DNA of 61,741 bases, the filler included, from Syncephalis fuscata S228 (lineage: Eukaryota; Fungi; Zoopagomycota), in assembly GCA_025786725.1 (NCBI GenBank). It is 3 parts of 3 records of this genome, joined end to end, with 100 filler letters (N's around TTAATTAATTAA, not from the genome) between each part and the next. Parts side by side here need not be neighbours in the genome. Positions count along the whole stretch, not along the records: positions 1 to 20,199 come from JAHLTZ010000168.1; 2 more parts are not named here. The stretch is one strand, 5' to 3'. How positions within the stretch are numbered: position 1 is the stretch's first letter; each line of letters starts with the position of its first letter. The notes below the pieces were generated by a model, which saw nothing but the letters and a program-made list of their open reading frames with translations, was not told where the DNA came from and searched no databases. Position numbers and translations under genes: made by a program. Positions 1-61,741 of the stretch are shown here, in pieces.

Positions 1-1962
1 ACGTATGCGGTAGTCGTGTTGTGATCTGTACCATCCTCGGTTGTGGGTTGTACATTTGGATCAATGTTTGATGATATAATCGCGCCGACAAAAGGTATGT
101 GTCTATTATATGTACTTTGTACCAAGGTTGCAGCACTGTTTTTACTGTTCGCTTTAACTGCCTTTTTATCTTTACGCTGGCCATCAGACTTTGGCCGTAA
201 ACCAATAATAAAAAGAAGCGGACCAATACGCACAACAGACGATAATTTATAAAGAGCTATACGAGCAACTTCTGCCTCGACACTATAATGCCAAACTTTT
301 TCGTATTTCATTATGTTTACGATAAAGACCAGTAGATGTCCAAATGAAAATACTGCGCATATTTTTGTCACCTATTATGTTAGTGGTGAGTATCACTGCT
401 TTTTCTTTTTTTGTTTAAAAATATAGTTTTTACACTTACCAATGACAGCGCATGTCTTGCAGTGCTATTTGCTAATAGATTGCCTTGTTTTAACCAAAAT
501 GTTATACCTAAACACAGATGACTTAACATTGTTGTATTTGTAAATAATATTGTAATGTTACCATAATAAGTAAATGCAATGGCAATAATCATTAGAGTCG
601 CCAATGTAAAGTAATTACACACATTTTGCACTGTGCTCTGTACAATGGATGGCTGAGTAAACGCAGAACTAGCATAAACTATTCGCTCAATAGCTGTTAT
701 TAAAAACGAGACAATGATAACATATCGAAGCAGCTGTAAATATCGACTGCTCCGCACGCTGACTGCAATTAAATGCCTAGTTATTATTATTATTGTTGTT
801 GTTATTAGTAATGACGGGTATTAATATAGTTAAGAACAACCTTGTTGCATTATATAACATACCATAGCAGTAGTAGTAGATAAAATCCGACGAATGCAAA
901 TATTCTTTGAAAAAAAGTTATACACTCATAAGCCGAGCTTCTTAGTCTGAGCGGAAATCCTAATGCGCATACTAAAGTAATATATATATATATATATATA
1001 TAAGCCAGATGGTTAACATTCTATTAATATTAGTAATGATAATCTTGTCTTACATATTGCGGCACACAACGCAAATACATAAATTACAGCTTGATACTTA
1101 GTGATGGTTCTTTTTTCCTTGATCAAACGGTATAAAACTACAAAACTGTACAATATAATGCTTATAAATACGCCCAGTGTGCAATATATGAATGCTCGAT
1201 ATCCAATTGATAGAAAAACATTATTCCAAGGCCCTGGTTCTGTAAATAAGCCGTTTTATATATTAACTAATATTAGCTAATATTTGAAATATAATAACCA
1301 ATACTAAAATCAATCAATTACCTTCTTCAACTGTTACAATAATTGCTGCTTTTAACTTAGCGAATGCAGCTAAAATGGTCAGATAATTATTCAGTGGCAA
1401 TAATGCAATGTTGACCGGAGAAGCGCCTTCGTAAAAACTAAACCCATATGTCGTATAAGACATGGTGGGAGATGCACCAAAACTGGGACCTGGTTTTGTA
1501 TTAGATATGTATAGCGCCGTGTCAATTGAAAAGTCTTTCGTGCTATTTAAATACTGCTTAAGTTTAGAAACTGCGACTCCCGCCTAGTTATAGCGATAGT
1601 TAGAATGTGCTAATTCAATACTGGCGTTGATGGCTTACATGAGCAATTGTTTTACATCCACATTCTTTTGCTTCTAGACTATCAACACCAATAATTACAC
1701 TTGTGATGTTGTCTGATTTTACATTATTCAGCCCAGCTCGAGCTATATTAAGAACGCGTGGTAATATCTCGCATGTTGAATTTGGATTAAACACAGCTTT
1801 TGCAAAAACGCCGCGAGTTGTATACGGCGCAACTTCAATTTCAAATAAATCTTGTGTGTGATATTGAAATGTTTGATTGCCTACACGAAATGTGGCCATA
1901 CCAAATGCAGACACGCCAAAGCATAGTAATAGCGCAACTGTTCCTATATTAGTTAACATCAT
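1..1962 (-). CDS. Orphan membrane receptor-like protein: signal peptide, PA-like ectodomain and 7 predicted TM helices (3' end runs off the window)
   Basis: Six GT-AG exons splice in frame. Hydrophobic N-terminus (MMLTNIGTVALLLCFGVSAFG), then an ectodomain ending VTVEE-EPGPWN, then seven hydrophobic segments ending PLLFIIGLRP and a polar tail. Paralog at 44940-46310. Confidence 0.7.
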
Positions 1963-2859
1963 GTAGAATATGCAATACAAAATAAACTAAAAAAGAATAT
2001 CAGAGTAATTGAACAAAAAAGTTATTTAAGCTATGTGCGAATTTGACCATTGCCATGCTAAAACCAATGCAAGCACGACTTGTTTCGTGTAAATATAAAA
2101 AACTTGTTTTGATGTCCATATATGGCACATATGATACTGATAATAAAGGTCACATGGAAATGGAAGCATTGTTTGGGACAGAGTAGCAAGTGATGGCAGT
2201 CAGTCATGCTGTATAGATACTTATTTGTACATAGTAATAAACTTGGATAAATAATGACAAATAATTTGAATACTAGCTAGAAATTCATGATTTACACGAA
2301 CAGCAATGGTTGGATTTTTGCAAATTTAAAATGATTTTGGAATAACTTTTCAGTTCCATGTTCTTTTAATTATGCTTTTAATAGTTAAAATTTGGATGTT
2401 TGTATTATACTGTTATCTACCTAATCATTATCTGTAATGGGCGAATGGCCAATGGTGTCATGAATATTGCCATATTGTGTGCTGTGTAATTTTTACGCTT
2501 TTACTGCTATTTTATAACTTTATAAAAATAAGTTTGATTAAAATAACTTGGCTATGAAATGGAGACAATACACAAACCAGTCCTGGTGTTCTTGTCATAT
2601 TGTTTCCCGGTATGTTGACTGCTATTTTTAATAGATATGGTATTATTGTGCGTTGAAATTGGCTATAGTCTTAGGTATACCTCACTTCTATATTCAAACT
2701 AATACCGAGAACAGCGTCATTATATCAACAACTTTACCCTTTTAGCAATACTATTTATATATTCTATTCGAACGATATATAATTTATTATTCCAATGTAG
2801 CTAAATATTGACAAAAAATTATAATATTACATAACAGCTAACAAAAATATAAATTATAA

Positions 2860-3319
2860 AGCTACTGTACTTTGATTCTCACATTTTCATTTATTTATCT
2901 CACCCCTCAACACTTTTAAATACAATTAAACACTCACTCATCACTATAACATGTATAATATTGCATCGAGCATTAATTAATTTATATGTAATTATCAATA
3001 CAATAATGTAATTAAATATGCACATTGCAGTATTAGTTGAAGTTAAAATAGCATTTAATAAAATAAAAGGCTTTTTACACTAAATTGTTAAATATCTTTG
3101 TTGAAATGGTCTACAAGCATAAAAAGAATAAATAATTGCAATTATTAAATATAATTATTATAATATACAAGTGTGGTTCAAGTAAACAAAAACAAGATAG
3201 AAAAGAAATAGATCATATAACAGTTTGATGTGCAGTATGACAAACAGGCAGCAGAAGTAGTGAGGAATGACATAGAATCGCGATCATATGGCTTCTATTA
3301 ATATTCGATTAATCTTTCT
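2860..3319 (+). repeat. Left arm of a ~460 bp inverted repeat (partner 11990-12449)
   Basis: Reverse complement of 11990-12449 with ~13 substitutions (mostly transitions) and no indels by manual alignment. Outer end reads TA|CTGTACTTTGATTCTCACA. Confidence 0.95.
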
Positions 3320-3639
3320 TGCAGCAATAAAATTGTTATTTTACACTGAGTTGCTTTAGAACTGCACGCCGTATTGGTGTATTTTGCATTTTTACGGTAT
3401 ATGTAGAAATCGGCAATAATACCCAGACTGAGTAAGTTAGAGCAGTTACGAAATAACTTGAAGTTGTCTAAACTAGTGCGGCAGTGTTCTACAATATCTG
3501 TTATTTGCATTGGTCAGCAATGGTTAATGTAGACACAGATAGTGCTGCTTAGCTGTAAGCTGCGCTGAAACTGTATTATCCGTGCCTTTATCAGCCTATG
3601 ATGGATTTTGCACTGCTTTTCCTGGTCCGGTACTGTAGC

Positions 3640-3770
3640 TGGCACCAACATTTATAATAAATTATTGCAGGACACTTTTTTTGCAATATGTCTTAGTAAT
3701 CTGCGCTTCAAACGCATCATTTTTTGTTGAACAAGTATTGCTATATTTATTTAATTTAGTATGCCAACTG
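3640..3770. repeat. Degenerate dispersed repeat or decayed coding relic (second copy ~44084-44195)
   Basis: CTGGCACCAACATTTATAATAAATTATTGCA vs CTGGCACCAACGTTTATTATGGATTATTACA, plus a further similar block. Minus-strand peptides AIIYYKCWCQLQY and VIIHNKRWCQSQY. Confidence 0.5.
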
Positions 3771-3955
3771 CAAATGCAGATCCATAGCATACAAGTAGCC
3801 ATGTGCGTATCTATGACTAATTACTTAGCAATAATAGAAGTTTAAAAGGACAATTACCGAGAAAAAAATTCATATTAATTGCCAGACAATTTTATAAATC
3901 ACTAATTTTATTTCATTTAATAATTACAAATATGTAGTTAGCTAAAAGCAAATTG

Positions 3956-6900
3956 TTATTGATTGTTGTTGCTTTTATATAATAGCTGAGCCGTTTGCAT
4001 CGTTTCAGAATGAAGTGCTATTAAACGATAATAGCAAAGAATTTGTAAACGATTTTGACGTGTTTGTAGATCCAATTGTGTATTTCCGTGTAATTGCTGG
4101 ATACGTCGATCAATAATAGTTAAATCAAAGCGATAACGACAATCTAATGGACGATGAACATCGGGCGGGCAACCAATGGGACACTGATTCTCGATAGCTG
4201 CAATAGCAAATATTGCAGGAGAAAATGGAACGGGATTGTTGACTCGTTGTAGAAATGCAGCTTGTTGCTCAAACAGTAACTGTTGCTGTTGTCGTTGTAT
4301 TTTTTGCTGCTGTAATTGCATCAACAATTGTGTACATGTTTCTTGAACTGTTGAATCTCGAGTAGTGGCTAGCGGATTATTAATTGGATTTGCTACAGAT
4401 GGATGAGGTCTATTAGTTGCTGTATTTGACTATTACAAATAATAAAAAATTAGTTAATTAAATATCATCATAATTTTAATCACTTACTCTATTTGCTTGC
4501 TGTGTTAAAGGACTAAGTTGCATATGATTAGGCACGTTACTTCCATTATTAGTTGTTGAAACCGGCATTGGTCTATTGACGGGCCTATTAGATCCAGTAG
4601 CCATTGATGACGGCGTATTCGTCATGGGCACTGTTGGTGGAGTTTTAATAGTATTAGCTAGCGTATATAACGGAGCAGCACCACTTGGCGTTATAGGTGC
4701 AGCAGCAGCTTGAGTTGTTTTTCTTGTCCAATTCTGGGTTTGTTGTTGTTGCTGCTGCTGTTTTTGTTGGCTATCCGAATGTAGTGTAGACATAGTAGCC
4801 AATGTCGAAATAGCCCCTGAAGGTACTGGTGGTGTCGTTGCTGTTGGATATGAAGAGCGACTATTATGTTGACTTTGAGTAGGCTTCATTGGCAAACTTG
4901 CTAATGGTGTAGAAGTCATCACTGGAGGAAATGCACGCTGTGTTGGCAGTATTGTTTCAGCTGCAGTCGTTCCAGTTGCCACTACTGTCTTTGTGCTATT
5001 AAGCATTTGATAGGCAGTTGATGTAGGTTCAGTTTTCAACGGTGTCGTTAATGGTGCGGACTGAGTAGTCGCTGTTGTTGCGGCTGGTGCATCTGCCGGT
5101 GTGTTAATCGCTTTAACGGCTGAACGCGGAGCATCTGATAAATTAGGAAAGTTATTCTTCATCTTTGGCCAAGGTATTTGCCATGTCTGTTGAGGCTGTG
5201 CCTGTTTATTCGATACCATTGGCTTTTTAAACGATAATAAACGAGATGCATCTGTTCCTGGCTTCATAGGCAACGGTGCAGTGGCCGGTTTAGTTTGATC
5301 ACTTGTAGCTATATTTTTGCTATTATTATTATTACCAACTTCATCATCTTCAAGTTCAATAACAACAGGCGATGAAGGTTTTTTTATATCTACAATTGGT
5401 AATGGCACAGCAGTTACAGTGGGGAATGTAGGCGGTACTGGCGTTGTATTGATAGATTTTTGCTGCTGCTCTTTTTGATCACTTGTAGCTAACTTTAAAG
5501 ATCCACCTTCAGGTAACAAAGTTACCGAAGTATCATTTGCCGTCTTCGCTGTTGAAGCTGCTGATTTAAAAGGCGCTTTTAATGGTGTCGAATCTATTAC
5601 CGTTGTTTTGTCATCATACTTTTGTAAAATAGCATGAACAATTGTGTGGTAATATTCAGTCGGTACCTTATTACGATTAAAAATCTCCTTGATTTGTATA
5701 TAGTTTATATCTTTGTTCACTTCTGTGTTAAATCCACTTTGCTTTACTTTTTGTCGTGCTTCTTGCATAAGTGCCGTAATATTGATTCGATCTTTAGGAT
5801 CAGTGATGTAGCGTTCAATAATATTATCTTGATTAGCCACTTCATTTGATACTTGTAATACTGTTTCTTTTTTAGTCTTTTCTGCTGGTACAGACACAGT
5901 AGTTGAAGATGTTGGCGGTGTTCGATAAGACGACTGTCTATTTTCATTATTAACGGGTATTTTGCTGTCATTAGCTATTGTTGGTGATTCTATCGATAAA
6001 TCAGATTTGACAGCTACTTTATCGTCTATTAAGGCAACATCTTTACTATCGGCCATTGTCACAACTGTAGTAGTAGTAGTAGTAGTAGCAAGTTTAGATA
6101 CTGGTTGTTTCTCAATAACCTTTTCTTTTGGCGATGGCTCAACTCGATTCACTGCTTGTTGATTAGTGGCTACATTAACTTGTTTTGCTTGGCTATTATT
6201 ATTATTATTATTAGCAGGCTTTGGTACTGTTTTGACTGAGCCCAATGATAATGGTGTGGTGATCGGCTTTAACTGTCCATCTTGCCAAATTTGTGTAGGA
6301 GATGCTGTTGGATTAGATCCTTTAGGCATCCGTTTCATTTGTTGTATCATCGTTCTAAAAGCTAGTTTTGTGTAAACAGTATGAGGCTTGTCCTTAATAT
6401 ACTGCTTAGTTGTTCTATTAAAACCACATGCTAATATTTCAGGCAACACTACTGCCAATGAAGCAGTATTGGATAATAGCGGTAGAAATAATCCTTCTAA
6501 TAATTGTATAAAGTTAAATAACTATAATATTTGTATTCACATAAATACTTACCTTCAACCGATTGCTGAATAACAAGATGAAAGATTGACATATTCTACT
6601 TAGTGTGTTAATTAAACTGTGTATATCTATTAATACTAATTAGCATTACTTACTTCCAGTGATCCAACACCGTGACACTGTTCAATAATCGTTTCACTTT
6701 TTACAACTGGACTAAGAAATATAAGTGTATCGACTATTGTGAAATACGAAGCCATGTTATTTGTAGCCAGTATTAATTTATAGTGTTGTTGTTCGAATAA
6801 ACTAAGCGACAGATGTAACTTCTCTTGTGACATATTCTCATCCTAATTGATTCAAAGCAATGTATAAATCATTAGTCTATCAGTAGTTTGTTATTCTATT

Positions 6901-9900
6901 ACGCTAATAAACTTACCATACATAAATGAGGAATTGATAATAAAGATAAAAATGAAGAACAGCGGTCCAGTATTTGCTTTGTATGAGCAACTAGTAAAAT
7001 ACGACGCTGTTCAGGTATTAGCACTGACAATAATAGATATAATACAGCATATTTATCAGATCCTTGTTCTGGAGAATTAGCCGGTGGCGATAACAGTACA
7101 TTAGCAGTATTTGAATCAAGTACTGGATAATCAACAATCTTCCGTAACTCATTAAATAGTTGCTGTGCCTTAATAGTCACTGCCTTATTTGAACCAGATA
7201 CATGGGGTAGTAATAGAGTAGATTGATTTTTCTCTAATACTTGTGAATATTGCAGTTGTTGCTGTGTAGTCATTGTTACCGGTAAAATAACTTGTACCTA
7301 TTTAGATATGTATATGTATATTAATCAATTAAATAGCCTTATTATTAGCTATCATCTTACTTTACTGGGCAACTCATTAATTACTTGCAATTTGGTTCGT
7401 CTCAATACATGCTGGTTTAATATCTATATATTTAATGGATTGCTTAATTAATCAGCTAGCTACTTAATTAATACAATAAACTTACTTGTTCTTGTTGACG
7501 TTTTTCATTCTCTAAATCAATAGGCTTATTTCCCGCCCATTGGCCTGGATTCAAACAACGAATCCATGGCAGATAACGCTGCGTAAATTGAATAGAATGA
7601 CCTATTAAATCAACATTATAGTTGATATATTAATTACTATATTTAAACTCCTTACCATCAAGTAAAACTGTTTGTTGTCGCTTTAATTGTTGAAGTACAT
7701 TAACCAACCGAGTAGATATATCGGTACTGCAACTAGATACATCATCAATGACAATAGATGACCAGGCCTGATTCTTAAATAGCGACTCATCACAAATCAA
7801 GGTCTGATAGCTGACCACAACAATATGAGCGGTTAAACGATTAGTCCATGGCTTTAATGCAAGTAAGTGTTCAGCGGTCACTTGTCGTAACTCACTAACT
7901 CCTGCATAGGTCAATGTAATTACTCGAAGTGTATCCCACGTCGATAATAGAGCTTTCCAGTGGAATATCATCGATTCATGTACAATAATCAATGAAGGAT
8001 AATTCGTATATTGATCTTGCTCTATAATATAATTTAAAAAGCAGATAACCTGTACTCGTCGACCAAGACCGTGTTCATCATTTAACCAACACCAAGACAA
8101 AGAAGAATCCTTTTCTGTATTGATTGAAAATGAACGTTGCCATTGTGTATATAACCAACTAAAATAAATAAACAATTATTAATTAAATAATATTAATTAC
8201 AATATTACTCACTTTACACCTATTTGTTGATATGGTTTCAATGAAAACCTCGAACATAATAATTGTAACCTTGATTCACTTGTGTTTATAGACTTATTAT
8301 TATCATCTAATGACAATGATGATTGTGGGGTTGAAAATGATTCAGGAGTAATGGTCATAAGTAAAGTGTAGAGGTAGAATTGAATAGCTCGTATATATTC
8401 ACTATATGAAATATCATTCTCTTTTAATGGCAATTCCCATGTACCTATTAATAGTAACAATAACAGCAATAATATAAATAACTATTAATTAATCAGTTCA
8501 TTTAATAATAAACCTACCTTCATTGGCTGGTAATTCCTGCCATTGAATATAAACTTTACTAATATGCGCCATTAGCGACGTTACCACTGCTGTATCTAGG
8601 GCCTCTATTATTATGGCGTTTAACAATGTATACTTATTCCGTACAATCTTTGCCTTTTGTCGTCTCAATAGCGGCATAACATGAAGTGGCAAGGCATTTG
8701 GCTGCCATCGAATACAAATAATACTCTCAACCATCGTCCACGCTATTGATACAGATTGTCGTAACGGTAATAGGGTTCCCGATACTGAAGATGCTTCATA
8801 TTGCTGTAATAATAAAGGTGAAATGGCAGAAATCCATGAAAATGATGCCCATACAATGTCTCGATATGATTTATGTTGAAACTTTATACAATAATCACGT
8901 AATGGATATGGAACTGTATCAACAACAACAACAACAACAACAACATTAGTACTAATCGTATACTATTATAATCTACATACCAAATGTATTATCGTTAAAG
9001 TGAGGTGTAGCTTGAGATGACCGAGAACGTGATGTTATAATTCTTTCTGGTGTCCATGGACATTTTAAACAGTCATTGCATTCCCATTGTTGGTTAGGAG
9101 GGAAGAATTTACTTGGAAAGCATATTTTATGAGCTGATCGATGACATCTCCGACAATTGATAACTGGCTTTAAATGAGCAGCAGCAGATGGTTTAGATGT
9201 TGACTGATTATCCAGTTCAGTATTAATGGCAATACTGCATATAAAACATTGCTTAAGTGGTGGAGTGTCTTTCAATGTAGTTAGTGGTGATTCATTAATA
9301 GTAGGCGTGGCGGGTGTATTATTTAGCATACGCTTCCCATTATTTTCTTCTTCTTCCTCTTCTGATGATAAATCTGGACAGACCCATGATGTTTTGGTGG
9401 GTGTGTTCTGCCCTCTTACTGGTGACACTGTACGTTGACCTAACATACGCTTTTGTGTATTCAATTTATTGGACCATACAGGCTGAACCACTTTGCTTGG
9501 TTTATCTTTATCCATATCACTGTTACTGTTACTGTTACTGTTACCGTATTGGCTATTATCTTTACTACGAATATCCATATCACTATTAGAGTCATTATCT
9601 TTTATAATTATTTTAGTAGGTCTTCTTTGTTTCTGCTGATTCTCTTTACTATTTGATAGCTTATTTTTTCTAAGTGATAATATTGGTTTATCGTCATCAC
9701 TATCATCGTCATCACTAGTATTGCCATCACTTTTATCGCCATCACTATCATTATTGTTGCTTTCTTCGCTAGATGAGTCTTGTTCCGATGATATTGATAG
9801 CTCTCTGGTACTTTGAGTCATAAATAGCTTGTCTGAACAGATAGTAAAGCGTATAATTTTTGGATGTTCAATAACAATATTTTTCCATCCATTCGCTTTG

Positions 9901-10881
9901 CTTGATGATTGACGGGCAGCAAATTCAAAGGTTTCAATCAATAATGAGGCACTGTCTAATGAAGATAATTGTTCCTATAGAGTAAACGTTAGTATTAGTA
10001 ATATATAATATTATTATAATGCTTACCCAGCTATAGGTGCCCATGATGTCTCTAACCAAGTAGTAAACACGTCCCCCTTCTTCAGTACGTTTAGCAACAA
10101 TCTCTTCAATATCCGTAGGTGAATTTGATTCATTAGATGTGCTATCTGTACTCATGGCCATATTAGATGTATTAAAAGACTTTTTTATAGATATTTTAAA
10201 GTGACGGGCTGCACTCAAATAGCTGTCATCTTGTTCATCTGTTGATAGTAGCGATCGCTTCAGTCTTCTTTGCCAATCTTTGTAATAAGAGCGTATTGGA
10301 TGATTGGCTTGTATCATAGCCTTTATAATAGAATCGACTGTATGTTCTAATGGCCCTTTTCGTTTTACTAATGGCTTTTTGGATTTTATAGCTGATTGTT
10401 GATCATTTAATTTACCATAAGCTTTGCGTTTCATCGGTGGCCCTTGAGGGCTCGTCGAATCAGATTGGCCTGTGTTCTTTGATATGGAGGCTGTTTTTGT
10501 ATGTGATCTATCCTTCATTGGCGTATCGTCATCACTAATTGAGCGTTTACGAGAATAACGAGCTATATTCTTTAATCGTTGTCTATCAAACTCTCGTACT
10601 AGATCAATACAGCCATCAAGATTCGAAATATTCTCCCACGTAGCTTGATCCTCTGGGAAATTAAGCCATTTTACGTAATAAACTGGTCCACCTGGCAGAT
10701 CCTCATAATCAAGAATTCTTTCTACTTCATACACATTGGCTTCATCAGGAGAGTTGGTGTTAAGACTTTCTATTTCAATAACATCGTGTTCTTTCATACT
10801 GTCGGTGTTGGCGTTAACTTGATTGCGACGGCGTTGACGCCGTGCTTCTTTCTCTGCTCGATTCTTACTGATGTTAGTCAT
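3956..10881 (-). CDS. Mit1/CHD(Mi-2)-like chromatin protein with extra N-terminal chromodomains and a degenerate SNF2 ATPase
   Basis: About 12 exons. Chromodomain YEVERILD..YYVKWLNFPEDQATWE; second chromo-like IEEIVAKR..YYLVR..YSWEQ; PHD CFIC..CRRCHRSAHKIC..WECNDC; two further chromo-like segments (PERIITSR..IKFQHKSYRDIVW; VESIICIRW..VYIQWQELPANEG.TWELP); SNF2 N-lobe LKPYQQIGV..DEHGLGRRVQVICFL; helicase-C remnants; long S/T/P/Q-rich region; C-terminal CPIGCPPDVHRPLDC zinc-finger-like motif. Confidence 0.8.
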
Positions 10882-11794
10882 AGAATGATCAATGACTCTG
10901 GGCTTGGTACGGCTTGCCGTAACACTCGTTTCTGTTAAGTTGTTTACTTTTTAGCTGTTACCGATACAAATAGTGAAATTGGCTAGACTGATTTTAACTA
11001 TAGATTCATCATAGCGTAAATATATTGAATACATTTATGGCAGTTTGCCGTGCTAAACTGGAATCATTCAGTGGTACTTACCTTGTACAGCGACAATTAC
11101 GTTCGAATTTAATAGCCGTATTGCAATTCAATTACTGTAATCAGTGTATATATATATTCAATTGACCGCACAGAAATGACGTGGACGCTAGAGGTAACAG
11201 GCAACAGAGTAAATAGATAAAAGAAAAAGGCTAGACGCTGATGAAAATGTTACACGGTATGTGCAGGTGTGTGTAAATAATAAGACAATTCTAGACTCAG
11301 TACGCGAATATTTAAATAATAGTTGTTAAATCTAGTGTTTATATTATAATATAGCTGCATTAGTGTATTAATTAGCATGTCTATAATGATTATAAATAGT
11401 TTTGACACTTTAACAATATACTAGATATTATTAATGATAAATTGTAATGATCATTAGTATGTTGTCATATGACCATTATTTGTGACATGATCCAATGTGG
11501 CGTGTGTGTGTGTGTGTGTTTGGACTAATGTCCTTTTTTGTAACCATTTTCCTACAATCTTCTCATCATATGTCATGGCTTGTAAAAATCAGTATATGGC
11601 AAGATTTGGAAGTGAATGGTGTGACAGCAATAAAGACTATTAAAACTATAAATCTATTATAGTTTAAGTTTACATTAGTGTATTGGTTTAACTAAATAAA
11701 ATATAATGTATTGTTATTTAATTAATCATCTGCTATTGTTATTAATAAGCTACTTTTTAATTAATACTTGTATACTATCATAAATTAGGACGAA

Positions 11795-12444
11795 CTGTAC
11801 TTTGACTTTCACACTTGTCCCCAAAGCATAAGTTGTTTCAATCAGAGTCATGTCATTGTTATACACAACATAGTTATATTACTTTATATTAAAATATTAT
11901 TAATAAGTTGATTTAAATAAACAATGTAATATACTATTTGATTTATTTGAAACATTTAAGGTTAATTATTATTGTTGTTGGTCATGCGTAGAAAGATTGA
12001 TCGAATATTAATAGAAGCCATATGATTGCAATTCCATGTCATTCCTCATTACTTCTGCTGCCTGTTTGTCATACTGCACATCAAACTGTTATATGGTCTA
12101 TTTCTTTTCTATTTTGTTTTTGTTTACTTGAACCACACTTGTATATTATAATAATTATATTTAATAATCGCAATTATTTATTCTTTTTATACTTGTAGAC
12201 CATTTCAACAAAGATATTTAACAATTTAGTGTAAAAAGCCTTTTATTTTATTAAATGCTATTTTAACTTCAACTAAAACTGCAATGTGCATATTTAATTA
12301 CATTATTGTATTGATAATTACATATAAATTAATTAATGCTCGATGCAATATTATACATGTTATAGTGATGAGTGAGTGTTGAGTTGTATTTAAAAGTGTT
12401 GAGGGGTGAGATAAATAAATAAAAATGTGAGAATCAAAGTACAG
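11795..12444. mobile_element. ~650 bp MITE-like non-autonomous element with imperfect ~20 bp TIRs
   Basis: Left end CTGTACTTTGACTTTCACA (11795) and right end TGTGAGAATCAAAGTACAG (12444) followed by TA. No ORF. Its right ~455 bp is the copy repeated inverted at 2864-3319. Confidence 0.65.
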
Positions 12445-12449
12445 TAGCT
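11990..12449 (-). repeat. Right arm of the ~460 bp inverted repeat (partner 2860-3319)
   Basis: Direct manual alignment to the reverse complement of 2860-3319, ~97% identity. Confidence 0.95.
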
Positions 12450-14182
12450 CCATCAAATTAACCAATTAAATATCACTCAGTAGTATAGATACTAAAAACT
12501 TGTTTATTAATATTATGCATGGACATCTATAAGTGTGTATTCTGTCGATATACTGGGTGTTACAATAAAATAGCCATTTATCCACCTTGTATCTACCTAT
12601 ACTATTAAAGAAAAGTTAAATAACTACTGTTGTAATAAGCATCTGCTATACACAAACTAATACACTGACTGACACTTGTATCGTTACTCAAGGTGTCAGT
12701 TTATACATATATATATATATATATGGAAACAATGATATTATATGATAAAAATCCATAATGCCTATTTTTAGTTTTATCACACAAAATCAAATGTTCACTT
12801 AAATTGAGTAATTAACGTTTATATTGGCTATATCGGAAGGAAAATACTCGGCTCGGTCTTTTATTTCTAATAAGCGGCCTTTGAAATTATTAATACACTT
12901 CCCAATGGATAGCCAAAATACGTAGACCGACCATTCTACACCGATAGTTGTACCATCTCCGCCTGTTTTTTACTATCATTATTGCTATGATGTGATGTGT
13001 AGATAGGTAGGTGTGACTCGTACGACCTTTGAGGTCTATTTTTACTTGTTTCTCTTCCTTTGGCTGCATATTCAATCCAATAGTAGCCGCCTAGGCTGCA
13101 TGGCCGTTATTGGCCGTTGGAACGCAGCTATCAGCCTCCCATCCTTTACCATTGGACTTTACACACTATAGTAATGGCAATAATAGGGAGGTGTACTGTT
13201 GTAGGGTGAAATTGTGCGTGCACGCGCATTTAACACTATCTAAAACTATAACACCAACTTTATTGTAGTCTTTAGCAAGCTAGTTTTACTGACTGGCGAG
13301 TAATCATCGTAACTAGTCTAATTACAACACAGTATTAAATTGGATTTGCTTAAAAGTTGTTAAAAGATTTCCGTTTACGCTCTACAATTCGATTGCATTT
13401 CCGCATCTGTCGCACTATTTTCGCCCTTGCACGTAGGACTCCGCCTTTTTCTCTTTGCCCTTTTATTTATCCTAGCCTACTCGCTCTCGCTCTCGCTCTC
13501 TCTTCTCGCTTGCTTTCTCTCGCTCGCTCTCTATTATATTAACCTATTATTACCCCCTTGTTTAGTACGTGTGCGTGGGTTAGGTGTACGCGTGTACGTT
13601 TGTGTTTTTGTGTGTGTGTGTGCTTGCTTATTCTCGCCTTGCATTGATAGCCACACCTACATCATCATCATCACCGTCACTATCAGCAATACTCTGACGT
13701 TATAGCACTTGGCTTTCTACATAGACGCACGCGCACACACCTTTTGACCTATTAGTTTATGTGTGAATGTGCATGTGTATGAGCTATTGATACTAGGAAT
13801 ATATTTTTGAGAAGCATTCATAATTGCACTGTCTAGTCCGAGACTCTGTGGCAGATTCTCATCTGACTGCATTATTTAACACTCCATCAAACAAACAACA
13901 TTTTTCATTAGTTTACTTGGTTCAAGTAAACTTCAAACGTTAGCTAGCATTGCTTTGGGTGCGGACGTTGTACTAGCGGGTTTTTTGCGACGACGCACAC
14001 ATTATCAGCTTAAACATCCCTTTTTTAACTCATTTCGCAATTAGCCATTCTATTTGCACAATTTGACTAGCATTTACTTTATTGTAAGTATAAATTGCGT
14101 AAAAATAGTCAATATCATTAATTAATGATTAATTAATGTTTATTTTAATTATTTAGATTACTAGCACATTTTTTTCTACACT

Positions 14183-17100
14183 ATGGCTTCATCCAATAGC
14201 CATAGTCGACATCCCTCAGTAGAGGATCGAGAAGATTTGGTGCAGATACCGGCCGAGTCTTTAAACGATGACTCTGTAGCTGAATGTCTACGCACTAGGC
14301 ATGGCCGCGAACAGCCTTACACTAACTGCGGGTCCAGCACATTGACTGTTGTTAATCCAGGCCGTTATATTTCAATTATGGGCGATGAAACAGCTAAACA
14401 ATACGCTAGACAATACCGTGATGTAGAGTCTGCAGATCAAACTGAACTTTCTCCCCATGTATTTGGATTGGCAACAAAGATCTACATGAATTTACGTAGA
14501 TTAGGACAGGATCAAGGTATTATTTTTGGGTAAGTGGATTACGGGGGAAGTGGTAAAATAAAAATATAATTAGAATATGTGCTAATAATAGATATTTATT
14601 ATTATAGTGGTATTGCCGGCAGTGGTAAAACAGAAAGTCATAAGGCTTTAGTGCGTCAGCTATGTCTTTTGGCCGCTCATTCAAAGAAGGACGCCAAGAT
14701 GCACGCGCAAGTTCAACAGGCTCAGCATGTTCTTGAAGCCTTTGGCAATACACGCAGTGTCAATAATCCAAATGCCTCTCGTTATGGTCTATTTGAAGAA
14801 CTGCAATTTAATGAACGTGGCCGTGTTGTCGGCGCCAAATTCCTTACATTTGGCTTTGAAAAGACACGTGTTGTTGCAACCAATTCACAAGAACGTAGCT
14901 TCCATGCCTTTTACTATTTGTTGGCTGGAGCCAGCAGCGAAGAACGTCAACGCTGGCAGCTGCGTGATATTACATCATATGCATACCTACGTGGAAGAGC
15001 TACACAAATACCTGGTGTAGATGATACACTAAAGTATCAAGAAGTTACCGAAGCTATGCGTGTGTGTGGTATCAAAAGCCGTGCTCGCGATCAAATATTC
15101 CAATTACTATCAGCAATTCTGCATCTTGGTGAACTCGAATTTGATGAAGGCGAGTTGCCTGATGATGCGTGTACGATACGCAATCATGACCAATTAGAAG
15201 TTGTTGCCACATTACTTGGTGTAACAACTGCAGCACTTGAAACAGCTTTAACACACCAAACAAAACAAGTTCGTGGTGATGTGTGCACCGTATTGCTGAA
15301 TCCCGAGTCGGCACGCCATCATCGAGATGGATTTGCTTGTGCACTTTATTCATTGCTATTCACATGGCTTGTTGAATGTCTTAATCAAAAGCTATGTCAT
15401 GAAGAAGAGACTGTTAATATTGTTGCATTACTCGATCCACAAGGCTTCCGTACTAGTTCTGATAGCTCTAATAACAGCAAAGGAGCAGCTACAGCCGACT
15501 TTGAAACATTTTTAACCAATTTTGCAGCTGAACGTGTACAAGCTTATGCATCACGTCGGGCATTTGAAGGTCCAGTAGATGCTGAAATTCGTGCTGATGG
15601 CCTACAAGTCCCTCGTGTTATGTGTGCAGATAATGCCGCTTGTGTCGAGCTATTGCGCGGCAGTTCAACCAAAGAACAGTCGATTATTACTACACTCGAT
15701 ATTGAGTCGGCTAAATCTGAAAGCCGTCGTTCTGAAGGCCAGCTAGTTGCTCAATTAAAGAAGTTATTTTCTTCGCATGGTAACTTTGCTCGTCCATCAG
15801 TCGATGGTGCATGGTCTATTATGCATTATGTTGGCCAAGTCACCTATAGTGACGATGATATTCTTAGCAAGAACTTGGATATTCTATCGCCAGACTTAGT
15901 TAATGTATGTCGTAGCTCAAAGTCGCCATTCATCTCTGAACTTTTTAGTTCCATGGCCGTTGCTACTGAGGCCAATCCACGTGACTCTCGTGCTATTGTA
16001 GCTGCACAACAGTCGGCTAAACCAATGCGAGCTCCATCCCGTCGTGTAAAGCGTGCAGCTACTCGTAAAGGTGGTGATGCAGCAGCTGAAGCTGATGCAG
16101 CTGACGACTTTAAGCCAGCCAGCGATGGAAAGAACGGTGTTGCACGTCAAATGGATTCGGCACTTGAAGAGCTGTTCATTACTATGGATGAGTGTCGTGT
16201 ATGGACTGCATATCACATCCGTCCAAGTGAAGCTGACATGATTTCAACTGGCGCTGCTCCGTCATTCGACGTCAAGAAAGTTCGTGCTCAAGCACGCGCT
16301 ATGTTAATTCCAGAATTGGCACGCCAACGTCAAACAGCACCAGATATGACAATATCTTTTCCACACGATGAATTTTTACAACGTTTTGACTCGCTGTTGC
16401 GTTTATTCCAATTGGATGCCAGTCGTTCACCACGTGAAAAGATTGGTGCATTAGCCATGATTAAAGGGTGGTCAGAAGCTGACGCATTGGTTGGTGAACA
16501 ACGCGTATTTTTGCGTGAAAATATCTGGAAACAGTTTGAAGATGGACTACGACAAGCTGAAAAAGGTGAACGTGCAGCACGTAAAGACCAAAATACAGAT
16601 GAAGTCGAATCTAATGATTTGGCGCCGCCAAGGGCACCAATGCTACAACAGCACAATATGGCACCCGCTTCAGACCGTGGATCTATGGCCATGCCAGCAC
16701 CTTATGCGTCATCATACGCCGGCGATAGTCAAAGTGTTATATTTAACGATGATGAGTATCTTCAAGTTCGTAATCATCCCAGCGCATACCCAGGTAGCTA
16801 CAATGGCACTAGCGGTCCTTCAAGTTACTATGGTGGTGGCAATATGACTGCACAAAGTCTTTCGCCTGGTCATCAATACGATGACGATTCAGTATCGCTT
16901 TATGAATCGGTATATCATGGTGCACGCAGCCAAGCAATGAGCCAAGGCAACCATTTACAAAATATGTGGGGCGAAAACGAAGAGACGCCACTGACCGAGC
17001 AAAAGAAAGTACCACAGTATGAAAATGCACAGTATGATCCGCCTGAGGATGAAGAAGAAGATGAAGTGTCACGTCAACGTCGCTGTTGGGTCTGCTGTAC

Positions 17101-20100
17101 TTGGGGACTTACTTGGTGGATTCCTGAGTTCTGTATTCGAATCTGTGGTCGAATGAAGCGTGAAGATATTCGTATGGCCTGGCGTGAAAAGGTCGCTATT
17201 TGCATTATCATTTTCCTGATGTGCGCTACTGCTATTTGCTTTATTCTTTTACTACCAAAATTACTTTGTCCAACGACATATTTGTTTACAACTGATGAGC
17301 TTAGTCATTACCAAGGTACTGATGCCATTTATATGGCTGTACGTGGCGAAATTTACGACACAACTACATTTGCCAAGTCTGGTCATGGCGTGAGTAATCG
17401 TCCTGTAACTCTTGATAACATGCTCGACTACGCTGGCAAGGATGTGACGCGTTTATTTCCTATTCCATTAACTGTAGCTTGTGCCGGTCTTGTCACTAAC
17501 AAAGATGTGACGGTAAAAGGCGCTGTTGAAGATGAAGTGGAAGTAGATCCAGTTGCTGTACACGCGTCATCTAATCCACTCGCCGCCGGATCTAATGTGC
17601 GACTAAGTGAACCTAATTGGTTTAAAGATGTATTTATTCCAAGAATGAAACGAACCAGAAAAGGAGCTGTGGCCTATAGTCGTAAAGAAGTAAAGGATTT
17701 GGGCCAGAAGGGTACAAAACGCTGGTCTATTATTGGCGACGAAGTATTCGATCTAACTCCCTATTATCGTACTGTCAATCGTAGTGATGTTACTGCATCG
17801 CCGAAGAAAAGCGATTGGGAGTACTTTAAGGGAATAGATACTCTTTTCATCGACTATGCTGGTGAAGATAATACAAGCAGATTTAAAGGAATCAAACCAG
17901 CCAGCTCCCAAGCACCGACACTTGCCTGTTTACGTAATATGTTCAGAATTGGTGTTGTTGATGTTCGTAAAGAATTGAGCTGTTTATTAGCCGATTATCT
18001 TCTATTGGCCACTGCTTGCTTTTTAGGATTGGTTATTTTGGCCAAGTTCTTGGCTGCATTGCAATTAGGAACACGTCGAAATCCTGAAGATCATGACAAA
18101 TTTGTTATTTGTCAGGTGCCGTGTTATACCGAAGGTGAAGATTCACTACAACGGGCATTTGAATCATTGGCTATTCTTAATTACGACGACAAGCGTAAAC
18201 TTATCTTTGTTATTGCTGATGGTATGATTGTTGGCAGTGGTAATGACCGGCCAACACCACGTATTGTACTTGATTTACTTGGTGTTGATCCAAAATATAA
18301 CCCGGATCCATTGCCATTTAGAAGTATTGGTGAAGGTGCAAATCAGCTTAATTACGGCAAAGTTTACTCTGGTCTATATGAACATGAAGGACATGTTGTA
18401 CCGTATTTAGTTGTCGTTAAAGTTGGTCGTCCCACTGAACGTAACCGCCCTGGTAATCGTGGTAAACGTGACTCGCAAATCATTCTAATGCGTTTCCTCA
18501 ATCGTGTTCATTTCGATCGAGCAATGTCGCCACTTGAACTTGAAGTATTCCATCAGCTAAAGAATGTTATTGGTGTACATCCAAGCTTCTACGAATACGT
18601 TCTTATGGTGGATGCCGATACACAAGTATCTACACAATCATTGAATCGACTCATTTCGTGTATGTTGCACGACCAGCGTGTTATGGGTATTTGCGGTGAA
18701 ACACGCCTGGCTAATGAAGATCTTACTTGGGCCACTATGATTCAAGTATACGAATACTACATTTCGCATCATATGGCCAAGGCATTTGAATCGCTATTTG
18801 GTTCAGTTACTTGTTTGCCTGGTTGTTTCTGTATGTACCGAGTACGTACACCAGTTAAAAATCGACCACTTATTATTGCCGATGATATTGTTAACGCGTA
18901 CAGCGAAACGCATGTTGATACTTTACATAAGAAGAATTTGCTATCACTTGGTGAAGATCGTTATTTAACAACACTAATGTTAAAGCATTTCCCACAATAT
19001 AAGATGACATTTACACCAGATGCTACTTGTGAAACGGCTGCACCGGAGAAATGGTCCATTCTACTTTCACAACGTCGTCGTTGGATTAATTCAACTATTC
19101 ACAATCTAGTTGAATTGCTATTCTTGCAAGATCTGTGCGGTTTTTGCTGCTTCTCTATGCGATTTGTTGTTATGATCGATTTGCTTGGTACAATTACTAT
19201 GCCTGCCACCTTGGTTTACATTGGCTATTTGATTTATATGGTGGCCGATGCTAAAGCTGAAGGTCGTCCACTTAATATCAGCTGGGTATCATTAGCCATT
19301 CTTGGTGCAGTCTATGGTCTACAAGCAGTTATTTTCATTTTGAAACGTCAATGGCAACACGTAGGCTGGATGATCATTTATTTGTTGGCTATGCCAATAT
19401 TTGGTTTTATGCTTCCTCTTTATTCATTCTGGCATTTCGATGACTTTTCATGGGGTAATACGCGTGTTGTTGTCGGTGAAAATAAGAAGAAGAAGGTTAT
19501 TGTCGTTGGAGAAGAAGAGAAGTTTGATCCACGCGATATTCCACTGATTACTTGGGCTCAATACGAACAAGAGATGTGGGAAAAGGGCACCACTGGATCA
19601 CAAGGTTCGCAATTAACAAGTATTAGTCGACGCAGCCACAGCCACAGCCGTGGGCCAGGTTCAGTTGTTGCCGAATCAGTTGCCGGTTCGCAGTATGGCG
19701 GTAGCCAACGAGGCGGATTTGGAACATTAAATGTTCCAGGTAGCAATGATTATCGTCATTCACAAGGATATAGTGTGGCCAATGGATCAGTATTTGCTGG
19801 CGGTAACACAGCTGGCTCTGCTTACATGCCACCCGATCCAAATCGCTCTATGGCCAGCAACTATGGGGCTGGTCCAGCTCGTAGTGAATATGATCCATCA
19901 ATGGCATTTGGCCCATCGGCTACCATGAACGATAATGGCATGCCACGCTACAGCATGATAAGTAATGCGCAATCAGTTGGTCCACAATATGTAGCTGGTG
20001 GGGTACTGGGTGGCATGGGTGTTGGCCAGCCAAGCGACGATCAATTGCTAGCAGAAATACGTCAAATCCTCTCAACTAGCGATTTGATGACCATTACTAA

Positions 20101-20199
20101 GAAGCAAGTACGCGAACAACTTAGTCAGATGCATGGTATCGATTTAACACCGCGCAAAGAGTTCATCAATAATACAATCGACATGGTGCTACAAGGCCG
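14183..20199 (+). CDS. Class V-type chitin synthase with N-terminal myosin motor domain (CsmA/Mcs1-like), cut by the contig end just before the stop
   Basis: Exon 1 14183-14529, intron 14530-14607. P-loop GIAGSGKTE and EAFGNTRSVNNPNASRYG; two cytochrome-b5-like segments; [26 protein letters not shown] and WHFDDFSWG motifs; C-terminal DEK-C (LLAEIRQILSTSDLMTITKKQVR). Confidence 0.95.
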
Positions 20200-20299
20200 N
20201 NNNNNNNNNNNNNNNNNNNNNNNNNNNNNNNNNNNNNNNNNNNTTAATTAATTAANNNNNNNNNNNNNNNNNNNNNNNNNNNNNNNNNNNNNNNNNNNN
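20200..20299. other. Artificial contig linker (N-run, TTAATTAATTAA six-frame stop, N-run)
   Basis: 100-bp spacer of identical design to 46311-46410; genes on both sides are truncated. Confidence 0.97.
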
Positions 20300-21600
20300 A
20301 CGGTGCAGATGACTGCTCTGCTAAATAACTGTTTTTTAATGAATCTTGCTTGCCTGTTACAACAATATCTTCTGCTGTTGTTGTTGTTGTTGTAGAATAA
20401 GTAAGTTGCTCGCTTGTTTCACTAACATTTATTCGCGTATCATTTAAAGTCGATCTGGCAGCTTTAAAAGCAGCTCGAGTAGTTGTATTTGTGCTAGATT
20501 CATTGGACGATGCTGACTCCTCGTCATTAAATGTCATTGGCTTCAGTATACGTCGTTTTCGTGCATCCATACCATCACCTCCTGTATCAGAACGGGCCGG
20601 TGATGCATTAGCTGATGCACGTGCTGCAGCAATGACACACCAATTTTCACTTTGCCATCGGCAAATTCAATTACATCTTCGTTAAAATCCATGCCATGAT
20701 CTGACATCTATAATTACCATTAGTAATTTCATTATTAGTACATACAATCTATTAACATTATGATCCACTAATTACACACACCTCATCCCATTTCTCATCA
20801 AGTACTAATTTATCTTTAGAACGGGCTTGAAGTGATCCCGTTGTGTTTATTGTACTATATGACTGTTTCATTCCTATTTAACATTAAGCATTTAATATTA
20901 ATAATAATTAATAATACATATGATTAATATACCATAATAGTTGTATTTGGCTATATGCAACTTACCTGTAGTCATACTGTTTGCTGTTGTTATTGCTGTA
21001 GTAGTAATAGTCGTATTATTATTACTAAATTTTCCGCGAGATGAATAATGTGCTATAATAAATACCATCAACTATATAGTTAGCATATAATGCATATGTT
21101 CATTTCCGCGTAATGCAGCCGCCGTGTAACGATGTGCCCCTTAAATTCTATCACTGCTTGTTCTTACCTTTGGTCTCTACTTTATTGGCTTCCGCTGCTG
21201 TTGGAAATTCCTGATCATTGGCGGCAGAAATTGCTTTTTTATCAATAGACAATGCGCCTGATGCACCAGTGTTATTTCTGGCCGTCTTTGGCTTCCATAC
21301 CGCAGACGATTGCGTGCAGTTATCATCGCCGCCCTCGTCAAGGTTGCTATTATCTATCTGTGTATTGGCCAACATTGGTTTACCCCAAACAGGTCCATTG
21401 GCCGCTATAGAAGGTTGTTTAGTTTCCATACGTTTACTAGGTATATCCACCGGTAGTGGTGCAACAACAGAGGTGCGGGTACGCGAGAAATTGCGTCCAT
21501 GGACGCCAACGCCATTGGTGCGTTTTGACGACGAGACGGAGGCGGTGGAAGCAGACGAGCTTAGCTCTGCATAGGTACCCGATGAAGGATCGCCCGGCAT
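20300..21600 (-). CDS. 5' part of a low-complexity protein, possibly PRRC2/BAT2-N-like
   Basis: Spliced ORF with APLPVDIPSKRME, GPVWGKP, DQEFPTAAE and WDE..MDFNEDVIEFADG, loosely resembling BAT2-N motifs (PPPANLPSL, EEFPSL). Truncated at the linker. Confidence 0.45.
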
Positions 21601-23796
21601 AGCGATAGCCACCGAGACGGCTCTTTAATAGTGCCACACACACGTAGCAAGTACGTTGAACGGCGAAATCAACACACTAGCACACTCGTTAACAGAGACT
21701 ACAATCCACTGGCACACGTGTTCCAAGACCACCTAGACAGACAGAAGACAAATAGAAGGCAATAGATACGCAACTATACGCACACACAAACAAAATATCA
21801 ATCGCAGGAATAAAGCTGTCGTTTGCGGCGGTTCTAATACGAAATGGAAATGAATTTAACTAGTAGTCAGTTAGTTTAGTAGACAAGGAAATAATCGTGT
21901 AATCGTACAAGGCCGGCGGCGATCGGACAATAAAAGGTTCGCTAGCGTGTAACTTGGGTATAACTCCGCTAGAACCGTACGAAGCACAACCAATACTGGT
22001 CGGTAATCTCGCAATAAGCGGTAACAGTGGTACCAAAGAAAAAAACGTCAATGGAACCTGCAGGTATGTAAAAAAAAAGAACCATGAGCCAAGCCACCTG
22101 GGGAAAGGCAGTCAAGGAAAACTAAAAAAGATAATATGAGAAAGAATAGAAATAGAAAGAATAAGTGTGAGCGAGTAGAGAAAGTAAGAAAAGAGAGTAA
22201 AGAGAAAATAACCGGTGGAGGTCAGCTATAATGGTATAAAGCAAACGAAACAGATAAAGCGAGTGGATAAACGAATAACAGGACGGCAAAGCGTGCACTT
22301 GTGGTCCGAGTGGTGGTGGTGGTGGTGTGTGTGCCATAGTTGGCAGTTTAAAAAAGACAAGTACGAGGCGAGCATGGAAACGAATGGATAGCACACCTAC
22401 AGATACACAGATACATACACACGCACACACACACAGATACACACATCACAGTGTACAATATTATATAACATGTGCTATAGTCGGGTGGGTTATTGTTACC
22501 ATGATGATGCTGATGGTACCAATATGATAATATGATAATGGTAATAGACATAATGTTCATTGATTATGAATGGTTGAGTGTTGAGCGGCGTAAAAAGCAG
22601 GTCGGACGAGGCCAACATGCCGTGTTTGGTGAAGGCCAAAGGTGACCACGATATTAAAAAACAAGCATTTTCATTCCGATACACACACCACACACATACA
22701 CACATATGCACGCGTGCCTATGACTGGCCACCATGCGTTGTTTACAGGGACAGCAGCAATGGCATCAATGTCATTATCATATGTATTCATATGAATGATC
22801 TATACTTTGTTGTTCGTAAGCCAGCTCTGGGAATAAACACCATGCCATTTAATAAAGCATTATTCACATTAGCATACGATGGTTGATTTCTTCCAATGCA
22901 AATTACACAAACGCACTCCCTTAAACTAAAGTGACAGGTGGGAAAGAACGTGGTCCGTTCACCTCTGTACGCCCACCATCTAGTTAGCTAGATGCGGTGC
23001 TATGTACATCCACCAGTCTGGTCCTCTTCGTTGATGTCATCCATGCATTCATTGCTTAACCGCTGCTCGCTATCATTACATTGGTACTTGTACATTGCAT
23101 AAAAGTAATGACTTGGACGGTTCCATTGAACTACGACAAGTCGGTCCACACCATACACATAGACTTATATGCACACGTGTGGGCAAACGCATATGCTCTG
23201 TTTTATTGCTATACTCGCCATCATGACGACATACACTAAAGAATAGTGAACCGTTGACCACGACTAGCACGCAGTTTTCAACCGTCTAAAGTCGTAACAA
23301 CATAGATAGAATGATGAAATAAAATAATAGTTGCGTCACTAACTAGTTCTTCTGTCCTCCATTACACTCTTACTTCACCCCGCATAGTAAGCATAATAGC
23401 ATAATAGCACTCCATCCTATATAACACTTACCGTAGACAAAATAAGCAATGTTGCAAAAGAGTAAAGTTAGAAATAAAGGAAAGAAAAAGGACAGGCATG
23501 CACGGACACACCATTCAATAGTGCTATTGATGCGGGGTTGAGCAAGCCTCACAAGTTACAGGCTATGTGTGGCTATTTGTAGATAGACAGTGTAAATATC
23601 CGTCTATTTTTTGTTGATTAAACTGGTTTTCTTTGTTCATTCATTTTTGATGATGGGTTCATCGAGTTACATCCATGTATCTATAAAAATCGTCATATTG
23701 ACATTCATTGTAGGAACCGGTTCTACATTAATGCAGTAACCATGACGTCATGGACCCTTCTATTACACAGACCATTTATTCTGATACCACTTTCAT

Positions 23797-24272
23797 TACA
23801 TTGTGTTTTTTAATGCATTCAAGTTATTGGTATGGTCGATAAAAAAATACCATTTGATCAAGTATATAAAGTAATAGTTTACCATAATTTGTAGGTATGC
23901 GCTATAACACATTAATAGAATGCAATAAATCACAACTATACTTACTTGTATGGGTCAATATAAGATTGGCCCAGCCTTTAAATATTTCAGATAATTCCCA
24001 ATGATCCCAATTACGTAACTGAATACTACAGTTAAATTGCCTTTGCCACCATTTAGTGATAATAGATATTACTGGTGGTAGGCCGTAAGCAAGTATTAAT
24101 GGCATTTCCTTGACACTAGTATCTAGATAATAAATGATTTGGTAAACAAACAGTTATATAAAGCAACATTGTTTACCGTGTTGGTATTCTGCTCTCTTAT
24201 AGAAATCCAAATAAGCTTGGTTTCATATGGCTGCTGTTGCTGCTGTTGTATTGCTAATCGTAGAGTATTATA
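23797..24272 (-). pseudogene. Partial, internally deleted duplicate of the CENP-L gene
   Basis: ~23920-24272 is nearly identical to ~30249-30602 with a 1-bp deletion near 24188. It is fused to a more diverged copy of the last exon (29658-29785). No 5' exons. Confidence 0.85.
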
Positions 24273-24864
24273 GCTATAATATTACACTTTTAAGAATAAA
24301 AATTGTGAGCAGTGACAAAGCAACAAAGAAAGGAGAGAGAATAAAGATAGTGAGGTAGTCAAATAGTGAAATATTAATGCAATAAAGTATGGTATTAATA
24401 TCATTATGGATTTAATATTTAAAGATGGCTTCAATCAGTAAATCTATAACAAATTCTCAACTGAGCAGGTTTTGGTCATAAAGCTAATTAAAATTCGAGT
24501 AAAAAGGCTGTTTTTATTATTATGTAACATTACTACGTATTTATAGCAATGCTGGAACTCTGATAGTAGCAAATATTCTAGAAGTAAATGGTAGAGAAAG
24601 TGTTGAATGCAATGAATACGAGTAAAGCTTAAATTTGAAAAATTGCTATTTTATGTAATTATTTAATTATAACACTACATTAAGTATACATTTTGTTTAG
24701 CAAATTAAGCAATAATAGCATTATCACAAATTATAGCCCTATAATATGTATTAGTAGTATTTGGTTGGTCACTACAATGTTTTATAACACTAACGATTGC
24801 AATACATAATATAAAATAAGTTTATAAACAAGTTGTTTAATGAATAATAAAAAATAAATAGCAA

Positions 24865-26507
24865 TTAAAACGACACATCTATTATTTTGTAGGCTTTGTT
24901 ATTTTCCATCAACATCGCGTTCCTTGTGCTAACTGTATCGTTTAATAAAAAGGGATGTTTAATTAAGTCGTTAAGTTTCACAATAATACCGCGACGACCA
25001 TATGATGTTTTGTACAAATACTCTGAATTTGTTTTGCCCAGATTTTTAGTATGCTTTGAATGAATTAAATCTATTACCGTAAATGCACCATCGGGCATAG
25101 AGTAATAAAGAATAAATCTTTCAATACATAATGAAAAAAGACTATTATATAAGATTGTATCTGGCATGTGAATAGCTTTAAGTCTAATACATAAAGCTTT
25201 TAGATTGATGCGTGCTAATATAGCGCCATCCCTTATGCTGTGAACTGTCCATTCTTTTTCAAATACAACAAGAATGCGTTTAGAACTAAATAGCGGCACT
25301 GTACCACGAAGATAATCGTTACGTGTCCAAATGGGCTTTACATCTTTAATGCAAACGTTTGAGTAGCTGCATTTCGTCGAAATCATGGCCAAGCCTATTT
25401 TATTTCCTCTATCTTCGTTCAACATATTGGCATTAAACGGGAAATTATGTTCAATTAAAACTCGATTATCATCCAGTTTTTTAACAAGAATTTTAGAGTC
25501 ATCGTATTGCTTAAAACGTATTTCTCCTTGCATTAGACAGCGCGGACCATATCCTAGATGGCAATTTGAAAACTCCCATACGTTCCATTTGACTGTAATA
25601 GTGGTATATGAGTAATGTAATGATCTAATAAATATAGTTGCTGTTTCTTTAGTAAGTCTCAATAAAAAGGCTTCACCATAATGAGTTGTAATAGCACCCA
25701 TGCACCTTTGCCCATTTGCAAGATCGAAAACGCGAGTTATCGGCACACTGGATTTACCCATATCTTTGAGTGCTGGTTCCAAATAATTTATCATCATCCA
25801 GCGGCCACGAATGCTTGCATTATCGCATAAGCAGGAAAATTGACGTGGTTGCATAGTTGAAGCTAGATGCAGTGGCCAAATGGAAATAACATATGGCGTT
25901 ATACTAAATTCTGCGCTATCTGCTTGTTTAGTAGTAGTCACCACAAATTTGTCTGATACCAGGCATTGAGTTGCATAATATTTATAGTTCACATCATTCC
26001 AAAATAACTTACGCAAGCGCCAAAATCGTTTAGTGGATGTTTCTCCTATTGGCTGGCATTGCTCAACAATGAAACATTTCCACAGATCAGTATGATAATG
26101 AGCAATTCGCTGCAATACAATAGATTGCATGTTGTTTGATTTCTTTTTCACTATATCCTTGACTGGATATGGCTCGTCTTTAAGCCAATTTACATCAGTA
26201 GCACGCCGATAACAAAATGCATGAAACCATTGGATATGCTGGTTATTTGGCCGAGCACTGCTGATTGTTTTTTAATTTGTGATGCTAACAGCTTTGACAC
26301 GTGTACAGTCTTCATATACCAGCTCAGCCATTTTATCTCGCTTTCATCATCAATATTATAATACTGTTTATATCGCTGGTGCCAGAAATTATTTTGTTGG
26401 CTAATACAATACCACAACCATTTACAACAACATGAAAGCAGAACAAGTGATTTGTTGTTGGCAAATACGGCAATATGCCTAATAACAACTATAGGAATAT
26501 GGTCCAT
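24865..26507 (-). CDS. Intronless F-box-like protein with a predicted beta-rich C-terminus, interrupted by a 1-bp frameshift
   Basis: N-terminus MDHIPIVVIRHIAVFANNKSLVLLSCCCKWLW..FWHQRY is F-box-like. Adding one A in the A-run at ~26268-26273 joins it to QHIQWFHAFCYRRATDVNWL and the 428-aa ORF. Confidence 0.6.
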
Positions 26508-27025
26508 TGTACATAAGTAAATAAGACAAAAAAGAATAGCAGCTAAATTGTCAAAAACTACTCATGTCAATAACGTTTTATTAAAAGATAAACAATTATA
26601 ACACGTGGCTATAATGAAAAAATACAAAGCGTGTATTTTAAATATATATGCTGTGCAACCTGCAAAGGCCTTGAACCTTTGAAGCAACGCTCTATTTACA
26701 ATATAATTACTATACTAACACTATCTATTTCAACTAACATGGTAATGTTTGTTCTGTATTGTAGTATTAGTATAATATTATCTTTTTTATAAATGTGCTA
26801 ATATAACAATTACACATCCATCTTAACAATAATACTAGTGACTTATTTAGCTAATTGTCATTTTTAATTATGTTAATGCTATTATACTTATATATGTGTG
26901 CATTGTGTCATTTTATTTTTATTTTTAATTTAAAAGTTTATAAAATTTGATATTTAATTGATTAAGTTAAATATTGTGTATATTCAACATTATTATACAG
27001 TTTTTATGAACAATTTACTAGTCAT

Positions 27026-29352
27026 CATGTGATTTAATGGTCAAATGGCTTTATTTAATAACACTCATAATTACTATATTATTTCATATATAAAAAATAA
27101 ATATGCAATAAAAAAACATAAATAACGGTAAGGAGGTTGTAGTAAATATATTTATGAATGAACAAACAAAATGAACTGAGATTTATTAATAATAAAGCTA
27201 GAACAAGAAGAGCAGCTACAATGGATAGTGCGTAGTTATTATACAATAAAATAATATGCAAATAATGAATATACAATGTTGAGCAGCGAATAGTAATTTT
27301 AAAGTTATTAAGTATATATGCATGAGCAGATGACCGACATAGTCGAAATTTATTAATAATAGTGCTAGAACAAAAATAAAACCAGTTTTCGATGGAACAT
27401 GCCGAGGCAATAATAAAATGTTATAAAATAGAATGATTATACAATGGGAAAAGTAAAATGTGACATTAAAGTGCATATAATGTAATGAGTGGAGTGAGCA
27501 TTTGTGCTAAGCATTATGTGTTAGCATTTGTGCTAAGCATTATGTGTTAGCATTTGTGCTAAGCATTATGTGTTAGCATTTGTGCTAAGCATTATGTGTT
27601 AGCATTTGTGCTAAGCATTATGTGTTAGCATTTGTGCTAAGCATTATGTGTTAGCATTTGTGCTAAGCATTATGTGTTAGCATTTGTGCTAAGCATTATG
27701 TGTTAGCATTTGTGCTAAGCATTATGTGTTAGCATTTGTGCTAAGCATTATGTGTTAGCATTTGTGCTAAGCATTATGTGTTAGCATTTGTGCTAAGCAT
27801 TATGTGTTAGCATTTGTGCTAAGCATTATGTGTTAGCATTTGTGCTAAGCATTATGTGTTAGCATTTGTGCTAAGCATTATGTGTTAGCATTTGTGCTAA
27901 GCATTATGTGTTAGCATTTGTGCTAAGCATTATGTGTTAGCATTTGCGCTAAGCATTATGTGTTAGCATTTGTGCTAAGCATTATGTGTTAGCATTTGTG
28001 CTAAGCATTATGTGTTAGCATTTGTGCTAAGCATTATGTGTTAGCATTTGTGCTAAGCATTATGTGTTAGCATTTGCGCTAAGCATTATGTGTTAGCATT
28101 TGCGCTAAGCATTATGTGTTAGCATTTGCGCTAAGCATTATGTGTTAGCATTTGTGCTAAGCATTATGTGTTAGCATTTGTGCTAAGCATTATGTGTTAG
28201 CATTTGTGCTAAGCATTATGTGTTAGCATTTGCGCTAAGCATTATGTGTTAGCATTTGCGCTAAGCATTATGTGTTAGCATTTGCGCTAAGCATTATGTG
28301 TTAGCATTTGCGCTAAGCATTATGTGTTAGCATTTGCGCTAAGCATTATGTGTTAGCATTTGCGCTAAGCATTATGTGTTAGCATTTGCGCTAAGCATTA
28401 TGTGTTAGCATTTGCGCTAAGCATTATGTGTTAGCATTTGCGCTAAGCATTATGTGTTAGCATTTGCGCTAAGCATTATGTGTTAGCATTTGCGCTAAGC
28501 ATTATGTGTTAGCATTTGCGCTAAGCATTATGTGTTAGCATTTGTGCTAAGCATTATGTGTTAGCATTTGTGCTAAGCATTATGTGTTAGCATTTGTGCT
28601 AAGCATTATGTATTAGCATTTGCGCTAAGCACTTTTCATGCAACTAACTACATATCCGCTTTATTGAACATGAAACTGAATGCTGAATAGTATTAATCAT
28701 TAAAATATTTATTATTGTATATTTATTATCTAGTACGCATATATCGTCATTGCAATACTATGTTATTATGTTTACGCTGTTTTATTTCTAGATTTCTTTT
28801 TTATTTGCATACTCATTAATCCACCATGTTCCTATTTCACTTAAACTTGTTATTACTGTGAATATCCATTGATCTGCCCTATTAGCATTAAAGCCATAGC
28901 CAATTTGCATTAACTGATTTGTCTACCAGACAGTTACACAGTACATATATGCATGAGCAAATAAATGTAATAATTTAAATTTATTAGTAATTGAACTAGC
29001 ATTAAACGAACAACTGTTTTGAATGAAGTGTTGATATTATACAATAGAATGATATAAAGTAGAATAAATGTACGATAGACAGGTATAAATAACGCTGTTG
29101 AAACTATAATACAAGTAATGCAATAAGTAGACTGGATGGAATATATTATAATATATAAAGAATAGAATATATTTAGTATACATAGTAATAACACATACTG
29201 TAATAATATATGCGTACTGGATAATAAATCTACGATGATGGGTATTTGATGATTGATGTCACTCACCAACTATCATTATGTTTAATAGATTTAGTGTGTA
29301 ATTTAATTACGTGAATGTTCTTGAAAATAGTCATTTGATTTTAAATCATACT
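27026..29352. mobile_element. Degenerate TIR-bounded non-autonomous element containing the satellite array
   Basis: Left end ATGTGATTTAATGGTCAAATGGCT is an imperfect inverted match to the right end AGTCATTTGATTTTAAATCATA. Internal ~160 bp degenerate subrepeats at ~27150, ~27315 and ~28945. Right part 29200-29355 is homologous to 40860-41012. Confidence 0.5.
27497..28631. repeat. Tandem minisatellite, 26-bp unit AGCATTTG(T/C)GCTAAGCATTATGTGTT, ~43-44 copies
   Basis: Directly visible head-to-tail array with one recurrent T/C variant and no spacers. Confidence 0.98.
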
Positions 29353-29657
29353 AAATAGTTGATGCTTATTAAAATCTATTAATAAAAGTCAAATGCTTAT
29401 AATAAAATTATAATACAATAAGTAAACTAAGCAAAGTATGTTGAAAACTATAATAAATAAAATATTATTGTTATTAATAAAATAATATGACGATGACTAT
29501 ACATCGTCATGGTTCATGTGTTAGTTCATATAAGTGTGTTGTAATCCTCTATATGATTACTCATAGGACAGCTGTTGGTGTCAAAATGATAGTAATGGCA
29601 AGTCATTAACAGTTACAGGATGTGCTATGAAAATACTCAGACAAAATTTAAAGTTTA

Positions 29658-31362
29658 TTACAATGTGTCTTTTCTTGATGCATCCATGTTGTTGGTATGG
29701 CCAATAAGAAAAGCCATTTGATCAAGTATATAGAGCGATAGATTGCCATACTTTGTAGGCATGAGCTATAACATATCAATAAATGCATTAATAAATATAC
29801 TAATAAATATAGTATTGCTTACCTCAATTTGGCCATTGCAATTTAGATAAAGTGTATCAAGTCGCATATGAACAAGTTGGCATCTATCTAAACGGATACG
29901 GAAATAGCATAGAAACTGCTGATGTAACACTGATAATACTAAACACACGATTAATGATAACGACACCTTTGCACACACATAACTTACCATTGGTTTGGTC
30001 TTTAGACACAACTAAGTCACTTGTATTATCGCCATTGCCGGCATGACAACTAGTCAATATATTAATTAGTTTATATTTACATATACGTAGCTTACTTACG
30101 GTCGTGCACATGTAATAAGCTTCATAATTTCCGGCCTAACTGTAATATAATCCATGGCCGATATTTGCCGAGGAAGCTTGTACTTAAGATTAATTGTTTC
30201 TTTAATATCAGTAAATTGCACTATTACAGTGGCCATTATATTAATAAAATGCAATAAATCACAACTATACTTACTTGTATGGGTCAATATAAGATTGGCC
30301 CAGCCTTTAAATATTTCAGATAATTCCCAATGATCCCAATTACGTAACTGAATACTACAGTTAAATTGCCTTTGCCACCATTTAGTGATAATAGATATTA
30401 CTGGTGGTAGGCCGTAAGCAAGTATTAATGGCATTTCCTTGACACTAGTATCTAGATAATAAATGATTTGGTAAACAAAAAGTTATATAAAGCAACATTG
30501 CTTACCGTGTTGGTATTTCTGCTCTCTTATAGGAATCCAAATAAGCTTGGTTTCATATGGCTGCTGTTGCTGCTGTTGTATTGCTAATCGTAGAGTATTA
30601 TAATTATAGTTTAAATAATAATAATTACATTAATTTAATACCTACTAGAAATCTCAATATTAACACTAACAATCAGCGGTGTGTGTGTTTGTGTTGGCTG
30701 ATCATGGGACACATCTATAATATATATATATATCATTAATTGTGTATAATATACGGCTATAGATTACTTACTAGGTGGTGACGCTGAAAGTGGTGGTCGA
30801 CTGGTCGGCGGCCAGGCATTTGGCGATAATGGCTCAATAATACAGTTTACTACTTCATAACAAATAACTTCTGATTCAGCTGTCATGTTCTGTTCTTCGT
30901 TATTCGTCATAAATGATAATGAGTTATTTGCATTATCACATCCGATAAACACCTGTGATAATTCTTGCGATAGTATCTTTAGCAGTGCTTTTTCATAAAC
31001 TCTTGTATTGCTGTAACTAAATTTATGCCATTTTGAACACATCAATGTCTGCCATGATTTCTTCCATAAAAACTCTAGTTAAATAACACGTCGTAATCAT
31101 TAATGATACTATATACTGATTATTGTTCGATTTATCAATTACCTAGTTCAGAATTCATATTGCCTCTCCACATATCACTTGAACTTGGATCAAACCTTAT
31201 GTCACTTTGGCTTGAACGGTTCTGAGTTCCATCGTTGAGGGAATAGGATGCATTACTATTACTACGCAAATTGGCGCGTCTAGGTGATGAAAATGACGAT
31301 GTTGGGCTAGTCTCCGGCATAGTATGATCGTCCGGTTCAGATGGTAATATTGTCTCATTCAT
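29658..31362 (-). CDS. CENPL: Kinetochore protein CENP-L (Fta1/Iml3 family)
   Basis: Multi-exon. FLWKKSWQTLMCSKWHKFSYSNTRVYEKAL, MPLILAYGLPPVISIITKWWQRQFNCSI and YFRIRLDRCQLVHMRLDTLYLNCNGQIE correspond to recalled CENP-L blocks (LLHKQW..YKFSYSNL; LPLFLANG..IIGTWFQKTFDC; HFKIHLSATRL..DGKIK). Confidence 0.75.
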
Positions 31363-31476
31363 AGTGCAAGTGTTTATATACTCGTAATTGCTATAGTTGC
31401 AAACAAAATAATAACAAAAATAACGCGTTTTGTTACAAGTACTATACTCTGCTATGAACGTGGTCGTACTTGGTTA

Positions 31477-31510
<34 letters not shown>

Positions 31511-31824
31511 CAGCAATTGGTATACAGACTTTGTTCAATAAGCAATAAAATAGCGAGTAGTTTAATTCAATTATTGAATTTCTTTAATCTATTTGATTCA
31601 ACTTAATTCAGTTTAAACTTTGTAATTAATCATCGTTCTATAATATTGATTATCGGTGTTAAATGACATTTATTACTTGGTATTCACTATTTTACTCAGA
31701 ATAAAATAGATTTTATTTTTTATTTTTTTTTCAATCACATTTACACGCACACACTGATTTGTGCTTTTCTTCTCCGTCGCCACTATTCTACTTGTCAGTG
31801 AATGTTACCCTTTGAATTGTTAGT

Positions 31825-34800
31825 ATGGCGCCGCGTACTGATAGTAAGAAGGCTGGAGGCAATGCTTCAGCTTTAAAGCGTTTAAAGGATTCGCTGAAAA
31901 CTGCCGGTTTAATCGGTCCAGCTGCAAAAACACAACATGGCAAGAAGAAACATAAGCAGCAACGGACACAGGCCAATACTTCAGACGCTAGTCTACGTGC
32001 CGAACGTAAAAAGAAACTAGCTCAAGTAGAAAGTGCACTTAATCCATTCGAGGTCAAACTTACTCGTCAAAAGCATGAGGTAGTAGGGCGTAAAACGAAA
32101 GGTGCAGTGGGTCGTCCAGGTGTCACTAAACAGATAGGTGAAGAAAAGGTAATTAGATTTTATCTATACTCTAATATGTTATTAACAAGAGTGAAATAAT
32201 AGAGACGACAGACATTGTTAATCGAAATGAAAAGAAAGTCGAAATCAGGCGGTATTATTGATCGTCGATTTGGTGAAAATGATGCAACAATGTCATTAGA
32301 AGATAAAATGCTTGAACGTTTCACTAAAGAACGTCAACGTCAATCGCGTGGGCGTAATTTTAATCTTGATGATGGCAGTGACGAAGAAGATGGCGGCCTT
32401 ATGGGTCTTACTCATATGGGCAAATCACTAGCTGATATGGATGAATTTGATGACTATGGTCTTGCAGTCGATGAAGATGATAACGGCACTACCGCCAATA
32501 GTAAAGGAGCCATTGATCGTGATACAGTAAGCCAGTTGCATTTTGGCGGCTTTGAATCAACACCGGGTGAACCAAGAAGCCGTGCCGATATTATGAAAGA
32601 AGTTATTGCCAAGAGTAAAATGCACAAGCATGAGCGGCAACAAGAGAAAGAAGTAGATGAAGCACTACGAATGAAGCTTGACGAGGATCTTGGCGCCATT
32701 CAGTCTCTATTATTTGCGGCTACACCTTCAGAAAGTAGTAGTAGTGTTCTACAAACGGCCCGTCGAGGATTACCATCACAAAGTGCACTGTTTGGCAAAG
32801 CACAAGCATTAAATGAGGTAAGCTAATATTTTATAATTAAACAATTGAATAACCATATAATATTGTAGGCGGCACGAGAAAAAGCAGAGGAGGAGGAGGA
32901 GGAGGAAGATAAATCTAAAACATTAAATTATGACATGTTAGTACGTGAATTAGCATCAGATAGACGTGCTCATGCCACTGATCGTACAAAAACGGAAGCT
33001 GAATTGGCGCAAGAAGAAAAAGAGAAATTGGAACGAGCAGAGGTAAATAGAATTATTTATAATGATATAGATTAGAAATTAATGTTATTAATATTAATAG
33101 AGACATCGTAAACGTCGTATGGCTGGAGAAGATTCAGATACTGAAGATGAACAAGAGTCAGCCGCTGCCAAGAAGCGTAGAAAGGGAAATGCACCACAAG
33201 GTGATGATATTGAAGATGATTTTGTATTAGATGAAGATTTAGTTGATCCAACTGGATTTGGTAGTGGATTGCGTGTAGCCAGTGATTCAGAAGATGAGGA
33301 TGAGGATGAGGATGAGGATGAGGATGGGGATGACAGTGAAGATGAAGAAGACAGTGATGAGGATGAGGACAGTGAAGACGAAGATGAAGAGGATGGATCT
33401 GATTTAGATATTGATAGTAAAATACAAAATATAAAAGCAATAATTCGTTCATCTATAAAAAAGACTAAAAATGAGGAAGAAGAAGAAGAAGAATTAAAGG
33501 AATCAACATCTAAACAAGAAATACCATTTACTTTTCCAGCACCTGAAGATCATTCAGCTTTTTTACATCTAGTTAAACATTATAATGCAGAAGAGCAGTT
33601 TATTGTAGTTAAACGATTACGCACCATATATCATATTAGTTTAGGAGCAGCTAATCGAGAGAAACTACAAGTACGTATTAGACTATTATAACAATATAAC
33701 AATAGTATACTAATATAATGAATAGACATTGCTAGTTGTTTTACTAGATCATGTTATGTATTGTGGATCATTGGTAGTACCTCAAGTTCAAGTAGTTAAT
33801 AAACTATTTCCACATATTTATGAATTGACCACTCAATTCCCTGAAATAGCCACAGAACATACACGACAAGTATTACAACAATGGCAATCAGATATGATAT
33901 CCGGTATGAATCAAGGTAAGTCACTATTAATACTAGTATTCATATTTATATTTATATTTATATGTTATTATTAGATGACATAGATGCACCACCTACATTA
34001 CCATCATCAAGTGAATTACTCTTTTTACTGGTTATTATGCGTTTATTTCCTACTTCTGATAAATTACATCCAGTAATTACTCCTACTTTTCTTTATATTG
34101 GCCAGTGTTTGGGTCAAATGCCTGTACGTACTGGTCGAGATGTATTGGCCGGTCTTTTATTATGTCAACTTTACATTGAGGTATGTATTAATGAGTCGTA
34201 TTGCTATCTATAGTATTGTTAACATTTCTATGTTATGAATAGGCTCAGTCAATGTCTAAACGTTTAATGCCTGAAGTATTCAATTATTTATATAGATTAC
34301 TTGCAGCATTGCCCCCAACTACGAATACTAAATCATCAGTAACATCTACTGAACTACCTGGCTACTTTCCCAGTGCTCTATCATTGCCTGATACATGGAC
34401 ATTGACTCAAGCTGATACACTAGTGTCGATAGAGCCGGCACCATTAGCATTTAAACAATTGAGTATTAAACAAAAGGATAATCAATTACCATTATCAAAT
34501 GATATCAAGTAAGCAGCAATACTAACAATAGTGTATTAAAACTAATGATATCGATTAGGATTTCTGCATTTTATTTAATCCTCCAACTTATTCAACGATT
34601 GGCCGAGTTATCCGTTGGTTCATCCGCTTTCCCTGAACTATTCCGGCCAGCCATTGATTTATTACAGCCATTGACTAAACTTGAACTATCAACAACGGTT
34701 ATGGTACGTTATTAGATCATTATTAACACTATAATACATATTTATTAACTTTTGTATAGACACGTCTTAATAGCGTTAACGAACAACTTAATAGGATGAT

Positions 34801-35143
34801 TAAATTGGCTGTTCAGTCACGTAAACCACTACAGCTACAACGTCACCGTCCTATGGCTATTCCGTCACATCAGCCTAAATTCGAAGAAAACTACTCGGTT
34901 GATAAACATTATGATCCAGATCGTGATAGAGCAGAGACTCAACGCTTACGGGCAATGCATCGTAAAGAACGTAAAGGTGCAATGCGTGAATTGCGTCGTG
35001 ATAATCAGTTTATTGCCACGGAACGGGCCCGTGAACAAAAGGAGAAAGATGATGCGTATAAACGCAAAATTCGTCATATTACTGGACTACTTACCGACGA
35101 ACAAGGCGAGAAGAATAAATTGGAACGCAAGGCACGAAAATAA
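31825..35143 (+). CDS. NOP14: Nucleolar protein Nop14 (SSU processome)
   Basis: NPFEVKLTRQKHEVVGR, GGIIDRRFGE, LTHMGKSL, MKEVIAKSK, FPTSDKLHPVITP and KERKGAMRELRRDNQF across ~9 exons. Confidence 0.95.
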
Positions 35144-35386
35144 TAGACAGGCATTCGCGTATTATTTGCATATTAATATAGTTAACGACATTCATGTAGT
35201 TGCTATAATTATGGTTATAATGATGATTGTTGTTGCCGCTTTATTCTTAGTATAATTCATATAATTAATATAAACGATATTAAACTTTTCTCTTTCTCTC
35301 TTTCTCTCTTTTTCTCGTTATTAATAAGGAAAGAAAGTGTGTTATAGTTTGATTAAGGGGAAAACATTTAAAAACTATAACGCTTA

Positions 35387-37988
35387 TTACTCTTTAGGTA
35401 ATCCACACATTGCACAGTCAGCACCTGGCCCCTCGTTAAGGAAGGTACAATGTTTACATTGCCATGGACCAGCACTATTTGTTCCACTGTATGGCTGATC
35501 TGCAGTATTGCCACTGCCATATGTATTGGTAGTGGATGTATGTCCTCCCGTAACTGGAATAAACAAATAATATATATATATATATATATAAGTTTAGTGT
35601 TATACAAATAAACATAATACATAATACATACCCTCTTTTAGTAAACCAATTAATGCTTGCCATCCATCCATTGACTGTAGATCACTTGTTGATACAGTAT
35701 TAGGTGAAGTTATAAATTGTCCAAGTAGAGCAAGTTCTTCCTATATAAATACAGCAATATTAGTATATGTATATACATATCGATTACAGCCATATCTTAC
35801 CTTGCTTAATATAGATAAATCATTAATGGATAGCAGTAAATGAAAATCGGATAATAATACCGGCAACTGATCTGTATTACCATCAAGTATAGGTGACAAG
35901 TAGCGCTTTATTTCAACGGCGTCACCTTGTCTTAATGGTCGATTTTCAATTGAAAATTGATTTGTATCGTTAAATAGCGGCAATGGATTTGTAGGTGCAC
36001 CATGAGTTAGCTATTCATTAATCAGTCAATTAGTATAATTGGCATAATAGCGGCAACTCCATACCGTAACAAGCCAGTATTCAACTGGGAAGCATGGCTT
36101 AGCATTACCACTTTCTTGTGAACCATATTCATTTTTACGTGAATAGAATACATCGGGAATGTATCGACCGGGTGCCTCTGGCTTTACACGTAACAAAGAT
36201 GGATTGATACTCGGTTCAATAAGATCGGCTTGTGACATGGCCATTGCCTCATTAGATACTTGGTATGCACTAACTTCTATTTGATTTTGTGGATCACCTA
36301 ATAGATAGCCAATAAGCTAGCTATTCCATACTAAACTGTAATCACTTACCGGATACAACACAAGAGACAAATCGACTACCAAATGAACTGGTCGGTGACT
36401 TTTTCGTCATATATGGATGGCGTTGTTGCATTACAGCGGCAAATTGGCATTCTTGTGCTGACATAAAGAAGGATTTAATATGTCGTTTGCAAATAACACC
36501 GCCTTTGCCTTGGCCGTCATCCATCAAATCTGTCCATATCATACCAACCTATAATATAAAATAAGGAATTTAGCAACCAATTAATCGTTAATTGGCTATC
36601 TATCGCCACATACTGCCAACTTACTCGAGTTAGACCACAAGCAGCGGCTACTTCATCGGCTCGACAATCGCCTTTAAAGTCTGGATCATCAACACCGGTC
36701 ACTTCTACCCATAATGGATCGCATTTTTGATCTGGTTCGTAAATTGCTTCAACAACCGCTTTAACGCCCAAAGGCACTGCGTCATATTGTTCGTATCTTC
36801 CATAAAGCCAGCCAAATCGCTGGGCACCACTATGTCGCCATGCATCTAGAAAACGATTGATAATCTGCTGCGAGGAAAATTCAACATGATCAACCATTCG
36901 AAATTCCTGTCGTTTTAAAGTAACTGCACTTGGCTGGCATTTACTACAAATACTTTTAGGCCAAGGTGCATGTCCATTCTTGCAGTTTGGTTTTACTCGA
37001 TAGTCAGGCATTTCCAATGGCTGATCGGCTATACCACGCCATTTGGAGAACTGGCCAAAACTAGCATTTCCCGCTGATGCTTGGAGCTTTTTTAAATAAG
37101 CATAGAATGACATGTGTTTGATATTCTTTTCAGCTCTATATTTTTCATCATATGGCTATATAGCATTATTTAAATAAAATTATCATATTAGATTGGTATA
37201 TTGAATATATAGTGTTAGAATTACCTCTAATGGCATACAGTAAGTACAAACACCTGTAGAATGTCGACAGCTTTGACAATAATACTATCAACAGACTACT
37301 CAAATAAGGACACTTTTTATCTATTACTTACAAGCGTGGATCTTTCTTTTGTGCAATACGACCATCCATTCGCTCCAATGCTTCATCCAATGACTTTTCT
37401 GTAGAGATTGGCGCCGCAGCTCCTGCCGTTGTATTGGCAGTAGACTCGAAAGCATCATTGTCGGTGGCAGGCTGCTTTCCCTTGCTGACAGCTGACATGT
37501 CATTTTTTGATATTATCTGTGCATATAACATTTCACCATGTCTATATAATGTAAATAAACATGCATAACAACAAATATTGCTTACTTAATATTCATATCA
37601 GCAAATGATGCCTCAGTATGATCAAGTGAATCGGTACCAGCAGGGTCGCGAGATACGTTAACGTCATACAAATCATACGACGATAGAATCTCATTTAACT
37701 ACTCAACAGCAAATTGGTAATAGTAGTTACTATTTGTTAATAGCTATTTATTGTCTGTAGCGTGTGATTGTTTACCTTGTTTTTTAGTACAGACACATCA
37801 TCGGTAGGCTCAACAGCCACTCGGTGCATACCTTCTTTGGAACGAACACGGATGATCTACATACAGTCGTCATTACAACCATAATGGCAATAGTAACAAC
37901 AGCAATAATGGATACAATATAAACACAGGCATATGTATGTTAGATAACAAGCAGCACAAATGATATATACAGCTGGTGACCCTACCAT
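35387..37988 (-). CDS. NPL4: Npl4 (Cdc48/p97 cofactor) with C-terminal RanBP2-type zinc finger
   Basis: [10 protein letters not shown]; [33 protein letters not shown]; AVVEAIYEP; IWTDL; [12 protein letters not shown]; final exon [23 protein letters not shown]. Confidence 0.93.
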
Positions 37989-38077
37989 TGTCAATATAGT
38001 GTGGAATAGATATATGCAGCCAAAGGAATAAAAGGTTAATGTTGTCGTCATCCCAATTATTTATATTTACCGTCACT

Positions 38078-39388
38078 ATGTCTTATACATCACTTGTTGA
38101 TTATGACACATCGAGTGACGAAGAATCACATAACAACAATGCAGCGATAGACTTGTTGAATACAGTAGAAGTAGACGAGATTAATGACAGTAAACTAACT
38201 ACAGTCACGCGGAAAAGAAAAGCCGCCAATTACCATGGAGTAGCATGTAGTAATAGGTAAGCAGTGTGTTGTCCGTTTACACCAATGCTTATCCGGCTAG
38301 TAAACGAGCTGGTCTAGTTGAACAGTCGCAGTATAATCCTTCAGAGTTACCGTCACGATCGCCACCGCCTCCACCTCCTGCATTTCATAGCTTGTTTGTT
38401 CGTCCTGGTAAATAGACTAGATTGACGACTGACTTTCTATAGTCCAATAATACAGATTATTGACTATACTAATAGGTGGTTTACGCGATGATCCTAAACA
38501 GCATCAAGGTAGAATACGGGCCACACCGCATATTCGTGGTAATTGGTCTACTCATGTTTATCTATCGAGTAAGTGAACTGACAAACCATAGCTTTAATAG
38601 CTTATTACTGTGTAGTTCATCCATCTGAGGAAATGAGTGTATTATTACAGAAAATGTTTAATGCAGCTAAACAAAGTGTACCCAATCTACAATGGATTCA
38701 AGCAACAAATAACACTTTTATTCAAACAACAAAAGATAGTGTTGAAGAGACGCCACAAATGTTAAATGGTCCACTAGGCACAAACTGGGATTTACATCTT
38801 TCATTATCGCGACCTTGCTATCTTAAACTGTACCAATTAGACCATTTTACCCGCCAATTAAAAGAGAAACTACAAGATATACAAAAGTAACTGACCATCT
38901 ATTATTGTTTAAATGTAAATACTAATGCTTAGTTCAGATTTCATATCAACTTTTGTAATGCGGTACGGTTTGATAATGATGATCAAACGAGAGAATTTAT
39001 TAGTTTAAGTGTAGGCCATGGTCAGTCTCAAGTAAGTGGACGATTAATTAATATTACAACCACTAACACACTTGTTGGCAACAGTTAGCAAAATGTGTTC
39101 AGGCAGTTGATGAAGTTTTGGTCAATTTTCGTCAACCAACTTTTTATCAAGTAAGCTATTAAATAATCTGTATAGTTTGATATCATCTAATGGTAATAGC
39201 CTGCACACTTTCACGCTAGTTTTGCTTGGTGTTTACGCGAATCTACGGAGGAGATTGATGCACTGGCGATCTGTGCAGCTGAGAAAGCCGCTGGATCACT
39301 GGAACGGTTGGCCGCCGTATCTTCGACGTGGATAACTAAAATACACTGCCGTATGGGCAATCGATATTGGAATATGTCTTTAAAATAA
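38078..39388 (+). CDS. USB1: U6 snRNA phosphodiesterase Usb1/Mpn1
   Basis: [36 protein letters not shown], and the two 2H motifs LHLSLSR and FHASFAW. Confidence 0.9.
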
Positions 39389-39458
39389 ATAGTTACTACC
39401 AATCTTTATTTAATAAAAGAAAGCCGTACAAATGCGCATTTGGCTAATGATGCATTGC

Positions 39459-40157
39459 TTAGTGGCAAGAAAGAGCACGCTCTGCGCCCATTCGACGTCC
39501 AAATAGGAAATGGCCAATACCAGCACCAATAACTGTTGCGAACATCAAATAGCCGTTGTAAGTCATAAATATAAGCATAATTAGAAATCCAATGCCGGTT
39601 TGCAATGCGTACAAAATAGAGCGCACAACATGTTCCTCTTTGCTAACACTATGGCATTATTTATATGTTAGCCATTAGTAAATAAATTGCTATTGTTTAT
39701 ACGGCTACTAACCTGAATGATATATATCTATTTCTGCCTTGTAAAGGCTCATCCTCTCCAATGTTTTCTTCATTTAAGGCTGCTTGTTGGCGGCTTATCT
39801 CAGCTCCTACTAACCGGGCATCGTATTGGCGAGCCTTGCTACGTAGCAACTCGTAGTTGGCCGTAATGAGTGCCACCACGACACACGATAGTATCATTGT
39901 GCCAAGACCATGGATTTGCCACCAGTCAAATATGATACATACGCCATGAATGTTCCAATTGAATGTCATCTATAGGTTGTGCAAGTATGGTTAGTTGACA
40001 CTATATACAGCGTATTTAGAATAGTCATTCCTGGACGAATACTTACATTCATGGAGCAAGAGCTGCCATGTTCCATACCATCATGACCGCCGTGTCCATC
40101 GTGTGGCATAGGCATAGGTGCAGAATCCATAGAGTGATGTCCGAAGTGGTGGTCCAT
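39459..40157 (-). CDS. Ctr-family copper transporter (Ctr2-like)
   Basis: His/Met-rich N-terminus, CSMNMTFNW, MLIFMTYNG (MxxxM), GAGIG (GxxxG) and C-terminal CH; three exons. Confidence 0.92.
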
Positions 40158-40463
40158 TGAGTGCAAGTATCAAGAAAGTAGTTAGCAAGCCAGTAGGTTG
40201 TCGGCGATAGAACGCTGTAAATGATATGAGGGGCAGGAGAAGAAAAGGAGTAAGTTGACAAGACTTGGATAAAACAAATGACTAATCAGTCTAGACTTAT
40301 ATGGCAATCTCTATAAATAGTTGCATAATGCAAATTCAAACCATCTATTTTAAGAAATAATTGGAAGATTCCTTAAGGCGTAAAAATCTAAGTAAAAGTA
40401 TATGAATTTTAGTGGACGTAGTTTGAAGACATCACCAATGAATAACAAGTTATAATTCATGCC

Positions 40464-41012
40464 AGTGTTAATGGTTATAAATAATTTTGTATAATAATAC
40501 TTTATTCAATAGTAGCAGTAATGCATTAATAAATGTCTATTAAAATTTATATGCCATTTGTTTTAGCAATATATCAATAAGCAAAATAAGCTATATTCTA
40601 TTAATAATAAAACAGAAATAAGAACAGTTTTGGATAGAGGAAGGTTAGAAGAATATAACATGATATAGAATAAAATAATTATATACCGAAAAGAGTGTAA
40701 TTAATGATGTTGAAGTTATAGTGCATATAGCGCAATGATTAAAGTATATAGGAATATATAATGAATAAAATGTGTCTATTACAGTATGGAATAGAATGAT
40801 ATATAGTGGTGTGGGATAGAATTGGGATGATATAAATGAATAGAGTATATATGTGTACTGAATATATGCATACTGGATAATGAATCTATGATGATGAATG
40901 AGTATTTGACGATTAATGTCATTTACTACCCAATTCCATCTTTAATAAAACAATTTTGGTTCAATTACGCGAGTATTGTCAGCTATAGTCATTTGACCAT
41001 CAAATCATATTA
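40464..41012. repeat. Degenerate copy of the 27026-29352 element family without the satellite
   Basis: 40860-41012 aligns with 29200-29355 (TACTGGATAAT.AATCTA.GATGATG...GTCATTTGA..AAATCATA). The left boundary is uncertain. Confidence 0.55.
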
Positions 41013-41293
41013 AACTGTTAATAGAAGCAATAAATAATAATAATGTTTATTTTACAAGGTTTAAATATTAAATAACTATTTGATCATCTAATGGGTTATT
41101 TAATTTAGATATTCACGCTTTTAGTATCTAAATTATTTGTACAATATTTTTAACTAATGTTTTTTATTGGAAACATAATTAATTTGAATTGAGTGGCTAT
41201 ATTATATTTGTTGGTATTATTATGCATATACTAGCTTTTTACATAACAAATAAATGAAATAAATGTATACTGGATATAACTAAATCATAATCT

Positions 41294-42277
41294 TTACTCT
41301 GTTTCCACGGCACGAGCGGCTGCTTCGATAGCCTCGGCTTCTTGTAGTGCAAGTACATCAACCGGTCCAAACTGCGATGCAGCAGCCTGTCCAGCCTCTG
41401 CACCACCTGCTGCACTAGCCGAAGCTTCAATAGAATCGGCACTTGTGCCATATTGCGCATGATACTGCGCTACAAGCTTCTGTTCCTCCTGCCACTGTGC
41501 CACCGACCATAAAGCTGCACCAACAGCATTTGTAAACGAAAAGAATATATTTGCAATCGGAATTAGTTGTAAGAAATAACAGACCATTCCAAATCCTAGC
41601 CAATTGTCAATCACTGTATTTTTGTAACTTGGCTTTACTTACCAGCATACGCACGCCAATGACGAACTGCATAGGCTCGGCTTTGTTTAAAGTCCCACCC
41701 TTTAACTTCAACATGGTAACGCGTTTGCTTTTCCCATGCGTACATCCAACCATTCACGTAGCAGAATACCATTGTGCCAGCAATAGGAATAGCATTGAGA
41801 GGAAAGGTGATAATAAGCAAAATAATACTAATAATACTTTGAGTGCAACACAGACCGCAATCAGCCGCGCATCCACGGCAACACGCATCTGGACGGTCCG
41901 ACAGCGGAAGACCCTTATCATGCCAGACGTAGTCAACCATACTTTCCGCCAAGGCTGGAATGATAATAAGCACAGCAATAAGTAGAATAAGTGCAGACAT
42001 AAGCAGCGCTACGACTACGGACACTGTCCAGGCTAAACCGCTTGGACAGTTGGCTCTAATAAGTGCGTGCGCGATAAACGGCATGGCCGTAAAGCTGCCC
42101 GCCAACGACCCAAGAGCCACTACAAGAGCAATAAAAAATGCTAAAAAGAACAGCAGTTAGTATATATCCATGAATAGTATCAATACACTTACCACAAAAG
42201 CATTTTGCCCATAGTGCAGGATGTACAAGAAAGTACGCTATACCTTGTATCGGATAGCTAGAGGCTGGTAACAACAT
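41294..42277 (-). CDS. EI24/Lds1-Rrt8-like membrane protein
   Basis: SYPIQGIAYFLVHPALW, PLNAIPIAG..FCYVNGW, RYHVEVKG and GFGMVCYFLQLIPIANIFFSFTNAVGAALW; three exons. Confidence 0.8.
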
Positions 42278-44939
42278 GTTGCTGAAGTAGATACGCTGTA
42301 CAAGTGGTGAAGAAGAGTAAAAATATAAATGAAAGAAAAGTGCTGACCTTTGCGCACTTGTCAGCATTTAAACCAATCACATCCTGCAGCATGGCTTTAT
42401 ATTGTCGCATTTTGTTTTATTTTTGCACTGCCATTGCTAATGCAAACTAAAATATGCACCAGTACACGTGTTTGCTATATCGAATACGCTACAAGACAGC
42501 ACAAAAATATTCAGAATTGCTAGACTCTTGGCACTGTTTAATATTTGGTGTAATTCGTATTTATTATAGATATGGTATTACTAAGCTTGGCATTTGCTTT
42601 TACTCATTTTATTTATTAATTTATTAAACTAAACATTATAAACATAATGATCATCTGAACAATGCTAATATTACTGTGAACTGAATAGGCAATACTATGA
42701 ACATCATTTGATTCATGTCCGCCAGCTGAGTTTAAATAGTAGCTTAGCATGTCGATGTAGCTTAATCAATACCATGAATATGTTGAATACTTTGTCGTCA
42801 GCTTTATCATAATTTATATTAACATCGTCTTATAACAATACAATACGTTTATTAAAAACTTTTACAAAATAAATTGGTTTAAAACACATAGATATTAGAC
42901 TACTTAGTTTGAGTAACGACATGGTATATTATCATTAGTATATTTGATGAACAATTAGTATATGTTCAACATATTTTGTTATTTAAATATAAACCATCTT
43001 ACATTCAGTTGTTAATTGTTTTATATTCTATTGTTACTATTGCCTAAATTACATAATTCAACAAAGTTCAGTTTAAGCTTCGTTGCACTCTAATTAAGCT
43101 TTTTCCCATCAGTGCCCATTGCATTTACTCGCCATTTAATTACTGACAGTATTATAAATACTTAATACTGCCGGCCAAACATTCAATAAACAACTTTTTT
43201 TACTTACAATTATTTTTTAGCTTATTTTCAGATTTATACAGTTGAGACTTCTGTTTAAATTACTGAATAAAGCTATTTATTTGTAATAAAGGTTATTAAA
43301 CTATTAAATTAATAATATTTATTAACTTAGATATCTACACATTGATGAAGCCACCTTTTACCCCTTCTACTTTATTTGGTTGCTTAGCAAACCTTACATA
43401 ACCATACATCTGGTTTTTTAACACTATAATAATTAGTAGTTTTATGACCAACTACCTTTTATTCTTTTAATATACTGCCATTAATAAATTTAACTTGCCT
43501 GTTTATAAATATTGGCTGACAGGAATCACAAATCACAATCTACGTCACTAAATTTCTTTTTCTCTTTCTCTTTCTCTTTCTTCACACTTGATAACATTAC
43601 TAATTGTATATACTTTTATATTTTATATGTGCCATCTAGTTAGTATCAGTAATTAAATGATTACTAGTTAATTGCAAACACCTTCTACACTATGCCCTTG
43701 CATTGCTCTTTTTTGTAAATTACCTTCATTACTTCGAATATTATTATTGGTACTTTTATTAACGTATTAAGTCCATTTCTAACTTGTTTTTATGTTATGT
43801 TAAATATATATTGCGAGTATCTCGCTGTATGCTTTGTTTTTGCTATGGATTCCCATTGCAAAGCTGTTACTAGCACGAGCAGCAGTGGAGATCTATAGTA
43901 AACCAAAGTATAGAGTAAAGTTGACTATATTAACTAATATCTTTTTGCCAAATACTTTGTTCTTTGCTCTTTTTCCGCTATTTGAACTTTTTTATTATTT
44001 AGTACTTTTTTAAGTACCGATATTTTTACAGCGTTGTATTGACTTTTCTTTTTTTGCATTTCTTTTTTGGGCCAATATTGTGACTGGCACCAACGTTTAT
44101 TATGGATTATTACAATATATTATATTAACCAATACTTAAAACGTGTCATCCTATGAATGTTTAAACAATTGTTGCTACATTTTATTTGATTAACTGTGTT
44201 TCAACAAACATGGAAATGAATATACAAATTGAGGGAAGCATTGATAGTCTACATTCCAAAAGATTTTTCGCCTCTCATTAGTGAATAAGCTGTCATCTTT
44301 TTTGTTTAGTTGTTTAACAATATTACTGATAACTAAAACTGTCACGCAATAAAATTCCCACTTTTCTGCATCTAATTATTTGTCTTTTGTTCATTTATTA
44401 GCTTTATAGTCGTTTTAATGTATAAATTAGCTATGAGGCGTTATATTGTAAAAATAGCGCCATTATTATGAAATCTGTATGACTACTAATTAGTTTTATT
44501 ATATATCACTTGAATTAATACTAAACAATATAAATACTGAGTAAATACAGTATGTGAGTTGAAATTAAAGGTTCAAATAGCTATAGGCCTTAAATGTATA
44601 CACTATTTTTACATTCGTAACACATGGATAGCATGCGCTTAATATAGCTACACGTATGATTGTCATTTCTTAAGAAAATATTAATTTTTACTATATTATT
44701 TTATCATTACTTAGTCTATCCTTATCACTATATGTTTAGTCTAATTTAATAATTGGTATTAATAGAATGTTTTTATAACATATACCAAGCACTTGACTTA
44801 ATTATTATACATTTTTACATTTGTTTATACTTTAACAAACCATATTATATTTTTTACATCTCTTATCCATTAAATGCCTTTGCAATATATTTATACTATC
44901 TTTTGTAAAATAATTTACATGTTTAATCATAGTTTATTA

Positions 44940-46310
44940 TTAACAGATTAAATGCACGATAAGCAGCATTGAACAACTTTTACTGCTAATAAGCCAGGTA
45001 TTAATTTTATTATATATGATAGACTTTTTGCAATATGTACTATCTTTGAGTATTGGCCGTGCATTTGTATCAATGCTAGATGGCATGGGTGTTCCTGTAT
45101 AAGCCGTATACTCATTATGTCTACTTTTTACTAAGACTGTAGTATTATTTTTGTTATCTATTCCAATTACTCCTCTATTTTAAACTGATCATCAGGCTTT
45201 AAACGTAAATCAACAACAAAAAGAAGCACAATAACGCGCATAATATATGTTGATTTAAAAATAATTGCGTAAGTAAGCTCTCTCTCGACGTCGTAACTCC
45301 AGATTCCTGTTATATTGATCACATTTGTAGTAAACATCATCAGATATCCCAATAAAAATATTGCACATAGCTTTGTTACCTAATATGCTATTAGTAAATA
45401 TTATTGATTTCTATTTCGCTTACTAGTGTAGTTTTTATACTTACTAGTGTCAGTGCATGTCTTGCGGCACTATCCACTAATAGATCGTTTCGTTTTAGCC
45501 AGAATACTATACCTAAGCATAAATAGTTTAACATTATAGTATTTAGTAGCAACATTATCCATTACCGTAATAAATTAATATAATTATACTAAAAGGTTGA
45601 ACAACCAACTTAAGACAATCAATAGTCATCATTAATGTGCTGTGTGCCTCAAATATTAAATCAAAGCTGTAAATAAGTAATAAAGCATGGCCAATAATTG
45701 ATAATATAAGCAAAATAATAATGCCATATCGAAGTAGCAGTAACTGTCGATTATTTTGGAAGATGATTGCAATTGAATGCCTATTAATTATTATTATTAT
45801 TATTAGCAATAGGTTTTAATAGAATCAGCAACATTCTTTCTACAGTATATAACATACCATAGCAGTAGCAACGTATAAAATCCAACACATAAAAAAAAAG
45901 CTTGAAAAATGACTATCCATATATAAGCCGAATCATTTATCTCGAAAACAAACCCTGGTATATATACTAAAATATAAGACTAGCTTATTAGCATTCTAAT
46001 AATATTAGTAATTGTGATATTGTCTTACATATTGCCGCACACACTGCAGAAATATATATTATTATTTGTTGTTTAGTAATAGTTCTTTTTGCTTTGACCA
46101 AACGGTACAAAATTATAAAACTGTATATTATAACAACTAAAAGTATAGCCTGCATGCAATATATAAATGCTCGATAGCCAGTTGATAAACGAACTTCATT
46201 CCAAGGCCCTGGTTCTATTGATAACACCAGTTTATGTATTAGCTAGTGTGCAGAATATAATAGGAATATCCAAGTAGACTCAATTACCTTCTTCACTGTT
46301 ACAATGACTG
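44940..46310 (-). pseudogene. Paralog of the PA-7TM receptor-like gene; 5' truncated by the contig end, two apparent frameshifts
   Basis: EPGPWNEVRLSTGYRAFIYC matches EPGPWNNVFLSIGYRAFIYC with the same intron positions. Frameshifts near 45559 and 45178 restore homology to the 1-1962 copy and may be sequencing errors. Confidence 0.7.
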
Positions 46311-46410
46311 NNNNNNNNNNNNNNNNNNNNNNNNNNNNNNNNNNNNNNNNNNNNTTAATTAATTAANNNNNNNNNNNNNNNNNNNNNNNNNNNNNNNNNN
46401 NNNNNNNNNN
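46311..46410. other. Artificial contig linker
   Basis: N-run, TTAATTAATTAA, N-run. Confidence 0.97.
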
Positions 46411-46799
46411 ATTAAATCATGATTAAAGTGATATTAGTTATACTAACAAGCTGTAACGCAGAATGAAAAAACAGAATATAAACACTTAATTACATTTTAA
46501 ATACTAATAGCAAAGTATCGTTATTAATAAAAGTGCACAATTTATATTAAAGCCAACCTTTGGCAATGATCATATCAAAGCGTAACATCTTTAATAAAAT
46601 GAAAATAATGGGTATATAAAACTGATCGCAGTGTGAATAAATGAGTGAAGAAATAAAGCCACGCCAAGTCATATGCATTATGCTAGAGATACCGTAATTA
46701 GGAATTACATGCAAATGATACGAGTCTGAAGGTATAGCATTCATTTTCAGATTGGAATACGCAGATAGACAATAACGCTAACTATGCTATAACTTAAAG

Positions 46800-48117
46800 C
46801 TAGTAGCCACCATGATTGTAGCCGTGTTGTGGTGGCGGTGGTGGTGGCTGTGCTGGGTACGATTGGCCATAGCCCTCGGCACTTGGTGCAGCACCATAAT
46901 GCGGCTGGTCATAGGCGACGTTATGCTCGTTGCCGTAGACGGCTGGCTGGTCGTAGCCGTGATTATTGCCGACGCTATGCATTGGATAGCTGTAGCCGCT
47001 TTGATGCTTTGTGGGTCCATAGGCAAATTCCTCCTCGTCCACCACGTCTTTTACTTCCCAAACATTCTGTTTACCGCCAACCGAGAATTCCAGATCCTCT
47101 TTGGTGATAGAGTCCCAGTATTTGTAGACAAACATCACTGTTAGTAGGACGGAGCATGCGCCGAAGAATGTGCCGTCCAGATAGTGCTTGGAGCCATTGC
47201 AAATGGTATTGCTAATGCCAATGGTAATGATTTGGCCAATGGCAAAAAACACAATGCCAAATGTGATATCACCAAGTGGCCAGCGGTCACGCAATGTCTT
47301 GAACACCAAGAAGATTTGTGATACAACATAGACCAAGATGCAAATGCCAGTGAATACATACATCATCACCCAGAGCAAAATGGGATTGCTTTGTTTAAAG
47401 CCGGCTATGTTATCAAAGGTAGCAAACGCTACAAAGGCCGAGAATAAGCCAATCACAAATGAAGAAATACGAACGCCCCAGATAGACAAACGAGTACCAT
47501 CCTCCATGAACTGGAAACTGATAAAGCCGTTAAGCATTAAGCACCAGAAACAAGCAACAACAACGCCAAAATCGACGGCTACAAAGTACTGTGGCATATT
47601 TAGACAGGTGTAATTAAACAATCATCATCAACTTACGCGATAGCCTTCCCATGCAATAGGAATAATATTAGAAACAAGCAGCATCGATAGTATTGTATCC
47701 AATAGGAAAAGATAGAAGAACGTGACCATTTCCTTGCGACCTGGTGTGTAGGTAACCATTGAATGGTTGGTTAATAGAGGTCAACGATTGAATATGACAC
47801 TGTCAATTGTGCCAAGACTTACCGACAGCCGTATATTTCGAGCTGATATGGAAGATCATAATGCCACACATGAAAATGGTGACAACACGAATAAACAAAG
47901 TAGCTATTATAGCAAGTGTATTAGTTGTCGGTGTTTATTGCCATTGCGCACAATAAGCAGACTTACCCGGTTGGAAGATAAGCACATTGGTCTTCATAAC
48001 TTCCAAGTTACGTGCGTAGCATGTTGGCTGAAGTCCCACGCCGCTAACTTCGCCCAGCAGTGGACATACTGTAAGTGCGTTCTGGGCGCATATCCCATCA
48101 AATTGGCCAAACTTCAT
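46800..48117 (-). CDS. CHS7: Chitin synthase export chaperone Chs7
   Basis: MKFGQFDGICAQNALTVCPLLG, KYTAVGRKEMVTFFY, LNGFISFQFMEDGT and YKYWDSITKEDLEFSVGGKQNVWEVK; four exons. Confidence 0.95.
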
Positions 48118-49849
48118 GGTACTTAAGAGGTGTGTGTGTGTGTGTGTGCTTATGTGTCTAGATGCAGAACAGCACTATCAATTACCACAGTGATTGGTTA
48201 GTTAGTTGACAAAAACTAGAAAGAAATGCAATGCAAAGAATTCACGTTCAAGGAGATGATGAAGAGGAGTAAAGTAGTTTGTGTAGTGTGTGTTTGGATA
48301 TTTGTGTTGTCTTGCAACAGCAGTACACTGACAGAGATAAAACAGTGATATGAAGTCTCGAATGCCAAACAAAAAACAAACAGAAATAAAATGGATTTCT
48401 GTTTGCGGTGGTGTGCGTGCGTGTGCGTATGGTGGATTAAAAAGAATACCAAATAGGAAGAGAAAAGTAAAGACTGTGCCAGAACGACAAGACCAGATGG
48501 TATAGATGCAAAGAAAAGGGTATTGTGCAGAATGAAGCGAGATGATAACTGCAAACTCCTTACCGTAAAATAGAAAGCGACCAAGTAACTCCCAAGGTCG
48601 AATACAACACAGAAGAAATAAAGATTTCCAAATACGAAGAACTAATGGTAATAATAGAGCGGTGATGAGAGTAAAGTGGTAATAATAGTCGTATTCTTTA
48701 GCTTCTAATTTGTGTGAGCGTGTATTTGTGTGCCACTCTGTGGACTTGTTAGTCGGAGTAGAGCGGATTTGAAAGTAAAGAAAAAAACTGACTTTCTTGC
48801 AGTCGATGGTTCAATATTAGTGGATGTGGGGAAGAAGAAGCGACAAAAACAACTAAGCTCGTCTCGTGCTGCCTATAGAAAGATGAAAGATAGCCGACGA
48901 GTAGGCAAACCGGCGTACATCGATGGTAGACCGATGCAATAAGAAATGCCTACCATCCACTCATGGCAATCATAACTGGATAGAACGACATGTTATGCTT
49001 TGGCTAAAACCGGTATTTGAATTCTGCGATAAGAACTTTGCTGGCGGCGGTTCAATGAAAATAAATGAAACACCCATAAATGTTGTGTTGCATTAACAAG
49101 CCCATCTTAGTAAAATTAAAAATAACATTAATGTTTAAGATATAACGATGTGACACCTGTAACCAGAAGATAGCATGTGTTGCTGTTATATATTAATTCT
49201 TTTACATTGATTAGTGTTATTTTGATGCTTTTTACAGTAGTCGAATAGTTTTTGTCGTGCTTTTTACACTAATCTCATCTTATCCTATTTACTATTAGAA
49301 CATACAAAATAAATTTATAAATTCTATTATCATCGGTTATAATTAAATGTTTAATAAAAATACTTGCTAATTTACCTATTGAACTAAGGTATTTTGCTGC
49401 TGTTAATAAGTGGTAGAAATTGATGATCAGCGGCTGATAAAAGATGTGCACACAGCAGTGTAAAATCCACGTAATATCTAAATAGATCATAAGCAAATAG
49501 GAGTAAGAGTACTTTAGAACATTTGCACCAAAATTATTTAATAAACTGATTACAAAACTATATTTCCTACTATTGATATTAGCTAATCAATAAAATGTAT
49601 ACATAATTAAACATAATAATCCTTAATGTATGATAGCTATTGCATATTCATTTGCAACTTAGATATTAAGCAAAATAAATACTGATCTGTTATTTACGTA
49701 ACAGCTATGTTTATTAATGGATTGCCCAAGCATTCGATGTGACTTGCAGATTGCTATACAAGCATTGGATCGTATGTATATCTAAAATACCATTGCAATA
49801 TAGCATCACTTTCAAATACTATTTAAAATCAGCGTACTATTTGACATCT

Positions 49850-50530
49850 TTAAGGTGTGCTAGAAATAGCAGGTGTGTTAGGTACAGAAGGAACGCCAGA
49901 AGTCTTGGGATGTTTAGGATGTTTAGGTTTTTGGCCTGGATGTCTAGGATGTTTATGATGCTTAGGCTTTTGGCCAGGCTTTTTAGGCTTTTCAGGTTTA
50001 CTAGGACGTCGAGGATTGCTGCTGCTGGAAGATGAAGATGAAACGGATGGATGACCAGGAGTACCAGGTTGACCAGGAGTACCAGGTTGACCAGGAGTAC
50101 CAGGTTGACCAGGAGTACCAGGTTGACCAGGTTTATGAGGTTTATGAGGTTTATGAGATTGACCAGGCTTATGAGGTTTATGAGGTTTATGAGGTTTCCT
50201 GATGCTGGAAGATACAGAGGAAGATGAAGCGGGTGGACGACCAGGTATAGCAGGAATGCCAGGTATAGCAGGAATGCCAGGTATAGTAGAAATGCCAGGT
50301 ATAGCAGGAATGTCAGGTATAGTAGAAATGCCAGGTATAGCAGGAATGCCAGGTATAGCAGAAATGCCAGGTATAGCAGGAATGCCAGGTATACCAGCTC
50401 TTGCACGAATATTAACTCCTCTTTTAATTAGAGGTCCACGACGAACCACAACTGGTTCCGAATCAATTATAGCCATATTGGCTACAAAGATAACACCAAT
50501 GGTGTAAATAGCAGCAGTAGTAAGCCTCAT
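49850..50530 (-). CDS. Secreted Pro/Gly/Lys/His-rich repetitive protein (~226 aa)
   Basis: Signal-peptide-like MRLTTAAIYTIGVIFVANMA, dibasic RR/KR sites, then (IPGIPA)n, (KPH)n and (PGQPGT)n blocks built from 9/18-bp repeats. Confidence 0.75.
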   Translation of the reverse strand: MRLTTAAIYTIGVIFVANMAIIDSEPVVVRRGPLIKRGVNIRARAGIPGIPAIPGISAIPGIPAIPGISTIPDIPAIPGISTIPGIPAIPGIPAIPGRPPASSSSVSSSIRKPHKPHKPHKPGQSHKPHKPHKPGQPGTPGQPGTPGQPGTPGQPGTPGHPSVSSSSSSSSNPRRPSKPEKPKKPGQKPKHHKHPRHPGQKPKHPKHPKTSGVPSVPNTPAISSTP

Positions 50531-51712
50531 ATTATTAGTTATTAAATCGAATAGACAAATAGACAAAAAGTGACAGTTTACAATAAGAAGTAGGCAATGA
50601 CAATAAATTACTAACTTGATTTGTATGGGCATTGCACAGTATTTAAATAGGCGATAATGGCAGACCGACATATTGTATATTGTACAACCAATGCTACCTG
50701 AACGCAATTTGAATGATGAAATAGGACCACACGATGATTTAGTATGCATACGTGGCTATACAGCCACAATACCAGTTTATTTACCCAGCTGCATGCACGA
50801 CCACAGTCTGGCTTAGATCAGTGCATATTATTATAAGAAGCTATTTATTTACCTTTCAAATACTCGCTTAAAATAACTATTAAAAAGATGATTCATTAGT
50901 TATTACTTATTGTTTTTATTATATTTAATTTTATTTCATAAAATAACAACATAACAGCAAAAGCAGTTTACTTCTCTGCTGCTCAATCAACTCGTGAATG
51001 ACCGTTTTGTCATTTTGCCATACCAACGTGGCAACATGCATACAGATATGCTTCGACAATCTAACATGCATGTACTCGCTATGAAGCTACTTCAATTTGG
51101 CCAAACAGCACAATCATACGGTAAATATTCTCACTACTCCCAGTATTGCATTAACTTGTTTTTTGCGCAACGTTATCGTATTAACTCGTTTTTTACGTCT
51201 ACAGTGTTTGATAAACCAACTTTATTGGTGAATTTAAATTTTATTAAGAGAATTTTTAAAAACCCACCGTTTTTGATTTTATTTACCAAAATACACCAAT
51301 TTAAAAAAATCTACCACAATGTCTACTGAACTATTTAAAGGAGCTATGTTTAACAATATCAAAAAATTGAATATTGCCGTTGACAAGCTTAGACTTGTTG
51401 GCAATTGCGATTTTAAGAGAAAAGAGCAATTCAGTAAAATTACACTTTATTTGTCCTCATAAAGACAATTTCAGCAGCAAATATTAGTAATTGGTTTATT
51501 AAATAAGTGTATTACTAAATCCTTGCAGCAAACTACATTATTATTTAAATAAATATTAACTTACAATTGCATCTAGTAAAAGAGTAGCCATAGCAAGCTA
51601 GACATTTAATTTACTGGTTACACTAAAATACATAAAATGAATCCATACTAATTGCGTATCAGCTTTGATATTATCGTTTTTCCGACTATCAACGTCATCA
51701 CAGCTTTTAAGA

Positions 51713-53425
51713 ATGCAAGTAATTACAGGACAACAAGTATTACTTTCTGCCAACGATACATCAGGACCACATACTATCGAAGTATGTAGTACCACGGGAC
51801 GTATCATTGCCATACACCCTCGACATGCTCTTCGGACCGACTATGCAAACCTTGACGCAAATGCATTTGTAGATGCGGCTGACCTGCTTGTCATGCCTGG
51901 CGTTGTTGACGCACACGTTCACGTGAATGAACCAGGACGCACGGCGTGGGAGGGTTTTGAGACGGCAACGTATGCTGCTGCTGCTGGTAAGAATAAAGCT
52001 GGCTAGTTTATCGGAGAATTGGCGATTAATCGCAGTGTGAATCAATAGGCGGAGTGACCACGCTGGTTGACATGCCGTTAAACGCAATTCCACCGACAAC
52101 AACGCCGCATCATTTCGCAACAAAGCTCGATGCAGCCAAGGAGCAATGCTGGATCGATGTAGGATTCTATGGTGGACTTGTACCTGATAATGCGGTAATA
52201 TTACAAATAGCTGACATCGTTGACACAGCAAGCTAATAATTTGCATTAGGACTTGCTTAAAGATCTAGTTAATCTAGGTGTGCGCGGTTTCAAATGCTTT
52301 ATGATTGAAAGTGGCGTCGATGAATTCCCTATGGTTACTGAGTCAGATATTCGACGAGGACTTGAGCAGCTTCAGGTAAATAATAGAAAAGCAATACATT
52401 AGTGTATATAACAGTTTATTGATTATAACGACAGGGAACAGACATAGTTATGATGTTCCATGCAGAAATGGAACATGAATTCGAACCGATCAGTGCTAGT
52501 GGTGATGAGACACATTACAGCACATTCCTGGCAAGTCGACCCACTTCACTGGAGTGTCGAGCCATTGAAACGGTCATTCGTCTGTGTCGTGAATTTAAAA
52601 CTGTAAAATGCCACATTGTTCATTTATCGGCAGCTGATGCTTTGCCGATGATTCGTGCAGCCAAGAAAGAAGGCTTGCCATTGACGGTTGAGACATGCTT
52701 CCACTATCTAACATTGAGTGCCGAACAGATTCCCACAGGTAAATTGGTAAAATAATATTATCTATATGGCTGTATTAACATGAATAGGCGCAACGCAATT
52801 CAAATGCTGTCCACCTATTCGCGATGACACCAATCGTCAGTTGTTATGGGAAGCATTGGCTGATGGCACCATTGATTTTGTTGTATCCGATCATTCACCG
52901 TGTGTAGCCGAGTTGAAACGACTTGATCAAGGCGATTTTATGAAGGCGTGGGGTGGCATTGCCTCACTTCAATTCGGCCTTCCTTTGCTCTGGACCGAGG
53001 CATTAAAGCGTGGCCATAGGTAGGCAGTTTAGTTGTGCTGAATAAGCCATTGCTAATAACAGTTATGGCTTATAGTGTACAAGATCTAGTACGTTGGCTA
53101 TCAACCCATACGGCAAAGCATGCAAGTCTATTCAATCGTAAAGGATCACTTGCAGTTGGTAAAGATGCCGATATTGTTATTTGGGATCCAAAGAGTAAAT
53201 TTACGGTAAATTATTATTCAATATATTTTATTATTAATGTTGACTGATTTATGTTGTGTATAGATAACTCAAGATACGATTCGTTTTAAAAATAAGGTGA
53301 CACCCTATATGAATCAATCTCTGAATGGCCGTATTCATCGCACGATAGTTCGAGGAAAAACCGTATATTTAAATAATGATAGTAATGAGGCAGTGGCCAA
53401 ACGTATTGGTATGTTATTGGTGTAA
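51713..53425 (+). CDS. DAL1: Allantoinase (amidohydrolase superfamily)
   Basis: [70 protein letters not shown] and VVSDHSPC. Confidence 0.95.
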
Positions 53426-53447
53426 GGAATCTATTACATAAACTGTG

Positions 53448-54441
53448 TCAAGAAAGATCAGCTACAAAGCAGCCAGTTTTTTCAATAAATTCACCGACTG
53501 CCATAGCATTTTTCCAATCTACATCACCTGCACCCAAGTAAAATACAGGAGGCTAGTATGCCATCATGAGTGTTTATATAGTTGATACTTCATTCCAAAC
53601 TTACTGCTAATTGACAAATACTCTGACTAATAATGATCGGTAGCAATGTAGTTGTGCCTATCGATAGTTTTGATTAGATTGAACTTTATGTTATGTCATT
53701 CACTCACCAATAGGCGATACGCCATTTTTATCAAATCCAGTTAATTTAAACGACATTTCTGCATCGGCCAATCTGAAATTATAGTATTGGCGACTGATTT
53801 CTTTGTTTTTTAATGATCGCACGTAATTCATTAGTTTTTGTGTATTTACGGAGGCTACATACTAAACTTTGCCAATTAGCTAGTCTGAATAGTGCCAATA
53901 CAGCCATTACTTTTACCTGAGTAATAACGCAATAGTAACGAGAATTTAAGAAATCTAAGTTTAAAATTAGTATTGCCATATTATACAATCTATATTAATC
54001 TTACCACTTGTATCCGACACGGTACAGCGTGTGTTTTCAAACACAACCGTTTTGCATAAGTGACGTATTGATGGCGCTACTAATTGCGCACTATAAATAA
54101 ACACAATTAACATACAAGATGCATTTTAATGGCGTACTTACACTCGTTCTTGAAGTGTCCAGTCATAATAATTGGATGGTACTTTATAGAAACGAGCGTG
54201 GAGGCCAAGTCGTTGAATTGCCTGCCATACCTACATATTCAATAAGCTACTAGTTACTAGAGCATAAATAAGTAATTACAGTTTGCACAGTATCTGGTGC
54301 GTCATTTTGTAGTTGTTCTGTAGAAGCTAGCTCTTTAAAATGCACCATATACACGTCTTGTATACATTGTGTAGCATAGAGTTCTGCCACTATCTCGGTT
54401 AACCGCTGGACACGGCGACTAATATCAGTAGTATTACTCAT
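53448..54441 (-). CDS. YbaK/aminoacyl-tRNA-editing-domain protein
   Basis: Spliced product contains RFYKVPSNYYDWTLQER, APSIRHLCKTVVFENT, NSRYYCVITQY, NFRLADAEMSFKLTGFDKNGVSPIG and FYLGAGDVDWK. Confidence 0.8.
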
Positions 54442-54648
54442 TATTATAGAAAAAGAAATACGTAAAAAGTATTTAAAATTTTATTAGCTATTATTAGTGT
54501 TAATGTAAATATTTAATAGGTGGATTACAAAATCTGATATTTACGGTGGCTCAATGATTGTGGTGTAGTTACACTAATTAAAATAAAGAAAAAGAAAAAA
54601 ACTTTTATTCGCTGTTCTTTCACACTTGCCTGCTTTACACTAAATAAC

Positions 54649-57094
54649 ATGGGGAAATTCAAGAAAGAATCAAGCCGAGTGTCGCGCGACACGTCCGATC
54701 GCCCGGGCAATACCCGGCTAAAGGGCGAAAACTTTTATCATGACAAGAAGAAGGTGCAGTATTTGAATATGCTACGCGGTGGCCGTGCCGTACGTGATCG
54801 TGATGGCAATATCGTCAAAGCGGCCGCCTTCCAAAGCACCGAGGCACCTGTAGCACGCGTGGCACCCAACCGTAAATGGTTTGGTAAGTAAAATGTTTCA
54901 TATACTAAAGTGCATGGTATATTAATATTGAATACTGTTAGGTAATACTCGAGTTATCGGCCAAAAAGAATTGCAATCATTTCGGGAAAAGCTTGGTGAT
55001 GCTGTTAATGATCCATACCAAGTATTACTGCGCCGTAACAAATTGCCAATGGGCTTGCTTCAAGATGCTAAATCGGTAATAATATAACATTGGATAGTAT
55101 CTAATAGCTATGTATTAAACACGTATCTACTATTACGCTATTGTACCATTTAACTATTTAGGAGGCTCGTGTTCATGTTTTAGAGACGGAAAGTTTCTCA
55201 CATACATTTGGACCAAAGTCACAGCGTAAACGTCCTAAAGTACTTGCCGCTTCGATGGACGAGCTTTTAACGTCAGCTGATGATTTAATTGGTAGGTTAA
55301 GGACATAACAAATAGCGTAATTATCGATTAACCTATTAATTACTACCACATAGAAACCTATGATCAAACTAAAGATAACGATCTTGTTGCTAATAACATC
55401 TTTGATCATTTGGATTTGGCACGTGAATCGGTATTTCTTAAGGGACAGTCTAAGCGTATTTGGGGCGAACTCTACAAGGTTATTGATTCATCGGATGTTG
55501 TTGTGCATGTACTCGATGCGCGTGACCCACTTGGTACACGTTGTCGCAATGTAGAGACTTATTTAAGCAAAGAAGCTCAGCATAAGCATCTTATATTTGT
55601 ATTAAACAAATGTGATTTAGTGCCAACCTGGGTAACCGTAAGTTGGATAACTTTCATAATAGTCATTATCTTACATACAGTTATTCTATTAAATAGGCAC
55701 GATGGGTTAAAGTACTGTCAAGGGACTATCCTACACTGGCCTTCCATGCCTCAATCAACAATTCATTTGGCAAAGGTGCACTGATTCAGCTACTACGACA
55801 ATTCGGTAAACTTCATGCTGATAAGAAGCAAATCAGTGTTGGCTTTATTGGTTATCCAAATACTGGTAAAAGCTCAATTATCAATACATTGCGTAAAAAA
55901 CGTGTATGCTCTGTGGCACCTATTCCAGGCGAGACAAAAGTATGGCAGTACATTACGCTAATGCGTCGTCTCTATCTTATTGATTGTCCGGGTGTTGTCT
56001 ATCCTGACCCAAAGGATACTGAAGCAGATATTGTTTTGAAGGGCGTTGTAAGTGTTTGAGCTTTATAACGATATATCTATTAATGATTGTTGGATAGGTA
56101 CGTGTGGAGAATGTGAAGAATCCAGAAGATTATGTCGCACCTATGCTTGAACGTGTTCGACCCGAGTATATACGTCGTACCTACGATATACGTTCATGGA
56201 CGGATCACGAAGATTTTCTATCCAAGTTGGCCAAAAAAAGTGGCAAATTATTAAAGGTAGCTAACTAGATGGATAGATAGTATATGCAACTAAATGTTTA
56301 TTTGTATAATAGGGAGGTGATCCAGACCTTAGTACAGTAGCCAAAATGGTATTAAACGACTGGCTACGTGGCAAAATTCCATTCTACACTGCTCCACCAG
56401 AAGATGAAAAGCCAGCAAGTACTGAAGTAGAGCAGCAAGAGCAATCGACACTAGAAACAACTGATATGGAAATTACCGTTGAAAAGGTAATTATTTAATA
56501 TGGTTTATAGATTATATACTAATAAGTGGATATGTATAGGGCAAGATTGGTGTGGAGCAACTGTTCCGTAAAATCCAAGTAACATCTACTTTCTTGCCAG
56601 AAGATATGAAGCGAGAGGATGTTGAGAAGGAAGAAGAAGCCAAGGAGAAGATGGCCAAGGAAATGAAGCAAGCTCGTGAACAAAACAAGACTGCAGCCAA
56701 GATAGCAGCTGTAGAGAAAGAGGCTGATAACGACGATGAAGAAGATGATATTCCTGACTGGGATGAAGTATTTGGCAGTGTAGTAGGCGAAGAAGTGGCA
56801 ACACTCGGTGGAGTACCTGAACCATCTAACGATAGTTCAGAAGAAGAGGAGGAAGAAGATAACGATGAAGCAATGGAAGAAGACGACGACGAAGAAGACG
56901 GTAAACGACGCAAGACGGTAAAAGCACCGCGTATGACCACGAATAAGCAAAAGGTTGGCAAAAACTATTATGATACAGCCAATGTAAAGAACCGTAATCG
57001 TGATAAGAAGCGACCAGAAGATCCAAATAAATTGGCCAAGCGTCTAAAAGCGACCAGTGTTAGTGCTGAAGGCAAACAAAAGCGTCGTCGTTAG
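54649..57094 (+). CDS. NOG2: Nucleolar GTPase Nog2/GNL2
   Basis: NGP1NT region ([24 protein letters not shown]), [35 protein letters not shown] and DCPG. Confidence 0.96.
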
Positions 57095-57300
57095 AATTAT
57101 TCGTTCATTTAATTATAATTAAATCATTAAAGATTTTTATTTTTATCACTTTTATTTTATTTTTTAGCCAATTACGTTAATTGGCGTTTAAACAAACTGC
57201 TATCAGTGATTTGAACGTAACATTATTGAGCTACTTGTTTAAGAGCTTCTATTACTTAACGGCTATTTTCTGTTTTTTATTGATCTATACATTGGTCAAA

Positions 57301-58308
57301 ATGAGTAAACATCTTATTGCTATGACGCAGGAATCGCTGTCGATGCTTAAGCGCGAGAGCCAGCACAGTAAGTATATACGCTATTTATTATCTAGCTGGT
57401 TATCTATAACATTTATAATATATATAGTGTGGGATATGGATGTGGTGAAGCGTGTGCCTGAACAGCTGCTATTTCAATTTAGCAATGAAGTAGACTTGAA
57501 GAACTGGATTGTAGGCAGCGATAAAGATATTGGCGGTGAGTTGTTTATTGATGGCAATATAGAGCAATTTCTGTTTATTTATCATGAAAACTAGGATATT
57601 CATCGGCAATGTTTGACTGCACTAATGATGGTAAAGCGCGATTCCATGGCAATATATCATTGCAATTGCCGGAAAAGCGTAAAGATTTTATTCGAAGTGG
57701 CTATGCGGCCATTAGATCCAAGGTAGACTATTACGCGTATGCTATTCATTATAGCATTGCTAACTAATAGATTTACAACTGTATATTGTATAGGAAGCAC
57801 GCCATACACTATTGGGATCTGGTTTCTGGGATACAGGCATATTTCGCTTTCTAGCACTACGTGTACGAGGTGATCATCGTCGTTATATGGTTAATATACA
57901 AACCGATGGTATTATAAAGTCGGATCTTTTCCAGCATCGGCTTTTTCTACGCCGACCTGGTCATTGGGAGAATATTATTGTAAGTAACTGTGTATATGTA
58001 TATAGCTATTTAGTAATAACAAATATTGAATTGACTAGATTGGTTTCCGTGATTTTACTCAAACAAATAATGGCCTTATTCTACCAGAACAAATGCAAAT
58101 GCTACGTGAACGCGTAAGAACCATTGGATTCTCAGTTATGGATGGACAAGAAGGACCATTCTCATTGGAGATTGATTCAATCAGAATGATGAATACAGAA
58201 GATACAGATGGTGATGTCGATATTCAGCCAGATGTTTTAGATACATCAACAGACTATACTGCATCGACTAACAGTAATAATAGTAATAGTAATAGTAATC
58301 ATTTGTAA
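57301..58308 (+). CDS. CIA30: Complex I assembly factor CIA30/NDUFAF1
   Basis: WIVGSDKDIGGYS, RSGYAAIRSK, LALRVRGDHRRYMVNIQTD, DLFQHRLF and GPFSLEIDSI. Confidence 0.9.
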
Positions 58309-58610
58309 TCATTTGCGTATTAAAAATAAATCAATATACACATAAACACACATTATATAATAATAGAGCAATGTAGCAATATACTAGTAATTATCTCCAT
58401 TGGTAAATGCCCGTATGTTTATTCACGGACTAGATCAAACAAATAAAAACCGTTGGAACCACCTCCATACAATTTTCCTTTTAACTTGATCCTACAAATA
58501 AGTAGTGTGTATCCATCGACAAGTGTGTTTATAGATGTTATAGATCAAGATCCATGAATCTACAACCCAAGACTGTGGTGAATGCAGAATGCAAGCATAC
58601 ACGCACGCAT

Positions 58611-59492
58611 TTAGGACTCGAGGATATCACGGAGACGACGCACGGTACTGCGCACGGTAGCAGCAGCAGTCGTGCTAAATAACGACAACAAATAGAGTAG
58701 ATGCATAATGTATAAGTATCCTAACACTGGTAAGTGTATAACAAACTACTTACGAGACAGTCCAGGCACCACCGGCCATGGTCTTGCGGCAGGCACGGCA
58801 CTGCCAGATACCGACAGCTTGACGCTTCACGGCATCCTTACCGCAGAAAGTGCAGGTATAACGCGAGTGCTGCGTAATTTCCATCTTCTTGATCTGCTTA
58901 CGCAATGACGAACCGTAACGAGTACCGTACTTGCCGGTGATTCCGACCTTACGAGTGCGCTTGGCCTATTGACATACAATTTAAATACACGCGCCATTAT
59001 CATTATTAGTTACTGATATATAATATTAATTATAACCAATCCATATAATCCATGTCTATGCGGCACTATAATAGCGTATATCCACACTACACATATAGCC
59101 ATTTATGTTATATGCTATATACTTTACGTGATGCTATTAGCAATCAATATAAGTGCATATAAGCAATATTTATAGTATCCATTCCATAGTAGCAATCTAG
59201 CTTATAAATAGCCAATTACTGGCCCATTGTAATGTAGAACAAGTAAAAGAGCGAGTATAACAAGTCGCTAGACTTATGCTTAGTGTTTGACGTTTATCGT
59301 TGTCATTCTGTACTAAGCACTAATACTTTCGCTCGCTTTCTCCTTCTCCGTCTTATTCTACCACAACTACTGCTATTACAATAAGCCCATGGCTAAATAC
59401 ATCAATCGATTGATACACGGATGGATGGATGGATGCATAGATGGATGGATGCATAGACATGGATGCTGGATGATTCATTCAGTATTTACCAT
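58611..59492 (-). CDS. RPL43: 60S ribosomal protein eL43 (L37a)
   Basis: ATG-only exon at 59490-59492, intron 58966-59489, then [41 protein letters not shown], and a final exon [15 protein letters not shown]. Confidence 0.95.
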
Positions 59493-59891
59493 GGCGTCGA
59501 GTTAATTCGGTATCTTCCAAACGCGTTGGGTAGAACGGGGAAGAGAAAGGAGAGGAGGATTCTCGCTTTTGGGTGGTGAGTGGTGCTCCGTATGTGGCAT
59601 GCGAGTCATCCATCCCCATCACACTAATAAAACAGTTACCATTAATTACTACAATTGTTACAATTACTACAATTACTATTAATTAGCCATTTACTGGTTT
59701 TAATTGATATTACTATTTAATTATTTTAATGAATTACTTTTATTGGTGGATGCAACAACAATAATAATCATAATAATAACAATAGCAATTATATTATTAA
59801 CTAAATATCAAATACTATAAAAGTATTGGTATTAGTGGTGGATTTTAGTAAAAATAGATAGTTAAATAGCTGAAATGAATAAAGAAAAGTA

Positions 59892-61741
59892 TTAACGTCG
59901 TCTTGGTGTCTCAGGACGTTCTCGTGGACCACGTGGGCCACCTACATTACTACTGCTGCTATTATGATGAAGTTGTTGCTGGAAACTTGTAGCGCTTGAG
60001 GTAGGGCCATTATTATAGATGTCGGTACGGGCAATAGGCATGACCGGTGGTGTATATGGTGGTCGTGTTGATAAAGGATCATTGGCCGGTGTCGCTATCT
60101 CTGGTCTGGCTAATGATGGATCGGCCATTGTACTATTACTGTTACCGTTACTACTGGTCATGGCCATTGGTGTAGGCATCTTTAATGCTTCAGAAGCATA
60201 GGCTAGCCAACTAGCTGTTGCTTCAGATACTACACTACCCGCTGCCGGTGCAGGTGTATACGGTGCCGATATCTGGGAATAGCCACCCTGCAATGGTGGT
60301 TGTGATTGCACTTGTAGTGGTGATGATGGCTGCTGTAAACCGGGTATCGTGGGTTCTGGCATCGATAGTATCGGTGATTTATTAGCCAGTGGATCCGTAT
60401 AATTATTGCCGTAGGAACTACTGCCCGATGATGGTGTATGAGCATATCGGTTATATTTGGCCGATTGTAATGCTGGCTCATTCAATTCGGTAATCGTTGC
60501 TTGTTCACCACGTCCTTCAGCGACCCATTCATGCCAGCGTCTCATTGGAATGACATCTGGATTAAATTCATCGGTTTTGCCACTACCATCACCATGGCCG
60601 TGTCCATCGGGACCGTCAACTTTACGGGTGGCACCCCACGAGAAGTCATCAAAGTGCCAGAAAGCATAGAGTGGCAATACAAGATTCCAAATAGGCATAC
60701 CAAGTAAGAATACACCCATCCACATGACATAAACACCTTTACGCGTGGTAACAAGTACTAGGAATGCTTGTAGCATAAGTGTGGCACACATAAATAGCAA
60801 GGGTAGACCGACATCAGTACCGGCAATACCGGCGACAATAAGGGCCAGTAAGAATATAAATGCCGCCGGCAATACCACTGTACCAATCAATTCCATAAAT
60901 ATAATAAAATGCATCGAACAGCAAAAGATGCCACACAGTTCCGGTACTAGAATAAGTTCAAATAAATTATGAATGGTCGAGTTAATCCATCGTCGTCGTT
61001 GTGAAAGCAATACACGGAATTCATCCGGTACAATGGTGCGACAAACGGCCTTTGGTACATAGATCATTTTACGCTTAGGAAAGGCTCTAAGCATAAGTGT
61101 TGTCAAGTAGCGATCTTCACCGAGTAGCAATAAATTCTTCTTGTGTAATGTACTTGTATCGTTCGAGCTGTACATTTCTACAATATCCGGATTGGCCAAT
61201 ACAGGCACTGAATAGCCATCACATTTGGGTGCCTTAATACGATACATACAGAAACAACCGGGTAAACAAGTAACGCCGCCAAAGATCGATTCAAATGCTT
61301 TGCCTAAATGATGTGAAATGTAATACTCGTATACTTGAATCATAGTAACCCATGATTGGCGCTTATTAGCCACTCTTGTCTCGCCACATAGGCCCATGAC
61401 AGTGGGATCGCGTTCCATGGCAGCTACCATATAGCTAAGAGCATCGGGCATAACAAGTGTATCTGCATCGACCATCAGTACCATGTCGTATTTATCAGGC
61501 GTAACACCAGTCAATGCTCTAGTTTTTTCAATAGATCAAACTCGAGTGGTGACATACGTTCGTTGAATATAACTTTACGCATCCACTGCATTAGAATAAG
61601 CTGTGAGTCGCGTTTTCCACGATTGCCTGCTTAGCACCAGCAGCCCGTTCTTCAGTGTACCGCATTTAACAATAAGTAAATACGGTAAACGGATATCATC
61701 ACAGGCGTAATGACCAATATAGACTTGTGCCATATTATGTT
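59892..61741 (-). CDS. Chitin synthase, division 2 (class IV/Chs3-like), 3' part only
   Basis: [46 protein letters not shown] and WHFDDFSWG; Pro/Ser-rich tail without DEK-C. Three 1-bp deletions occur in 61530-61655. Confidence 0.9.

Follow-up and report, generated by a model that had tools for sequence, protein, structure and literature searches.

The only Mit1/CHD subfamily II gene that we could detect in Syncephalis fuscata S228 (Zoopagomycota) appears to be a conserved pseudo-ATPase, and, by a slight preference, we read its product as an ATPase-independent heterochromatin reader and scaffold that is convergent with plant MOM1. The gene comes from assembly GCA_025786725.1 and lies in a window (the whole stretch of DNA analysed, 61,741 nucleotides) of which positions 1-20,199 correspond to JAHLTZ010000168.1. 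The fungus, an obligate mycoparasite, offers poor genetics. It is not settled whether CHD3/Mi-2/Mit1 proteins silence by moving nucleosomes or by acting as scaffolds for deacetylases, and fission yeast needs the ATPase; an only detectable Mit1 that is naturally dead yet conserved would mean that the two roles are separable. To our knowledge, full-length two-lobed SNF2 pseudo-ATPases are rare.

The gene spans positions 3956..10881 on the minus strand and comprises 2,084 codons in 12 exons, modelled from phases and the absence of stops. Exons 1-6 are at 10881-10027, 9974-8981, 8913-8518, 8444-8213, 8158-7656, and 7601-7486, and exons 7-12 at 7423-7361, 7297-6917, 6842-6654, 6595-6553, 6496-4488, and 4429-3956 (all minus strand). 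The 11 introns are 52-74 nt in length and all GT-AG, and the frame is open throughout, in agreement with the original prediction that frame and splice sites are intact over ~7 kb. Spliced transcript contigs supported 10 of the 11 introns (we infer intron 2, 8980-8914), confirming that this is one spliced, expressed gene. Searches with the spliced model were run per exon, and AF2 models are of segments. Exons 2, 3, 4, 5, 7, and 8 are collinear with the fungal Mit1 profile, with a weak match of exon 10 at the expected place. Exon 5 could be aligned to lobe 1 of CHD1, SWR1, and ISWI (Pfam SNF2-rel_dom, 51 bits), and fragment alignment of the protein was poor except in this lobe.

In the predicted protein, catalytic motifs are lost from both lobes. 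Walker A reads DEHGLGRR (8056..8079, minus strand), with Lys and Thr both replaced by Arg, and Walker B reads DDVS (7735..7746, minus strand), with the catalytic Glu replaced by Asp; a distant metagenomic ortholog, L034, has the same Walker A and DDLV at Walker B. Both arginine fingers are gone from the region of motifs V and VI (6663..6767, minus strand), which read ATNNMASY (6767-6744) and TIIEQCHGVG (6692-6663), respectively, and were assigned by position and forced alignment, as exon 9 had no score on the fungal Mit1 profile. Motif V, in comparison, is intact in 119 of 119 fungal Mit1 orthologs, and motif VI has both Arg in 118 of these. Motif III is degenerate as well, as are the DNA-contacting motifs Ia, IV, IVa, and V. 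The four degenerate motifs thus sit where they had been predicted, on the minus strand, and the active-SNF2 signature (Walker A GKT, Walker B DExx, motif V, and the motif VI arginine fingers) was not detected in this protein. Still present are the Q-motif LKPYQQ (8224..8241, minus strand; LKPFQI in the dead ortholog), the P-loop glycines, and the first Walker B Asp. By-eye comparison with the Dispira protein and L032, the nearest intact relative, revealed what may be left of the brace/bridge and DUF1087-like segment that follows the ATPase (6276..6446, minus strand); this stretch is conserved with L034 and had no significant profile score.

The conservation of these unusual motifs could be taken to indicate an atypical active ATPase, in which the double arginine of the P-loop, or an arginine finger contributed in trans by a partner, would permit slow hydrolysis or a nucleotide switch. 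In its favour, DEHGLGRRVQ does not vary between distant species, and the protein retains the Q-motif and two aspartates in Walker B. However, Walker A has lost its Lys and Thr, Walker B its catalytic Glu, and motif VI both arginines, motifs III and V are lost too, and the lobe 2 motifs are unlike between the two dead proteins, making this account quite improbable.

Evidence for constraint came from two haplotype-like copies of the gene. The ATPase exons differed by 1 replacement and 6 silent changes (pN/pS 0.05, p about 0.0006 with 7 changes), and pN/pS was 0.32 over the whole gene (p 5e-6). Both values are far below 1, and the dN/dS near 1 that was originally named as a sign of decay was not seen. 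The second copy has a one-base deletion in exon 1, located in a T7 run (at 10181) and missing from the transcript contigs, whereas the remaining exon indels between the two copies are in frame. Over four longer exons, L034 shares 30-41% identity with the S. fuscata protein, has introns in common with it, and is identical at DEHGLGRRVQ; given a background identity of 37-40%, a 10-residue run of identity at Walker A has a p of 0.005-0.009. L034 was the one dead ortholog found besides S. fuscata. A word search with exon 5 returned no match, one with P0001 no further dead orthologs, and metagenome scans no further ortholog (one chance bacterial match, L035). By these substitution patterns, the S. 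fuscata gene is not decaying and is held by purifying selection. A decaying Mit1 relic or pseudogene in a reduced parasite genome would be in keeping with the low identity to intact orthologs, the exon 1 deletion, and a truncated public gene model, but it is largely refuted and very improbable in light of the correctly spliced open frame, the low pN/pS, and the presence of an identical dead motif in a distant species; a broken frame and an absent transcript were likewise not observed.

The gene is flanked on both sides by a 460-nt inverted repeat (97% identity). The left arm, which lies outside the gene (2860..3319, plus strand), is a shortened version of a dispersed, MITE-like repeat of ~655 nt, and the right arm belongs to a full copy with ~20-nt terminal inverted repeats (11794..12451, minus strand; 97% identical to the left copy). 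Another inverted repeat pair surrounds an Est1/SMG-like gene. Such pairs might suggest that genes are carried between inverted repeats as Pack-type transposon cargo. We rejected this reading, which we consider barely credible for the dead Mit1 gene: the arm is a dispersed repeat, present in at least 40 copies, that has terminal inverted repeats of its own, no target duplication was seen, and the gene is found at a single locus, where its neighbours do not differ between the two copies, and has introns in common with outside orthologs.

Regarding ancestry, the lobe-1 tree united the two dead proteins (support 100/99) and placed them with L032 (94/98), separately from the Chd1 group (97/96), though long branches make the exact place of the dead pair unsure. 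L032 has at least five intron positions in common with the dead gene. The layout is that of CHD subfamily II, with a PHD finger and tandem chromodomains ahead of a two-lobed SNF2 region and the exon order of the Mit1 profile, single Pfam scores being below the cut-off. Tree, exon order, and shared introns together bear out the Mit1/CHD subfamily II ancestry first proposed from the motifs. Among the SNF2 loci examined in S. fuscata, only Chd1 and the dead Mit1 had chromodomain matches before the ATPase, and no active Mit1/CHD subfamily II paralog was found. The earlier suggestion of a dominant-negative decoy against Mit1 is therefore not supported.

A related possibility is that the dead motor sits where remodelers dock on marked nucleosomes and keeps out Chd1, ISWI, or SWI/SNF, so that silencing would come from steric protection and not from recruited enzymes. 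Such a competitor is favoured by the strong constraint under which both lobes, the tandem chromodomains, and the RRTK helix after lobe 1 are kept, and by the failure of (insensitive) own-genome searches for SHREC partners to match Clr2 or an Arb2 domain; SNF2 enzymes with the Walker A Lys mutated to Arg are also commonly dominant negatives. We nevertheless regard it as unlikely, for DNA-contacting motifs are degenerate as well, no active Mit1 was found to compete with, and a conserved tail motif suggests partner binding. The genome also contains Clr4-like and class II HDAC genes (no Arb2 domain was detected in the stretch scanned for the latter), DDM1/LSH-like and Fun30-like (Fft3-like) motor genes, and a separate HP1-like gene, found by reading the locus. 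Own-genome profile searches with PF23615, PF18585, PF01393, PF09757, PF10383, and the L032 post-ATPase exon gave no match, and these negatives are uninformative because the exons are short.

The N-terminal region begins with CD1, an HP1/Clr4-type chromodomain (10573..10731, minus strand; Pfam Chromo 63.9 bits) that, as predicted, keeps its Y..W..F aromatic cage and whose top PDB match is an HP1 chromodomain. An aromatic cage by itself does not discriminate between H3K9me and H3K27me. CD1 is 36-50% identical to the CD1 of ATPase-intact Zoopagomycota Mit1 proteins (45-65 bits) and 35% identical to the chromodomain of one chromovirus of its own genome (36 bits); recent capture from a chromovirus was rejected, as CD1 is nearer to the orthologous CD1s than to the one element compared. 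On these comparisons, the caged CD1 is an older Zoopagomycota feature inherited from an ATPase-intact ancestor, and since it sits on ATPase-intact proteins, CD1 gain and ATPase loss were separate events. The original description as an HP1 fusion was thus overstated: there is no chromoshadow domain, the HP1-like gene is separate, and the caged CD1 also occurs on intact Mit1. In S. pombe SHREC, the HP1 protein Chp2 recruits Mit1; a caged chromodomain on ATPase-intact Zoopagomycota Mit1 may be a natural route round recruitment of this type.

CD2, interrupted by intron 1 (9909..10113, minus strand), is the second chromo-like domain that had been predicted, but it lacks a cage and is not of the chromoshadow type. 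Mit1 proteins of Mortierellales, Mucorales, chytrids, and Zoopagomycota carry counterparts at their N-terminus. A profile of CD2 retrieves chromodomains: Chromo is matched by 12 of its 15 members, DUF7141 by 2, and Chromo_shadow, weakly, by 2 (best E 0.011). For the S. fuscata CD2, Chromo is the sole match. CD2 is probably the counterpart of the CDL of S. pombe Mit1 (PMC6499331); a direct match between CD2 and the CDL structure was not obtained. Downstream are a PHD finger (9060..9248, minus strand), under the cut-off of Pfam PHD/PHD_2 and alignable to the Mit1 profile, and tandem CHD chromodomains encoded by exons 2-4 (8371..9047, minus strand), with a weak Chromo_MIT1 match and alignment to Mit1 profile positions 146-190 and 303-406.

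Three elements were recognised in the tail. A small four-helix domain in disordered sequence (5607..5825, minus strand; AF2 pLDDT 79) is common to the dead ortholog only; atlas and fold searches found no clear relative, with several PAH/HHD peptide-binding bundles (Z 5.2-5.6) among unrelated matches. A 27-residue motif in low-complexity sequence (5103..5183, minus strand) is identical to L034 at 18 of 27 positions, had no match among about 270 retrieved SNF2 proteins, and is a candidate partner-binding site. At the C-terminus, a Cys/His knuckle and helical hairpin (4013..4183, minus strand; AF2 pLDDT 85) includes the predicted CxxxC..H....C motif (4183-4139), for which the proposed likeness to Mit1 tails is weak (hhalign E 0.0014, probability 18%). 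The fold match of the knuckle-hairpin to 5IKF chain A (rank 38, with Z 5.2 and an rmsd of 2.1 across 49 residues) is within noise, PF18585 (C-terminal zinc knuckle/Clr1-binding domain) had no match in the dead Mit1, and a C-tail profile dominated by basidiomycetes missed exon 12. The knuckle-hairpin is probably homologous, if weakly so, to the Clr1-binding region at the C-terminus of Mit1.

The two tail elements exclusive to the dead clade could instead drive a new scaffold job beyond constitutive heterochromatin, either as a sequence- or H3K27me-targeted repressor or as a nuclear hub of the parasitic life cycle. The weak likeness of the helical domain to PAH/HHD bundles and the presence of a separate HP1-like gene would fit this, but we assign it a low probability, as CD1 is nearest to HP1/Clr4-type readers, a Clr4-like gene is present, and the Mit1-type C-terminus is seemingly kept.

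Returning to the reading as a heterochromatin scaffold, loss of the ATP-burning residues of the motor makes the protein probably a histone-mark reader and scaffold instead, and a role in silencing is plausible from its domain content. CD1 would bind H3K9me tails directly, a step for which S. pombe needs Chp2, and the PHD finger and tandem chromodomains would supply further contacts with histone tails and DNA. The two RecA lobes may remain folded as a rigid body that docks on the nucleosome but neither hydrolyses ATP nor translocates; they may still bind nucleotide, as the first Asp of Walker B, the glycines of the P-loop, and the Q-motif are retained. The knuckle-hairpin and the two new tail elements might bring in repressors, for instance the class II HDAC, and nucleosome movement in heterochromatin could be left to other motors (DDM1/LSH-like and Fun30-like). 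The blank, though insensitive, searches for Clr2 and Arb2 and the weak C-terminal homology weigh against this reading. More speculatively, and less likely than not, this fungal lineage may have swapped its only NuRD/SHREC-type motor for a full-length, two-lobed SNF2 pseudo-ATPase that reads H3K9me alone and silences transposons without remodeling, with the invariant double-arginine P-loop as a new nucleotide/phosphate switch and the 27-residue motif recruiting a repressor as an independent fungal equivalent of MOM1 CMM2.

Compared with known systems, the S. fuscata protein groups with Mit1, not Chd1, and has the same order of CDL-like domain, PHD finger, tandem chromodomains, two SNF2 lobes, and C-terminal Cys/His knuckle as S. 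pombe Mit1, from which it differs by the loss of catalytic motifs, the extra caged chromodomain, and the new tail elements. The K587A mutation abolishes silencing by tethered S. pombe Mit1 (10.64898/2026.05.03.722496), so a role that is structural only would have to depend on the new tail elements. A CD1-CD2 start and CHD core like those of the S. fuscata protein are found in Dispira parvispora (KAJ1963963.1), Basidiobolus ranarum (two proteins), and the metagenomic L032 and L033, whose Walker A/B and motifs V/VI, unlike those of S. fuscata, are canonical; no paper on a CD1-bearing Mit1 architecture was found in the literature searched. CD1 is a caged chromodomain of the same type as in the HP1 proteins Chp2 and Swi6, but lacking a chromoshadow domain, the S. 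fuscata protein would have no CSD dimer or PxVxL groove. Hda2/Hda3 are ATP-less SNF2-lobe scaffolds that dock a class II HDAC on nucleosomes (PMC7793584); they have lobe 2 and a coiled coil only, whereas S. fuscata Mit1 has lobe 1 and reader domains, and its weak HDA2-3 Pfam match is generic, with higher scores in intact Mit1 proteins. Plant MOM1 silences without its SNF2 motifs (PMC2507757), as the original prediction had noted, and is also a CHD subfamily II derivative with a long C-terminal extension bearing short new conserved motifs (PMC2507757, PMC9113485). It originated as a duplicate alongside active CHDs of the PKL type, whereas no active subfamily II copy was found in S. fuscata, and Arabidopsis MOM1 deleted lobe 1 and the reader domains, whereas S. 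fuscata Mit1 keeps both lobes and all readers. The likeness is an analogy only, a convergence of separate origins, with the lobe-1 tree pointing to a fungal Mit1 origin for the S. fuscata protein.

The Mit1-like gene of Syncephalis fuscata, a mycoparasitic zoopagomycete, lies on contig C77 of the 29.4-Mb assembly and runs on the minus strand from 10881 to 3956, with 12 exons. Its 11 introns are AT-rich, GT-AG and 52–74 nt long, with consistent phases and no stop across 2,084 codons, in line with the original observation that frame and splice sites appear intact over ~7 kb. Contigs from one public sequencing run, which holds transcripts because spliced joints appear in them, matched 10 of the 11 exon joints exactly. 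One extends from exon 3 to exon 11, and another covers exons 1–2 plus 66 extra letters, exactly enough to reach from the beginning of exon 3 as far as the variant site at 8847, where the former contig starts. The exon 2–3 joint, lost to a CAA repeat in intron 2, is inferred and not displayed. Given the ten joints and the overhang reaching 8847, a single transcript from the chromodomain through the C-terminus, as opposed to several genes, is very likely. A probable 5′ untranslated region intron lies at 10955–11081 (donor 11081, acceptor 10955).

In a large protein search, the S. fuscata protein KAI9597705.1 was 99% identical to the gene product. This 675-aa model lacks the N-terminal chromodomain (CD1) and ends within exon 5. 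On contig C328, which carries a second copy of the locus, one base is missing from a T7 run at 10181. The transcript contigs do not show this deletion, which is probably an assembly artefact. It may be the reason that CD1 lies ahead of the start of the public model; by probably truncating that model, it hides the full protein in databases.

Homology searches were run exon by exon. Exon 5 was alignable to lobe 1 of CHD1, SWR1 and ISWI, and exons 2, 3, 4, 5, 7 and 8 (exon 10 weakly) were collinear on a fungal Mit1 ortholog profile. Among 119 such orthologs, retrieved with the Dispira protein, Walker A is DEMGLGKT in 106 and Walker B mostly DEGQ or DEGH; motif V was matched in all 119, and 118 match motif VI, its two arginines included. 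Against this set, the degeneracy first noticed in Walker A, Walker B and motifs V and VI was evident: the S. fuscata gene reads DEHGLGRR, DDVS, ATNNMASY and TIIEQCHGVG, respectively, with DGH at motif III. Because the Walker A lysine, Mg-binding threonine, catalytic glutamate and both arginine fingers are lost, established SF2 chemistry makes ATP hydrolysis very unlikely. The Q-motif, P-loop glycines and first Walker B aspartate are kept, so nucleotide may still be bound; an atypical, still active ATPase seems distinctly improbable. The protein descends from Mit1/CHD-II yet lacks the catalytic residues of an active remodeler.

The C328 copy is collinear over the whole locus and 96.6–98.3% identical to that on C77, and variants at half the read depth suggest that these are two haplotypes. 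By codon, the copies differ over the whole gene by 36 replacements and 32 silent substitutions (pN/pS 0.32, p 5e-6), and over the ATPase exons by 1 and 6 (pN/pS 0.05, p 0.0006), a ratio equal to that of the neighbouring chitin synthase. Exon indels between the copies are all in frame, save the loss at 10181. A ratio near 1 would indicate decay; the gene is not decaying, and that a gene with a degenerate motor is simply a relic is scarcely credible. Many loci are doubled at 97–98% identity (C101/C149, C339/C352 and C24/C72, as for C77/C328); the assembly holds haplotypes that were not collapsed, which inflates gene counts.

L034, a metagenomic ortholog that is like Syncephalis in base composition and in the style of its introns, shares introns with the S. 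fuscata gene, at 30–41% identity over the four longer exons compared and 52% over the 21-residue exon 7. It has an identical DEHGLGRRVQ, a DDLV Walker B, and motifs V and VI that are degenerate in their own way. Ten consecutive identities at this background have p below 0.01, and among the best 150 matches the motif occurred only in the S. fuscata and L034 lineages. Because so distant an ortholog is also dead, with the same Walker A, the dead state is, judged from sequence, old and constrained. The dead Mit1-like protein is real and conserved.

About 19 own-genome SNF2 loci were listed and 18 others fetched; no separate active Mit1 paralog was found among those examined, in an assembly that may be incomplete. 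The best own-genome match to intact Basidiobolus Mit1 was a true Chd1 with C-terminal Chd1 domains, and only this Chd1 and the Mit1-like gene had chromodomain matches ahead of the ATPase among these loci; two further loci were DDM1/LSH-like and Fun30/Fft3-like. In a lobe-1 tree, S. fuscata and L034 paired (100/99) and then joined L032, a metagenomic ATPase-intact Mit1 (94/98), apart from the Chd1 group, a placement that is tentative because branches are long. L032 was the top-scoring intact protein on the dead-clade profile and has at least five intron positions in common with the S. fuscata gene.

Among solved structures, the best match of the caged chromodomain CD1 is HP1. A CD1-type domain also opens the ATPase-intact Mit1 of two Dispira species, Basidiobolus ranarum (two proteins) and L032/L033, and CD1 resembles these more closely than it does a chromovirus integrase domain of the S. 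fuscata genome. Because ATPase-intact Zoopagomycota Mit1 carry it, CD1 was gained earlier within Zoopagomycota, independently of motor loss. On such intact proteins (P0048, P0156, P0160, P0174 and L032/L033), the N-terminal caged chromodomain may offer a natural way to reach heterochromatin without Chp2. The second chromo-like domain, CD2, has no cage and also occurs on Mit1 of Mortierellales, Mucorales and chytrids; its profile finds chromodomains, not chromoshadow domains. It is most likely the counterpart of the CDL in S. pombe Mit1, also cage-less, which binds the Chp2 chromoshadow dimer (PMC6499331), with no direct CD2–CDL match obtained. The proposed HP1-type fusion was not borne out, since CD1 is inherited from intact Mit1, CD2 is not a chromoshadow domain and a separate gene of the genome is HP1-like, its CD and CSD-like exons recognised by eye; the protein is not an HP1.

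The post-core tail has about 750 residues, mostly low-complexity, in which three islands are ordered. Two of them, a four-helix domain (5607–5825, minus strand) and a 27-residue motif (5103–5183, minus strand), are also present in L034 but in none of about 270 other SNF2 proteins compared. The former has a predicted fold (pLDDT 79), for which a fold search gave no clear relative and PAH/HHD bundles at noise level only. The terminal Cys/His motif first noticed is present as a knuckle plus hairpin, with a weak likeness to Mit1 tails; the superposition of its model on 5IKF, the Clr1-bound Mit1 C-terminus (Z 5.2, rmsd 2.1, 49 residues), is within noise for helical hairpins. L034 stops short of this region.

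The genome also encodes a Clr4-like methyltransferase and a single class II HDAC; insensitive searches of it found neither Clr2 nor Arb2. The HDAC (L043, C24:~166.6–169.6 kb), the only class II enzyme found, has a catalytic domain followed by a low-complexity Ser/Arg/Asp-rich stretch, with no Arb2 domain seen, and only three zinc-HDAC loci were detected genome-wide. Chromodomain-bearing LTR retrotransposon integrases (e.g., L036) are numerous and near-identical, which suggests recent activity; these elements are likely targets of H3K9me silencing. A MITE-like repeat of ~655 nt, bounded by terminal inverted repeats of ~20 nt, has at least 40 copies, including 2860–3319 and 11794–12451; that the gene is transposon cargo deserves hardly any weight. 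Adjacent inverted copies are 97% alike in the window and 99% over 674 nt around an Est1/SMG-like gene (C339:593241–599727, L006/L007), more alike than unlinked copies (86–93%), a hint that they were inserted as pairs or undergo local gene conversion. The two haplotypes show no inversion relative to each other. The divergent myosin-motor chitin synthase at 14183–20199 (Myosin_head, Cyt-b5, Chitin_synth_2 and DEK_C), cut by the piece edge, is ordinary.

The most likely reading, to which we give roughly even chances, is an ATPase-independent reader-scaffold. CD1 would bind H3K9me, docking on the nucleosome would fall to the PHD, the chromodomains and a rigid pseudo-ATPase, the tail would recruit repressors, and remodeling would be left to other motors. 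Gene structure, motif loss, selection and domain distribution were observed; every binding step is our inference. A steric nucleosome clamp is rather unlikely, and a new scaffold role outside heterochromatin is about equally so.

If the scaffold reading holds, the protein would work like plant MOM1, in which SNF2 motifs are dispensable (PMC2507757) and activity rests on a short new motif (PMC9113485); Hda2/3 would be an alternative functional parallel (PMC7793584). The main text of a CHD survey with four Mucoromycota species makes no mention of Zoopagomycota, and no description of the protein or of the CD1-bearing architecture was found in the literature searched, whose coverage is incomplete. 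S. pombe Mit1 needs catalysis (10.64898/2026.05.03.722496), whereas the S. fuscata motor is degenerate. Compared with MOM1 and Hda2/3, the S. fuscata protein, without a detected active sibling, keeps both lobes and all readers.
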